A stretch of 61,338 nt of DNA, the filler included. It is 4 parts of 4 records of this genome, joined end to end, with 100 filler letters (N's around TTAATTAATTAA, not from the genome) between each part and the next. Parts side by side here need not be neighbours in the genome. Positions count along the whole stretch, not along the records: positions 1 to 16,727 come from SRR20825010_5703; 3 more parts are not named here. The stretch is one strand, 5' to 3'. This document shows positions 1-61,338 of the stretch, piece after piece (the first letter of the stretch is position 1; each line of letters opens with the position of its first letter). Position numbers and translations under genes: made by a program. The notes beneath the pieces were generated by a model. The model saw nothing but the letters and a program-made list of their open reading frames with translations. It searched no databases and was not told the origin of the DNA.

Positions 1-288
1 TATGTATTGCTAACAACCACTGACACTCCCAATAAATCTGGGAATTATCAAATAACGAAGGAAAATGAATTTCTTGAAAATATAAGTTATAATTATAGCC
101 GAAACGAAAGTAAACTGCATTATTTAAATTCAGAAAATTGGAAAGGTGCGCAAGTGTACAAAAGCATAGACGACCTTTTTGAATCTATTGCAGAAGCCAA
201 TACCATCAATAGTTTTTGGAAATGGTTTGCTATTTTTGCATTGCTATTTTTACTAATTGAAATGCTTATTTTAAAATTTCACAAATGA
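1..288 (+). CDS. C-terminal fragment of a membrane-anchored protein (BatA-domain/N-terminal double-TM family-like), 5' end outside window
   Basis: Frame is open from base 1; ends in NYSRNES...FWKWFAIFALLFLLIEMLILKF, a C-terminal TM tail; stop overlaps next start (ATGA). Confidence 0.6.
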   Translation, partial: YVLLTTTDTPNKSGNYQITKENEFLENISYNYSRNESKLHYLNSENWKGAQVYKSIDDLFESIAEANTINSFWKWFAIFALLFLLIEMLILKFHK

Positions 289-1541
289 AGATTTTACTGA
301 AATCCGCCACCATTGTTGATGCTTCAAGCAAACACCATCTAAAAAAACGAGATGTTTTAATAGAGAATGGTAAAATTTCGAATATTGCTGCATCCATTCC
401 TTCTTCAGAAAAAATAAAGGAAATTAAATTGAAAAACCTTCACATTTCCCAAGGTTGGTTTGATAGTAGCGTTTCATTCGGTGAACCCGGTTTTGAAGAA
501 CGTGAAACCATTGAAAACGGGTTAAAAACAGCCGCTCACAGTGGTTTTACGAGTGTAGCTGTAAACGCAAATAGTTTTCCTGTAACAGATAGCAAAGGGC
601 ATATAAAGTTTATAAAATCGAAAGCAGAAGGGAATGCAGTAAACCTCTACCCTATTGGCGCGCTGACCGTTGGAAGTAAAAGTACTGATTTGGCTGAATT
701 GTTTGATATGCAAAACGAAGGAGCTGTTTCCTTTTACGATTATAAAAAACCAATTCAGAATGCAAATCTGCTTAAAATAGCCTTACAGTACACCCAAAGT
801 TTTGACGGTTTGGTACAATCGTTTCCTTTTGAAAAATCTGTAGCCACAAATGGAGTGGTTAACGAAGAAGCAAACAGTACACGATTGGGTTTAAAAGGAA
901 TTCCTGCACTTTCAGAAGAACTTCAAATAATACGAGATTTATATATTTTAGAATATACAGGCGGTAAACTTCATATTCCAACTATTTCAACAAAAAAATC
1001 TGTGGAGCTTATCCGTGACGCTAAGAAAAAAGGACTTAAAATTACGTGTAGCGTTGCTATTTTCAACCTTGCGCTGACCGATAATGTATTTGAAGGTTTT
1101 GATACAAATTATAAAATTCTTCCCCCCTTACGAACTCAAGATGATGTAAAAGCATTGTTGAAAGGGCTAAAAGATGGAACTATTGATGGCGTTACCAGCG
1201 ACCATAACCCAATTGATGTGGAACATAAAAAAACTGAATTTGAACATGCTCAGTTTGGAAGCATTGGTCTTGAAAGCTGCTTTGGAGCTTTAAACAAGCT
1301 GATAGGTTTTGAAGAATCGGTAAAAGCACTAACAGGTTTAAAAAATGCTTTTAATATTACTTCAGAAAAAATTGAAGAAGGCACTACTGCCGAAATAACG
1401 CTTTTTAATCCTGATGAAAGCTGGGAGTTTTTTGAAAAGGACATCGTATCTACTTCAAAAAACGCTGCCCTTTTAGGTACAAAACTTAAGGGAAAAGTGT
1501 ACGGAATTATAGCAAACAACCAATTGGCATTAAATAAATAA
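285..1541 (+). CDS. pyrC: Dihydroorotase-family protein (amidohydrolase fold), probably non-catalytic PyrC'-like
   Basis: GEPGFEERETI, GFTSVA, PPLR, DGTIDGVTSDHNP, GSIGLE motifs; the HxH metal motif reads DSSVS. Confidence 0.8.
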   Translation: MKILLKSATIVDASSKHHLKKRDVLIENGKISNIAASIPSSEKIKEIKLKNLHISQGWFDSSVSFGEPGFEERETIENGLKTAAHSGFTSVAVNANSFPVTDSKGHIKFIKSKAEGNAVNLYPIGALTVGSKSTDLAELFDMQNEGAVSFYDYKKPIQNANLLKIALQYTQSFDGLVQSFPFEKSVATNGVVNEEANSTRLGLKGIPALSEELQIIRDLYILEYTGGKLHIPTISTKKSVELIRDAKKKGLKITCSVAIFNLALTDNVFEGFDTNYKILPPLRTQDDVKALLKGLKDGTIDGVTSDHNPIDVEHKKTEFEHAQFGSIGLESCFGALNKLIGFEESVKALTGLKNAFNITSEKIEEGTTAEITLFNPDESWEFFEKDIVSTSKNAALLGTKLKGKVYGIIANNQLALNK

Positions 1542-1861
1542 TGAAAAATTCTTCCCCAAGAAAATCTACCGCTTTAATAGCTTACGCCCCATTTGTAGGC
1601 TTTTTGATAGCTTATTACATTAATAAGGATGAAAAGGAGTCTTTTACAACTTGGCATATAAAAAACATGTTTGGGCTAACAATTTTATTTATTAGCTCGC
1701 TTATAGTGCAATCGCAAATAAGTTATACTGTTGGCGATATTTTATGGTTGCTTTGCTGTATAATTTGGCTTTATTGTTGGGCAATGGCTTATTTCAGCAA
1801 AACGAAGGGGATTCCTTTTTTAAGTGAAAAATTCCAAGATTGGTTTACGTTTTTAGACTAA
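1541..1861 (+). CDS. Small 3-TM membrane protein (DUF4870-like)
   Basis: 106 aa hydrophobic; IAY..GFLIA, WHIKN and IPFLSEKFQDWF resemble the next ORF. Confidence 0.7.
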   Translation: MKNSSPRKSTALIAYAPFVGFLIAYYINKDEKESFTTWHIKNMFGLTILFISSLIVQSQISYTVGDILWLLCCIIWLYCWAMAYFSKTKGIPFLSEKFQDWFTFLD

Positions 1862-1914
1862 AGTATTGAGTATCTTTAACTGATTACAAAACACGAACCA
1901 AAAACTCAAACAAA

Positions 1915-2235
1915 ATGGAAACAACAGACAACGGCAAATTAGTTGCCATCATTTCATATTTTAGTCTAATAGGCTGGATTATCGCCTTAATACTAAATAA
2001 CGGAAACAAAACAACATTAGGCTCTTTTCATGTACGTCAATCTTTAGGCATTATGTGTGTGGGTGTGCTTTTAACCATGCTAGCAAGCTTTGTTAGTATT
2101 CCACTTTTAAGCTGGATAGTTTGGGCTGGAGTTGTTGTACTTTGGATTTTAGGAATTTTAAGTGCAATTCAAGCTGAAATGAAACCCGTTCCAGTATTGG
2201 GGGAACAATTTCAAGAATGGTTTAAAGGACTTTAA
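1915..2235 (+). CDS. DUF4870-like small membrane protein
   Basis: 106 aa; AIISY..IGWIIA, FHVRQSLG, KPVPVLGEQFQEWF. Confidence 0.75.
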   Translation: METTDNGKLVAIISYFSLIGWIIALILNNGNKTTLGSFHVRQSLGIMCVGVLLTMLASFVSIPLLSWIVWAGVVVLWILGILSAIQAEMKPVPVLGEQFQEWFKGL

Positions 2236-2250
2236 ATTTTAGAGAATTTT

Positions 2251-2303
2251 AACGAGACCTTTTATGCTGAAAATCGTTCAGTTTAAAAGGTCTTGTTTAT
2301 TTT
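2251..2303 (+). terminator. Probable intrinsic terminator hairpin
   Basis: AACGAGACCTTTTA...TAAAAGGTCTTGTT inverted repeat followed by a T-rich tract. Confidence 0.55.
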
Positions 2304-2311
2304 TGCAAACT

Positions 2312-2968
2312 ATGGAAAAACAGACTTTACTTTTAGAACATAATTACCGACCAGCACAGAATCCAACAGAAAATCCACCAGCTATAATTATGCTGCATGG
2401 TTTTGGAAGTGATGAAAACGATTTGTTTTCTTTTGCAGCCGAATTGCCAAAAAAATATGCAGTAATCTCACTAAAAGCACCAATTAGGCTTGAGCCCTAC
2501 GGAAATGCTTGGTATAACATCTATTTTGATAATGATCAAGGCAAATTTAGTGATGATGAACAGGCAATTGCTTCAAGAGAACTGGTGTCTAAATGTATCG
2601 ATGAAGTTATTGAAAAATATAAAGTAGCTAGCAACAACATTACACTTCTTGGGTTTAGTCAAGGTACAATTTTGAGTTTTTCAATAGCGCTTAGTTATCC
2701 TGAAAAAGTGAAAAATGTAATCGGCCTAAGTGGATATATAAATGAAAAAATATTAAAAGAAGGCTATTCTGAAAACGATTTCAACGCCCTTAATATTTAT
2801 ACTTCTCACGGCAGCGTAGACCAAGTTATTCCAGTAGATTGGGCTAGAAAAACGAAACCTTTTCTTGATAATTTAAATATAAATTGCTCGTATTCAGAGT
2901 TTCCAGTTGGTCACGGTGTTGCCCCACAGAATTTCTTTGAACTAAAAAACTGGCTTGAAAAACACTAA
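2312..2968 (+). CDS. Phospholipase/carboxylesterase (alpha/beta hydrolase)
   Basis: LHGFGS, GFSQG nucleophile elbow, HGSVDQVIP, GHGV; start moved to ATG 2312 because the track start lies inside the hairpin. Confidence 0.88.
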   Translation: MEKQTLLLEHNYRPAQNPTENPPAIIMLHGFGSDENDLFSFAAELPKKYAVISLKAPIRLEPYGNAWYNIYFDNDQGKFSDDEQAIASRELVSKCIDEVIEKYKVASNNITLLGFSQGTILSFSIALSYPEKVKNVIGLSGYINEKILKEGYSENDFNALNIYTSHGSVDQVIPVDWARKTKPFLDNLNINCSYSEFPVGHGVAPQNFFELKNWLEKH

Positions 2969-2996
2969 AACAAAATACATTTAGCCTTAAAATAAA

Positions 2997-3491
2997 TTAA
3001 TTGGGATAGAGAAATGAACTTATCGTTTTAAGTTCAAGTTTATTATTTTCACTAAAATAATATTCTAAAATCATTTCTCCCCAATATTTTCCATCAGTAA
3101 ATTCAGTAATAATCCATTTATGGTTTAAAAACTTCAACTTGTTTATTTTCATATCGCCGTCCATCCCTTCAAATGGAACTAATGGGTTGTTACCTTTCAC
3201 AAAATTGTATTCATAAATAGCATCAGAAACCATAGTTTCAACATCCTTAGCTTCATACCCCATATTTTCTAAATACGTCATTGCATTATCATTTCCTTGG
3301 AGTGTGAAATAATTTAAATCTGAAATTTTAGTGTGGAGCACTTCAATAGAATCACTTTCCTTCTGAACCGATTCCTGCAAGCGTTCTATTTGGTTTTCTT
3401 GCGCTTCAAAGATGCTCTTTTCATTCATATATTGATAAATTATAAAGAGTAAAGCGAAAAGAAACAGGTATAAAAATATTTTATTTCTCAT
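2997..3491 (-). CDS. Conserved hypothetical protein with N-terminal membrane anchor and short coiled coil
   Basis: 164-aa ORF, hydrophobic N-terminus, LNHKWII and YWGE segments; 2 nt downstream of the MBL gene. Confidence 0.7.
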   Translation of the reverse strand: MRNKIFLYLFLFALLFIIYQYMNEKSIFEAQENQIERLQESVQKESDSIEVLHTKISDLNYFTLQGNDNAMTYLENMGYEAKDVETMVSDAIYEYNFVKGNNPLVPFEGMDGDMKINKLKFLNHKWIITEFTDGKYWGEMILEYYFSENNKLELKTISSFLYPN

Positions 3492-3493
3492 AA

Positions 3494-4270
3494 TTATATA
3501 GTTATTGTAAGTGTATCATAAGCCAAATGTACGTTTTTAGGAAGTCTTTTTTCTACTGCTTCATGAAACCCCATTACGTGGCTAATATGTGTAAAATAAG
3601 TTGTTTTAGGTTTAACTTTTTCAACAAAATCTAATGCTTCAGAAGTATTGAAATGCGAATAATGCAATTCTTCACGAAGGGCATTTATTACTAAAATTTT
3701 TGTGCCACGTACTTTTTTAATTTCTTCATCTGAAATTGTTTTTACATCTGTTAAATAAGTAAAATCTTCCACTCGAAAACCTAAAACTGGAAGTTTATCG
3801 TGAAACGCTTCAATAGGAATCACTTTTTTCCCTCCAATAGTAAAAGGAGTGGTTTTATCAATTTCAACAGATTCTATACTTGGAGCCCCAGGATATTTAT
3901 TTACAGTAGCAAAAATATACGCAAAACGCTCTCGTAACGATTCAAAAACCCGCTTATGGGCGTAAAAAGGCATGTTTCCATGCTTAAAATTGAAGGGCCT
4001 AATATCGTCTAATCCCGCAGTATGATCACTGTGTTCATGTGTAAGTAGAATACCATCAACTTTTGAAACATTTTCGCGTAACATCTGCTGGCGGAAATCG
4101 GGACCACAATCAATTACAAAATTAAATCCATCCCAAGACAATAAAACAGATACCCTCAAGCGTTTATCTTTAGAATCGGTACTTTTACAAACCTCATGAT
4201 CACTACCAATTACAGGGATTCCTTGAGAAGTTCCAGTGCCGAGAAAGGTAACAGTGAATGTTGATTTCAT
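3494..4270 (-). CDS. MBL-fold metallo-hydrolase (PhnP-like)
   Basis: LGTGTSQGIP, DCGPDFRQQ, THEHSDHTAGLDD, YLTD, THISH. Confidence 0.92.
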   Translation of the reverse strand: MKSTFTVTFLGTGTSQGIPVIGSDHEVCKSTDSKDKRLRVSVLLSWDGFNFVIDCGPDFRQQMLRENVSKVDGILLTHEHSDHTAGLDDIRPFNFKHGNMPFYAHKRVFESLRERFAYIFATVNKYPGAPSIESVEIDKTTPFTIGGKKVIPIEAFHDKLPVLGFRVEDFTYLTDVKTISDEEIKKVRGTKILVINALREELHYSHFNTSEALDFVEKVKPKTTYFTHISHVMGFHEAVEKRLPKNVHLAYDTLTITI

Positions 4271-4275
4271 TCTTG

Positions 4276-4324
4276 CAAAAATACTGGTATTTTTTTTGTT
4301 TACCTATTGTATTTGCTACCTTTG
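4276..4324. promoter_or_regulatory. Divergent Bacteroidota sigma70-type promoters
   Basis: Plus strand TTTG (4295-4298) and TACCTTTG (4317-4324); minus strand TATTTTTG (4276-4283); both match the TAnnTTTG -7 consensus. Confidence 0.6.
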
Positions 4325-4349
4325 TTACTAAGAAATTTATATAATTGTT

Positions 4350-5801
4350 ATGCCGGAAACCATATTAGGTGACAAGGAATTTGAAAATATTCCATCCATA
4401 AAAAGTAAGGCTTTACGAATCAACCTCAACGAAAACATTTACGGTACTTTTGCCGAAATTGGAGCTGGACAGGAAACTGTGCGTAATTTTTTTAGGGCAG
4501 GTGGCGCCTCTGGGACCATTGCAAAAACAATGTCTGCCTATGATAAAGACTTTAGCGACGCTATCTACGGAATTGAAGAAGACGGAAGGTATGTTACTGA
4601 AGCTAGGCTTATTAAAATGCTTTCTCATGAAATAAACTTGATTGAGGAACGTATAATTCGTAAAAAACACCCAAACAAACTTTTCTTTGCCTTTGCAAAT
4701 ACTGTAGCTACTATCGATTTTGCAAAACAATATAAAGGGCATGGTTGGCTAGGTATTCGGTACCAAGTTGACCCTAAAGAACCTTATAATGAGATAACGC
4801 TTCACGTTCGTTTTCATGAAAATGATGCACAACTACAGCAAATTACACTAGGAATACTTGGTGTAAATTTAATTTATGGCGCATTTTATAAATACGATCA
4901 ACCAAAAAAATTGCTTCGTTATTTGTATGACCATATTGATAAAGATAAAATTGAAATAGACACGGTAAACTTTTCTGGACCTCGTTTTCAAGGTGTCGAC
5001 AACCGTTTAATGAGCCTTCAGCTTATTAAAAATGGCATGACAGATGCAGTTATGTTTGGCTCTGACGGCCATAATATATTGCCAGCGCGAATTCTTTATA
5101 AGAAAAACATTCTTGCTCTTCGCGGAAGTTTTAGACCTGTAACAAAGGTTAATATTGATATGTTTGAACGTTCATATGAAATGTTTCTCAATGAAAATAG
5201 AGTAGAAAAAGAACGTACTGAAGTTATTTTTGAAATCACTCTTTCAAACCTTCGCGCAGAAGGTGAAATTGATGAAGAGGATTTTATGGACCGCGCAAAA
5301 TTACTTTGCTCCCTTGGCCATACCGTAATGATTTCAAATTTCCAAGAATATTACAAACTGGTGGAATACTTTTCGCGATACACAAAAATGCGAATGGGCT
5401 TAGCAATGGGCGTTAACAACCTAGTTGATGTTTTTGACGAAAAATATTACCGTCATTTAAGCGGTGGAATTCTTGAAGCTTTTGGAAAACTTTTCTTTAA
5501 AGATTTGAAGGTATACCTATACCCAATGAAAGACCCTGAAACTGGAGAATATACTAATAGTGAAAACCTTAAAGTTCATCCACGAATGAAGGAGTTGTAT
5601 AAATTCTTCAAATACAACGGCAAAGTGGTTGATATTGATGAATATAATCCAGCAATTATGGATATTTTTTCCAGAGAAGTACTTGCCAAAATTGAAAATG
5701 GCGAAGAAGGCTGGGAAGAAATGTTACCTGCTGGTGTCTCTGAAATTATAAAAAGTAAAAATCTATTTGGGTGTAGACCTGAAGAAACGAAAGTTGACTA
5801 A
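4350..5801 (+). CDS. Nucleotidyltransferase-fold protein (NadD-like C-terminal domain, CinA/PncC-like N-terminal region)
   Basis: ALRGSFRPVT, AMGVNNL, MDIFSREV, MLPAGVSEIIKSKNLF parallel NadD motifs; N-terminal AEIGAG..GGASG..AY. Confidence 0.55.
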   Translation: MPETILGDKEFENIPSIKSKALRINLNENIYGTFAEIGAGQETVRNFFRAGGASGTIAKTMSAYDKDFSDAIYGIEEDGRYVTEARLIKMLSHEINLIEERIIRKKHPNKLFFAFANTVATIDFAKQYKGHGWLGIRYQVDPKEPYNEITLHVRFHENDAQLQQITLGILGVNLIYGAFYKYDQPKKLLRYLYDHIDKDKIEIDTVNFSGPRFQGVDNRLMSLQLIKNGMTDAVMFGSDGHNILPARILYKKNILALRGSFRPVTKVNIDMFERSYEMFLNENRVEKERTEVIFEITLSNLRAEGEIDEEDFMDRAKLLCSLGHTVMISNFQEYYKLVEYFSRYTKMRMGLAMGVNNLVDVFDEKYYRHLSGGILEAFGKLFFKDLKVYLYPMKDPETGEYTNSENLKVHPRMKELYKFFKYNGKVVDIDEYNPAIMDIFSREVLAKIENGEEGWEEMLPAGVSEIIKSKNLFGCRPEETKVD

Positions 5802-6250
5802 TTAAGTATTTGAGCTGCGTGCTCTTTGGTTTTCACTTTATCAATTACTCGATCAACAATTCCGTTTTCATTGATAACGAATGTTTTTCTATGAATTCCA
5901 TTGAACTCCCTGCCCATAAACTTTTTTGGTCCCCAAACACCAAAAGCGTTTATAACTTCTTTGTTTTCATCTGCCAATAATGGAAACGGAAAACGGTATT
6001 TTTCTTTAAAGTTTTTTTGTCTTTTTTCGCTATCAGCACTTACACCCAGCAACTCATAACCTTGTTGTTGTAATTCTTCATAATTATCGCGAAGGTTACA
6101 CGCTTCGGTTGTACAACCTGGAGTACTCGCTTTTGGATAGAAAAAAACAACCCATTTCTTCCCTTTATAATCTTCTGAAGAAATACTATTTCCATCCTGA
6201 TCGTTTACTGTAAAAGATGGAGCCTTATCCCCTGCTTGTAATGTTTTCAT
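5798..6250 (-). CDS. bcp: Thioredoxin-dependent thiol peroxidase (BCP/PrxQ)
   Basis: FYPKASTPGCTTEAC motif; probable start MKTLQAG at 6250. Confidence 0.93.
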   Translation of the reverse strand: MKTLQAGDKAPSFTVNDQDGNSISSEDYKGKKWVVFFYPKASTPGCTTEACNLRDNYEELQQQGYELLGVSADSEKRQKNFKEKYRFPFPLLADENKEVINAFGVWGPKKFMGREFNGIHRKTFVINENGIVDRVIDKVKTKEHAAQILN

Positions 6251-6281
6251 AATCCTTATTTTTGCATAAAAATACTTAAAA

Positions 6282-6938
6282 ATGACCAAGCAAGAAAAGG
6301 TAGTTTTTGTAATTGATACATTAAATGAAATTTATCCTCAAATTCCAATTCCTTTAGATCATAAAGACCCGTACACATTGCTTATTGCTGTGCTACTTTC
6401 TGCTCAAAGCACAGATGTTAGGGTAAACAAAATAACGCCTTTACTTTTTGAAGTTGCAGACAATCCCTACGATATGGTAAAACTTTCTGTAGAAGAAATT
6501 AGGGAAATCATAAAACCCGTTGGGCTATCACCGATGAAATCTAAAGGAATTCATGGACTTTCAAAAATGCTTATAGAAAAACACAATGGAATCTTACCAG
6601 CAGATTTTGAAGCTTTAGAATCATTTCCTGCCGTTGGCCATAAAACGGCAAGTGTGGTTATGAGTCAGGCATTTAATGTTCCAGCTTTCCCTGTAGATAC
6701 GCACATTCATAGACTAATGTACCGCTGGGGATTTACAAATGGTAAAAACGTAGTACAAACAGAAAAAGATGCAAAACGTTTGTTTCCAAGAGATTTATGG
6801 AATAGGCTTCACCTTCAAATTATTTGGTATGGAAGGCAATATTCTCCAGCGCGAGGCTGGGATTTGGAAAAGGATATAATTACCAAAACTATTGGTAGAA
6901 AAACGGTTATTAATGACTATTTAATGAAGAAAAAATGA
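6282..6938 (+). CDS. nth: Endonuclease III (HhH-GPD glycosylase) lacking the Fe-S cluster motif
   Basis: LLSAQSTDVRVN, AVGHKTA, FPVDTHIHR; upstream TATTTTTG -7 element at 6257-6264. Confidence 0.9.
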   Translation: MTKQEKVVFVIDTLNEIYPQIPIPLDHKDPYTLLIAVLLSAQSTDVRVNKITPLLFEVADNPYDMVKLSVEEIREIIKPVGLSPMKSKGIHGLSKMLIEKHNGILPADFEALESFPAVGHKTASVVMSQAFNVPAFPVDTHIHRLMYRWGFTNGKNVVQTEKDAKRLFPRDLWNRLHLQIIWYGRQYSPARGWDLEKDIITKTIGRKTVINDYLMKKK

Positions 6939-6963
6939 ATTTTAGACCGAACGGTTTAAAAAC

Positions 6964-6996
6964 AAAAAACCCTGAAACGTTAATTTCAGGGTCTTT
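6964..6996. terminator. Bidirectional intrinsic terminator between convergent genes
   Basis: AAAAAACCCTGAAA-cgttaa-TTTCAGGGTCTTT. Confidence 0.75.
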
Positions 6997-7003
6997 CCAA
7001 AGT

Positions 7004-7156
7004 TTAGTTTAGAAGCGCTTCAAACTTCAATTTATTATAATCTATAACACTTAAAGCCATTGAGTAATCCAGAAGAAATTTTATAGTTTCCTCTTTTGGA
7101 ACAAGTTTTTTATTCACGTCGTCCACACGTGATGTTTCAGAGTAAAATTTTTGCAT
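7004..7156 (-). CDS. 50-aa small protein missed by the ORF track
   Basis: Manual translation ATG(7156) to TAA(7004): MQKFYSETSRVDDVNKKLVPKEETIKFLLDYSMALSVIDYNKLKFEALLN; fills the gap between the sigma gene and the terminator. Confidence 0.75.
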   Translation of the reverse strand: MQKFYSETSRVDDVNKKLVPKEETIKFLLDYSMALSVIDYNKLKFEALLN

Positions 7157-7213
7157 AGAGTTGTTATTTCGAGGTTTATTTTCAAATAACGTCGCAAAAA
7201 TTATATTATTGTA

Positions 7214-7798
7214 TTAATTTGTTAATATAATATTATGTTTATCAATTACTTTACGCAAATTAATAAGTGCGTAACGCATTCTTCCCAGTGCAGTATTGAT
7301 ACTAACACCTGTTTGCTCACTAATTTCCTTAAAACTCATGTCTTTATAAATTCGCATCATTAAGACTTCTTTTTGGTCATCTGGCAGTTCTTGAATCAAT
7401 CTTCTTACATCGTTTTCAACCTGCCCTTTTATCATTTGTTTTTCAATATTTAGGGCATTATCACTCAACACTGAAAATATATTAAAATCAGTATTGTTTT
7501 CAAATTTGGGCATGCGGTTGTTTTTTCTGAAGTGATCTATCACCAAATTATGGGCGATACGCATAACCCAAGGTAGAAATTTTCCTTCCTCATTGTACGC
7601 ACCTCTTTTTAAAGTTCGAATAACTTTAATGAAAGTGTCTTGAAAAATGTCTTCAGAGACATCTCTATCAAATACTTTGGAGTAAATAAAACTGTAGATT
7701 CGTTGCTTATGGCGTATAATAAGTTCACCAAGTGCAGATTCGTCACCGTTAATATAGGCGTTCACTAGAAACGCGTCAGAGCTATTGCTTTGCTTCAT
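7214..7798 (-). CDS. RNA polymerase ECF sigma-70 factor
   Basis: Region 2 EDIFQDTFIKV...WVMRIAHNLVIDHFR; region 4 LPDDQKEV..MSFKEISEQTGVSINTALGRMRYA. Confidence 0.93.
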   Translation of the reverse strand: MKQSNSSDAFLVNAYINGDESALGELIIRHKQRIYSFIYSKVFDRDVSEDIFQDTFIKVIRTLKRGAYNEEGKFLPWVMRIAHNLVIDHFRKNNRMPKFENNTDFNIFSVLSDNALNIEKQMIKGQVENDVRRLIQELPDDQKEVLMMRIYKDMSFKEISEQTGVSINTALGRMRYALINLRKVIDKHNIILTN

Positions 7799-8052
7799 AT
7801 CAATACTTTTTTAAAAAATAAACAACTAGAGACTAGGTTGCTTGATTAAAATGTTTATTTGTTAAAAGTAAAGATCAGCTATAGGCAATATTTTTTTTAA
7901 ATGACGTTAAGAGCCGTAAATATAACAACAAAGAAATCACAAATGCAAAAAAAAGGTTAAATTTTTCTATAAATTAATAATAATAACTCCAAATGTGCTT
8001 TGATGAAACTGATATAGTATCTTTGTAAAAGCTATTAGAAAGGAGAAAAAAA

Positions 8053-10830
8053 TTGAATACGGAAACAGTAGATACCAAAAAAAGCATCCTCATTCAAGGA
8101 GCTAAACTTCATAATCTTAAAAATATTACGGTTGCCATTCCTCGCAATAAATTGGTCGTTATTACCGGTCTTTCTGGGAGTGGAAAATCTAGCCTTGCTT
8201 TCGATACACTATATGCAGAAGGCCAAAGACGCTACGTAGAAAGCCTTTCCAGCTATGCACGACAGTTTTTAGGAAGGCTAGATAAACCAAAAGTAGACTC
8301 CATAAAAGGTATTGCGCCAGCCATTGCAATAGAGCAAAAAGTAAATTCTACAAACCCCAGATCTACAGTAGGTACCTCTACGGAGTTATACGATTATTTG
8401 AAATTACTTTACGCCCGAATCGGAAAAACCATTTCACCGGTTTCTGGTAAAGAAGTAAAAAAAGATACTACAACTGATGTTATAAATTTCATAAAAAACT
8501 TTCCTGACGGCGAAAAACTCCTTCTTCTCGCTCCTATTCATTTGGAAGAAGGACGGACTATGGAAAACAAAATAAATGCCTTGGCGCAACAAGGATATTC
8601 CAGAGTAAAAATTGATGGCGAAGTAGTACGAATTGATGAAATTAATAAGAAATCTTTTCCAGAGAAAATTGATTTGGTTGTAGACCGCATCATCACAAAA
8701 GATGAAGAAGATTTTTACAACCGCCTTGCCGATGCAATTGAAATAGCCTTTTTCGAAGGAAAAGGAGAATTGTATATTGAAACGCTTTCTTCAAAAACAA
8801 TTACTGAATTCAACAACCGCTTTGAAGCAGATGGCATGTTGTTTATGGAGCCAAATGTGCATCTTTTTAGCTTCAATAATCCGTATGGAGCGTGTCCTGT
8901 TTGTGAAGGTTATGGCGATGTTATTGGTATTGATGAAGACTTAGTAATTCCAAATACAGCGCTTTCCATTTATGAAAACGCTATATTTCCGTGGCGTGGA
9001 GATAGCATGAGTTGGTATAGAGATCAGCTTGTAAACAATGCTTATAAATTTGATTTTCCAATTCACAAACCTTGGTTTCAGCTTACCGATGCGCAAAAAC
9101 AATTGGTTTGGGATGGAAATAGTTATTTTGAGGGATTGAATTCATTCTTTTCGTTTTTAGAATCCAAAAGCTATAAAATTCAAAATCGCGTAATGCTTTC
9201 ACGCTATCGCGGAAAAACAAAATGTGCCACTTGCAAAGGAAAACGACTTCGCCCTGAAGCTGCTTATGTAAAAATTAACGGCACCGCAATTCAAGAATTG
9301 GTAGAATTACCTTTAGATAAAGCGGCTTTTTTCTTTAAAAACCTTGAACTTCCAGAATATGAAGCGAATGTTGCCAAGCGCCTTTTGCTTGAAATTAACA
9401 ACAGAATCAGATTTTTAAGAGATGTTGGTTTGGGTTATTTAACACTCAACAGAAAATCAAATACTCTTTCTGGAGGAGAATCGCAACGTATTAACCTTGC
9501 AACCTCACTAGGAAGCAGTCTTGTGGGCTCTATGTATATTTTAGACGAACCAAGTATTGGTCTTCACCCAAAGGATACAGAAAGGCTTATCGTGGTTTTA
9601 AAAGCATTGCGAGATATAGGTAATACAGTAATTGTGGTTGAACACGATGAAGATATTATGAAAGCAGCCGATGAAATTATAGACATTGGCCCCGAAGCGG
9701 GAACTTATGGAGGCGAAGTGGTTGCACAAGGAAATTATGCCGAAATATTGCGTTCCGAATCCCTTACCGCGAAATACTTAAATGGGGAAATGGAAATTGA
9801 AGTCCCAAAAAAGCGACGTACTTCAAAAAACAAAATTACCATATCTGGGGCGCGGCAGAATAATCTTAAAAATATAGATGTAACCTTTCCGCTTAATGTT
9901 TTTACAGCAGTAACAGGTGTTTCTGGAAGTGGAAAGAGTACTTTAGTTAAAAAAATTCTTTATCCTGCACTTATGCGGGAAATTGGCGGTTACGGTGAAA
10001 AGCCTGGACAGTTTTCAGAAATAAAAGGAGATTTTGGCACCATCAAAAGTATTGAGTTTATCGACCAAAATCCTATTGGTCGTTCCAGCCGAAGCAATCC
10101 TGTTACTTATATAAAGGCATACGATGATATTCGTAATTTGTATGCTTCACAGAAACTTTCAGACATTCGTGCCTACAAAGCGAAACATTTTTCTTTCAAC
10201 GTAGATGGCGGTCGCTGTGAAACCTGTAAAGGAGAAGGTGAAGTAACCATAGAAATGCAATTTATGGCCGATGTGCATTTGGTGTGCGATACTTGCAATG
10301 GCAAACGCTTCAAAAAAGAAGTACTTGAAGTTACTTTTCAAAATAAAAATATAGACGACATCCTAACAATGACCGTTGATGATGCCGTGGCTTTCTTTGG
10401 GGAACACAAGCAAAATAAGATTGCTGCAAAATTGCAACCATTACAAGATGTTGGCCTTGGCTATGTACAACTGGGGCAAAGCTCATCTACGCTTTCAGGC
10501 GGTGAGGCACAGCGTATAAAGCTTGCTTCGTTTTTAGTGAAAGGGACTTCAAAAGAAAAAACCGTTTTTATTTTTGATGAACCAACAACTGGGCTTCACT
10601 TTCACGATATTAAAAAATTGCTCGCTTCCTTTTATGCCTTGTTAGATAGAGGCCATACCGTTATTGTGGTAGAGCACAATTTAGATTTAATAAAGTGTGC
10701 AGATCATATTATTGATTTGGGCCCTGAAGGTGGTGAAAACGGTGGACAAGTAATTGCTGAAGGCACTCCAGAAGAAATTGCCAAGAACAAAGAATCTTTT
10801 ACTGCCGAATATTTGAGAGAGAAAATTTAA
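8053..10830 (+). CDS. uvrA: Excinuclease ABC subunit A
   Basis: Two Walker A motifs ([16 protein letters not shown]), two LSGGE signatures, CxxC zinc fingers, [19 protein letters not shown]; upstream TATCTTTG at 8018-8025. Confidence 0.97.
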
Positions 10831-10842
10831 TTTTACGCTTTT

Positions 10843-10857
10843 TGGCACAGTAATTGA
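10843..10857 (+). promoter_or_regulatory. Putative sigma54 (-24/-12) promoter
   Basis: TGGCAC-AGTAA-TTGA versus consensus TGGCAC-N5-TTGC. Confidence 0.6.
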
Positions 10858-10868
10858 AAATACACTAC

Positions 10869-10944
10869 CAGAAAACAGATTTTAGTTTTTTTGGTTGGTT
10901 TTAAAAATCCGTTGTAAGTGATTAAACACTTCAGCGGATTTTTT
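10869..10944 (+). ncRNA. Candidate sigma54-dependent small RNA (~75 nt)
   Basis: ORF-free interval between the -24/-12 box and a terminator (AAAAATCCGTTG...CAGCGGATTTTTT); contains TAGTTTTTTTGGTTGGTT. Confidence 0.5.
10903..10944 (+). terminator. Intrinsic terminator
   Basis: AAAAATCCGTTGTAAGTG-attaaa-CACTTCAGCGGATTTTTT hairpin with T tract. Confidence 0.75.
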
Positions 10945-11108
10945 GTTGGTATGCTTTTTCTTCGAATATAATTTTCAAAGGAAAACCCTTTTCCATATGT
11001 AATAAAAAAGAAATAGAAATTAAATTTTTAGCTATTTAAGTTTTGAAGCATGGGTTTTAATAGCTGCTTTTTTGAATTTTCACACTGTTAATCAGCACTT
11101 TAAAATTA

Positions 11109-11123
11109 TGGCACGGTCGTTGG
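11109..11123 (+). promoter_or_regulatory. Putative sigma54 promoter of the downstream secreted protein
   Basis: TGGCAC-GGTCG-TTGG, about 70 nt upstream of ATG 11193. Confidence 0.55.
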
Positions 11124-11192
11124 TTATTTATAAGCGTACACAACTTACTAAAAAATAGTAAAGCAAGTACAAACCTTTAAAATTTGAAACTT

Positions 11193-12341
11193 ATGAAAAA
11201 CATAGCATTTATTTTCAGCATCCTCTTAATGGGATTTTCAGCAAATGCAACTTCCATTGAAGACGAAAACAATAACCGAAGAGGTTATGACGGTAACGCA
11301 TACATCTTTGTTGAAGGCGACGTAGAATTCTCCATCTTTCCTGATGGTCAATTTGACTTTGTATATGTAGGACCGCAATCAGGTTCCCGTGTTGCAATCA
11401 GCTCTCCTAATGTAAACATAAGTTTCAATTCTGGGTACGATTATGAAGCCTATGTGCAATACGATGATTATGGCGCAGTAATACAAATAGAAAGTGTTCC
11501 TATCTATTATGATGAATACGGGCGTATAGCGCAAGCAGGAAATGTTGATATTCAATATAACGATAGACGCATTGTTCGTGTGGGTGGTTTACATGTAGTT
11601 TATAACAACTACGGGTATTTTTCACACGTAACTGGAGCAATAAATTTTTTCAACCCATATTATGTATATCGCCCTTGGCATGTGTATTATGCAAGACCTA
11701 TTTATAGCCACTGTGTAGTTTACGATACTCCTTATAGAAGATATTACAACCCTATTCGTTATAGCTACCACCAACATGTGGTTTACTATAAGAATAGAAA
11801 TCGTACAGCGTATAATAACGGTAGAAGAGATTTCTACAGACCAGGAAGTCGTGTTTACGATAAAAATGGAAGGGTTTCAGTAAACAAAAATTACAACCCA
11901 AACCGTACAAACACCATGATTACTTCAACAGGTCGAAACAATACTTCTGTTCGAACTAACAATACACGTAACACGGTAACTAGAAATAGTAATACCGCTG
12001 CAACGAATGTTCGTAACTCGGCTAACACCCGAAATAACACTACAACTAGCGTGAAGAACACACGCAGTGAAAATGTAGTACGTACAAATACTAGAAGCAA
12101 TACTAACACCCGAACTGTTTCAACAGGAAGAAGTTCTCAGACACAGCAAGTACGAAGCACTCCTTCAAATCAAAGAAGCAGCTCTGTAACACGAAATACA
12201 ACTCAATCTCCAAAAAGAGAAGTTACGAGCCGTAGTAGTACCGTAAAAAGGTCTAGTACACCTACACGAAGCAGTAGTAAAGTAAGTACAAGTTCCTCCC
12301 GAGGTAACTCTAGTAGTACGAGTAGCAGAACAAGAGGTTAA
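11193..12341 (+). CDS. Secreted hypothetical protein with Tyr-rich middle and long disordered Arg/Ser/Thr/Asn tail
   Basis: Signal peptide MKNIAFIFSILLMGFSANA; FVEGDVEFSIFPDGQFDF, YDDYGAVIQIE; low-complexity C-terminus. Confidence 0.8.
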   Translation: MKNIAFIFSILLMGFSANATSIEDENNNRRGYDGNAYIFVEGDVEFSIFPDGQFDFVYVGPQSGSRVAISSPNVNISFNSGYDYEAYVQYDDYGAVIQIESVPIYYDEYGRIAQAGNVDIQYNDRRIVRVGGLHVVYNNYGYFSHVTGAINFFNPYYVYRPWHVYYARPIYSHCVVYDTPYRRYYNPIRYSYHQHVVYYKNRNRTAYNNGRRDFYRPGSRVYDKNGRVSVNKNYNPNRTNTMITSTGRNNTSVRTNNTRNTVTRNSNTAATNVRNSANTRNNTTTSVKNTRSENVVRTNTRSNTNTRTVSTGRSSQTQQVRSTPSNQRSSSVTRNTTQSPKREVTSRSSTVKRSSTPTRSSSKVSTSSSRGNSSSTSSRTRG

Positions 12342-12365
12342 AAATAGTTTTTTGGTTGGTTGGTT

Positions 12366-12410
12366 AAACCTTCGTGATTCGCCTAGGCGAAGATCGGAGG
12401 TTTACCTTTT
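12366..12410. terminator. Hairpin terminator between convergent genes
   Basis: AAACCTTCG..TTCGCC-ta-GGCGAA..CGGAGGTTT. Confidence 0.65.
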
Positions 12411-13688
12411 TAGGGTGTGTATTAAAGCAGCCATTTGTTTCGTTAATACGCGACGGCTATACTTTTCAATCCCTTCAGAAGAAATAATCAACTCTCCCTT
12501 TTTGAAATTTTCATAATAGTGAAGAATTTCAGCCTTTAACACATCATCATCCCAATAACTGAAAAACTTCCCAGAATTTGTTTCTGTAATAGTCCCTTCA
12601 ATATCACTTTCCTTTGGTCCCAAAGCAACAATTGGGCGTTTAGCAGCCAAATATTCAAAAAGCTTTCCCGGAATTATAGCGCGCGTTTCCGCGCTATTTA
12701 TTTCTACCAAAAGTAAAACTTGACTTTGCTTTTGAAGTTTTAATGCTTCGGAATGTGACACATATCCTAAAAAACTACAATTAGATAGTAACTGAAAATC
12801 TTCAAGACTTTTCTTTATTTCTTCACTAACAGCACCAGCAAATTTTAACTGCAAATCGTTTTTAAACGAAGCATTTTCGCTACATAGTTCCGCCAATACT
12901 TTCCATAAAACTTCAGGGTTTCGTTCACTAAGCAACGAACCTATATGTGAAATTGAAAAGGTGGAATCCATCACAAAATCGAATGGCTCGCTAGCATCAA
13001 ACCCATTTGTAATCACCGCTATTGGAGTTTCTGATATCATTTCAAATTCCTTTTTGGTGGTTGGGCTGGTTACTGTAATTAGATCTGCTGTTTTTAAAAC
13101 AGACGCTTCAAGCATTTTATGTTTGCGTTCCGAAGTTTTACTTAATCGGAGCGATTTGTGATAGTGAATCGTTGTCCATGGATCTCGAAAATCTGCAATC
13201 CATTTTAAACCTAATTCTTTTTGAAGTTGCATCCCGATTAGATGTAAACTGTGTGGCGGACCCGTTGTAATTACTACGTCTATTGGGTTTTTTAAAATAT
13301 ATTTTGAAAGAAATTTAACCGAAGGTTTTACCCATCCAATTCGTGCATCGGGAATAAAAAAGTTGCCGCGTACATAAAGCATTAATTTTTCAATTGCTGA
13401 AATTTCCTTTTTTGAAATAATCCCACTGCTTATCTGTTTTGTTTTCTTTTTTGAAAAAAGCTTCGCGAAACGATAGGGTTCTGAAATTGGTTGCTTTATT
13501 ATTTGAATATCGAAAGGGATTTCTGATGAAAAATTTTCATCAACCAAAGGGTAATTAGGGTTTTCAGGTACGTAAACAATTGGTTCTACATCAAATTCCC
13601 TAAAATATTTTACAAATTTTAACCATCGCTGTACGCCGGGGCCACCCGCTGGAGGCCAATAATATGTGATGATTAGCGCTTTCTTCAT
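12402..13688 (-). CDS. Glycosyltransferase family 4 protein
   Basis: YYWPPAGGPGVQRW, TGPPHSLHLIG, ADFRDPW, PGKLFEYL. Confidence 0.9.
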   Translation of the reverse strand: MKKALIITYYWPPAGGPGVQRWLKFVKYFREFDVEPIVYVPENPNYPLVDENFSSEIPFDIQIIKQPISEPYRFAKLFSKKKTKQISSGIISKKEISAIEKLMLYVRGNFFIPDARIGWVKPSVKFLSKYILKNPIDVVITTGPPHSLHLIGMQLQKELGLKWIADFRDPWTTIHYHKSLRLSKTSERKHKMLEASVLKTADLITVTSPTTKKEFEMISETPIAVITNGFDASEPFDFVMDSTFSISHIGSLLSERNPEVLWKVLAELCSENASFKNDLQLKFAGAVSEEIKKSLEDFQLLSNCSFLGYVSHSEALKLQKQSQVLLLVEINSAETRAIIPGKLFEYLAAKRPIVALGPKESDIEGTITETNSGKFFSYWDDDVLKAEILHYYENFKKGELIISSEGIEKYSRRVLTKQMAALIHTLKR

Positions 13689-16123
13689 TATTCTTTAACT
13701 TCTTTTTTCAAAAAAGCAAAATACAATCCGCTCAATAAAATAAGAAGAAAAATAATACTGCTCACCAAAGAAATGGTACTTCCTGTTTCAATTACTTTTG
13801 GTTCAAATTTAAACTCAATCTTGTTGTTTCCAGAAGGGATAATCATCGCTCTTAGCACATAATTAGCACGGAAATATTCCGCAGGTTTTCCATTTATATA
13901 TGCGTTCCAACCTTGTGGGTAATACACTTCAGAAAAAACAACCAACTGTTCCGTTTTTGTAGCAGCCTCATATACCAAGTGATTCGGCTGATAGCTAAAA
14001 AGCTCAATAGTTGCGGTGCTATCGCGTTCTATGTTTTTATTTGGAATTTTTGAAAGAAAAGCTGTATTAATTACAGCAGTTTTTTTAGTATTCAAACTAT
14101 CTAAAAGTTGTATTTCTTCATCTGCATTTGAAGCAGGCTGTACATTTTCAACAAACCAAGCATCGCCATTGGCATAAGGATTTCGTTGTGAAACTGCGCC
14201 CCCATTTTTAGATTGAGTGATGATGTAGCGCACATTCATCATATTCAGGATTCCGATGTTTCCTTTGCTTATGTAAAACTCAAACAAATCCTGCATTCTA
14301 CCTGGTTTTGCAGCATGATACCCCCCCAAAGCGTTGTGGTAATAACTTGCGCGACCACTATTAAACGCGTTTGATGTAGCATCATAAACACGATAATGAC
14401 CTTCATCTTCTAAAATCTGAGCATCTGCACCGTTTTTCTGAAAAGGTTCTTCAATAACTTTTGCTTGCACAAAGTTGTCTTCATTCACATAACGTCTGTT
14501 AACCCCTACTAAATCTATCAAAACCAAAACTGTAAGTGCAGCAATTGCAAACCCATTTTTAAGTTTTCCTATCATATAAAACCATAAAACGGCGGCGGTG
14601 AGTGCAACAAAAATCAACGAGCGAATGGCATCTGATGTAAAAAGTGCCATTCTATCTTCGCGTATCGCTTCCAAAAATGGCAAGCCCATTTCATCTCTAA
14701 AATAACTATCATACGGACTCGCAAAATCGAATAACGAAGCTTTAAAAAGGATAAAAATAAGTGTAAGCCCACCAACAATTCCAGTAGCCCAAAGCAAGGC
14801 TTTTTTCTTTTCTTCTTCTTTATCAAACTTATTAAAAAATTGATGTAAACCAACAATTGCAAGTATTGGAAGAATAAGTTCAATTATCACTTGTATGGAA
14901 GAAACTGCTCGAAATTTATTGTACATCGGGAAGTAATCAATAAAAAATTCTGAAAGTCCGCTGAAATTTTTCCCCCATGATAAAAGCAGTGTTAAAACAA
15001 AAGTTGAAACCACCCACCATTTCAATCGTCCGCGAATTAAAAACAAAGCCAAAACTGAAAGAAATATAACAATTGCTCCAATATAGGCAGGAGCTCCCAC
15101 GAAAGTTTGGTCGCCCCAATACATCGGAATTTGGTTTAATATTTGATTTGCTTCTTGCGAAGAAGCCCCCATTCGCATTAAACTTTCTACGGTTTTTGAA
15201 TCTTTCGGAAATTCTTCTGAAGAACTTCCTCCCATAAATCGCGGAATAAACAGGTTAAAACTTTCCAGTTTTCCGTAGCTATATTCGGTTATATAATCAA
15301 AATCTAATCCTGTGTTATAATCTTTTGGCGTGCCATCTGCGTTGATAGTCAGCTCCGTTTTTCCTCGTGTTGAGGAATCTGCATATTCCTTGGTTGCTAA
15401 AATATTTGTGGCATTTAAGCCAACGGCAATTAAAACACCAAAAGCCATGATGCCAACAGCTTTAAAGTAATGTGACAAGAGTTTTTTCTTAAAAGCATCT
15501 ATTAAATAAACGATGCCAATAATAAGGACTAAAAGCATCAAATAATACGTCATCTGGAAGTGATTTGCAACCAATTCCAACGCCATTGAGACTGTTAGTA
15601 ATACGAATCCCCACAAATATTTTCTTTGAAATGTGAGAAATATACCACTTAATACAAAAGGCATATACGCTATTGCGTGCGCTTTTGCATTGTGACCTAC
15701 GCCTAAAATAATTATTAAATAGGTTGAAAAACCAAATGCTAATGCCCCGAGAAAAGCTAGTTTATAATCTACTTTTAATACTAAAAACAATATGTACATT
15801 CCAATAAAATAAAGGAATAGATAATCTGCTGGGCGTGGTAAAAACCGAATGACTAAATCGAGTTGTTTTATGTAATTATTTGGGTATTTCGCGCCCAATT
15901 GATAGGTTGGCATTCCTCCAAAAGCCGCGTCAGTCCAGTATGTTTCTTCGCCTGTAGCTTCACGAAAATCGTTTTGCTGTTTAGCCATTCCAGTATATTG
16001 CACAATATCACTTTGGAATATTTTTTTTCCCTGTAAAACTGGATTAAAATATGCAAGTGAAGCAATTATAAATAAAACAAAAACAACTAAATGAGGAAGA
16101 AATTTTTTGTAGCTGGGATGCAT
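13688..16123 (-). CDS. YfhO family membrane protein (GT-C-like)
   Basis: 811-aa polytopic membrane protein; FGGMPTY, NHFQMTYY, GGYHAAK, FSEVYYPQGWNAYING. Confidence 0.85.
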   Translation of the reverse strand: MHPSYKKFLPHLVVFVLFIIASLAYFNPVLQGKKIFQSDIVQYTGMAKQQNDFREATGEETYWTDAAFGGMPTYQLGAKYPNNYIKQLDLVIRFLPRPADYLFLYFIGMYILFLVLKVDYKLAFLGALAFGFSTYLIIILGVGHNAKAHAIAYMPFVLSGIFLTFQRKYLWGFVLLTVSMALELVANHFQMTYYLMLLVLIIGIVYLIDAFKKKLLSHYFKAVGIMAFGVLIAVGLNATNILATKEYADSSTRGKTELTINADGTPKDYNTGLDFDYITEYSYGKLESFNLFIPRFMGGSSSEEFPKDSKTVESLMRMGASSQEANQILNQIPMYWGDQTFVGAPAYIGAIVIFLSVLALFLIRGRLKWWVVSTFVLTLLLSWGKNFSGLSEFFIDYFPMYNKFRAVSSIQVIIELILPILAIVGLHQFFNKFDKEEEKKKALLWATGIVGGLTLIFILFKASLFDFASPYDSYFRDEMGLPFLEAIREDRMALFTSDAIRSLIFVALTAAVLWFYMIGKLKNGFAIAALTVLVLIDLVGVNRRYVNEDNFVQAKVIEEPFQKNGADAQILEDEGHYRVYDATSNAFNSGRASYYHNALGGYHAAKPGRMQDLFEFYISKGNIGILNMMNVRYIITQSKNGGAVSQRNPYANGDAWFVENVQPASNADEEIQLLDSLNTKKTAVINTAFLSKIPNKNIERDSTATIELFSYQPNHLVYEAATKTEQLVVFSEVYYPQGWNAYINGKPAEYFRANYVLRAMIIPSGNNKIEFKFEPKVIETGSTISLVSSIIFLLILLSGLYFAFLKKEVKE

Positions 16124-16262
16124 AAATTGGACTTAAAATTATGAAGAGGGGAAATTATGAAAAATAATTCAGAAAACTTGGCAAACATGACTAAAGGAAA
16201 ACTCTCAAAAGTTTTAACTAAAGTATTCAAAATGAAACTTTACTTTAAATGCAAACATTTTT

Positions 16263-16526
16263 TTAATCTACTTCTTCAAACTCCACGTATTCTCCAACTT
16301 TTTTACTGGAACGTGAATTGGCAGCAGGATTTTTATCAATAGTAATACTTCCTTCTTTTTCTTGCGAAGTATTCATGTTTGGGTTATTTCCGAAGAATTG
16401 CTCAAACTGTTGTCCTGCTTTTTTCGAAATATAGCGCATTAAATAAGGTGTAGCGAGCTTAATTAAAAATTTAAGCCCGAAATATACCAGAAGAACGATT
16501 AATATCGTTTTTAGGAATGTCATCAT
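16263..16526 (-). CDS. DUF4834-like small membrane protein
   Basis: N-terminal TM helix, C-terminal GEYVEFEEVD; start at ATG 16526 or 16523. Confidence 0.75.
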   Translation of the reverse strand: MMTFLKTILIVLLVYFGLKFLIKLATPYLMRYISKKAGQQFEQFFGNNPNMNTSQEKEGSITIDKNPAANSRSSKKVGEYVEFEEVD

Positions 16527-16632
16527 AATAGTCAAATTCTTTCCAAAAATAAGGATTGATGCAGAAAAAGACGAATATTGACTATTAAATTATTGGTAAA
16601 ATCTTATATCTTTGAACTAAACCCAACATTTC

Positions 16633-16727
16633 ATGAATAGCAAACTTCCTTTTTTATTTCTGTTCTTTTTTATACCGTTTTTAAATGCTTCGGCACAGTA
16701 TACTGAAATGATAAACACCAACCGTCC
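16633..16727 (+). CDS. 5' fragment of a secreted/outer-membrane protein, cut by contig end
   Basis: MNSKLPFLFLFFFIPFLNASAQYTEMINTNRP (signal peptide ending ASA-Q); TATCTTTG at 16607-16614. Confidence 0.6.
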
Positions 16728-16827
16728 NNNNNNNNNNNNNNNNNNNNNNNNNNNNNNNNNNNNNNNNNNNNTTAATTAATTAANNNNNNNNNNNNNNNNN
16801 NNNNNNNNNNNNNNNNNNNNNNNNNNN
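16728..16827. other. Artificial contig spacer
   Basis: 44 N + TTAATTAATTAA (stops in all six frames) + 44 N. Confidence 0.99.
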
Positions 16828-17411
16828 TACAAGCGTCCTTCTGTCTTCAGGAGTAAATAAATAGCACCATGTACCATGAAAAGAGCCAGTGTGGTGATAC
16901 CGACCATCAAGGCATAGGGATTTAGAAACTCCAGCAAGGCGCCCCCTTGAAACTCAAAATTTTCTCCGATGGCGATTCCTTGCAACACATTTCCCAATAC
17001 GATTCCCAAGAGAAGGGAGAGCATGATACTCGAAATGCTGTACGAGATGTCCCACATTTTACGCCACCATTTCATAGGTTCCTTTCCCCGAAACTCGATC
17101 GAAACAGCCCGGAAAATAATGAATAATAGAAAAAGCATAAATGGGATATACATCGCAGAAAACAGGGAAGCATAAAGCACTGGAAAACCGGCAAACAAGG
17201 CACCTCCCCCGATAACCAGCCAGACTTCATTGCCATCCCACACCGGCCCGATGGCATTCAGCGCAACCCGACGACTTTCCTCTTTCCTGAAAAACAAGTG
17301 CCAGGCCCCTGCACCAAAGTCAAAACCGTCGAGGATGGCGTAACCGGAAAACAAACCGCCTACCACAAGAAACCAAAGTGTTGGATAATCTATTCCCAGA
17401 AACGTTTCCAT
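16828..17411 (-). CDS. cydB: Cytochrome bd ubiquinol oxidase subunit II, 3' end truncated
   Basis: LDGFDFGAG, IGPVWDGNEVWL, FRAVSIEFR; directly downstream of cydA. Confidence 0.95.
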
Positions 17412-17412
17412 A

Positions 17413-18795
17413 TCATTTCATATCGTTAAAAACCTTGGCCATGTCGTGCTGCATTGGGTGGCCTTCTATTTCACTTTCATCATAAGGGCCATGTTTGATT
17501 TTTTTATTTAACAGGTAAATAAAAAGAACAAAAAGCAGGAGGTAGATCAGAAAAAACATGATCAGGGAGAACAATACCTGATTGGCTGTCACGCTTTTTG
17601 AAAGCGCATCCGAAGTTCTCAGCAGCCCATAAACCACCCACGGTTGTCGACCCATTTCTGCAGCGAACCACCCAGCCTGATTCGCGATTTGTGGCAGTAG
17701 GGTACTAAAAACAAAAATCCCCATCAACCATTTTTGATCAAAAAGTGACTTGCGCCACCAAAAGAAAATGCCCAATAAACTCAATGCAATCAACGACATC
17801 CCAATAGCTACCATCAGGTGGTAGAATTGAAATACCGCATTGACCTGAGAGGGACGTTCGTCTTCAGGGAATGCGTTCAGTCCCGTCACCGGTACTTCAA
17901 AGTCTTGATGCAACAAGAACGAAAGCCCGTGAGGAATCTTGAGGCCTACGACCTTTTGCTTTTCCTTGTTTACCCAGCCAAATAAATACATGTCTGCAGG
18001 AGCACTTGCTTCGAAATGGCCTTCAAGTGCAGCCAGTTTCGCAGGCTGATTCTTGGCTACTCCGTCTGCTGATTTATGCCCGGTAAAAAGTTGCCCCAAG
18101 GAGAACACCGTAGCAACAACCAACGCGATTTTGAATGCTCGTTTGGAGATGTCAACATAACGTCCTTTGAGTAGGTAATAAGCGTGAACACTCAAAACAA
18201 GAAACGCACCTGAAAGAAACGCACCCAACCAAACATGGGACAAACGCTCCATGCTGGAGGGATTAAATACCATGGCCCAAAAGTCTGTGATTTCTGCGCG
18301 GGCCATCAACCCTTCGCCCACGATATGATAACCCGCAGGAGTTTGTTGCCAACTGTTGGCTATCACAATCCAAACAGCCGAAAACATGGAGCCGAAAAAA
18401 ACACCACATGTTGCAACCAAATGCACCCAGGGTTTTACCCGGTTCCAACCAAACAGCAGAACACCAAGAAAACCGCTTTCAAGAGCGAAAGCAAAGATGC
18501 CTTCAGCCGCTAGCGCACTTCCGAATACATCGCCGACATAACGGGAATAGGTGGCCCAGTTGGTGCCAAATTCAAATTCCATCACAATGCCGGTGGCAAC
18601 TCCAATTCCAAAAGTAAGGGCGAAAATCTTTGTCCAGAAACGAGCCAAAGTCTCGTAATCCTTATTTCTGGTTTTGATATAGAGGCTTTCGAAAATCACC
18701 ATGAGCAAGCCTAAACCAATACTCAATGGGGGATAGATGTAGTGAAAGGCGACTGTGAAAGCAAATTGTATTCGGGAGAGAATTTCTACATCCAT
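17413..18795 (-). CDS. cydA: Cytochrome bd ubiquinol oxidase subunit I
   Basis: [50 protein letters not shown]. Confidence 0.97.
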
Positions 18796-18911
18796 GAGCT
18801 GTGAAATTTGATCTTACGAAGGTACATTTCCGGTTAGAAAATGAGGCAGAAAAACGTCTGTTTTTAGAATGAATTTTTTAATGAGAAATCCAGATTACTA
18901 CAAACCGAGGG

Positions 18912-19280
18912 CTACTTTGCTTTCCCTTTTCTCAAATACACCAGCGTTCCTATGGCAATCAAAAGGCCAAAAAACTCGCGGGTTTCTTCAATCCAAGGCG
19001 ACCTCACCTTCATTTCTCCAAAAAGCATAGATTTATTCGCGCTCCCTAAAAACTCAATAAAACTTGGGATATACACCAGGGCGAACATCGAGAGGATAAC
19101 TATCAAAGTGGTGAGTAAGGGGCGGTAATTAATTTGTGTCAAATAAATCTTCAAGATAGCAATAACCGCTACCGACCCATAGATCAAAACCCATAGAAAA
19201 GGGTCAGGATCGTTGTACTGAACGAGTGCGAAGAGAAGGAATAAAAGGGCGATAATGTAATGCAGAGTCTTGGTAGCCAT
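18912..19280 (-). CDS. Transmembrane 220 family protein
   Basis: VQYNDPDP..W..IY and EETREFFGL motifs; TACATTTG -7 element at 19285-19292. Confidence 0.85.
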   Translation of the reverse strand: MATKTLHYIIALLFLLFALVQYNDPDPFLWVLIYGSVAVIAILKIYLTQINYRPLLTTLIVILSMFALVYIPSFIEFLGSANKSMLFGEMKVRSPWIEETREFFGLLIAIGTLVYLRKGKAK

Positions 19281-19336
19281 ACCTCAAATGTAAAGAACTG
19301 ACGCAAGAAACAATCGGACGCTGTGGGAGCGCAAGC

Positions 19337-19366
19337 AAAAGGGCTGGCAGTTGGGGCTACCAACCC
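19337..19366 (-). terminator. Intrinsic terminator
   Basis: Minus strand GGGTTGGTAG-ccccaa-CTGCCAGCCC-TTTT. Confidence 0.6.
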
Positions 19367-19387
19367 AGATGAAGCGAAACTGAAATT

Positions 19388-19960
19388 TTAATAAGTGGGA
19401 TATGAATCTATCTCATGTACATTGAGCAGATGCACATATTTGTCGATGGTGAGCATACGCTTGCTAATGTGTTTCAAATATTTTTGAAGATCGGATTCGA
19501 TTAGCAACACCTGACCGTCGTAGGAATACATTCCTGAATTGCCTTTCAAGTCTGATTTCTCCTGTTCCAGATCACGATGCATACCGCAACTGTTTTTTAA
19601 ATGCTCGATAAATGCTTTTGAGCTGTATTTTTCCTCAAACTGTTGAAGATCGTGTAGCGTGCTTCTGAATTCATGATGACTCAAACCAGTCTCCTTGGTT
19701 GGATCCATGAGGGCCTGAAGCACCATGGAATCGTAATGATGAATGAGCCCAAGGGTGAGTATCGTTTCGCTGCGGTATGCAGGGTCTTTACAAAAGCGGG
19801 TGAGTCCTTTGTAGGATTGAAGTTCCTCAGCCTTTTCAAGCCACTGAAGTGTGAGGCGATCGTACCGCTCGCCAATATCAGGCAATTCAGATGGCATATC
19901 CATTTGAGCCTTTGCGATCAGGGTTAAGCTGAGCAGGATTAATACAAGTAAATTTTTCAT
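19388..19960 (-). CDS. Secreted helical hypothetical protein
   Basis: 190 aa, signal peptide ending AKA-Q, two Cys. Confidence 0.7.
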   Translation of the reverse strand: MKNLLVLILLSLTLIAKAQMDMPSELPDIGERYDRLTLQWLEKAEELQSYKGLTRFCKDPAYRSETILTLGLIHHYDSMVLQALMDPTKETGLSHHEFRSTLHDLQQFEEKYSSKAFIEHLKNSCGMHRDLEQEKSDLKGNSGMYSYDGQVLLIESDLQKYLKHISKRMLTIDKYVHLLNVHEIDSYPTY

Positions 19961-20153
19961 TTGACCGGGAGTTAATGAAGTCTTATAGACACTATTTTTC
20001 GATGTAAAATTAGAATATGGTTGGACGGGCAGGTCTCTAAGAAAAACGTGATTTATATCTCAATATTAACCCAGAGCGGAAAATCAGTATAAATACAGAT
20101 CGTGTTTAGTGGAGTGATGTAAAAAAAAAATGGATCAAACGAAACAATATGTA

Positions 20154-20180
20154 TGTATATACAGTTAATGTATAAACATT
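20154..20180. promoter_or_regulatory. Tandem palindromic operator-like boxes upstream of the YceI gene
   Basis: TGTATATACA (20154-20163) and aaTGTATAAACAtt (20167-20180). Confidence 0.5.
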
Positions 20181-20206
20181 TAAAATATTAATAAGAAACT
20201 AAAATT

Positions 20207-20743
20207 ATGGAAACACTTACAGCAACTAAATGGGCGATTGACCCGACACACAGTGAAGTTCAGTTCAAAGTAAAACACCTTGTTATCTCCACGGTGACCG
20301 GTACTTTCAAAATTTTTGAAGGTGCGTTGGAAACAGATTCCGATGATTTTGATGGAGCGAAAGCCACTTTCAGCTTGAACTCGGCAAGTATAGATACCAA
20401 TGTAGCAGATAGAGATGGGCACCTGAAAAGTGAAGACTTTTTTTCAGCAGAAAAACACCCAACGATCAACTTTGAGGGTACATTAAATAAAGTTTCCGGG
20501 GACAAGTATAAATTGGTTGGGCCACTAACAATCAAAGAAACTTCCAAGGAGGTAGAATTGAGTGTAGAGCTTGGCGGAACAATGGTTGATGGATACGGGC
20601 AAACCAAAGCCGGTTTTGAGATAAATGGAGTGATCAACAGAAAGGAATTTGGTCTAACCTGGAGTATGGTTACTGAAGCTGGCGGTATTGTTGTAGGAGA
20701 CGATGTGAAGCTTCATTTGAATATACAATTGATTAAGTCCTAA
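20207..20743 (+). CDS. YceI family polyisoprenoid-binding protein
   Basis: WAIDPTHSEVQFKVKHL, SIDT..DRDGHLKSEDFF, INRKEFGLTW. Confidence 0.93.
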   Translation: METLTATKWAIDPTHSEVQFKVKHLVISTVTGTFKIFEGALETDSDDFDGAKATFSLNSASIDTNVADRDGHLKSEDFFSAEKHPTINFEGTLNKVSGDKYKLVGPLTIKETSKEVELSVELGGTMVDGYGQTKAGFEINGVINRKEFGLTWSMVTEAGGIVVGDDVKLHLNIQLIKS

Positions 20744-20770
20744 GACTTTTCGTGTAAATCGGCTAGTCAG

Positions 20771-20799
20771 CACCTGTGGGAAACTACAGGTGTTTTTTT
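20771..20799 (+). terminator. Intrinsic terminator
   Basis: CACCTGTGG-gaaa-CTACAGGTG-TTTTTTT. Confidence 0.85.
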
Positions 20800-21061
20800 G
20801 TTTATACAGTTTTGCTTCTTATTGTCTTCCGGTAGATGATATTTGTGATAACAAATTATAAACACCATTTATTTAACCAAGCTTGTCCCTCCTATTTCTG
20901 GGGATTTAGGAAATTTATAACGACAAAAAGGCCCATTTTGACAAGAACAGAATTCACTTCATCTAAATTTTTCGTTGGATTAACGGTTCCGTAAATTTTC
21001 TCCATTGTTTATTTGAAACTTCCAGCTAACTTGCTTAAAATATGGCTGTTATAGCTTAAAG

Positions 21062-24000
21062 ATGAAATCCCTTTTTATCGGGTTACTTGGCCTAGGGATA
21101 GGCCTGTTGACCACTCTTGAGTCTGCTGCTCAAACCACAACCCAAACTTTCAATAGTAATGGAACTTTCACTGTGCCCGCCGGGGTAACGGTTATCACTG
21201 TGGAAGCCTGGGGTGCAGGCGGAGCAGGTGGTGGAAATGCAAATAACCAAGATGGAGGAGGCGGAGGAGGCGGAGGAGGTTATAGTCGATCCGTTCTTAC
21301 TGGGGTGTCAGGATCCTATGCCGTGGTTCGTGGCACTGGAGGGACGGGAAGTTTGCTAGCTGGTACTTCGGGAACTGCATCAACGTTCGGTACCACCTTG
21401 GTGACAGCCGCTGGGGGAACTGGTGGAAACGCTCAGTCTGGTACTAGTCCTGGAACCGGTGGACAGGGAGGCCAAGCCAGCGCGGGAACTGGAGATGTTA
21501 AGTATTCTGGTGGAAGTGGTGGTGACGGAAGAAACAACAATACAGGCCGAGGTGGTGGTGGTGGATCATCAGCCGGGTCCGCTTCAGATGGCTCAAATGG
21601 CTCGTCGGGTAATAGTAATCCGCCATCGGGAGGCACTGCACCTACCGACGGTGGAAATGGAGGTGCCGGTGGCACTGGGACGAGCAACGGAACTGCAGGT
21701 ACAACACCTGGTGGAGGCGGTGGAGGTTCTGCTGAAACAGCCTCAGGAGGTGGTGGTGCCAATGGACGTGTGGTTGTTAGCTACACTTTACCTGATGTTT
21801 CGAATTTTAATGTAGCGCTAGTTAATGGTTGTACCGGAAGTGGTGTATCGTTCTCGGTCACTTCATCGAGTTTGACGAGCGATACCTATACCATAACGTA
21901 TAATATCACGGGAACTGCCAACTCGGTTTCATCCACGACCAGCGCAATGGTTTTTTCCGGCGGTACAGGAACATTCACGGTAGCTAACTTAGCTACGGCG
22001 GAAAATGATGTTCTTAATGTTACCCGAATTACCAGTAGTTCAGGCAATTATCGAACCTTAACCAGTACAACAAACTTTACCCTTGTTGATTGCCAGGTGT
22101 GGTATTCTTACGAAAGTGGGAATTTTAATAATCCCGATGTATGGACGCTGGATCCTTCTGGAACAACGTACGACAATGGATTGCTACAAACCCCTCAGAA
22201 CGGAGAAGAAATAGTGATACTAAATGGCTTCACTGTCACGACGAATTTTTCAACTCGAAATTTGGTTTCCACTACTATTGAAGCGGGTGGAATTCTGGAT
22301 ATGTTAACGGCAACTGGCTGGGATTTGGGAACAATAACAGGAGGTGGGTTATTGAGAGTTAAGGGTACCAATTTACCTTCAGGAACATTTACCGATTTTG
22401 TATCCACTTTAGGTGGAACCATAGAATATTATGATATAGGTGGAGACCTTCCAGTGGGGCAAGCAGAATACAATAACCTCAGAGTGACCAACAGTTTGGG
22501 AAGTATAACCTATGTATTGATCAGTAACCTGACCGTTCATGGCACTTTCGAAATAGCAACAGACGCTGATTCGGGTACTACTACTTGGCAAATCAATGAT
22601 AATTCGAACACCCAGCGTTCTATAACGCTGAATGGGGATTTAGCTGTTGCTAGCGGTGGGCGTATAACCGTGGGAACCGGTAATGAAAGTAGCTCAACCC
22701 AACATGCATTAAGCATGCATGGAAATATAACTAACAATGGAATTATTAAATTCTACGACCCAACGGATTCAGAATTGATTGAAGCAGATTATGGAAAAAC
22801 ATATAGTCCTGCCGGAATTGACCTCCATCGAAATGAGTTGCAGGGTAACGCAGTGACCGTAACTTTCATGGGAACAACGAACAAAACAATAAGCTGCAAT
22901 AACACAACTGATTTTTACCGATTTGTAGTGAATAAGGGGACTGGCCAGCAGGCCATCCTTACAGTAAATTCAACAGGTACTGCTAACTTCCGGTTATTTG
23001 GACCTGCCGACCTTGGATCCAATAGTGGATCGACCAACAATGAGTATTCGGACAATGCACTATCACTCATCAATGGTACTCTGGAATTGACTGGGTCAAT
23101 AAATATTCCAGTTGTGTCGGTAAGAAGCAGTGATGCTGTAAACTTTTTTTCAATCCCACAAGAAAGCTCACTTTGGCTAAATAGCCCCAATGTTACGGTA
23201 AACCTGGCCGACAATGACCCCAGTAATGATGATCAGCGGTTAATGTTAAATGGTACTTTGCGGGTATCGAGCGGTACACTTAATGGTGGGGATTCAAAAG
23301 GGATTGGTTCTCAAGATGGAGGAGCCTTTATTTTGGATGGGGGGACAATCAACTGTTGGATGTTCAGACCAAGGGCTGTAGGGCCTGGTGTATTCTCATT
23401 TCAACAAACTGGTGGAACTTTCAATATTGGCTATGGCTTTCCTTTAGGAGGCGGGGTTGATTATTCAGGGTATTATCGATTTGACTTACCTAGCCCAAAC
23501 AGTACATTTATAATGTCTGGTGGGACGCTGAATATTGCCAAGCCAAGTGCTAATGGATTATTTCGCGTATTATCAACGGCCGGAAACTACACTGTGACAG
23601 GAGGTACTGTCAATCTTAATACAGGAGTTACTGCAGGAACCACATCCTATGCAGGATTGGTCAATTTGACTGTACCGGTTTACAATCTTAATATATACGA
23701 GGAGAGTGCAACCTCTACATCGGCTGAATTGATATCGAACAATTTGAACGTATTGAACAATCTTAGCGTCAATACCGGTAATAATCCCAATTTTATTCTC
23801 AACAGCCTCAATCTTACAGTTGGAGGAAATTTCACGCTCAATTCTGGAACTACCTTTACTCCAGGTACTGGTGTCATCACGTTCGATGGTTCAGGAGCTC
23901 AGACTTGGACTCACAATGGTTCGATAACGAGCCTGGCCAGTGTCGTAGTGGCTAAAGCGAGCGGTACGCTCACCTTAGCCGGTAGCGGTACTTTCCCTGA

Positions 24001-27000
24001 TATCACCGCAGCATTGACGTTAACATCTGGCACACTAGCTGATGGCGGTAAAACAATCTCAGTTACCGGAACGGGAATCTTAACAAATAGTGCTACTCAT
24101 TCCGGCACGGGACTCATTAACTATGCAAGCACAACTGCGGCTATCGAGGGTAGTGACGGGACTTTTGGAAACCTTACTATTGCAACAAATGCCACCATAG
24201 CAACTGTGGGTAAACAAACAATTACTGGAAACCTTAGATTAACCAATACCAATTCGACGCTTAATATTGGGTCGAATGAACTTGTGGTAAATGGGAATAT
24301 TTATAGTGACGGTACTACAGGAGTGGCTTTTACTGCTACTAAAAGAATTAGGATTAGTGGATTACATAATGCCGGAGGTTTAACCAGAAAAGGAGCTTCT
24401 GGTGATTTATTGTTTCCAGTTGGAGTTCAAACTACAACCCCAACCGATTTATATACACCAGCGACCATCAATGTGACTGCAGCTGCACATGGGTCAATAA
24501 CCGTGCGGCCGGTGAACAGCGCTCACCCTGTGGTTACCACGGCAAGTCAAAGTGTTCAATATTATTGGAGGGTGACGAGTACGGGCTATACGGGCATTAC
24601 AGCCGTTACCCACAAAAGCTATAATTTCAGCACAGCTACAAAAAGTGGTACATTGACGACTTACCGACCGGCGAGATATGATGTCAATTCATTTTCATGG
24701 GCAACAAGAAACACAACCTACAATGCTACCGCTACAAACATAATTCCGGATTTTAATACTGGAACTAGTTGGACAGGGGTGAGTGGGGATCAGTTAGACG
24801 GGGAATATACTGTGGGCAATGTTGCTGCTTTCGGCACGGTAAAGGTCTTTTACAGTCGCCAGACTGGTAACTGGAATGAAAGCACAACCTGGAGTAATGC
24901 TTCTCACACGGGAGCAGCTGTGTCGCCATCAGGAAATACAATAGCCGGAACACATTTCCCAGGAGTAAACAATCCGGTTGCGATTGGTGACGGTATATCT
25001 AACAATCATGCGGTAGCCACAGTGGCAAATAGTTCATGCGGTACCCTGGCTATAAATGCGGGCTCTTCTCTCGATTGCAGCACCTTTACAGGTCATAATT
25101 TTGGAACAAGCACAGGAGGTTCAGTATCTGGACGTGGTACCCTACGCATAAATTCGAGTGTTTTCCCAGCAGGTGATTTTACTGATTTTCTTGGTTCAAA
25201 TGGCGGTACGGTAGAATGGTATGGTACCGCAAAAACGATCCCATTAACAGGGGCAGCACCCCAATTATTGAGTTTGAATAAATATTATAATCTGGTAATT
25301 AACCCATCGGCATCCAATACCATTACCTTGCCAGCATCAAACCTCACCATCTACAATTCACTGGTACAGGGCAATGCTGCAGGGTACACCGGAACTGCAT
25401 TGACGAATGGATCAAGAACAATAAGCATCGCAGGGGATTTAACTATTTCACGAGGCACGTTTAATTTTTCAAATTCCAATCTGTCCGTTACCACACTGAC
25501 TGTAACAGGCAATACAACAGTTTCCAGTGGTGCAACAATGGCAGCTGTAGGTGGTGGAACGGCTAATGTAAATACCCTATCGACTACAGGCGGAATTATA
25601 AATAATGGTAGTATAAACTTTAATAATAATCAACAGTTAAACCTTACCTTCAGCGGTACTAACAATGTGAGTTTTTCAGGTAGTGGAACTACCACATTGA
25701 GTCTGGTGACCGTAAACAAAGGCACGAGTACCGCACCATCCGTAACATTTAACACAATTGGTGCTTTAAACACCACCGCAGTAGCTGGTGGATGGCTGAC
25801 GATAACCAATGGTACATTTGACTGGGCAACAAATAACACCACTAGTCTGAGTACCAATGCCTATACCATCAACCCTACTGCTAAGCTAAAAGTTAGTGCT
25901 GGAACCCTAAATACTACGAGCGGTGATAATGATGGATTTGATTTATTTTTAAATGGTACTTTAGAAGTGGCCGGAGGCACAGTGAATGTCGGAAATACCA
26001 CCGTTAATACAAACAACGTTGATATTGAGTATGGTTCAGCAGGAGTACCTGCTATCAATATTTCTTCAGGAACAATGTGGGTGAAAGGATCTATTCGAAG
26101 ATCCGCATCTACCATTACCGGAGCGCTATCTTATACCCAAACATCCGGAACAGTGACGGTTGCTGGTATAAGTTCGTCAGATGTTAGTGATCGGGGTGTT
26201 TTTGAAATGGATGCCAATAACGGCAGCAACTTCACCTTTACAGGAAGTAGTGTTTTAAACGTCCAGAGGCAAACCGGGGGAACCAGTTTTGCGGATGTCT
26301 ATATAAATCCAAAAACAAGTAATGTCTCGTCAACCAGTACCCTGATGGTAGGTCTTAGTTCTGTGGTAAACAACAATTTGCGAATTAACATTTCCCCGTC
26401 AGTCGGAAATTTGACTATAGCCGGAACGAGTGCACAAACCGTTAATATGTTTTCCAATTCGTTGATTGTAGGGGGAAACCTGACCATACCTTCCGGTTCT
26501 ACACTGAACACGAATTCTTTAAATGTAACCTTATCAGGAAATCTTGTATGCCCGGGAACGTATACAGGAGGAACAAATAACACCACATTTAATGGAACCG
26601 GAGCACAAAGCGGTCAATTATCGGCCTCCAGCACGTTCAACGATGTAACCATAGCAAAAACAGCTGGAACTACCTTAACCCTTTCCGGAACGTCACCAAT
26701 ATTGCAAAACCTCTATCTCAATTCCGGTATTCTGGACGTAGGCTCTCTCGCACTGGATATCAGGAAAAATATAACCAACAGTAGCGCACAGATTGGGTCT
26801 GGTTCAATTTTGATTTATTCAACGACAGGGGTAAGTAACACCATAACAGCCAGTGGAGGATCATTTACCAACCTTACCTTAGGAGGGGATGCTTCTGGTA
26901 AATCGGTAACGGTAGACGGGAACTTGACTATAAACGGAGTACTGGCCTTTAGCGCAGCGAATAGATACCTTATGATCAAATCCAACCGGCTTACATTTGG

Positions 27001-29434
27001 CACCAATGCAACGATAACCGGGGCTGGATCAACAGCTTTTATAAGAACCAATGGTGTTACCAGTGATTTGGGAGTCACCAAAAATTGGACAACAGGAGTA
27101 AACAAAAGCTTCACCTACCACATTGGGTCTTCTACAAATTATACTCCTGCGGCCTATACATTCACAAATGTAACGACCGCTGGATCCCTCAATGTAATAC
27201 CTGTCAATAGTGTTCATTTAACCTATGACCAGAACAGTACACAACGTGTATTGAGATACAATTGGATTGTTACCAGAGACGCCAGCCTTGCGTTCGCTAT
27301 CTTGGGGAGCCACACCTATGCCTATCCATCTTCGTTAATTTCAGGAACTGGTGGAACCTTGGTTGCAGGATTCTTGAATCCGGAAGGCAGTCCTTTGGGT
27401 TGGCAAACATCGGCACATGGTGGTTCAGCAACAACAACTTTGATGACGTACTCCAACCTGCTGACTACTAACCTGCCTGCAGCTGGTAAAACATTCGATT
27501 ACTCCGTGGGCACGACTGGCACACTACCTAATCCGATAGCACCACTTTATAGTAGATTGGCTGTGGCCAATGTGGCCAACTTAGCTGTTGGTGGCAGCTG
27601 GTCAACTGCAGCTAACTGGACTACCGATCCAACCGGATATGGTGCGGCGAGTGCCATTGTTCCAACAGGCGTACCAGCGGTAATTTTGTCCGGAGCTCGA
27701 ATCAACACCATTTCGCGTGGAAGAAAGGCATACACAACAAAGATTGACGGGCTTCTGAACATTGGAACGATAGCCGGTCACAATTTGGGTTTAATTAGTG
27801 GAACAGGGACAATGAGAATTGCCACCAACACCTTTCCAGCTGGCGATTACACAGCATTCGTGGAACAAGATGGGGGCACCATTGAATATGCCGGAACAAT
27901 GACAATGAACAATAGAAGCACCTACAATAATCTTACGATATTGGCTGGTTCTGCAGCTATTGTGACGATGACTGCTACAGATCTTACAATCAATGGAAAT
28001 GTGAACATTCCGGAAGGAACTACCCTTAGAAACAGCACCAACAATGCCGATATGGTGATAACCGGAAATTTGAATAACAGTGGCACTTTCAATGCAGGCA
28101 ATGGCCAAATCTCTATAAAGGGAAACTGGAACAATAGTGGAACAGTTACATCTGGAACTGGTGCTGCGAAGGTAACTTTTAATGGCACTGGCGCTCAGAA
28201 TGTAACAGGAACAAACGCGTTTAATAGTTTGACCATTAACAATGGAAACACTGTAACATTGGGAGGCACCACAACTTTAACGGGTGTTTTAACACTGACC
28301 TCAGGAAAAATAATTTCCAATAACTACGGTACTACACCGTATCTTCAATTGAGTGCGTCTTCTACTTTATCAGGGGGCTCAGCATCTAGTTTCGTCTCTG
28401 GACAAATCAGGAAAACGATGAATAGCGCTTCCACATTCACCTTTCCTACAGGTAGCAATTCAGCGTCGCGATATCGTCCGGTTATTATCACCGCCACTTC
28501 GGCAACTGATTTCTGGGATGTTTCTTATATTCCAAGTAATCCCACAGCCGATATGTACAATATAGCTTCATTTAATACGGCGAATATGAAGGTCGTGAGT
28601 CAGTTCGAATATTGGCAAATAGCCAATGGAACCGGTACAACAACAGCAGGACTTACACTTAGCTTCGGGTCTGGAAGTTACGGAGGGTCTGACTTGGGCG
28701 TTTTATCAACAACCAAAATAGCTCGGTGGAATGGATCACAGTGGGATCTTCCACCAGGAGGAGGTACTTTCAGTCATACGGGCGACAATACCGCTGGAAC
28801 AGTTTCCCTTTCTTTTCAGAATGCTTTTAGCCCTCATACCATCGCAGGAGAGGAGACAAATTCATCGTTACCAGTTACCTGGCTCTCTTTTACAGGAAAC
28901 CGGGTTGCTGAAAGTGTGCAACTGGAATGGAAAACAGCCACAGAAATAAACAATGACTACTTTATCGTGGAGCGATCCATTGATGGGGCTGGTTTTGAGA
29001 TTATTGGAACAAGAAAAGGGGCTGGAAATTCAACAGAAGTAATTACATATAATTATCAGGATGTAGAGGCTCGTATTGATGTCTTGTACTATTATCGAAT
29101 TACTCAAGTGGATTTTGACGGGCAATTTGAGGCGAGTAAAATAGTCGTGGTGTTACCGGGCAAATCGCCTTTGTCGCGATGGCAGGTTGCCCCGAATCCG
29201 GTTTCGCAAGGCACAGCCTTGCGTCTTACCCATTCAGGGTCATCTGCAGGTTCTGGGGTTCAATATTTGAAATTGGTTACGCTGACGGGTGTTGTTGTTT
29301 TGGATACCAGTGGAAACTTATCGGAATTGAATCAAACGCTTAACAAATATCTGGACCAATGCGTCGTGGGAGTACTATTAATGCAGGTGAGTGATGGAGC
29401 AAATACCGAAATTTTTAGAATCATCAAAAATTGA
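21062..29434 (+). CDS. 2790-aa secreted surface protein with Gly-rich N-domain, repeated beta-solenoid modules and T9SS-type C-terminal sorting region
   Basis: Signal peptide; GTFTVPAGVT..VEAWGAGGAGG; G/T/S/N-rich body; LPVTWLSF..W.TATEINNDYF.VERS.DG..YYRITQVDFDG; VAPNP..FRIIKN. Confidence 0.85.
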   Translation: MKSLFIGLLGLGIGLLTTLESAAQTTTQTFNSNGTFTVPAGVTVITVEAWGAGGAGGGNANNQDGGGGGGGGGYSRSVLTGVSGSYAVVRGTGGTGSLLAGTSGTASTFGTTLVTAAGGTGGNAQSGTSPGTGGQGGQASAGTGDVKYSGGSGGDGRNNNTGRGGGGGSSAGSASDGSNGSSGNSNPPSGGTAPTDGGNGGAGGTGTSNGTAGTTPGGGGGGSAETASGGGGANGRVVVSYTLPDVSNFNVALVNGCTGSGVSFSVTSSSLTSDTYTITYNITGTANSVSSTTSAMVFSGGTGTFTVANLATAENDVLNVTRITSSSGNYRTLTSTTNFTLVDCQVWYSYESGNFNNPDVWTLDPSGTTYDNGLLQTPQNGEEIVILNGFTVTTNFSTRNLVSTTIEAGGILDMLTATGWDLGTITGGGLLRVKGTNLPSGTFTDFVSTLGGTIEYYDIGGDLPVGQAEYNNLRVTNSLGSITYVLISNLTVHGTFEIATDADSGTTTWQINDNSNTQRSITLNGDLAVASGGRITVGTGNESSSTQHALSMHGNITNNGIIKFYDPTDSELIEADYGKTYSPAGIDLHRNELQGNAVTVTFMGTTNKTISCNNTTDFYRFVVNKGTGQQAILTVNSTGTANFRLFGPADLGSNSGSTNNEYSDNALSLINGTLELTGSINIPVVSVRSSDAVNFFSIPQESSLWLNSPNVTVNLADNDPSNDDQRLMLNGTLRVSSGTLNGGDSKGIGSQDGGAFILDGGTINCWMFRPRAVGPGVFSFQQTGGTFNIGYGFPLGGGVDYSGYYRFDLPSPNSTFIMSGGTLNIAKPSANGLFRVLSTAGNYTVTGGTVNLNTGVTAGTTSYAGLVNLTVPVYNLNIYEESATSTSAELISNNLNVLNNLSVNTGNNPNFILNSLNLTVGGNFTLNSGTTFTPGTGVITFDGSGAQTWTHNGSITSLASVVVAKASGTLTLAGSGTFPDITAALTLTSGTLADGGKTISVTGTGILTNSATHSGTGLINYASTTAAIEGSDGTFGNLTIATNATIATVGKQTITGNLRLTNTNSTLNIGSNELVVNGNIYSDGTTGVAFTATKRIRISGLHNAGGLTRKGASGDLLFPVGVQTTTPTDLYTPATINVTAAAHGSITVRPVNSAHPVVTTASQSVQYYWRVTSTGYTGITAVTHKSYNFSTATKSGTLTTYRPARYDVNSFSWATRNTTYNATATNIIPDFNTGTSWTGVSGDQLDGEYTVGNVAAFGTVKVFYSRQTGNWNESTTWSNASHTGAAVSPSGNTIAGTHFPGVNNPVAIGDGISNNHAVATVANSSCGTLAINAGSSLDCSTFTGHNFGTSTGGSVSGRGTLRINSSVFPAGDFTDFLGSNGGTVEWYGTAKTIPLTGAAPQLLSLNKYYNLVINPSASNTITLPASNLTIYNSLVQGNAAGYTGTALTNGSRTISIAGDLTISRGTFNFSNSNLSVTTLTVTGNTTVSSGATMAAVGGGTANVNTLSTTGGIINNGSINFNNNQQLNLTFSGTNNVSFSGSGTTTLSLVTVNKGTSTAPSVTFNTIGALNTTAVAGGWLTITNGTFDWATNNTTSLSTNAYTINPTAKLKVSAGTLNTTSGDNDGFDLFLNGTLEVAGGTVNVGNTTVNTNNVDIEYGSAGVPAINISSGTMWVKGSIRRSASTITGALSYTQTSGTVTVAGISSSDVSDRGVFEMDANNGSNFTFTGSSVLNVQRQTGGTSFADVYINPKTSNVSSTSTLMVGLSSVVNNNLRINISPSVGNLTIAGTSAQTVNMFSNSLIVGGNLTIPSGSTLNTNSLNVTLSGNLVCPGTYTGGTNNTTFNGTGAQSGQLSASSTFNDVTIAKTAGTTLTLSGTSPILQNLYLNSGILDVGSLALDIRKNITNSSAQIGSGSILIYSTTGVSNTITASGGSFTNLTLGGDASGKSVTVDGNLTINGVLAFSAANRYLMIKSNRLTFGTNATITGAGSTAFIRTNGVTSDLGVTKNWTTGVNKSFTYHIGSSTNYTPAAYTFTNVTTAGSLNVIPVNSVHLTYDQNSTQRVLRYNWIVTRDASLAFAILGSHTYAYPSSLISGTGGTLVAGFLNPEGSPLGWQTSAHGGSATTTLMTYSNLLTTNLPAAGKTFDYSVGTTGTLPNPIAPLYSRLAVANVANLAVGGSWSTAANWTTDPTGYGAASAIVPTGVPAVILSGARINTISRGRKAYTTKIDGLLNIGTIAGHNLGLISGTGTMRIATNTFPAGDYTAFVEQDGGTIEYAGTMTMNNRSTYNNLTILAGSAAIVTMTATDLTINGNVNIPEGTTLRNSTNNADMVITGNLNNSGTFNAGNGQISIKGNWNNSGTVTSGTGAAKVTFNGTGAQNVTGTNAFNSLTINNGNTVTLGGTTTLTGVLTLTSGKIISNNYGTTPYLQLSASSTLSGGSASSFVSGQIRKTMNSASTFTFPTGSNSASRYRPVIITATSATDFWDVSYIPSNPTADMYNIASFNTANMKVVSQFEYWQIANGTGTTTAGLTLSFGSGSYGGSDLGVLSTTKIARWNGSQWDLPPGGGTFSHTGDNTAGTVSLSFQNAFSPHTIAGEETNSSLPVTWLSFTGNRVAESVQLEWKTATEINNDYFIVERSIDGAGFEIIGTRKGAGNSTEVITYNYQDVEARIDVLYYYRITQVDFDGQFEASKIVVVLPGKSPLSRWQVAPNPVSQGTALRLTHSGSSAGSGVQYLKLVTLTGVVVLDTSGNLSELNQTLNKYLDQCVVGVLLMQVSDGANTEIFRIIKN

Positions 29435-29452
29435 TTGTTCGGTGTTCTTTTT

Positions 29453-30499
29453 TTAATGTATTTCAATCCTAACCCTCCTCTCCGCACTCTCATAAGCCGC
29501 ATCAATGATCTTCATTACATTCACACCGTCCTTTGAGGAGACAGGTTCTGGTTGGTTGTTGGTAATGGATTGATAAACACCTTCATAATACTCGAAGTAG
29601 TTTCCTGCATGTGTCCTGATTTTTTCGCGGATCACCTTTCCCTCTATTTCGGTATGCAGCAAGCCCTCCAAATCCGTTGATTCAATTCCATATTTTGGAT
29701 CGTTCGGCTTCATGTTTAGTTTCAGTTGATCCTCCTGCACATCACCACGGATCTTTAAAAAGGAACCTTTTGTGCCATGGACCACAAAGGAGGGAACCGG
29801 CTCCCGATAATAATAACCAGCTTTGAGGTGCACCCGGTGAGTATCGTAATTCATCAAAATGTCAAAATAGTCCGCCACCTGACTGGTTGGCCGGGTGATA
29901 GCAATATCTGCAAAGACCGAGTTCGGCATTCCGTAAAGAAAAAGTGCTTGATCAATCAAATGCGGGCCCAAATCATGAACAATGCCAGCACCCGGTCCGG
30001 GATTTTCTTTATGCGTTTTCGGGCTTAATTCAGGAACGTAGCGGGCGTAGGAAAAAGTGGTTTCTACCATCTCGCCAAGTAGCCCTTTTTCCACTACTTC
30101 TTTCACTGTTTTAAAGTCACTGTCCCATCGTCGGTTTTGGAAAACGCATAGTTTCAGATTTTTGGCGTCAGCCAACTGTTGTAATTCGATAGCTTCTTTT
30201 GCATTGTCAGTGAAGGCTTTTTCCACGACCACATGCTTGCCAGCCTCCAGAGCTTTTTTCACATATTCATAATGTGTCAAAGTAGGCGTATTCACCACCA
30301 CTAAATCAACTGAATCATCCGATAAGACTGTCTCCATGCTTTCATAGCTTCGAACATTGGGATAGTATTGTTGAATAGCTTTTTTCGAGCGTTCCCATGA
30401 ACCTAGCAGCGTAAATCCAGGGTGTAGATGAATAAATGGCGCATGAAACACATGACCGGACATACCAAAGGAAAGGAGGGCTGCATTGATGTTTTTCAT
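29453..30499 (-). CDS. Gfo/Idh/MocA oxidoreductase (YdgJ-like)
   Basis: FGMSGHVFHAP, VVVEKAF, FQNRRWDSDF, DLGPHLIDQA. Confidence 0.9.
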   Translation of the reverse strand: MKNINAALLSFGMSGHVFHAPFIHLHPGFTLLGSWERSKKAIQQYYPNVRSYESMETVLSDDSVDLVVVNTPTLTHYEYVKKALEAGKHVVVEKAFTDNAKEAIELQQLADAKNLKLCVFQNRRWDSDFKTVKEVVEKGLLGEMVETTFSYARYVPELSPKTHKENPGPGAGIVHDLGPHLIDQALFLYGMPNSVFADIAITRPTSQVADYFDILMNYDTHRVHLKAGYYYREPVPSFVVHGTKGSFLKIRGDVQEDQLKLNMKPNDPKYGIESTDLEGLLHTEIEGKVIREKIRTHAGNYFEYYEGVYQSITNNQPEPVSSKDGVNVMKIIDAAYESAERRVRIEIH

Positions 30500-30584
30500 T
30501 GGTCAATGATTTGGGATGATTATTCAAATTAATAAAAACCGTGTAGAACGAACACACTTCTCGAAAAGAGTATCCAAACAAGGC

Positions 30585-30971
30585 TTAGTTTGCACTAATT
30601 TTGATCTGAATTACAGTTGCAATCGATAAAGCACGGATCTTGGCCAGTTCCGCTGTGTTTCCTTCGAAAAGCTCAGTGATTGTTTCCGTGAACAGTTTCA
30701 GCCATCGATCAAAATGTTTTTTATCGATCGGATGTTTAGCATTCAGGTTGAAGTGGGCAGTCATTGGATTGCCCTTGTAAACCGATTTTTGGAAAAGGAT
30801 GGATTCCCAAAAGTCATACATAACAGGGATGTGTTTCTCCCAATCAAGTTTCACAACTTCCGAAAAGAAAAACCCGATTGTTTCGTCTTTTACAACTTTC
30901 TTATAAAAGGAATCGACTAGCAATTCAACATCCTGACGTGTGGCAATATCTGGTTTGGTCAGTTCAGACAT
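30585..30971 (-). CDS. Group III truncated hemoglobin
   Basis: LVDSFYKKV..D..IGFFF, WEKHIP.MYDFW, PMTAH, HFDRWLKLF; start MSELTK overlaps the ABC gene stop. Confidence 0.88.
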   Translation of the reverse strand: MSELTKPDIATRQDVELLVDSFYKKVVKDETIGFFFSEVVKLDWEKHIPVMYDFWESILFQKSVYKGNPMTAHFNLNAKHPIDKKHFDRWLKLFTETITELFEGNTAELAKIRALSIATVIQIKISAN

Positions 30972-32757
30972 CAGCTTCTTCTGTTTCGCCCTGTAGCTGT
31001 TTGTCATGGAGTTCTTTGTAAACACCACCGCTTTCGAGTAGCGACTCATGCGTGCCCTGCTCTACCATATAACCATCGTCCAGTACTATGATTTTGTCCG
31101 CCAGCTTCGCAGAAGAAACCCGGTGGGAAATAATAACCGATGTTCTGCCTTTCATGATACGCGCCATGGCGTTCAGAATTGTGTTTTCAGTTTTAGTATC
31201 CACAGCAGAGAGTGCATCATCTAAAATTAGAATTTTAGGCTCGCGCGCGATGGCCCTCGCGATTGAAACGCGCTGTTTTTGGCCACCTGATAGGGTAATT
31301 CCTCGTTCACCCACCCGTGTATCAAATCCAATGGGAAAGCGATCAATATTTTCAAGTAGGTCAGCATCCGAAGCAGCTTTTTTGATTCCTTCTTCGGAAA
31401 GATCACCCAAGCCAAAAGCGATGTTTTCAGAAATGGTATCTGAGAACAGAAAGACGTCCTGAGGCACATAGCCAATCTGACTTCTGATGCTATCCAGACT
31501 GTATTTTTTGATGTTTTCTTTGTCAATAAGAATTTGGCCAGTGTCTACATCGTACATGCGGCAGATGAGGTTGGCAATGGTCGATTTGCCAGAACCTGTT
31601 GTGCCGATAATTGCGATAGATTCACCTGGATTTACCTGAAAAGAAATATTTTTGAGCGCTTTGATCCCAGAATCCGGATAGGTGAACGAGACATCCTTGA
31701 AGTTTATTTTGCCAAGAATGTCGGCTTCCAAATTTTCTGTGGAAACGATCTCGTTTTTTGTTTCGAGGAATTCATTGATGCGTTTCTGAGAGGCTGCTGC
31801 TCGCTGCACGATGCTGGTGATCCAACCGAGGGAAGTCACCGGCCAGGTGAGCATATTCACATAGATGATAAACTCAGCGATGTTACCCGTGCTAACAGCG
31901 CCTTTGAAAACCTCAACCGATCCTACATATACTGTGATGATCACACTCAAGCCAATCAGCCCCATGATTAATGGGAAAAATAGCGCCTGAACAAAAGCCA
32001 ATTTCAATGATTTGTCTTTGTATCCATCGCTTGCTTTCTCGAATTCAGCATACATGTCATCTTCGCGGACAAAAGATTTGATCACACGAATTCCCGAAAA
32101 TGCCTCTTGGACAAATGTGGACAAACCCGATAAGCTTTCCTGAATTTCTTCAGAACGCTTGTTGATGATGTTGTTCACAAAATAGATGCTAAGCGAAAGG
32201 AGAGGAAGTGGCAATAGCGAATAAAGTGTTAAAGTCGGGTTGATGTAGATCATATAAGGAATGACCATGGCGAAAAGCGTGACCATATTCACCCCGTACA
32301 TTATTGCCGGTCCGATGTACATCCGAACCCTGCTCACATCCTCAGAAATCCGGTTCATTAAGTCACCGGTATTGTTGCGTCTGTAGAAGCTTAACGGTAG
32401 AGTTTGATAATGGTGATAGATTTCGTTTTTCAAATCGTATTCTACCAGTCGCGACATCACAATGATGGTTTGCCTCATGAAAAACATGAACACTCCACGC
32501 AATAAAGCTGACACCAAAATCACTACTGCAAGAATTAAAACACTCGAGGTAATCATGTCGAAGGACTCAGATTGGGAGTCAAAACCGTCGAAAGATTGAA
32601 AAATTGTGAAAGAATTTTGAAGGAGGTCAAACGAATATCTTACAACCACAGCGGGAATAATGCCAAAGAAATTGGAGATGATTATGAAAATCGTCCCCAG
32701 AATCAGATGCCATTTATATTTTTTGAGATATTTATTGAGGTGTGCTAAGTCTTTCAC
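30964..32757 (-). CDS. ABC exporter, fused permease/ATPase (MdlA/MsbA-like)
   Basis: TGDLMNRI, GTTGSGKST, LSGGQKQR, ILDDALSAVD, ISHR; probable GTG start 32757. Confidence 0.93.
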   Translation of the reverse strand: MKDLAHLNKYLKKYKWHLILGTIFIIISNFFGIIPAVVVRYSFDLLQNSFTIFQSFDGFDSQSESFDMITSSVLILAVVILVSALLRGVFMFFMRQTIIVMSRLVEYDLKNEIYHHYQTLPLSFYRRNNTGDLMNRISEDVSRVRMYIGPAIMYGVNMVTLFAMVIPYMIYINPTLTLYSLLPLPLLSLSIYFVNNIINKRSEEIQESLSGLSTFVQEAFSGIRVIKSFVREDDMYAEFEKASDGYKDKSLKLAFVQALFFPLIMGLIGLSVIITVYVGSVEVFKGAVSTGNIAEFIIYVNMLTWPVTSLGWITSIVQRAAASQKRINEFLETKNEIVSTENLEADILGKINFKDVSFTYPDSGIKALKNISFQVNPGESIAIIGTTGSGKSTIANLICRMYDVDTGQILIDKENIKKYSLDSIRSQIGYVPQDVFLFSDTISENIAFGLGDLSEEGIKKAASDADLLENIDRFPIGFDTRVGERGITLSGGQKQRVSIARAIAREPKILILDDALSAVDTKTENTILNAMARIMKGRTSVIISHRVSSAKLADKIIVLDDGYMVEQGTHESLLESGGVYKELHDKQLQGETEEADV

Positions 32758-32877
32758 AGAGGTTAAAACGGTCAAGGCTAAAAATAGTTATTCGCTTGAA
32801 AAACACTATTTTTGGCCCTTTCTTAGGGGTTGAACGAAACCCTTTGAAGTATTGAAAAAGCAAAGAAACACTATATC

Positions 32878-33975
32878 ATGATAGATATCCAACCCCAGGT
32901 ACAAAAGAGTGATATTTTTGGGACTATGTCCCGGATGGATCACGAGCAGCTTGTGTTTTGCCACGATGAGGCCACAGGTTTAAAAGCCATCATCGCCATA
33001 CACAACACGGTGCTCGGGCCCGCCATGGGTGGCACACGTATGTGGCACTACACATCCGAAGAAGCGGCAATTAAAGATGCGCTTCGGCTTTCCAGAGGAA
33101 TGACTTTCAAGAATGCCATCGCCGGCCTGAATATAGGCGGAGGAAAAGCTGTTATTATCGGTGATGCGAAAAAACTAAAAAACGAAATGCTTATGCGTCG
33201 TTTTGGCAAGTTTGTAAATAGCCTGAATGGCAAATACTGGACTGCTGAGGACGTGAATATGACATCCAGGGATATGGAATATATCCGGATGGAGACTCCA
33301 TTTGTTACAGGTATTCCCGAGAGAATGGGCGGATCGGGTGACCCAAGTCCGGTTACAGCTTATGGCGTTTACATCGGTATGAAAGCCAGCGCCAAAAGGG
33401 CCTATGGTTCCGACAGCCTAAAAGGAAAGCGGGTACTGGTTCAGGGCGCAGGCCATGTTGGTTCTTATTTGATCGAGCATTTGGTGAAGGAAGGTGCAGA
33501 AGTTTTTGTGTCGGATATTTTCGAAGATAAGATTGAAGCTGTTGTTAAGAAATACAAAGTATCTGTAGTGCCAGCGGAAGAAGTCTATGATTTTGATATG
33601 GATATCTATGCCCCTTGCGCTTTGGGAGCAACCCTGAATGAAAACACCATTCCTGGCTTGAAATGCCAGATTGTAGCGGGTGCTGCCAATAATCAACTCG
33701 ATGATGAAAAGCTTGATGGTATCCGTTTAAGAGATCGGGGAATCATTTATGCACCAGATTTTTTAATCAATTCCGGAGGGATCACCAATGTGTATTACGA
33801 ACAGCAGGGTAACTACAATAAAGAAAAAGTATACGAGCAAACAGAAAGAATTTATGATGTTTGCTCAGATGTTCTGACCTTTGCAGAGAAAAATGATATT
33901 ACGACCCATGAGGCGGCTTTACAATTGGCACTTAAGCGAATTGAAAGTGTCGGAAAGATCAAGATATCGTATTAA
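32878..33975 (+). CDS. Glu/Leu/Phe/Val dehydrogenase (leucine dehydrogenase-like)
   Basis: LGPAMGGTR, LSRGMTFK, GGGKAVI, TAEDV, QGAGHVG, APCALG, GAANNQL. Confidence 0.93.
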   Translation: MIDIQPQVQKSDIFGTMSRMDHEQLVFCHDEATGLKAIIAIHNTVLGPAMGGTRMWHYTSEEAAIKDALRLSRGMTFKNAIAGLNIGGGKAVIIGDAKKLKNEMLMRRFGKFVNSLNGKYWTAEDVNMTSRDMEYIRMETPFVTGIPERMGGSGDPSPVTAYGVYIGMKASAKRAYGSDSLKGKRVLVQGAGHVGSYLIEHLVKEGAEVFVSDIFEDKIEAVVKKYKVSVVPAEEVYDFDMDIYAPCALGATLNENTIPGLKCQIVAGAANNQLDDEKLDGIRLRDRGIIYAPDFLINSGGITNVYYEQQGNYNKEKVYEQTERIYDVCSDVLTFAEKNDITTHEAALQLALKRIESVGKIKISY

Positions 33976-33994
33976 ACCAAAAACGTTCATATAA

Positions 33995-35170
33995 ATGCTT
34001 AATCGTAGGATTCTCCGTGTCAAGGCCATGCAGGCCCTCTACAGTTATTTCTTGGCACAAGGGTCACTCCAAAAATTGATCAATGCTGACTTGGAGTCAC
34101 TGTATTACCCCGATCCTGCGAAAGATGATTTTGCAGATGCGGATATTTTCACCGTAAAACGTAAAACCGCATCGCGTTTATATTATGAGTTTCTTCACAC
34201 CAAAGAAGTCAAAGCTGAGGAAGGGGTCGAGGAGGAGATTATCGAAAATGTTCAAGCCCACATCAACCGATACTATCGGGATACAAACACTGAACTTAGA
34301 GCCATCGAGCAGCGCATGCTTAAAGACATAGATGGTCTTGACCCCATTTATCTAAAACTCATTCAACTCGCCGTGGAGTTTGCCCATGTTGAGAAACTGG
34401 AAAAGGATAAAAAGGATAGGGCTCATATAAAAAAGGCATCCTATTGGAATTATCATTTCATCAACAACCCGTTGATTGATGCGTTGACCAAGTTTGAAGC
34501 ATTCAACAAGGCGCAAATCGAGCATAAAGTAAGCTGGCAGGCGGATATCGATTTGGTGAAAACCTGGTATCGGGACATTTTGCTAAAAGATGAATTCTTA
34601 ATTGACTATCAGAAAAAGGCAGAACCTAGCTTGGAGGAGCACACAGAGGCCATCATTCATCTCTTCAAAAAAATCATTTTCAAAAATGAGGTGATCGCCG
34701 ACTACCTCTCTTCAATCGATCTTCATTGGTCTGAAAATCAACCGGTATTGAAGAGTTTGGTTGTAAAAACCTTTCAGGAATATGAGCCCGATTTGGAAGA
34801 GCCGTTCGCGCTTAAAGAAGTAAGCAGAAACGAAGAAGAAGACATTGAATTTTTCAAGAAACTCTTCAACCAAACGGTGAAGAAAGAAGAAGAACTGGAT
34901 GCCATTATTACCAAGCGAACCAAAAACTGGGATATTTCCAGAGTGGCGATCACGGACAGGATTTTATTGCGGATGGCATTAACAGAAATGATGATCTTTC
35001 ATAGCATTCCTGTAAAAGTGACAATCAATGAGTTTATTGAGATTTCAAAAAACTACTCCACACCGAAAAGCAAACAATTTATTAACGGGATTTTGGATGT
35101 ATTGGCAAACCAACTAACTTCGGATGGCGTAATAAGAAAGAGCGGCAGAGGGCTGATCGACAATAAATAA
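33995..35170 (+). CDS. nusB: Transcription antitermination factor NusB (long Bacteroidota form)
   Basis: MLNRRILRVKAMQALY; NWDISRVAITDRILL, IPVKVTINEFIEISKNYSTPKSKQFINGILD. Confidence 0.9.
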   Translation: MLNRRILRVKAMQALYSYFLAQGSLQKLINADLESLYYPDPAKDDFADADIFTVKRKTASRLYYEFLHTKEVKAEEGVEEEIIENVQAHINRYYRDTNTELRAIEQRMLKDIDGLDPIYLKLIQLAVEFAHVEKLEKDKKDRAHIKKASYWNYHFINNPLIDALTKFEAFNKAQIEHKVSWQADIDLVKTWYRDILLKDEFLIDYQKKAEPSLEEHTEAIIHLFKKIIFKNEVIADYLSSIDLHWSENQPVLKSLVVKTFQEYEPDLEEPFALKEVSRNEEEDIEFFKKLFNQTVKKEEELDAIITKRTKNWDISRVAITDRILLRMALTEMMIFHSIPVKVTINEFIEISKNYSTPKSKQFINGILDVLANQLTSDGVIRKSGRGLIDNK

Positions 35171-35200
35171 AACAAGAGTATTATGAGTGGAAGATCCGGA

Positions 35201-35300
35201 NNNNNNNNNNNNNNNNNNNNNNNNNNNNNNNNNNNNNNNNNNNNTTAATTAATTAANNNNNNNNNNNNNNNNNNNNNNNNNNNNNNNNNNNNNNNNNNNN
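35201..35300. other. Artificial contig spacer
   Basis: 44 N + TTAATTAATTAA + 44 N. Confidence 0.99.
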
Positions 35301-35330
35301 TTGGTATGTAGTAGTTGGTATGTAGTAGTT
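35301..35330 (+). repeat. Short tandem repeat at contig start
   Basis: TTGGTATGTAGTAG x2 plus partial copy. Confidence 0.8.
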
Positions 35331-35384
35331 AGATATTGGAAACTGGTGGATAGATATGATTTGTCTTCATCAAACATAAAAACC

Positions 35385-35416
35385 TTAACACTTTAACACA
35401 TTAACACATTAACACA
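35385..35416 (+). repeat. Octamer tandem repeat
   Basis: TTAACACT TTAACACA TTAACACA TTAACACA. Confidence 0.9.
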
Positions 35417-35431
35417 TCAGAACTTTAGTAA

Positions 35432-36040
35432 ATGAAAATAATCTGTATCGGACGTAATTATGTGGAGCACATTGCGGAGCTTGGAAATGAGCGGCCTTCT
35501 GAGCCGGTTATCTTCATGAAGCCAGACACGGCTTTGCTTCGAAACAATGAGCCTTTCTTTATTCCTGGTTTTTCAAATGACGTGCATCACGAAGTGGAAG
35601 TGGTCGTTAAGATCAAAAAGGAAGGAAAATCCATCGCTAAGGAATTTGCACATAAATACTACGATGAGATCGGTTTGGGAATTGACTTTACCGCAAGGGA
35701 CGTACAATCCAAACTAAAGGACAAGGGATTGCCGTGGGAAAAAGCCAAAGCATTTAACCACTCTGCTCCTATCTCCGACTTTATTTCCAAAGAAGGATTC
35801 AATCTCAATGACCTTAATTTTGAGTTGAAAATAAACAACGAAACGGTACAGAAAGGCAATACCAGTTTGATGCTCTGGCCGATCGATGAAATCATTTCCT
35901 ACGTGTCTCAATTCTTCGCTCTAAAAACCGGCGACCTCATTTTCACCGGAACGCCAAAGGGTGTGGGACCTGTTAAAATTGGCGATACGCTCACGGGCTT
36001 TCTGGAAGGCAAACAACTATTCGAATTCGAAATTCGCTGA
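35432..36040 (+). CDS. Fumarylacetoacetate hydrolase family protein
   Basis: KIICIGRNY..H..E, HHEVE, DFTARDVQ, PWEKAK, GDLIFTGTPKGVG. Confidence 0.93.
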   Translation: MKIICIGRNYVEHIAELGNERPSEPVIFMKPDTALLRNNEPFFIPGFSNDVHHEVEVVVKIKKEGKSIAKEFAHKYYDEIGLGIDFTARDVQSKLKDKGLPWEKAKAFNHSAPISDFISKEGFNLNDLNFELKINNETVQKGNTSLMLWPIDEIISYVSQFFALKTGDLIFTGTPKGVGPVKIGDTLTGFLEGKQLFEFEIR

Positions 36041-36214
36041 AAAGAATAGGATTTGAAATTGTAGGATTTTCTTTCGTCAAAATGGTATCCATCCAAGGTT
36101 TATCCGTCATTCTGATCTGTTGAACGAGTATTTTTCAAGAATAGGGCCATTCCATTTTATGGTCTATACCAGCCTCTCTATATTTACCCAAATCCCGATA
36201 ACGAGCTATTGTTA

Positions 36215-38074
36215 ATGCGCATTTCCTTTTTTCTTTTCCTGTTTACATCCCTGTTTTTTGTTCATGCTCAAAAGTCCTCTTTGGAAGGCTATTTTGCCTT
36301 TCCAATAAATCCGGGCTCACAAAATTACCTTGCCGGCACCATGGGCGAGTTGCGTTCGTCGCATTTCCACGCTGGGATCGACATTAAGACTGGTGGCGCT
36401 ATTGGCTTGCCTGTCTATGCAGCTGCCGATGGCCATGTGTCGCGGATCAAAGTGGCTACCGGAGGATATGGAAACGCCCTGTATCTGGCTCACCCCAACG
36501 GCACCTCGACCGTCTATGCGCATTTGGACAAATACAATGATAAAATCGGTAGTTACATATTGGAGAATCAATACAAACGCGAGACGTTCGAAATTGAGTT
36601 GTTCCCGCCATCCAGCCGCTTCCCAGTGAAAAAAGGCGATATCATCGCCTACTCGGGAAACACCGGCTCCTCCAGCGGACCGCATTTGCATTTTGAGGTT
36701 CGTGATGAAAACCAGAACATCCTTGACCCTCTCTTATTTGGTTTCAAGGAGATCACCGATAGGCAAACACCTTTGCTGAAAAGCATTGCGTTTGTCACCC
36801 TGAATCCCGATTCAAGAGTGAACCACACCTTCGGATGGCATGATTTTGAGGTCATAAAAACGGATCACTTCACCACACGGGTACCTATCAAACTACAAGG
36901 AAAAATAGGGGTGGAAATCTACGGGTATGACCGGCAAGATGGCGTTTACAGCAAAAACGGAATCTCAGAAATCGTAATGAAAATCGATGGGGACACGGTT
37001 TTCAGTCAAATCACTTCGAAGCTCTCCTTCTCCAAACAGCGCAACATCCTTGCCCACATGGACTATGCCGCCAACCGGGAAAAAGGACTGAAATACAACA
37101 AGCTTTTTCTGGATGACGGCAACACACACAACATCTACCAAACCGCCTCTTCCGGTTTCGTTTTTGACGATTCAGTGCATCTCATCCAGATCTACCTGAA
37201 GGATTCCTATGGGAATATTTCCACCTTCGAAACCAAAGTAAACAACCACAAAATCGTGAACAAACCCGATCCACGGATCAACAACTTTGAGTTTTTCAGA
37301 AACTACATGCATTTCAAAGCCAAGCACACCGGCAACCCAAACCTCATACAACTCTATCTCGGTCAGGCATTTGTTGAGATCAGCCCTTATCGTACGGACA
37401 AGCAAAGTGCCTATTACCTCTGGGATTTGCGAAACGGGCTACCCGACTCTATTAACTTATGTGGGGAGGTACTGAAAACAGATATTTACACGGAAATCCC
37501 GTCGGAACGTGAAACCTCCTTCTACAACCACAGCATCGACCTCTACTTTTCTAAATATTCCCTCTTTGACACGCTTTATCTGCGCTTTGACAAAGGTTTG
37601 GATACGGCCAGACAACTGGAACTGTTCAATTTTCATCACGCCGATGTGCCGCTAAAGTCTTCAGTGGAACTCACACTAAAACCAACGAGAACCTATCCGG
37701 ATTCCACCACAGCCGTGTATGCGGTTTATGGAAAATCGCTCAGCTACATGGGTGGCACATGGAAGGATGGAACTATCAGCTTCAAAACCACCGATTTGGT
37801 CAGCTATACACTGGCGCAAGACACCATTCCCCCGATGATCATCCCATCTATCGTGAACAAGGACAAAGTGTATTTCAAAATAGACGATGACAAATCAGGA
37901 ATCAAGAGCTTCCGGGCCACCATCAATGGGGAGTTTGTGCTGATGAACTATGAATACAAAAAGCGACTGATCTGGTCGGAGAAATTAACACCAAACATTC
38001 CGTTCGTAGGGGAGTTTGTACTGGAGGTGGAAGACAACACCGGAAACAAAGCGTATTACACAAAAACATTTTAA
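36215..38074 (+). CDS. M23 family metallopeptidase
   Basis: HFHAGID, YAHL, SGNTGSSSGPHLHFEVR; signal peptide; start 36215 or 36209. Confidence 0.9.
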   Translation: MRISFFLFLFTSLFFVHAQKSSLEGYFAFPINPGSQNYLAGTMGELRSSHFHAGIDIKTGGAIGLPVYAAADGHVSRIKVATGGYGNALYLAHPNGTSTVYAHLDKYNDKIGSYILENQYKRETFEIELFPPSSRFPVKKGDIIAYSGNTGSSSGPHLHFEVRDENQNILDPLLFGFKEITDRQTPLLKSIAFVTLNPDSRVNHTFGWHDFEVIKTDHFTTRVPIKLQGKIGVEIYGYDRQDGVYSKNGISEIVMKIDGDTVFSQITSKLSFSKQRNILAHMDYAANREKGLKYNKLFLDDGNTHNIYQTASSGFVFDDSVHLIQIYLKDSYGNISTFETKVNNHKIVNKPDPRINNFEFFRNYMHFKAKHTGNPNLIQLYLGQAFVEISPYRTDKQSAYYLWDLRNGLPDSINLCGEVLKTDIYTEIPSERETSFYNHSIDLYFSKYSLFDTLYLRFDKGLDTARQLELFNFHHADVPLKSSVELTLKPTRTYPDSTTAVYAVYGKSLSYMGGTWKDGTISFKTTDLVSYTLAQDTIPPMIIPSIVNKDKVYFKIDDDKSGIKSFRATINGEFVLMNYEYKKRLIWSEKLTPNIPFVGEFVLEVEDNTGNKAYYTKTF

Positions 38075-38076
38075 CC

Positions 38077-38529
38077 ATGGCATTGAACATAGGAGATCAG
38101 GCACCCGATTTTGAAAGCATCGACCAGGACGGAAACCCCATCCGACTCTCGGATTTTAAGGAAAAAAAGATTGTGCTTTATTTCTACCCGAACGATGATA
38201 CCCCAGGCTGCACGGCCGAATCCTGCGACTTGCGGGATAACTATGACCGTTTTCTTAAACTAGGTTATGTGGTACTGGGCATCAGCAGCAACAGCCCAAA
38301 ATCACATTTGAAATTTATCAAAAAATACAGTCTCCCCTTTCCGCTCATTGCCGATGAGGACAAGTCCGTGCATGAGAAATACGGCACCTGGCAAGAGAAA
38401 AATACGTTTGGAAAAACATACATGGGTACGGTAAGAACCACTTTTGTTATCGATGAAAAAGGGGTGCTCTTAGATGTCATTTCGAAAGTGGATACGAAGA
38501 GCCATACGGAACAGATTCTGAAAAAATAG
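38077..38529 (+). CDS. bcp: Thioredoxin-dependent thiol peroxidase (BCP/PrxQ)
   Basis: FYPNDDTPGCTAESC. Confidence 0.93.
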   Translation: MALNIGDQAPDFESIDQDGNPIRLSDFKEKKIVLYFYPNDDTPGCTAESCDLRDNYDRFLKLGYVVLGISSNSPKSHLKFIKKYSLPFPLIADEDKSVHEKYGTWQEKNTFGKTYMGTVRTTFVIDEKGVLLDVISKVDTKSHTEQILKK

Positions 38530-38596
38530 CGCTACTATCAACCAAATTTTCATTCCTTTCCAAAATTGGTTAGATTGATAGATCAATTCGAGCCAA

Positions 38597-39130
38597 TTGA
38601 AATCCTTTGGAGCCATATTACTGCTGTTGTTATTCCTTACGATCCATGTTGGGCATATTGGCTATTATTGGTATGGATTAAAGCAAATTGATCAGTATTG
38701 GTTGGAAGAAACAGAACTGAATTACGAGCTGAAAGAAGTCACAATCAAAATAAATCTTCCTTATTGGAACACCGAAGAGGAGTATAAGCCCACGCATGGA
38801 GCCCTGGAAATAGACGGTAAAAAATATCGAAAAGTAATGCAGAAATATGACTCAGAGGGCCTGCATGTACTCCTTGCGGAGGATTTCCCAACTGAGCGAC
38901 TCAATCGGACCATAGCCGATTGGATGCAGATGACCACCGACACTGAATCTTCAAGAAGTGGTTCCAGCAGTAAGTTGATCAAAAGCTTAATTAAAGAATA
39001 CACGCCAACTGGATCTGTTTATTTGGACAACTGCTTGCAAGAAATTGCTTCTAGCATCAACCCTAAATATTGTCAATTTTCACTCAGTGATGGTTACCAG
39101 TCTATAGTCACCCCTCCCCCGCAAGGTTAA
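38597..39130 (+). CDS. Membrane-anchored hypothetical protein ending in a polyproline motif
   Basis: N-terminal hydrophobic helix, LPYW, EIDGKKY, C-terminus SIVTPPPQG. Confidence 0.75.
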   Translation: MKSFGAILLLLLFLTIHVGHIGYYWYGLKQIDQYWLEETELNYELKEVTIKINLPYWNTEEEYKPTHGALEIDGKKYRKVMQKYDSEGLHVLLAEDFPTERLNRTIADWMQMTTDTESSRSGSSSKLIKSLIKEYTPTGSVYLDNCLQEIASSINPKYCQFSLSDGYQSIVTPPPQG

Positions 39131-39166
39131 TTTCTTTCCCCCCTTCTTTATTTATAATTAACCCAC

Positions 39167-39230
39167 TGACCAGACTTGTTTGGCATTACTACTATGTGGT
39201 AAATGGTCAAGAATGACGCATATCTGGTCA
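39167..39230 (+). promoter_or_regulatory. Structured leader hairpin 14 nt upstream of the barrel gene
   Basis: Outer stem TGACCAGA (39167-39174) / TCTGGTCA (39223-39230), inner CTTG/CAAG and TACTAC/GTGGTA; no T tract. Confidence 0.5.
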
Positions 39231-39244
39231 TCAATATTTAAAAA

Positions 39245-40366
39245 ATGAAAAACATTTACATCAAACTCACAGGTGTACTATGCCTGTGGATTATTAGTAA
39301 TACATCATCCCATGCACAAGGTTGTGTTGCCATTCGTTCCGGTTGTGGAGCAAATGTGGGAGGTGGAAGCATTTTACAAAAAGGCCAATGGCAAACAGGC
39401 ACCAACCTCCGCTACTTCCATTCTTACAAGCATTTTAGAGGGAAACACGAAGAAACGGAACGTGTGGAACTGGGGACAGAAGTTATCAATAATTCCTTCT
39501 TTCTTGATCTGCAACTGAGTTATGCACTAAGTGATCGATTGAGTGCGAATTTTGTTTTGCCATTGGTTTACCATACCCGATCTTCAATGTACGAACATGG
39601 AGGCAATCCTCCGAATGGCCTTGGAGACAGGCATGAAACGGGTTCATCTGGGTTGGCCGATATTAGAATTGGCGCATCCTATTGGCTACTCAGCCCCGAA
39701 AATCACACCGACTTCAATGTTTCACTTGGCCTAGGAATTAAGCTGCCTTCTGGAAACTATCGTGCCGAAGACACCTTTTATAACCAAGGGGCTAACAAGA
39801 ATGAAACAATTATTTCCGGAGTTGATCAATCCATCCAGCCAGGTGACGGTGGACTTGGATTCACGTTTGAATCTCAGGGGTTTTTATCTCTTTCCGATCG
39901 TGTGACTCTGTCGGGTACGCTTTATTATCTAATCAACCCAAGGGAGTATTACACACTGGAAACCAGAGGAAGCACAAGGGAATTTTCTGTCCCTGATCAA
40001 TATGCCGCCCGTCTCGGTGGACTGGTTATGTTACCGATTCACGGTTTATACTTCTATGGGGGCGCACGCATGGAAGGCGTGCCTTCAAGCGATTTAATTG
40101 GGGGTGATGAAGGATTTAGGCGTCCGGGATACGTCGTTTCCCTTGAACCGGGCGTTAGCTACGGATTTAGAAATGCTTCATTCAACCTGACCGTACCAAT
40201 CGCAATAGAGCGAAATCGCACCCAAAATTTTTCTGATAAGCAAAATTCAAGTCACGGTGATGCTGCCTTCGCAGACTACCTGATCAATTTTGGATTTTCC
40301 TATCGATTTGGAGGCAAATCACAACCAGTAATTAAATCGGTATCACCGCCTATTGATATCAAGTAA
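39245..40366 (+). CDS. Outer-membrane beta-barrel, putative transporter family
   Basis: Signal peptide then QGCVAIRSGCG; GLADIRIG, GIKLPSG, QPGDG, FRRPGY; near-terminal INFGFSYRF beta-signal. Confidence 0.75.
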   Translation: MKNIYIKLTGVLCLWIISNTSSHAQGCVAIRSGCGANVGGGSILQKGQWQTGTNLRYFHSYKHFRGKHEETERVELGTEVINNSFFLDLQLSYALSDRLSANFVLPLVYHTRSSMYEHGGNPPNGLGDRHETGSSGLADIRIGASYWLLSPENHTDFNVSLGLGIKLPSGNYRAEDTFYNQGANKNETIISGVDQSIQPGDGGLGFTFESQGFLSLSDRVTLSGTLYYLINPREYYTLETRGSTREFSVPDQYAARLGGLVMLPIHGLYFYGGARMEGVPSSDLIGGDEGFRRPGYVVSLEPGVSYGFRNASFNLTVPIAIERNRTQNFSDKQNSSHGDAAFADYLINFGFSYRFGGKSQPVIKSVSPPIDIK

Positions 40367-40390
40367 AGATCAATCGCCAATGTTTCCAGG

Positions 40391-40423
40391 AAACCTCCGG
40401 CCATTTTGTCGGAGGTTTTTTTT
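40391..40423 (+). terminator. Intrinsic terminator
   Basis: AAACCTCCGGC-catttt-GTCGGAGGTTTTTTTT. Confidence 0.85.
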
Positions 40424-40695
40424 CAACAAGGTTCAGGTGTGAAATGAGGTTTTGAACTGAAAATTTAACGAGGGTTCTCAAAATCAACGTCTTCACTGTA
40501 TTTATACCCATGCCAAACATAGATGCGAAGAATCATACTGAACAACTACTAGGTTAAATAAATGGTATTTGCTTCCTTGAGAAGGTAGTTTATATAATCT
40601 AGAAAAACTTGAAAAGTCGTTTAGGAAGATTGCCTAATTTTAACACAAACCCGTTTTAAAAATAAACCGCAAAAAAACTCCCGATGACAAGAATC

Positions 40696-41493
40696 TCAAA
40701 ACCCAAATTTCTTAGCAAAATAAGTATCCTTTATATTATCAGGGTTAAATCCCAATTTTGACTTAATCTTCTCAGCTTTCCTTGATTCAATAGACAAGCT
40801 CTTAAATAACTCATCAATAAGTCTCTTGGAATTCAAAATCTTGAGGAACATTTCCTTATCTCGATATGCAGTGTTTATTAATTTGAAATAAACATATTCC
40901 TTGTCTATAATCTCATCAAAAAAATCTAAGATATCATTGAGGTCGTTCTCCGGTGAGCGTATAAAATATTTTAATGCTATACCTTCAAGCTCAGATTTTT
41001 CTTTCAGTAGCTCCCCTTTAAAAAAATCATGAACAAGTTTGGAGTTTTGATACAATAGAAGAGGTGGCAATGTATTGTGTAACATCCCATCTTTCTTTTC
41101 AATTATCTGAATAAGCTGAAAAATTTGAAGATCATTTAATTCTAAAGGTTGCTGTAGCTCTAAAGTATTTAAACCCCTTAGTCTTATCAAACGATCACTA
41201 TTTTGAATATCTTCTATAGCTTGTTCAATCCTGTTTTTCCTATTTTCATCCATATAAGATTGAATATTATCATCAATCAGTGAACGAAGTTCATCCTGAG
41301 GCTTGATTACGAAAAAGTATCCCAGAATGGGAATAATAATCCCAAAGACAGTTAATAGAAGACCAAAAACAGTTACTGCCGAATTAAGATGTGAAATCGT
41401 ATCGGATGCTTGTTTAATCCTTTCAAGCAGAATCTCCTCCCTATACAATTTATCCTCTGATTGGGTCGGAGTTGAAGTCTTTTTCTTTGTCAT
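40696..41493 (-). CDS. AT-rich hypothetical protein with one TM segment and helical C-domain
   Basis: 265-aa ORF; TM VFGLLLTVFGIIIPILGYFFVI; visibly AT-richer than flanking genes. Confidence 0.65.
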   Translation of the reverse strand: MTKKKTSTPTQSEDKLYREEILLERIKQASDTISHLNSAVTVFGLLLTVFGIIIPILGYFFVIKPQDELRSLIDDNIQSYMDENRKNRIEQAIEDIQNSDRLIRLRGLNTLELQQPLELNDLQIFQLIQIIEKKDGMLHNTLPPLLLYQNSKLVHDFFKGELLKEKSELEGIALKYFIRSPENDLNDILDFFDEIIDKEYVYFKLINTAYRDKEMFLKILNSKRLIDELFKSLSIESRKAEKIKSKLGFNPDNIKDTYFAKKFGF

Positions 41494-41600
41494 TTAGGAT
41501 TAAATATACCGATTTTGTGGAATTGAAGTGAAGCAAAATCAACCATCCTTTTCAAATAGCAGAGATCGCATCAAGGCGATTAATCAAAATCTCTCAAACC

Positions 41601-41643
41601 AAAACAGGCGTTTCATTCAACAAAAAAACAAAACGCCTGTTTT
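41601..41643. repeat. 13-bp inverted repeat (terminator- or REP-like) downstream of gntP
   Basis: AAAACAGGCGTTT ... AAACGCCTGTTTT with a 17-nt loop. Confidence 0.65.
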
Positions 41644-41666
41644 TCAAAAGCCGAACCAGGAACGCA

Positions 41667-42980
41667 TCAAACAAACAGATCCAAAATCAAAACCCCAACC
41701 AGTCCCACCACCGAAACGATGGTCTCCATCACCGACCAGGATTTGATGGTGTCTTTGATGCTCAAGTTGAAGTATTCTTTGTACATCCAAAAGCCGGAAT
41801 CGTTCACATGGGAAAACAACAAACTCCCCGCTCCTACGGATAAAACCATCAGGTTCGGGTCGACACCAATCTGCCCCATCACAGGAGCCAAAATGCCGGC
41901 TGCCGTGAGTCCCGCCACGGTAGCAGAACCGATGCATACACGAATAATCGCCGCAATGAGCCAACCAAGCAAAAGCGGATGGATGTTCCAGTCCTGAAGT
42001 CCGGCCACCAGTTCGGTACTCACTCCACTGACTACAAAAACCTGCTTGAGCGCCCCGGCTCCAGCCACAATCAGGAGGATGGGAGAAATGTCTTTGATCG
42101 CTTCGGTGTAAAAACCCATGACGCCTTTCATGCCATGTCCTTGTTTCAAACCAATGGAAAAAGTAGCATACGCCAAAGAAAAAATCATGACGATGGAGGG
42201 ATTTCCGATAAAACTCAGAAGTTCAGCCGTGGTGCCCGTAGGTTTCCACTGAAGCTGGATTAACGCGGCAGTGGCCAATAACAACACCGGAAGTAAGGCC
42301 GAAAAGAAGCTATTAAAAGCACCCGGAAGTTGATCTTCCGGCATGGGTTCGGCCTGAAAGGTTTTGAGCGGTTTGGCATCCATCTTCTTTAGGGTCTTAG
42401 CAAAAACCGGCCCTGCCAAAAGGATGGCCGGAATGGCCAGACAAAAGCCGTAAACAAGGGTAAGCCCCATATCCGCATTGAGCTGGCCTACCAGCGCCGT
42501 TGGTGAAGGATGAGGTGGCAGAAAACCGTGGGTCACTGACAAAGCCGCCAGCATGGGAATGCCGATGTAGACGGCATTCAACTTATACTGATAAGAAAGC
42601 GCAAAGATGAGTGGCACCAGAAGCACAAAACCGACATTGTAGAAAAGCGGAATGCCAACCACAAACCCGGTAGTCATAAGCGCCCATTGAATGTTCTTTT
42701 CTCCAAAAACACCCATCAGCACATTCGTGATTTTTTGGGCTGCTCCGGTTTCGGCCACCAGTTTGCCGAGCATGGCACCAAGTACTATGACGATCACCAG
42801 CCCGCCGAGCATTCCTCCTATTCCATTTTCCACAATCCCTGTAACTTCACTGAGTGGCACTCCCAGTAAAAGTCCCGTAAGAATGGAAACAGCGATAAAA
42901 GCCAGAAAGGGACTCAGCTTGCCCCAGGTGATTAGCAGCACCAAAATGACGATGCAAAAGAGAATGATTAGGAGTGACAT
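41667..42980 (-). CDS. Gluconate:H+ symporter (GntP family)
   Basis: GAMLGKLVAETGAA, THGFLPPHPSP, GSATVA, SHVNDSGFW. Confidence 0.93.
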   Translation of the reverse strand: MSLLIILFCIVILVLLITWGKLSPFLAFIAVSILTGLLLGVPLSEVTGIVENGIGGMLGGLVIVIVLGAMLGKLVAETGAAQKITNVLMGVFGEKNIQWALMTTGFVVGIPLFYNVGFVLLVPLIFALSYQYKLNAVYIGIPMLAALSVTHGFLPPHPSPTALVGQLNADMGLTLVYGFCLAIPAILLAGPVFAKTLKKMDAKPLKTFQAEPMPEDQLPGAFNSFFSALLPVLLLATAALIQLQWKPTGTTAELLSFIGNPSIVMIFSLAYATFSIGLKQGHGMKGVMGFYTEAIKDISPILLIVAGAGALKQVFVVSGVSTELVAGLQDWNIHPLLLGWLIAAIIRVCIGSATVAGLTAAGILAPVMGQIGVDPNLMVLSVGAGSLLFSHVNDSGFWMYKEYFNLSIKDTIKSWSVMETIVSVVGLVGVLILDLFV

Positions 42981-43133
42981 AAGGTTTTAATGATCGGAAT
43001 TAACATGGTTTATCAAACCAATATAGCTTTTTCGCATAAATCCTGAATCACTCAGAACCAATCAGATACATCTTATACCCTAACTAATCCGATTCTCCAT
43101 TGGATTTCGGCTATTGATGGGCAACTTTGCCCC

Positions 43134-44315
43134 ATGCTTTCGAACCGAGAACTTTTCCTGAACAACCTGGCACAAACCACCAATTTCCCTTTACTGATCG
43201 AAATTGAGCGTGCGGAAGGCGTTTATATGTACGGCAAGGAAAAGACCTACATGGATTTGATTTCTGGTATTGGCGTGAGCAATGTGGGTCACCGGCACCC
43301 GAAAGTCGTGCAGGCGGTGAAGGATCAGGCAGATAAATACATGCACCTGATGGTGTATGGCGAATTCGTGCAGGCACCTCAGGCGAAACTGGCGGAGGCA
43401 CTGGTTGCGACACTTCCTGATCCGCTTTCTTCTGTCTACCTGGTCAATTCGGGAAGTGAGGCGGTAGAAGGTGCACTGAAACTGGCCAAACGTTACACAG
43501 GAAAACCCAATATCATCTCCTGCAAAGATGCCTATCACGGTTCCTCGCAAGGTGCTTTATCAGCAGGAGGAAATGAGTTTTTCAAGCAAAATTACCGCCC
43601 GCTGATTCCGGGACATTATGCCATCCGATTCAATGAATTGGCTGATCTGGAAACAATTGATCAGAACACGGCTGCAGTCATCATCGAAACGGTGCAGGGA
43701 GAAGCAGGTGTGCGTATCGCAGACTCAGTGTATTTCAAGGCTGTCAAAAAACGATGCGAGGAAGTGGGCGCTTTATTGATCCTCGACGAAATCCAGGCCG
43801 GATTTGGAAGAACGGGAACCTTCTGGGCATTTGAGCAGTACGGAATCGTACCGGACATCCTGCTCAGTGCCAAAGGCATGGGTGGAGGCATGCCGATCGG
43901 CTGTTTCATCAGCTCATCTGACATCATGGGCGCCTTTAAAGAAAACCCAATCCTTGGCCACATCACTACATTTGGGGGACATCCGGTCAGTGCGGCAGCA
44001 TCTCTGGCCACTATCGGTATCATTCATGAGGAGAAACTGCTTGAAGGTGTAGCAAAGAAAGCAGCACTTTTCCGAAGTTTATTGGTTCATGAACGGATCA
44101 AGGAAATTCGTAATCAAGGCTTATTAATGGCGGTTGAGTTTGAATCGTTTGACGTGCTCAAGGTCATCATTGATCGGGCCATTGAAATGGGTGTAGTGAC
44201 GGACTGGTTTTTGTTTTGCGACAATTCCATGCGCATTGCCCCACCGCTCACCATCACCGAAGAGGAAATAAAAAAAGCCTGCAAGATTATCCTGCAGGCC
44301 ATTGATTATCTTTGA
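43134..44315 (+). CDS. Class III PLP aminotransferase (acetylornithine aminotransferase-like)
   Basis: NSGSEAVEGALKLA, ETVQGEAG, DEIQAGFGRTG, AKGMGGGMP, TTFGGHP. Confidence 0.9.
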   Translation: MLSNRELFLNNLAQTTNFPLLIEIERAEGVYMYGKEKTYMDLISGIGVSNVGHRHPKVVQAVKDQADKYMHLMVYGEFVQAPQAKLAEALVATLPDPLSSVYLVNSGSEAVEGALKLAKRYTGKPNIISCKDAYHGSSQGALSAGGNEFFKQNYRPLIPGHYAIRFNELADLETIDQNTAAVIIETVQGEAGVRIADSVYFKAVKKRCEEVGALLILDEIQAGFGRTGTFWAFEQYGIVPDILLSAKGMGGGMPIGCFISSSDIMGAFKENPILGHITTFGGHPVSAAASLATIGIIHEEKLLEGVAKKAALFRSLLVHERIKEIRNQGLLMAVEFESFDVLKVIIDRAIEMGVVTDWFLFCDNSMRIAPPLTITEEEIKKACKIILQAIDYL

Positions 44316-44326
44316 GAATTGGTTTC

Positions 44327-45499
44327 TTAAAGGAGGTTTTCCAACTTCAAGTCAATTTTCTCTACGCCTGATTTCGTTTTCACTTCCAACTTCACAGTCG
44401 TTCCGGGCACTTTCAGCAGATTTTCTATTTCCACCAATGTAAGATCGGAAACCGCTTTTCCATTGATACCGATTAGTTCATCTTCTGCATTGATCCCAGC
44501 CAATTTTGCTGGGCCTTCCGGCTGCACCTGATGGATCATCACCTTGCTCATATCCGCGCTCATCTGCACATCCAACCCACTGCAATTCACATAAAAAGGA
44601 TTCGAAACACTCGCATTTGGCTCGAAATAAAATACAGCATTTTTATAGTCAAAAACGATGTTGAACCGGCTCAATACTTTATTCCCTAAGATTCCTGAAA
44701 TCTTTTTATCCGCCTGCAGCCCATGATTTCCCTGACTAATCCCAACCGGAATGTTCTTGAATTCATAAAAATTCAAATCCAATGAGTTGATGCGTCCCTC
44801 CGAATGCTTGGTCTCCTTGTCTTCCACCCCTTTCACCAGATAGGAATAGTGATTTCCGGTTTTAGAAAGCAATTTGTTTTCAGCAGCAAAAGGAGTGTTA
44901 AAATCCAAAGACGTTCCTGCACCCGTATTCACGTAGAACGTTCCACTAAGTCTTTGATCGTTCGCCAGGGTAACAGATGCCTCAATCACAGGGATAGAAT
45001 TATGGAGTTTGAAGGCTACTTTTTTACCTGTTTTAGGGAATTGATCCGGACTGTACACTTCCAATAAACCGTCAGTATAATTCAGCCTGGCTGCATGATG
45101 AGCCAGCAAATCATAGCCGATGATACCTTCAATTTTTCGTCCAATACTGATGGATAAATGGTTCAGGTTAAATGCTTCAATCGTGATATCAGATTCCAAC
45201 TTAATATCACCCATTTGAATTTTATTGTGCTTGATTTTGGAGCCTGCAATGGTGCCTTGAGCTCCAGCCGCTGTTCCCTTATGCGACAAGTCCAGTTTCA
45301 ACTGCTTAGCTGCCTCCACATCGATCACCGTGATGCCCGCGCCAGAGTCGAAGATAAAATCGAGCGGTTCGGAACCGTCCACACTCAATTGGATAAAAAT
45401 ATGATCACCAAACAACTCGAATGGTGCGGTAGCTACGGGAGTCTGACTAAACCCATAAAACGATGAGATTAATAGTCCGATTACAAAAATTCTTTTCAT
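44327..45499 (-). CDS. Secreted two-lobed retropepsin-like aspartyl protease with C-terminal PDZ domain
   Basis: FIFDSGA..GIIGYD; second lobe YVNTGAG..GILGNK; PDZ GPAKLAGINAEDELIGING; start MKRIFV. Confidence 0.85.
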   Translation of the reverse strand: MKRIFVIGLLISSFYGFSQTPVATAPFELFGDHIFIQLSVDGSEPLDFIFDSGAGITVIDVEAAKQLKLDLSHKGTAAGAQGTIAGSKIKHNKIQMGDIKLESDITIEAFNLNHLSISIGRKIEGIIGYDLLAHHAARLNYTDGLLEVYSPDQFPKTGKKVAFKLHNSIPVIEASVTLANDQRLSGTFYVNTGAGTSLDFNTPFAAENKLLSKTGNHYSYLVKGVEDKETKHSEGRINSLDLNFYEFKNIPVGISQGNHGLQADKKISGILGNKVLSRFNIVFDYKNAVFYFEPNASVSNPFYVNCSGLDVQMSADMSKVMIHQVQPEGPAKLAGINAEDELIGINGKAVSDLTLVEIENLLKVPGTTVKLEVKTKSGVEKIDLKLENLL

Positions 45500-45660
45500 A
45501 GGATTGTTGCTTGTTTCTTTAAGAGTTTTCGCCGATGAAACCGTCTTCAAAGCGACAAAACCCAAATTCTGTTCAATTTAAAACAGATTTCAATCTTAAC
45601 TCTGCAAATACCTTTAATTTTCCATTTCCAAAAACAACAAAAACAATTTCGCAGATTTTC

Positions 45661-46479
45661 ATGTTTGAAAAAGTAAAAAAAGCAACCGAATTCCTTCGCA
45701 GCAAAGGCTATGATCAAGCCAAGACCGGAATTATCCTCGGAACAGGTTTGGGGGGCCTTATTGATGAAATAGAAGTTATCACAAGCATCAACTACTCCGA
45801 CATCCCTCATTTTCCGGTTTCAACAGTGGAGTCCCATAAGGGGAAACTTATCCTTGGCAAACTGGAAGGACAGTGTATAATAGCTATGCAAGGGCGCTTT
45901 CATTACTATGAGGGTTATTCCATGGCTGAGGTTGTATTGCCCGTTCGGGTGCTCCACTCGCTTGGAATCGAGCGGTTACTCATCTCCAATGCCGCCGGAA
46001 ACATGAATTTGAATTGGAAAAAAGGTGAGTTGATGCTCATCGAAGACCACATCAACATGCAGCCGAACAATCCTTTGCGAGGAAACGAAGCTGGGAAGTT
46101 TGGCCCAATTTTCACCGACATGAGCTGTCCGTATAATACTGAAATTAATCAAGCGCTCCTCTTAGCAGCAAAAACATTAAATATCAAACTCAACCAAGGG
46201 GTATATGTAGCAGTAGCCGGGCCAAACCTGGAAACCCGGGCTGAATATCGATACCTGAAAAGCGCCGGAGCAGATATCGTCGGCATGTCCACTGTCCCCG
46301 AAGTAATAGCAGCCAATCAACTGGGGCTTCCGGTGGCAGCCATATCTGTGCTTACCGATGATTGCGACCCTGATAACCTTGCCCCCATCAATATTGATGA
46401 AATTATCAAAACGGCCATGCTGGCCGAAAAAAAACTGGTGGCCATCATCAAGGAATATTTTAAAACATTGAAGGCTTAA
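45661..46479 (+). CDS. Purine-nucleoside phosphorylase (trimeric type)
   Basis: GIILGTGLG, QGRFHYYEG, NAAG, GPNLETRAE, VGMSTVPE; start MFEKVK. Confidence 0.93.
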   Translation: MFEKVKKATEFLRSKGYDQAKTGIILGTGLGGLIDEIEVITSINYSDIPHFPVSTVESHKGKLILGKLEGQCIIAMQGRFHYYEGYSMAEVVLPVRVLHSLGIERLLISNAAGNMNLNWKKGELMLIEDHINMQPNNPLRGNEAGKFGPIFTDMSCPYNTEINQALLLAAKTLNIKLNQGVYVAVAGPNLETRAEYRYLKSAGADIVGMSTVPEVIAANQLGLPVAAISVLTDDCDPDNLAPINIDEIIKTAMLAEKKLVAIIKEYFKTLKA

Positions 46480-46494
46480 TTAAAAAGAGGCATT

Positions 46495-47175
46495 ATGCAC
46501 AAGGTAAAAATTGGAGAGCATTTCCATATCCCCTACGAGGGAAACAGTTTAAGCACAAATCAAAGCCTTGAAGAATCCATCCGGTTCTATGAGTTCATGG
46601 ATAAGCGACGAACAGTGCGGGACATTTCCTCACAAGAGGTACCCAAAGCGGTTATAGAAAATATCATTCGAACGGCATCAACAGCACCTTCTGGAGCCCA
46701 CAAGCAACCATGGACTTTCTGTGCCATTTCCAATCCCGAGATTAAAAAGCAAATCCGGGCGGCTGCCGAAAAAGAAGAATACGATAGTTACCATGGCCGT
46801 ATGAGTGAGCGATGGCTCAAGGATCTACAGCCCATGGCTACCAATTGGGACAAACCCTTTTTAGAAAAGGCCCCTTGGCTGATCGTGGTTTTTAAGCGGG
46901 CGTACGAAAATGAAGGGGAAGGCAAACAAAACAACTACTATGTAAATGAATCGGTAGGCATTGCATGTGGCCTATTAATTAGCGCAATTCACCATGCAGG
47001 TCTGGTCACCGTGACGCATACTCCATCTCCAATGAACTTTCTTTTATCGATTTTAGAAAGACCGGAAAACGAACGACCTTTTTTAGTTCTCCCTGTGGGC
47101 CATCCGGAAAAAAATGCATTTGTACCCGAACTTACACGTAAGTCTTTGTCTGAGATGGCTAGGTTCTATGAATAA
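46495..47175 (+). CDS. Iodotyrosine deiodinase-like flavoprotein (nitroreductase superfamily)
   Basis: RRTVR, APSGAHKQPW, lid EKEEYDSYHGRMSERWLKDL..TNWDKPFL, YYVNESVGIACG, THTPSPM. Confidence 0.85.
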   Translation: MHKVKIGEHFHIPYEGNSLSTNQSLEESIRFYEFMDKRRTVRDISSQEVPKAVIENIIRTASTAPSGAHKQPWTFCAISNPEIKKQIRAAAEKEEYDSYHGRMSERWLKDLQPMATNWDKPFLEKAPWLIVVFKRAYENEGEGKQNNYYVNESVGIACGLLISAIHHAGLVTVTHTPSPMNFLLSILERPENERPFLVLPVGHPEKNAFVPELTRKSLSEMARFYE

Positions 47176-47291
47176 GGCAGGATTGCACTAGTAATTGGCA
47201 GAATCTTGTTTTTAAAATATGCCATAAATCGCTAATAAACGGTATTTATACGGATTTAATCCCTCCGTTTAAAAAGCTGCCAGCAGGAATA

Positions 47292-47329
47292 TTGGCAGTA
47301 TATGGAAGTCATTTGGCAGTCATTGGAAG
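47292..47329 (+). repeat. Four phased TGG(C/A)AG direct repeats
   Basis: TGGCAG 47293, TGGAAG 47303, TGGCAG 47314, TGGAAG 47324 (spacing 10, 11, 10). Confidence 0.7.
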
Positions 47330-47350
47330 ATTTACCTCATTAGTTTTGTC

Positions 47351-47428
47351 TTATAGTTTCTGAGTTACTCAGAAATCTTGTCTATAGCTGGTTGGGACCC
47401 TGGAAGTAATTCCAGGGTTATTTTTTTT
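47351..47428 (+). ncRNA. Candidate small RNA (two hairpins, ~75 nt)
   Basis: TAGTTTTG -7 element at 47341-47348; hairpin TTTCTGAG-tta-CTCAGAAA within TATAG/CTATA; GGTTGG linker; terminator ACCCTGGAA-gtaa-TTCCAGGGT followed by T8. Confidence 0.45.
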
Positions 47429-47466
47429 CGGGGAATTCAGTATCTTCATCATTCAAAGCCCCTACT

Positions 47467-48084
47467 ATGAAATACATCACAACCGCCCTCCTTCTCTCCT
47501 TCTTTTTTGTTTCTTATTCCCAAAGGGGAAACTCCCTGACCATAGATGAAAAGGGTAAAGCCAAATACCCCGCTAAATCAGGTCAAATCAGTTATACCAT
47601 TTCAGGAGGAGCCACGGGCACTGCTACATTGTATTTCGACCGGAATGGATGGAGGCAGGTGCTCATCAAAGAGATCTCTTTTGAACGCTATGGCATCAAG
47701 AGTACGGAGAAGACCGTCGAATTAACCGATGGGGATTATCAATACAAGGTAAATTTGGATTCAAAGAAAGGGACTAAATCGATAGATTTTAACTGGAGCA
47801 AAATGGCCGCCTATAAAGACAGTGAAGACATCCTTCGGGCAATCATGGAAGATCAAGGCGCTACCAGTACCGGAGACACAGCGTTACTTGACCATACAGT
47901 CACGATCTGGACGTTTAAAGCGGGCACCACAACCACCCTCTGGAATTGGAAAGGGATCGATCTGAAAGAAATAAAATCAGTTGCCGGCCTGAACTATGAA
48001 ATGACCGCCACGGACTTTTTGAAGGACTCACCGATTGATGAGTCTGTGTTTGAACTGCCAGAAGGGATTATCTGGACGGACTAA
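47467..48084 (+). CDS. Secreted hypothetical beta-rich protein
   Basis: 205 aa, signal peptide, WNWKGI and C-terminal FELPEG. Confidence 0.7.
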   Translation: MKYITTALLLSFFFVSYSQRGNSLTIDEKGKAKYPAKSGQISYTISGGATGTATLYFDRNGWRQVLIKEISFERYGIKSTEKTVELTDGDYQYKVNLDSKKGTKSIDFNWSKMAAYKDSEDILRAIMEDQGATSTGDTALLDHTVTIWTFKAGTTTTLWNWKGIDLKEIKSVAGLNYEMTATDFLKDSPIDESVFELPEGIIWTD

Positions 48085-49568
48085 GAAACGATCAAATCCG
48101 AATAATTTCCTCCTTTGTAAGTTTTGCAGGTCATCGCATTCCTCAACACGGCTGGTTTCAGCATCGATTTCCCCATCAGCATCCTTCCACATTCCTGGAT
48201 TCCCTCAATAATCGACGGGTGCGGATGAATCAACTCTGCCAGCTCCTGCATGCCTTTGTCCATAGAAATCAGCAAAGCAACTGCCTGAATGGCACTGGAT
48301 GCATGCTCGCCAACCACGCGCATTCCAAGTATTTTTTGTTGGGCATCATTGCTGACGATTATTTTTATAAATCCTTGTGTGTTTCGCATGGCTATGGCCC
48401 TTGGGATGCAGGAATAGTCGATGCTCACCACTTTATATTCTAACCCTTTCTGCTGTGCTTGTATTTCGTTCATGCCTACACCGGCCACTTCCGGGTGCAG
48501 GAACATAATTGTTGAGATGTTTTCATAAACCAAATCCCGCTCCGGTTTGCCGTAAATCCGTTCAATGGCAAATCGTCCTTCCAGCTCTCCAACATTGACA
48601 AGGGAAATATCGGCAGTAATGTCCCCAACCGCATAGATATTAGGAACGCTTGTCTGTGTTCGGTCATCGATAATCCCTCTGTTGTCGATATCCACTTTTA
48701 CAGAATCAGCAAAAAGTCCATTGTAATTCGGAACCCGACCAACGGAAACCAATGCTTTTTCCACCTTGAAGACCTCCTTGCTTCCATCGGTATATTCCAG
48801 TGTGTACACCACCATGTTATTCTCGATCTTCATGTCGATTAATTTCGAATTCCGGTGAATGAGCACGTTTTTAGCCTCCAGGTTTCTTTCAATCATCTTC
48901 ACCACATCTTCGTCCTCAAACGGAAGAATACGATCTCCTTTATCGATCAAATGAACCTTTGTCTTACCGAAGTTGGAGAAAATGGTTGCAAACTCACAAC
49001 CTATTACCCCTGCCCCAACGATCACCATGCTTTTTGGAAATTCTTCGAGCTTTTCCAATCCATCACTGGTAAAAACAGTTTCCTCGTCGATAGGCAATTC
49101 AGGAAGTTTTCGTGGGGTGCTGCCAGTTGCCAGGATAATGTAGTCCGCCTCAATGATTTTGGTTCCGTTCGTTGTGCGAATCTCCACCTGATTGTTGCTA
49201 ATCACCTTGGCATTACCTAGGAGAAAGTCCAAATGATCCTCCGCTCTCGAAACGTTAATGTTCTGGAGATGATGTTCCAGCTGCTGCATACGCTCGTTTA
49301 CAGCTTCTTTTACTTCGGTCTTGATATTTATAAAGTTGAAAGCCGTGCTTCCCTGAAGATTAAAGGCTTTGTCGTGCTTTCGAAGGGATGCAGCCTCACG
49401 GCTCAGCTCCCACCAGGTCTTGCTCCACAACGCACCGTGATGAATCCCCGCACCCCCCAACTGCTTTTTTTCGATTAAAAGAACTTTTTTGTGAAAATCC
49501 ACCGCTCTCATAGCAGCAGCATAACCGGCCGGGCCAGCGCCGATCACACAAACATCATATTTAGTCAT
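48081..49568 (-). CDS. Pyridine nucleotide-disulfide oxidoreductase family flavoprotein (Lpd/SthA-like) without redox cysteines
   Basis: GAGPAG, ILATGS, GAGVIGCE, IYAVGD, HPSIIE; GGAGIHHGALWSK replaces GGxCxxxGCxPSK. Confidence 0.85.
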   Translation of the reverse strand: MTKYDVCVIGAGPAGYAAAMRAVDFHKKVLLIEKKQLGGAGIHHGALWSKTWWELSREAASLRKHDKAFNLQGSTAFNFINIKTEVKEAVNERMQQLEHHLQNINVSRAEDHLDFLLGNAKVISNNQVEIRTTNGTKIIEADYIILATGSTPRKLPELPIDEETVFTSDGLEKLEEFPKSMVIVGAGVIGCEFATIFSNFGKTKVHLIDKGDRILPFEDEDVVKMIERNLEAKNVLIHRNSKLIDMKIENNMVVYTLEYTDGSKEVFKVEKALVSVGRVPNYNGLFADSVKVDIDNRGIIDDRTQTSVPNIYAVGDITADISLVNVGELEGRFAIERIYGKPERDLVYENISTIMFLHPEVAGVGMNEIQAQQKGLEYKVVSIDYSCIPRAIAMRNTQGFIKIIVSNDAQQKILGMRVVGEHASSAIQAVALLISMDKGMQELAELIHPHPSIIEGIQECGRMLMGKSMLKPAVLRNAMTCKTYKGGNYSDLIVS

Positions 49569-49804
49569 AGTCAAGATTAGGTTTGAATACTTGAAATCTA
49601 CTTAAAATATCTCCAAAGAGGAAGTTACAGCTTCATTAAGATCGCCGGTCTGGTGTTTTCCGTATTACTACCTAGTTGCTTTCTACGGGGAAAGTCGGAT
49701 TACAGCACCTAATTTTTCCTTCAATCCTGTAATTTGATTTTTCGCTTTGTTTGACTTTTTTTCGAAATGATTAACTTGGCAAAGTGAAGAACCACCAACC
49801 CATT

Positions 49805-50485
49805 ATGAGAATAAATCAATTCTTGTTTTTTGTCTTTTTTATTGCATTTCTATCGCCTTACCGGAGCACGGCACAGGATATCAACCTGATTGGCCGGGGC
49901 AGTGTGGGGATTGGATTTGATTACCTCTCGCAAGATTTCAAGGGGATTAAAACCTTCTACAGCCCCGGTGGTGGCGTCAGTTTTGAAGCAGGTATGGAAG
50001 GTGAGCTACAAAACGACATTTTCTGGTATGGTACCGTTGGGATTACATTCAACCTAAACCTTCACTATGAGGAAGTAAATGGAGTAACTCAAAAGACCTC
50101 CTACTCCTGGAACAAGAAGTTTTTCACTGCCGGGGCGACTAAATACTTCGACATCCGCAACAACTTTATTGATAATTTTTACGGCGGTGGGGGTTTAACT
50201 TTTGGTATTCCGGGTATTCTTCGAAGAACAGAAAACGACGATTACAAAGGAAGAATCCGATACAATCCCGCTCTCGGGTTTCAGTTAGAGGGAGGAGCCA
50301 CGCTCAGTTTCTCGGATGTACTCCTCCTTCGGCCATCCATTCGCTACCGATTCATTCGCTACAATAGCAAATCTTATGCACATGGAGACGTTAAATCACT
50401 TGAACCGAGCTTAAGAAAAGCGCGAGGTGAAGGCATTGATATTTCTGTTTCTATTGTGAGAACGATAAAAAGCGGAAGACGGTAA
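49805..50485 (+). CDS. Outer-membrane beta-barrel-like hypothetical protein
   Basis: Signal peptide ending STA-Q, alternating beta-strands, FYGGGGLTF. Confidence 0.65.
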   Translation: MRINQFLFFVFFIAFLSPYRSTAQDINLIGRGSVGIGFDYLSQDFKGIKTFYSPGGGVSFEAGMEGELQNDIFWYGTVGITFNLNLHYEEVNGVTQKTSYSWNKKFFTAGATKYFDIRNNFIDNFYGGGGLTFGIPGILRRTENDDYKGRIRYNPALGFQLEGGATLSFSDVLLLRPSIRYRFIRYNSKSYAHGDVKSLEPSLRKARGEGIDISVSIVRTIKSGRR

Positions 50486-50487
50486 AT

Positions 50488-51084
50488 TTATTTCTTGTGC
50501 CGTTTTTCTAAGACCTCAACCACATCCTTTAGCGTCAGATCCTTTTGAGCCAAAAGCACCATCAGATGAAACAACAAATCCGCTGATTCGCTTACTAACA
50601 ATTCGCTGTTGTCATCCATGGCTTCAATCACCACTTCCACCGCTTCCTCACCAACTTTCTGAGCCACTTTATTCACCCCTTTGGCAAATAGGCTGCTCGT
50701 ATACGATTCGTCGGGCGTGCTTTTTTTTCTTTCTTCGATCACTTGTGTCAAATGATTCAGAAAAGAAATGGTATCTGAATTGGTTTCATTGAAACAGGTG
50801 TCGGCTCCTGTGTGGCAGGCAGGGCCAACGGGATTGGCTTTGATAAGAAGTGTATCCTGATCGCAATCGGGAGTGATTTCTTTTACCAACAGGAAATTAC
50901 CCGAAGTTTCCCCTTTTGTCCAGAGTCGATTTTTACTTCTGCTGAAGAAGGTTACTTTGCCTGACTTTTCGGTTTCGGTCAAAGCCTCCTCGTTCATATA
51001 GCCAAGCATGAGTACTTTTCCGGTGATTGCATCCTGAATGATGGCCGGGATCAGGCCGTTTCCTTTATTAAAGTCCAATGTCAT
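50488..51084 (-). CDS. hisIE: Bifunctional phosphoribosyl-AMP cyclohydrolase / phosphoribosyl-ATP pyrophosphatase
   Basis: [34 protein letters not shown]. Confidence 0.96.
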
Positions 51085-51836
51085 TTTCTGATTGGAATAT
51101 TCTTTTTACTTAATTCATTTTTCAAATGCCCGATTTCCACTTCTTTGTAGTGAAAAATGCTGGCCGCCAAAGCAGCATCTGCTTTTCCGTCCGCAAATAT
51201 ATCCTGAAAATGCTGCTCGGTTCCCCCACCGCCCGAAGCAATAATGGGAATAGTCAGTGCTTCTGAAAGCTGCTTCGTTAATTCGAGCGCAAAACCAGCC
51301 TTGGTTCCGTCGTGATCCATGGAGGTCAGCAAGATCTCCCCTGCCCCACGTTTTTCCATTTCCTGTGCCCAGGCCAGCGTTTCCAACTCGGTCGGTTTCG
51401 TGCCGCCGTGTGTGTGAACGATGTTCTTTCCTTTTACATTTCTGCTATCAATAGCCACCACGATGCATTGCGAACCAAATTCTTTGGAAAGCGCATTGAT
51501 CAGTCCCGGATTTTTCACCGCAGAAGAATTAACGGAAACTTTATCAGCTCCCGCATCCAAAAGGGCTTTTACATCTTCAACTGAGCTAATGCCTCCTCCT
51601 ACTGTAAAAGGAATATGCACGGCTTCAGCTACTTGCTTTACCAGCTCCACAAGCGTTTTTCTTTTTTCCAGCGTGGCAGAAATATCCAAAAATACCAATT
51701 CATCTGCTCCCTCCTTTGCATAGCGCTGGGCAAGTTCCACGGGATCTCCTGCATCACGCAAATCAACAAAATTGACCCCTTTCACGGTGCGACCGTCTTT
51801 CACATCCAAACAAGGAATTATTCTTTTTGTCAGCAT
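51081..51836 (-). CDS. hisF: Imidazole glycerol phosphate synthase cyclase subunit
   Basis: [35 protein letters not shown]. Confidence 0.97.
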
Positions 51837-51837
51837 A

Positions 51838-52551
51838 TCAAAATTGGGCTAGTTGTTCCAGCGTGATTCTTCCTTCGTAATAAGCTTTTCCCACGATCGC
51901 CGCATGGAGTTTGTTTTCTTTTAACCGGTGCAAATCATCAATTTGCGAAACGCCCCCACTCGCTATCAGTTTCAATTCAGGAAAACGGGAAAGAACTTTA
52001 TTATAAAGATCAAACGAAGGCCCTTGCAACGCACCATCTTTCGATATATCGGTACAAATCACTTCGCCAATTCCTGAGCTAATATAGTCTGCCAGGTATT
52101 CGAACAAGTCGATTCCTGAAGACTCCTGCCAGCCGGAAACCATCACCTTACCATCCAACACATCTGCACCCAAAATGATTTTATCTCCTCCGTATTCTTT
52201 AATCCATTCTTTTACCAATGCCGGATTTTTCGCAGCAATACTTCCTGCGGTAACCTGTTTAGCACCAGCATTTAAGGCCTTTTCCAAATCTTCGCGAGTT
52301 TTCACACCTCCACCAAAATCCACATGCAATCCCGTGTTTGTGGTGATCGCTGAAAGCACATCCAGGTTCACCACGTGACTGGCTTTTGCTCCATCCAAAT
52401 CCACCACATGCAGCCGACGAACGCCAGCCGCTTCAAACTGCTGAGCGACCTCAACAGGATTCTCCGCATACTGTGTCATCTGATTGTAATCCCCTTTGGT
52501 CAGGCGCACGCATTTTCCTCCGATAATATCGATCGCTGGAATGATGTCCAT
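51838..52551 (-). CDS. hisA: ProFAR isomerase
   Basis: [34 protein letters not shown]. Confidence 0.96.
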
Positions 52552-52552
52552 A

Positions 52553-53143
52553 TTAAAGCTTTAAAAAGTTTTCCAATATTTTCATTCCGGTATCGGCGCT
52601 TTTCTCCGGGTGCGCCTGAACGGCAAAGTAGTTGTCCTTCTGAATCGCGGCGCTAAAAGGAAGGATGTAATCGCATTCCGCGATGGTATGCGTGCATTTC
52701 GGCACGTAGTAACTATGCACGAAATAGATGTATTCATCGTCCTCTACCCCACTAAAAAGCGGTGATTTCAGGTTGTAAATGTTGTTCCAACCCATGTGAG
52801 GCACTTTAATGCCCAATTCCGGCTTGAAACGAAGCACCTTTTCAGGAATGATGCCAATGCATTCGGTATCGTTTTCTTCGCTGGAAGCACACATGAGTTG
52901 CATGCCCAAACAAACCCCAAGAAAGGGTTGATGCAGGTTTTTCAGCACGTCTACGAGCCCGGCTTCTCTCAGGCTTTTCATGGCCGTACTGGCCTCTCCC
53001 TGTCCTGGGAAAATGATCTTATCCGCAGAACGGATTTCGTCCGGATCGTCCGTAAGAATGGGCTCATCCACCCCCAATCGGCTCAAGGCAAACTTGACGG
53101 ACTGGATGTTACCGGCATTGTATTTTACTATTGCAACCTTCAT
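52553..53143 (-). CDS. hisH: Imidazole glycerol phosphate synthase glutaminase subunit
   Basis: GVCLGMQ, VPHMGWN, YFVHSY, HPEKS; probable start MKVAIV. Confidence 0.96.
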   Translation of the reverse strand: MKVAIVKYNAGNIQSVKFALSRLGVDEPILTDDPDEIRSADKIIFPGQGEASTAMKSLREAGLVDVLKNLHQPFLGVCLGMQLMCASSEENDTECIGIIPEKVLRFKPELGIKVPHMGWNNIYNLKSPLFSGVEDDEYIYFVHSYYVPKCTHTIAECDYILPFSAAIQKDNYFAVQAHPEKSADTGMKILENFLKL

Positions 53144-53150
53144 AGAAAAT

Positions 53151-53178
53151 AAAAAAGGCTGTGAGAAAACCCACAACC
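53151..53178 (-). terminator. Terminator-like hairpin between phhA and hisH
   Basis: Minus strand GGTTGTGGG-tttt-CTCACAGCC-TTTTTT. Confidence 0.6.
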
Positions 53179-53209
53179 GCATTAGGTGCCCAAAGTTAGG
53201 AACCTTCGC

Positions 53210-53953
53210 CTAAGCGGACACGGATTGCTGCTTTCTTTTTTGCAGGGTCTCCTTCAAAAGTGCTTTTATCCGTGGGATGCTCTGATACAATTGCTCGTAG
53301 GAATCGATAATGTAATAATCCGTTTGGAACACGTCCTTTCGGTAGGGCATATCCAGCATGGCCTGCACATCAAATTCGTGATGATTAGGCTTGTCCGATA
53401 GACAATATTTTGTTTCACCAGCGGAAGAAAGAATGCCCGCCCCATAGATACGCAATCCGGCTGATTCACGGATCAAGCCAAACTCAACTGTAAACCAGTA
53501 GACTCGTGATAATAGTTCAATAGCCAAATCGTCCCCCACATAGACCAGACCTATCTTACTCAGCTCCTCCAGAAAATTCACAAAGGATTGATTGGACAAA
53601 AGCGGCACATGCGCAAAGACGTCATGAAACATGTCGGGCTCTTCCAGATAATCCAATTCCTTCATCTTTCTGAGCCAGGTGGTAGCAGGAAAATTCCGGT
53701 TGGACATGAGCTCAAAAAAAGTGTAATCCGGAACAATACCCGGCACCACGGCAAGCTTCCATCCGGTTAGTTCTAAAAGAATTTTATTCGTATCAGAAAA
53801 AGCAGGAATCCGATCCACCTGAAAATGGACCTTTTCCAATCCTTCGAGGAAGGCAGTGCTGGCTGCCTTTGGAAGGTTTTGCATTTGTCTTTCGAACAAA
53901 AGTTTCCAGACCTCAAAGTCCTCATTCTTGTAGTTGTCGTAGATCTGCTGCAT
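53210..53953 (-). CDS. phhA: Phenylalanine 4-monooxygenase
   Basis: YLEEPDMFHDVFAHVP, YWFTVEFGL, IYGAGILSS; TACCTTTG at 53970-53977 supports start MQQIYD. Confidence 0.93.
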   Translation of the reverse strand: MQQIYDNYKNEDFEVWKLLFERQMQNLPKAASTAFLEGLEKVHFQVDRIPAFSDTNKILLELTGWKLAVVPGIVPDYTFFELMSNRNFPATTWLRKMKELDYLEEPDMFHDVFAHVPLLSNQSFVNFLEELSKIGLVYVGDDLAIELLSRVYWFTVEFGLIRESAGLRIYGAGILSSAGETKYCLSDKPNHHEFDVQAMLDMPYRKDVFQTDYYIIDSYEQLYQSIPRIKALLKETLQKRKQQSVSA

Positions 53954-54450
53954 TGGGGCTCCTTTTGTGCAAAGGTAATGAGAATACGAAAGTTGGTACG
54001 GTGGTTTGTGATGGATGGTTATTAGAGGCCATTGGCTTTTGACCCTTGGCATTGGCTTTGGCTTTGATTTCCAACTTCCGTTTCCGGCTTTTCATTGCGT
54101 TGGGATAACCGCTGTAGGACGGAGGAAGTAAGGTATTAGGGAAGAATGAAATATTCAGCCTAAGGCTAACATTAGCTCGCAGCAACCATACAATAAATGT
54201 TCCTATCCAAATTACAGCAGACCGTTTATAAATCACATTTAAATTCTCGAAATTTTTACCCTTGCTGGCGGTGTTGCCGGAAGTTCACCAATGGCCAGCA
54301 GATTGCTGGAGATAACTCCAGCAACTTCACGAGTTCCCAAAATCAAGACGTTTCCTTTTGGCTGAATTTCGGAGGTTGGGTTCGTCAGGTATACGGATTA
54401 ATGTCCATTATCCTCCTGGTGCCAACCACTTTAAACTTTCAGTTTCCGGC

Positions 54451-55638
54451 TTAAAACTTCAACTCCGGATATTGATTCCAATAGGCAATTTTGTTGTTGT
54501 ACATGGCATCCAAAGACATGTGCACACATTGGGAAGTCAACGCGCCCGATTTGATGTCGGCATAAACCTTTGCTCCTTCTGTGATTGATTGGTAAAATTG
54601 TTCCAATGCCTGCAGCGTGCTGTCGTCTCCGCTCGCTTCAATGGGTGCTCCCTGCCCCCTTTCCCATGCCTGAACGGTAGCTCCACTTACTCCATCCACA
54701 ATCCCGGTTTTCATCGCCTTCCTCTCCGCGAAAATTTTCGCGCTGGTAGTATCCATGACAATGGTGGCCTTGCTCCCCAACACTTTGATCTGATAGCCCT
54801 CGTAGGCATTGGTGGTAGTACACATAAACGAGGCGTTCACGCCGGATGGATATTTATAGTTTAGCTGAATGTTGTCGTAGGTTTCTCTGCCATCTTTCCA
54901 ATGGTCGATACCGCCGAACCCACTGATTTTCTCCGGCACTTCCTCCAGTACCCGATTGATAAAGTCGATCTGGTGCGAACAAAGCTCTGCGGTAAGTCCG
55001 CCGGAGTACTCTCTGTACATGCGCCAATTGATCATACGCTCCCATTTCGGATCAGGCACTGGCCTGCGCCAATCTCCGTTCCGATTCCATTGGCACACAA
55101 AACCGGTAATTTCCCCAATGTAGCCTGAAGCAATAATTTGATGTGCTTTTTGATAAAGCTCCGAGCTATTGTATTGATGTCCTGACTGGAAAACGAGGTT
55201 TCTTGAGTTCTTATAAGCATCCAGCACCTTTTGCGTTTCTGCCATCCCTTTCACCATCGTTTTTTCACAATAGATGTGCTTTTCTGCCGCCAGGGCATCC
55301 AGGGTGATTTCATCGTGCAAACCGTACGGAACTGCAACGACCACTGCTTCCAGCCCCTTATGAGCCAACAAAGCGCGGTAATCTTCATAGCCCTTTGCGC
55401 CAGACTGCTTTACAGCAGCATCCAAACGAAACGGTATCAAGTCACTAACCGCCACCACTTTGATGTGTGGCACATTGTTCAGTATCGAAATGATTCCCGA
55501 ACCCCGGTCTCCGCATCCAACAACACCAATATTCAATATCCTGTCACCGGGTTTCCAACTGTTAATTGCAAAACCAGAGCTCATGACTCCTAAAGTAGCC
55601 AATGCGCTTACCTTGATAAATGATCTTCTGTCCTTCAT
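54451..55638 (-). CDS. Tat-exported Gfo/Idh/MocA oxidoreductase
   Basis: DRRSFIK twin-arginine signal, GCGDRG, YCEK, NWR..YSGG..ELCSHQID. Confidence 0.9.
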   Translation of the reverse strand: MKDRRSFIKVSALATLGVMSSGFAINSWKPGDRILNIGVVGCGDRGSGIISILNNVPHIKVVAVSDLIPFRLDAAVKQSGAKGYEDYRALLAHKGLEAVVVAVPYGLHDEITLDALAAEKHIYCEKTMVKGMAETQKVLDAYKNSRNLVFQSGHQYNSSELYQKAHQIIASGYIGEITGFVCQWNRNGDWRRPVPDPKWERMINWRMYREYSGGLTAELCSHQIDFINRVLEEVPEKISGFGGIDHWKDGRETYDNIQLNYKYPSGVNASFMCTTTNAYEGYQIKVLGSKATIVMDTTSAKIFAERKAMKTGIVDGVSGATVQAWERGQGAPIEASGDDSTLQALEQFYQSITEGAKVYADIKSGALTSQCVHMSLDAMYNNKIAYWNQYPELKF

Positions 55639-56951
55639 ATTTCCCATCCTGGTTCGTACGTTCTTCCCCACTTTGTATTTATATCCTTATCTACGGCCTT
55701 ACCTGTTTTGCTATCCACGTTGAAAGGCTTTCCAGCCTGGTAAGAAAGGTTCGCTAGCAAAGCCATGTGATTGCTTTTGACTGCATCAGCAATCGGTGCA
55801 TTGAGAGTTTCCTTGCCCCGAATGGATTCGAGCAGATTCTCCACGTGACGAGTTGTGGTATCACCACCGCCTCCAAGCGCAAGTCCACCCTCGTTGGTAG
55901 TACCCGTGCTCTCCTTAACTAATTTTCCACCACGATCAAATACCTTGTAGCTGCCACGATCCACCAGAACAGATCCTTCCGATCCATAAATCAAAGTGCC
56001 GCGACCTGTTCCGTAGGTGTTGTATCCGTTTCGGCTTTTGCCGTCCCAGCAGATGGTCTTGTCACCCTCAAATTTGAACGTAGCATACATGGTGTCGTAC
56101 ATCTCCCATCCGTCTTCCTTGAAGTGTTGCTTGGCGGCATCTACTTGCACAGATTCAGGAAAGTCTACCTGTAGTGCCCATCGGGCAACATCCAATTCAT
56201 GCACGGCGTTGTTTCCGGTCTCCGCAGTACCCCATTTCCAGCCGTACCAATGCCAGTTGTAATCCCATATATTATGATAATAGTCCTGCCGCGGAGCTGG
56301 CCCCTGAAACAAATCCCAATTGAGATCTGCAGGTGGTGCTTGTTTTATTTGGTTTGGCACTTCGCCCCGCTGGTTGTTGTAGATGGCTATTGCCCTGTAC
56401 GGGTTACCAATTATTCCATTGTGGATTTCTTTGACAATCTCAATGGTGTGATCCGAAGAACGTTGCTGATTCCCCATCTGAACCAGCTTCCCGGTTGCCT
56501 TTTGCCGCTCCACGATGATTTCTCCTTCTCTTGGGTTGTGCGCACAGGGTTTCTCCAAATACACATGCTTGCCAGCATTGAGTGCCATCACGGTAGCCGG
56601 GGCATGCCAATGGTCTGGCGTGGCAATAAATACGACATCCAGCTTTTTGTCATCGAGAATCTTACGGATATCTTCTTCCACCTTGGGTTTGTAATCAATG
56701 AATTCTGATAATTCGCCCATGGCTCTTGTCACCTGCGACTGCTTCACATCACAGAGATAAAGGAGTTTCGTATTGAATTGGTCATTGACCGCAGGATAAT
56801 AGCCCGGTACCCTTCGCCCCAACCCCATAAAACACATGTTGATACGGTCGTTTGAACCGAGGATGGCATTGTAACTGGACGCTTTCATGGCAAAGCCCAA
56901 ACCGGCCGTGGCAAGAGCCGTCTTTTTTATAAATTTTCTTCTTGAGGTCAT
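55635..56951 (-). CDS. Tat-exported Gfo/Idh/MocA oxidoreductase
   Basis: SRRKFIK signal, ATPDHWH, VYLEKP, QMGNQQRS, WDLFQGPAP, HELD. Confidence 0.92.
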   Translation of the reverse strand: MTSRRKFIKKTALATAGLGFAMKASSYNAILGSNDRINMCFMGLGRRVPGYYPAVNDQFNTKLLYLCDVKQSQVTRAMGELSEFIDYKPKVEEDIRKILDDKKLDVVFIATPDHWHAPATVMALNAGKHVYLEKPCAHNPREGEIIVERQKATGKLVQMGNQQRSSDHTIEIVKEIHNGIIGNPYRAIAIYNNQRGEVPNQIKQAPPADLNWDLFQGPAPRQDYYHNIWDYNWHWYGWKWGTAETGNNAVHELDVARWALQVDFPESVQVDAAKQHFKEDGWEMYDTMYATFKFEGDKTICWDGKSRNGYNTYGTGRGTLIYGSEGSVLVDRGSYKVFDRGGKLVKESTGTTNEGGLALGGGGDTTTRHVENLLESIRGKETLNAPIADAVKSNHMALLANLSYQAGKPFNVDSKTGKAVDKDINTKWGRTYEPGWEI

Positions 56952-56962
56952 GTAGGTTTCGT

Positions 56963-57418
56963 TTAGAATTCCCTGATTTTGATGCTTTTAAAACTCACTT
57001 CATTTCCATGGTCCTGAAGGAGGATCAGCCCTTCGGGCCAACGTCCGAAATTCTCCCAGTCCTTGTATTTACTGTAGTTCACCAGGGCTTCAAACATCTG
57101 TGAATACCGATCGTATTCCACCACTTTCTCGTTGTTGAGCCAATGCTCCACTTTGCCATCTTTGGAAACGATTCGTGCCTTCTGCCATTGGCCCGGCCCT
57201 CTTGACCGCCACTTGGACGATTGTTGCCGGGCAATTAGATCGTACAGTGATCCCAGGGTTCGATTGCCGCTGACTCCCATTTTTGCATCCGGATGCTTGT
57301 CGTTATCCAAAATCTGAAATTCACAGCCTATCGCTGAGCCTGCACCTTTGTTGATCGTAGGGTCCACAAAATATTTGATCCCACTATTGGCCCCTTCAGT
57401 AAACATAAACTCAAGCTC
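56963..57418 (-). CDS. DUF1080 (3-keto-disaccharide hydrolase-like) protein, 5' end truncated
   Basis: [39 protein letters not shown]. Confidence 0.88.
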
Positions 57419-57518
57419 NNNNNNNNNNNNNNNNNNNNNNNNNNNNNNNNNNNNNNNNNNNNTTAATTAATTAANNNNNNNNNNNNNNNNNNNNNNNNNN
57501 NNNNNNNNNNNNNNNNNN
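57419..57518. other. Artificial contig spacer
   Basis: 44 N + TTAATTAATTAA + 44 N. Confidence 0.99.
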
Positions 57519-58040
57519 CCTTAGGTCTTCGGTGCCATGTTTAAAGCGCACAGCTTCCTTCAGGCCGATGAAAACGCCATAGGCGGTAAAGGGCGATGGA
57601 TCGCCCGTGCGGGCGGGATCTGATCCGTCATTGATGCCTCCGACATGCTTGGTCTGGCTTGCGATCTGTTCCATGTCGGCCGGGCTGGTGCCGACATCTT
57701 CTGCGACGATGTAGCGCCCGCCAACCTGTTCGACGGCACGACCCATCGCGCGAAACAGTTCCGGGGTTTTCTGACTGCGCGGATCGCCAATGATCACGGA
57801 TTTGCCACCACCAAGCGGAAGATTGGCAAGGGCAGATTTATACGTCATGCCCCGTGACAGACGCAGCACATCATGAATGGCTTCCTGTTCACTGGCATAG
57901 GGCCACATGCGACATCCACCCAATGATGGGCCAAGATGGGTGTTATGGACGGCGATGATGGTTTTCAGGCCAGTGGCATCGTCACTGGCAAACACGACCT
58001 GTTCATGGCCATCAAATGCGGTATCGGAAAAGACGTTCAT
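57519..58040 (-). CDS. Leucine dehydrogenase-like protein, 3' end truncated
   Basis: [47 protein letters not shown]. Confidence 0.92.
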
Positions 58041-58626
58041 CCTTTGCAGCCTCCTGGCAGCATCATTGTTCTGGTGCAGGTTGACGCCTGCTTATCCTTC
58101 TATGTTTGATGCATTGGACGGCGGATCAATTTTAAATTTACCCGAAGGCGAAAAAAGAACGTTTCGGTTGGGGGCGGTGTGCTGCGTGGAATTTTATGAT
58201 CATTGCTGATTCGTTTTGAAACATTGTTGCGCGACCTGTGCGGTGCAGCATGGTGTCCTTGGCACGATTTCGTTGAATAAGTGTCCCGAGTTGATTCTTT
58301 TTGTCGGCTTGATACGAACGCCCAAACAGCATCCCGACCAATTTAGGAGGCAAAAAGGGGCGATTTATTTTTCATCTGCCTCAGATGCGTGAATTTCGTG
58401 CTGATTGGCGCTGCCGGTGGTGTTCTGAGTGACACAGCTATGAAAAAAAGACACTTGAAACCGGACCGATTAATCTAGAAATACAAATTAGCCGGATGAT
58501 TTACGGCTCGTTAAGGCACGAAACGTAGACTCGTGGTTGGGTATCTTGTGGTTGAGATTCCCGGATCAGGACACGACGGCGTCTGGGCGGCGCCGCCGGA
58601 CAAAAAAAGTAAGGAGATCGGCGGAA

Positions 58627-58860
58627 ATGTCTGCATTCACAGACCATCGCCAGACCGTTTTCGAAGTTGAACTGCACAACCAGGCCGTTCGCGAATGCGT
58701 CAAGGAAAACCGTTCCCACGACATCTTTGACGATCGCTGGGCCGATGTGCAGACCCATGAAGTCGCTGCGAGTGACGAGCTGAAGGCTCTTGCCATGATC
58801 GAAAATAGCTATCCGTCAGAAGACGGGTTCGTTGTCGATCACGTCAAACGCCTTGGCTAA
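58627..58860 (+). CDS. 77-aa hypothetical protein
   Basis: AAGGAG Shine-Dalgarno at 58611-58616, ATG 58627, followed by a terminator. Confidence 0.75.
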   Translation: MSAFTDHRQTVFEVELHNQAVRECVKENRSHDIFDDRWADVQTHEVAASDELKALAMIENSYPSEDGFVVDHVKRLG

Positions 58861-58898
58861 GGGGACAAGAATTCTGGTCATTGATCACATCAAAGACC

Positions 58899-58938
58899 AA
58901 AACGAAATGGGCGGGATCATTCCCGCCCATTTCGTTTT
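58899..58938. terminator. Bidirectional terminator (perfect 18-bp stem)
   Basis: AAAACGAAATGGGCGGGA-tcat-TCCCGCCCATTTCGTTTT between convergent genes. Confidence 0.9.
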
Positions 58939-58969
58939 TAAGCCATGAAAACGGATTTCTGTTGGCGGG

Positions 58970-59560
58970 TTAGGCCAATGCACGGTCGACGAAATCCAGT
59001 CGGTCCTGCCCCCAGAACATTTCACTGCCAACAAAATATGTCGGTACACCAAAGATGTTCTGATCGCGTGCGGATTGACAATTATCGTCATAAATTTTGG
59101 CGGTTCCCGGAAGGTCGGCATCTTCAAGATATTCTATGGAGAGCCCACTTGATGCCAAGGCCTCGCGGATGGTTTTGGGATCGGTGACATCGCGTTCACG
59201 CAACCAGATATCGCCCATCAATGTTTCGGTCAGTTTCGTGACGTCCTGACCATCTTCCTGAACCGTAATAATGGTCCGTGCGGCAAGCGTTTCATCAATG
59301 GGGAAATATTTGGGCTGAAGATTGATCGGGATGCCCAGATGTTCCGACCAGCGTTTAAGTTCAACCAGTCGATAATCCTGACGGGGTTTAGGCCGCTTTG
59401 CCAAAGGCACGCCGCCGCCATGTTCCCATACATCGCCTGCCCGGCAGGGTTTGTGGATGATGTCCACACCATGTTTTTTGGCGATATCCACAGCCCGGCG
59501 AAAGCCAAAGAACGACCACGGGGACTGCACAAAGAAATAATGAATAATGGGGGCCGACAT
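58970..59560 (-). CDS. 2-hydroxychromene-2-carboxylate isomerase / GST-kappa (DsbA-like) protein
   Basis: SPWSF, YRLVELKRW, FGVPTY..FWGQDRL. Confidence 0.9.
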   Translation of the reverse strand: MSAPIIHYFFVQSPWSFFGFRRAVDIAKKHGVDIIHKPCRAGDVWEHGGGVPLAKRPKPRQDYRLVELKRWSEHLGIPINLQPKYFPIDETLAARTIITVQEDGQDVTKLTETLMGDIWLRERDVTDPKTIREALASSGLSIEYLEDADLPGTAKIYDDNCQSARDQNIFGVPTYFVGSEMFWGQDRLDFVDRALA

Positions 59561-59729
59561 GAAGGTCTCCTGTTTCGCAGACGTGTTTTTATCGTCGCGC
59601 TACAGTGCCCAAGCAGATCGATTGCGTCAAATGGCAGATTACATGATTTAGACGAAAACCACATCATATCGTCGTGATCACAGACGGGGTGTGGGATGGC
59701 GTTTGGTGCGCTTGGACGACTAGGATGGG

Positions 59730-60908
59730 TCAGTAATCCAGCCACCAGCCATATTCATCAAGCCCACCCAGAAGCGCACCATCAAAGCCAAGCTTCATGA
59801 TGCCGCCCAAATAGCTGCCTTCGCTGCCATAGATGATGCTTTGCCATGAACGCGACCAGTAATGGACATGGTGTTCCTGTCCCCAGCGGGCGAGCATATT
59901 GCCTTCGCTGATAAAATCGGGCGATCCGGGACGCCAGCCACTTTTCCAGTAAAAACGATAGGTCTCGGCAGTTGCGATATTGATATAGGCCAGAACGGTT
60001 CTTGGTGTTCCGGTCTTTTTGTAGCGCAACCGTTTCATATCATCATAGGTAAGCGGGATGGTGCCGCGATGGAAGGGGTCAATGATCAGGGTATCGTAAT
60101 TGGTTGCAATCAGCGCATTCAGATAGGCATCTTTGGTGCCATAAGGTGAGCTGTCTAGAACCATGGCAAAGTTCTTGGATTGACGGATATTGTCGATCAC
60201 ATACGGATTGGAGCCAATCGGTGTATTTGGCACCTTGGCAAGCGATGAAAGCTGCATGCCCGGTGGTGGTGCTGCATAATACAGGGCGTCCAGACCTGAA
60301 ACCTGTTGTCGGGCTTTTTGCATGTCGTCGAGCTTGTTGGTGTAATCAACAATAAGATATTGCAGGCCTTCAAGCTTAAGCCGTTCAAGGTATCCCAGAA
60401 TATATTTGGTTTCCTCGCCCTCGGTGGCTTCGCCGTATTTATGGTCGAACCCATAAAACGGTGCTTCGGTCATGATCCCGTCAAGGGCACGCAGATAGTT
60501 GCGGGCCGGTTCTGCCGTGCCGCGTGCGGCAAACAGGGTGGTTTCGAGATATTCGGTCAGTTCAAGCCCGTTCATGGCAATGATCGAAAAATCACTGCGA
60601 TAGCTTTTTGCCCAACGGCTGATGGCGATGACGTATTCGCGCATTTCTTCGGTGAAATTGACTTTGGGTTTTCCGGTGTTGATCCCTTGACCCGGTGCGT
60701 CGCTTAGGCTGTTGGGCGACGGGGTAAAGGGTTCAAGTTGCTGGGCATGCACACGTAATGGGCTGGCTGCCAGCATGGCACCTCCAAGTCCAAGGATGCT
60801 GCTTTCAAGGAAACGACGGCGTGACAGGCGGTTTTCTAATACCTGCCCAGATGATGCTTTGCGTACATCTTTGCCGTTATCTGCCTTTATCTGGCGTTCC
60901 TTGCCCAT
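59730..60908 (-). CDS. Tat-exported GH114/PelA-like (endo-alpha-1,4-polygalactosaminidase-like) protein
   Basis: SRRRFL signal; LAYINIATAETYRFYW, VHYW..WQSII, GFDGALL; IIAMNGLEL, LDGIMTE, LIVDY. Confidence 0.7.
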   Translation of the reverse strand: MGKERQIKADNGKDVRKASSGQVLENRLSRRRFLESSILGLGGAMLAASPLRVHAQQLEPFTPSPNSLSDAPGQGINTGKPKVNFTEEMREYVIAISRWAKSYRSDFSIIAMNGLELTEYLETTLFAARGTAEPARNYLRALDGIMTEAPFYGFDHKYGEATEGEETKYILGYLERLKLEGLQYLIVDYTNKLDDMQKARQQVSGLDALYYAAPPPGMQLSSLAKVPNTPIGSNPYVIDNIRQSKNFAMVLDSSPYGTKDAYLNALIATNYDTLIIDPFHRGTIPLTYDDMKRLRYKKTGTPRTVLAYINIATAETYRFYWKSGWRPGSPDFISEGNMLARWGQEHHVHYWSRSWQSIIYGSEGSYLGGIMKLGFDGALLGGLDEYGWWLDY

Positions 60909-60941
60909 GGTTTTACCCGTAACTGGTTGCAGATGGCGGCT

Positions 60942-61338
60942 TTAAGATGCCGCCGAAACTTTGCGGTGCTGTCCTAGAAGATCGGTAACAGTCGCGCCAA
61001 TCGCAAGTGATGCGGTTAACCCCGGTGATTCAATACCATAGAGCATTACAAGACCATTAAGGCCGTGCAGTTTTTCATCGGCGATCATGAAGTCGTGCGC
61101 AGGCTCGTTCGGGGATTGAATTTTGGGACGCACACCGGCGTAGCCGGTCTGAAGGGCGTCTTCATTCAGGTCTGGGTAATAGTTGCGAATGGCACTGGCG
61201 AATGCTGCGCGGCGTTCTTCAGGGACATCGTAATTTGGTTCATTAACCCATGTGACGTCCGGACCAAATCGCGCCTGTCCACCCATATCAAGGGTCAAGT
61301 GAATGCCAAGACCAGCCTGTTCTGGCGCAGGATAGATC
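60942..61338 (-). CDS. FAD-dependent oxidoreductase (L-2-hydroxyglutarate oxidase-like), 5' end outside window
   Basis: IYPAP..GLGIHLTLDMGGQARFGPD, YAGVRPK, GIESPGLTASLAI. Confidence 0.88.
   Translation of the reverse strand, partial: IYPAPEQAGLGIHLTLDMGGQARFGPDVTWVNEPNYDVPEERRAAFASAIRNYYPDLNEDALQTGYAGVRPKIQSPNEPAHDFMIADEKLHGLNGLVMLYGIESPGLTASLAIGATVTDLLGQHRKVSAAS

Follow-up and report, generated by a model that had tools for sequence, protein, structure and literature searches.

In the stretch of DNA analyzed here (61,338 bases; hereafter, the window), a promoter-like box, a U-rich stretch, and a hairpin follow the stop codon of uvrA in close succession. The question raised by this locus is whether these elements only end the uvrA transcript or form an independent gene for a small RNA (sRNA). 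A preliminary description of the locus had proposed an sRNA belonging to a sigma-54 regulon of Bacteroidota. The evidence presented below inclines us, by a modest degree, toward an independent gene for an sRNA of ~75 nt, which would be driven by sigma-54, act through a pairing motif, and originate from the 3′ end of geneA, a paralogue of the gene located downstream.

Structure of the region between uvrA and geneB

The uvrA ORF (8053–10830, + strand), whose product has the UvrA_inter, UvrA_DNA-bind, and ABC_tran domains, ends with the stop codon TAA at 10828–10830. Twelve bases downstream of this stop lies the sigma-54-type −24/−12 box TGGCAC-AGTAA-TTGA (10843–10857, + strand; TGGCAC at 10843–10848 and TTGA at 10854–10857), which has a T-run in front of it. 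From the spacing that normally separates a start site from the −12 element, the 5′ end of the candidate sRNA is predicted at approximately 10868–10870. A variable 5′ segment (10868–10882, + strand) then leads to a U-run and GGUUGGUU, which together constitute the motif and candidate seed (10883–10900, + strand; sequence UAGUUUUUUUGGUUGGUU); a direct check of the window gave TAGTTTTTTTGGTTGGTT for these positions. The motif is followed by an intrinsic terminator, a hairpin with a U-tract (10903–10944, + strand), which is composed of a 5′ arm (10908–10920), the loop ATTAAA (10921–10926), a 3′ arm (10927–10938), and six T residues (10939–10944). The A-run at 10903–10907 is a possible extension of this hairpin and makes the terminator two-way. 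The motif and the terminator are hereafter referred to as the module, and the module together with the box as the unit.

Further downstream, another sigma-54-type box, TGGCAC-GGTCG-TTGG (11109–11123, + strand), is located 70 nt 5′ of the start codon of geneB (11193–12341, + strand), which encodes a protein of 382 aa with a signal peptide and no Pfam family. The 5′-UTR of geneB contains a conserved stretch with the consensus GCUnACCAAAAAAuuuAAAGC (11141–11164, + strand), which is a partial complement of the motif and thus a possible target site, and the 3′-UTR contains a second copy of the module (12345–12411, + strand), with a U-run, GGUUGGUUGGUU (12354–12365), a hairpin, and a U-tract. The second box (11109–11122, when counted up to TTG) is absent from the preliminary description, whose own coordinates were all exact.

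On the + strand, no ORF of at least 40 aa was found between 10831 and 11183, as the same description had stated for its candidate, and the predicted transcript has no ATG. The sequence TGGCAC-N5-TTG occurs twice in the window against an expectation of 0.59, a count of at least two having been reached in 15 of 100 shuffled sequences; both copies are on the + strand and within the single intergenic region between uvrA and geneB. Similarly, TTGGTTRGTT was found at only two places in the window, namely the unit at 10883–10900 and the geneB 3′-UTR (three overlapping matches vs. 0.56 expected).

The terminator was characterized by its fold and its covariation. The RNA spanning 10868–10945 has a folding energy of −24.6 kcal/mol (z = −5.07), and none of 200 shuffled sequences was as good. 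In the terminator stem, 92.2% of the cells were paired and both sides were changed in 7 of the 12 pairs; the covariation score was reached by none of 500 shuffles, and the slid controls were at most 45% paired. A G+C-containing stem, a U-tract, and compensatory changes, as expected for an intrinsic terminator, are thus all present, and the strong terminator reported previously is borne out. A simple terminator scan of 10500–11500 gave 0 terminator-like sites; the stem carries a bulge. From the uvrA stop to 10903, no other hairpin was found, and the hairpin at 10903–10944 most likely also ends the uvrA transcripts.

Conservation of the unit in related genomes

Using the geneB protein, we obtained 30 related loci from Aequorivita, Ulvibacter, Patiriisocius, and flavobacterial metagenome-assembled genomes, with protein identities of 50–98%. 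The box, the motif, and the hairpin with its T-run are kept upstream of geneB in all 30 loci. Each of the 30 carries exactly one GGTTGGTT within 600 nt upstream of geneB, and this sequence is invariant across 27 aligned sequences. The second box is also found in 30 of 30 loci, 77–95 nt before the geneB start. The spacer between the first box and the motif has a length of 41–59 nt in Aequorivita and 66–107 nt in the other genera; it varies in sequence, and an extra 5′ hairpin is frequent outside Aequorivita. Among 42 distinct noncoding copies of the box, the consensus is TTTTGGCACacTaATTGaAA: TGGCAC, TTG, and the spacing between them are kept, while the adjacent bases vary.

The unit is also found apart from uvrA. 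Other genes have come between uvrA and the unit in three loci (L009, L020, and L026), and the unit is retained there; in two (L005 and L042), it is present and uvrA is not its neighbor. In L026, two units occur in tandem, each following a gene whose product ends like what we take to be a type-9-secretion sorting domain. Conversely, in G061, the unit adjoins uvrA and geneB lies on another contig. Since the unit persists apart from uvrA, it is not a mere appendix of that gene. The element is real and strongly conserved, occurring in many marine flavobacteria, and there is a high probability that the unit is a genuine gene for a small RNA. The preliminary description had pointed to relatives as the place to check its proposal and had regarded a lack of conservation of the box as an argument against it; the box is conserved throughout, together with the motif and the hairpin. 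Of the proposed sRNA of a Bacteroidota sigma-54 regulon, the conserved, autonomous, noncoding unit with a box of the type used in this lineage stands, and the sigma-54-dependent sRNA itself is probable.

The −24/−12 box as a candidate sigma-54 promoter

The promoter question was examined in G001, a near-identical stand-in genome that was reached via locus L018 and whose geneB is 98–99% identical in protein to that of the window. G001 contains rpoN (Sigma54_DBD, 171 bits) and enhancer-binding proteins (five Sigma54_activat matches, 220–243 bits). TGGCAC-N5-TTG occurs at 22 sites in this genome, as compared with 12 for the reversed control, and six of these sites are located between genes and point toward a gene. 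The genes behind these six sites are the unit, geneB, HSP70/dnaK (775 bits), a glutamate dehydrogenase gene that adjoins an activator gene, and two genes for proteins without a Pfam family. The window box has the GG of −24 in its TGGCAC and, after a further 5 nt, the TTG. Its −12 element, TTGA, is without the C of the consensus TTGC; the −12 elements of the intergenic boxes in G001, the dnaK box among these, are TTGT (4), TTGA, TTGG, or TTGC. The consensus C thus appears to be dispensable in this lineage, because other G001 boxes also deviate from TTGC. The strict sigma-A box TAnnTTTG was found near 6 of 41 unit copies; in the window, it was not found in the interval that starts 60 nt upstream of the box and extends as far as the motif.

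In Flavobacterium psychrophilum, the −24/−12 motif at mapped 5′ ends precedes dnaK, groESL, grpE-dnaJ, htpG, and lon, and also clpB, skp, a gliding operon, genes for exported proteins of unknown function, and the sRNA Rfp36; dnaK is sigma-54-dependent there (PMC9723704). The same chaperone regulon was predicted in Flavobacteriia by a comparative study, the accessible part of which does not mention sRNAs (PMC12316311).

We also counted the boxes associated with the module in 101 loci on both strands, taking as distinct those copies that differ in their 80-nt context and requiring a T4 run 25–85 nt downstream of the motif. Among the copies of the motif with a T-run that have no preceding long ORF, a TGGYAY-N5-TTG box is located no more than 135 nt upstream in 43 of 56, and 13 of 56 such stand-alone copies have none; among those right behind an ORF of at least 150 codons, the box is present in only 7 of 79. 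Given the relatedness of the loci and their selection exclusively via geneB, 43/56 vs. 7/79 is to be taken as a contrast and not as a probability. The seven boxed copies behind ORFs are presumably geneA loci with the box in the coding sequence, as described below. The window box matches the boxes of its lineage, as the sigma-54-type assignment made earlier would predict, and the near-identical genome G001 encodes rpoN and five enhancer-binding proteins; a sigma-54 promoter is the best available reading of the box and a probable one. The transcription of the unit, its start site, and its dependence on sigma-54 are predicted from the sequence.

Relationship of the unit to geneB and geneA

The geneB product is a secreted protein with a signal peptide, beta-hairpin repeats, and an S/T/R/N-rich tail, and homologues are found in 164 of 201 genomes of the family. 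Its predicted fold has a mean pLDDT of 63.9. Foldseek gave no match to this model in the PDB at E ≤ 0.001; the best matches were the YD-repeat shells of Rhs and teneurin (E 0.07–0.5, TM 0.26). A sigma-54-type box within 100 nt of the geneB start was found in 67 of 70 loci family-wide (28 of 30 in one sample and 39 of 40 in another). In 27 of 30 loci, the motif is located no more than 25 nt behind the geneB stop, and in the second sample, in which 120 nt behind the stop were scanned, 32 of 40 loci have it at +4 to +51. A survey of sequencing runs listed no RNA run that covers the region, and in three presumed RNA runs, short contigs cover only geneB from 11206 on; they are uninformative on the sRNA.

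In 25 of 29 loci of geneA, a shorter paralogue of geneB, the distance between a box and the geneA start is at most 130 nt. In nine geneA loci, a box lies within the coding sequence, where it encodes W-H-[DE]-[DG]-W at 69–114 nt before the stop. The 3′-UTR module accompanies this inner box: it was found in 8 of the 9 inner-box loci vs. 3 of the 20 other geneA loci. With regard to codon usage, eight of the nine inner-box loci encode His by CAC, and all nine have T at the third position of the fourth codon, while in the paralogous W-H of geneB, His is encoded by CAC 19 times and by CAT 24 times. This bias is suggestive of selection on the inner box, as far as a small sample of related sequences can indicate. 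In addition, the noncoding box of L025 (Patiriisocius) resembles the coding box of L045 beyond the core.

An origin of the unit from the 3′ end of a gene is suggested by the fact that the box is coding in the geneA of some genera. The unit probably arose from a geneA copy that lost its coding part and left behind the box, the 3′-UTR, and the terminator, although the reverse order, in which the unit preceded the inner box of geneA, may also apply. Because the box is coding in nine geneA loci, it could be inherited rather than selected; inheritance from geneA, however, leaves the retention of the box in noncoding DNA across genera unexplained.

Occurrence of the module elsewhere and its relation to Rfp18

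A search of Rfam 15 with 10600–11400 on both strands at E ≤ 10 gave eight matches of 10–24 bits, against gathering scores of 34–110; these sub-threshold matches were to eukaryotic snoRNA or miRNA families or to unrelated ones. No Rfam family is thus assigned by the search that had been recommended earlier. The earlier remark that the element was not recognized as a described family holds in this sense, but the motif itself was already known from a published sRNA, Rfp18, which also has no Rfam entry. Rfp18 is a validated sRNA of F. psychrophilum with a length of 97 nt (Guerin et al. 2021; PMC9723704). According to the same study, its nt 34–63 are the CopraRNA pairing region, which includes the stretch shared with the window and for which several mRNAs of proteases and adhesins are the predicted partners, and the deletion of rfp18 lowers two metalloprotease mRNAs (PMC9723704). 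A comparison with the supplement of that paper showed that the U-run and the GGUUGGUUA stretch of the window correspond to this predicted pairing region and that the shared stretch is also kept in the five homologue rows given there. In the literature searched for the name, no follow-up study on Rfp18 was found beyond PMC9723704.

The distribution of the module was surveyed with a covariance model, R1, built on the 3′ half of the unit (the motif and the terminator). The model scores 73 bits (E = 1.6e-13) at 10879–10944 of the window, 25.3 bits at the geneB 3′-UTR copy (12340–12407), and 31.1 bits at the Rfp18 orthologue L198, and it has matches at E ≤ 0.001 in 98 of 151 genomes of the family. 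Among the best 29 matches, which were inspected, the module follows the stops of geneB, geneA, a lipoprotein-like gene (L057) that has its own sigma-54-type box, and an EF-hand gene; the loci of EF-hand proteins with the module 3′ of the stop are L114 and L060. In a search of the single genome G001, a degenerate module was found behind Hsp20 (locus L034). The motif is often extended to GGUU GGUU AGUU AGUU repeats. Since geneB, the geneA subgroup, and other 3′-UTRs carry the module, the window element belongs to a set of seed-sharing RNAs.

Proposed mode of action and candidate targets

In the mechanism that we propose, the sigma-54 RNA polymerase would bind the TGGCAC-N5-TTGA box, and an enhancer-binding protein would activate the promoter under envelope or protein-folding stress, the presumed driver of the flavobacterial sigma-54 regulon. 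Transcription would begin near 10868 and halt at the hairpin and U-tract of 10903–10944. The working part of the RNA would be the invariant, single-stranded UUUUUUGGUUGGUU just 5′ of the terminator, which most likely pairs with A-rich, ACC-containing mRNA leaders. One candidate target is the neighboring geneB, which has a sigma-54-type box and a conserved ACCAAAAAA in its 5′-UTR.

In nearly all of 31 loci, the best predicted duplex between the seed and the geneB leader falls on the same conserved site, 45–56 nt before the start, with energies of −6.6 to −22.7 kcal/mol. Relative to shuffled leaders, the mean z value is −1.6; values of −3 or lower were obtained in 6 of the 31, and that of the window is 0.0. 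The consensus structure of the geneB leader is limited to a palindromic stem of 4 bp, and covariation is absent. G001 shows no enrichment of near-complements of the motif (133 vs. 207 for the reversed control), the best of them being other module copies on the opposite strand, and none of the exact complements of the motif 10-mer in G001 is located near a start codon. Base-pairing with geneB as the target is accordingly put forward only as a candidate interaction.

Alternative explanations

Three other explanations of the locus have to be weighed against the sigma-54-driven sRNA gene. One is that the unit is not a separate gene, but a two-way terminator of uvrA joined to the decaying relic of a lost geneA 3′ end. 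This would accord with the nine loci of other genera in which the box is geneA coding sequence and the module is the geneA 3′-UTR, with the likeness of the noncoding L025 box to the coding L045 box beyond the core, and with the fact that uvrA is without any other terminator. A relic is expected to decay, yet 42 distinct noncoding copies, whose neighboring bases have varied, retain −24, −12, and the spacing between them unaltered, and the intact copies span several genera whose geneB proteins are only 50–70% identical. Furthermore, the unit persists where uvrA is not adjacent, has been duplicated in L026, and has its box more commonly before stand-alone copies than before 3′-UTR copies (43/56 vs. 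7/79). We therefore regard a relic as quite unlikely. Another explanation is that the unit is transcribed from a promoter other than that of sigma-54, for example, a housekeeping sigma-A promoter to which the T-run overlapping the box would contribute. In the set, a 5′ end has been mapped for Rfp18 only, and its promoter was attributed to sigma-A (motif SM2). In 6 of 41 copies, a TAnnTTTG sequence shares bases with the T-run and with the TG of TGGCAC, and the C of the consensus is missing from the −12 element. The remaining 35 of the 41 copies, including that of the window, have no TAnnTTTG, however, and what is conserved is TGGCAC and TTG at a fixed spacing, the same type of box that precedes dnaK, geneB, and geneA; we find this explanation very unlikely.

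The last explanation accepts that the RNA is made but regards (R-G-U-U)n not as a seed but as a protein-binding platform or a signal for 3′-end stability or termination, in which case the sRNA could titrate a protein. It draws on the position of the motif directly before terminators and after genes as unrelated as geneB, geneA, L057, EF-hand, and Hsp20, on its repeat character (GGUU GGUU AGUU AGUU), and on the fact that it is invariant and yet has no near-perfect complements near start codons. Neither Hfq nor RRM_1 proteins were found in G001, so any protein partner would have to be of another kind, and no candidate protein is known. The Rfp18 stretch, moreover, is predicted to pair with mRNAs, and two of these were altered by the rfp18 deletion, which is no proof of pairing; and seed-sharing sRNAs derived from 3′-UTRs would show the same distribution as a platform. 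On balance, we consider a platform in place of a seed rather unlikely.

Significance

RNA-based regulation in Bacteroidota is poorly known, and few sRNAs have been given a function there. To our knowledge, Bacteroidota lack Hfq, Rfp18 is the only flavobacterial sRNA that has been studied functionally, and no Bacteroidota sRNA of established function has been tied to a sigma-54 regulon. Against this background, the pairing region represented by the motif is already known from Rfp18, and what is new is a sigma-54-boxed unit that shares it. The unit is a concrete candidate of wide conservation, in which the seed is clear, the inducing sigma factor is predicted, and a candidate target is adjacent, and it connects Rfp18 with a broader group of RNAs and 3′-UTRs that have the module in common. 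Because the module is common to many RNAs and 3′-UTRs, one experiment on the motif would be informative for many loci. The relation between the geneA coding sequence and the promoter also provides a testable case of an sRNA gene arising from the end of a protein gene.

The sigma-54 regulon of flavobacteria comprises heat-shock chaperones and many exported proteins. As a wider reading, which we offer as speculative and on the doubtful side, the U-run, (R-G-U-U)n, and the terminator may form the common 3′ end of the post-transcriptional arm of this stress regulon, with the window sRNA as a descendant of geneA. If this were true, the carriers of the module would be stand-alone sRNAs (that of the window and, under sigma-A, Rfp18) and the 3′-UTRs of genes with sigma-54 boxes, namely geneB, geneA, the L057 lipoprotein gene, and perhaps Hsp20, and the module would be one shared seed or a dock for an RNA chaperone in bacteria without Hfq. 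The window would then record the birth of an sRNA, in which an internal sigma-54 promoter in the geneA codons for W-H-D-D-W outlived the gene and now drives its old 3′-UTR.

Comparison with known systems

Rfp18 resembles the window element in being short and noncoding and in having AGUUUUUUGGUUGGUUA a few bases before an intrinsic terminator. Three differences were found between them. One concerns the promoter: Rfp18 has a sigma-A-type box at its mapped 5′ end, its promoter having been assigned to sigma-A with the motif SM2 (PMC9723704), whereas the window element has a sigma-54-type box. Another is that Rfp18 has two extra 5′ hairpins (a GAGGGG...CCCU stem and a AUAAAUUUUCAUAAUUUAU hairpin), which are absent from 10858–10882 of the window, where the element has almost no 5′ structure. 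The last is that the downstream genes differ: Rfp18 lies 170 nt before THC0290_0233, a gene of 771 nt (PMC9723704), and the window element lies between uvrA and geneB. By means of a 24-nt motif, an Rfp18 orthologue was found in 1 of 401 genomes of the family (G174). The orthologue L198 has the 5′ hairpins and a sigma-A-like box, and the gene that follows it starts unlike geneB, as far as a comparison of the gene starts shows. A better look-alike of Rfp18 than the window unit, with the first hairpin included, is L105 in G001. As the promoter, the 5′ hairpins, and the neighbors differ, the orthology of the window element with Rfp18 was rejected, and the element is taken to be a seed-sharing sibling of Rfp18.

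The putative sigma-54-dependent sRNA Rfp36 of F. psychrophilum (PMC9723704) is likewise a noncoding transcript that stands alone downstream of a sigma-54 motif, and its host belongs to the same bacterial family. Its length, however, is 202 nt, and its printed sequence lacks the GGUUGGUU motif; as this sequence shows no resemblance to the unit, Rfp36 was rejected as a homologue.

GlmY and GlmZ of Enterobacteriaceae are sRNA genes too, and their promoters are sigma-54-dependent. In the accessible part of a study of these two sRNAs, their transcriptional regulation is analyzed and sigma-54 is frequently mentioned (PMC3045617). They differ from the unit in sequence and phylum, and they act through a protein-titration cascade on glmS.

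A parallel in layout is provided by the sRNAs of the 3′-UTR type, in which the seed lies just before the terminator of the mRNA itself. In MicL and DapZ, the promoter is located within the upstream coding sequence. The geneA subgroup, with its box in the coding sequence 69–114 nt before the stop, has this layout of a 3′-UTR sRNA with an internal promoter. GlnZ, which is reported to be released from the glnA mRNA, is a further sRNA of the 3′-UTR type (PMC9731577). The window element, seen here through its sequence, differs from all of these in that the coding part is gone and the box, the seed, and the terminator remain.

Gene B and its paralogue

The gene referred to here as geneB (11193–12341, plus strand), located downstream of the sRNA candidate, encodes a secreted protein with no Pfam family, in which beta-hairpin repeats are followed by an S/T/R/N-rich tail with RG at its end. 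The structure model of this protein (mean pLDDT 63.9) bore only a weak, non-significant likeness to the YD-repeat shells of Rhs and teneurin proteins. The gene was present in 164 of 201 Flavobacteriaceae genomes. A sigma-54-type box lies upstream of it at 11109–11123, and such a box precedes geneB in nearly all of the loci of two samples (28/30 and 39/40). This family-wide presence and the near-constancy of the box suggest that geneB belongs to the core of the sigma-54 regulon in flavobacteria. A shorter paralogue, geneA (L043, 891–1502; also loci L199–L228), likewise without a Pfam family, encodes a product of 200–270 aa paralogous to the N-terminal domain of the geneB protein. Its own sigma-54-type box was found in 25 of 29 loci, and a nine-member subgroup carries a second, internal box within the codons for W-H-[DE]-[DG]-W, close to the 3′ end.

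A second copy of the module, composed of the U-run, GGUUGGUUGGUU and the hairpin, occupies the 3′-UTR of geneB (12345–12411), and its hairpin is oriented towards the convergent glycosyltransferase gene (12402–13688, minus strand). The geneB mRNA therefore ends in a motif-like sequence and, in its 5′-UTR, contains a stretch that is partly complementary to the motif. On the other side of the candidate, a gene of the ECF-type sigma-70 family (Sigma70_r2 and r4_2; 7214–7798, minus strand) lies divergently upstream of uvrA.

Copies of the module and box at other loci

In an Ulvibacter antarcticus record (L026), two tandem units of box, motif and terminator (1566–1720 and 2693–2830) each follow a gene of about 290 aa, the products of which have C-terminal ends that we take to resemble a type-9-secretion sorting domain. 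In the related Aequorivita genome G001, two further stand-alone copies of motif and terminator occur around C2:870832 (L104) and C2:1061155 (L105); the latter occupies the place where other genera carry a lipoprotein gene (L057) that has a sigma-54 box and, in its 3′-UTR, the module. The module was also found in the 3′-UTR of a gene for a small secreted EF-hand protein (L114, C3 around 167156; L060), within 250 nt upstream of which no sigma-54-type box was detected. Neither Hfq (PF17209) nor RRM_1 (PF00076) was found in the whole G001 genome, while identical searches were positive in control genomes; therefore, if the module binds a protein, that protein would be of another kind.

Comparison with F. 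psychrophilum

In G001, dnaK (HSP70, 775 bits) is located 72 nt downstream of TGGCACAATCATTGT (L075, C2 around 158410), which suggests that this heat-shock gene is driven by sigma-54 in Aequorivita, as has been reported for F. psychrophilum (PMC9723704). Rfp18, the F. psychrophilum sRNA sharing the motif, has a first hairpin that L105's resembles. The promoter line of the supplement row for the Rfp18 5′ end, ..TCCCACACTACTTTTGCA.. (PMC9723704), is similar to the Aequorivita TGGCACACTAATTGAAA (cf. window 10843–10860), differing by CC for GG and two extra bases. Speculatively, the promoter class may have switched between these siblings, a reading based on that one supplement line.
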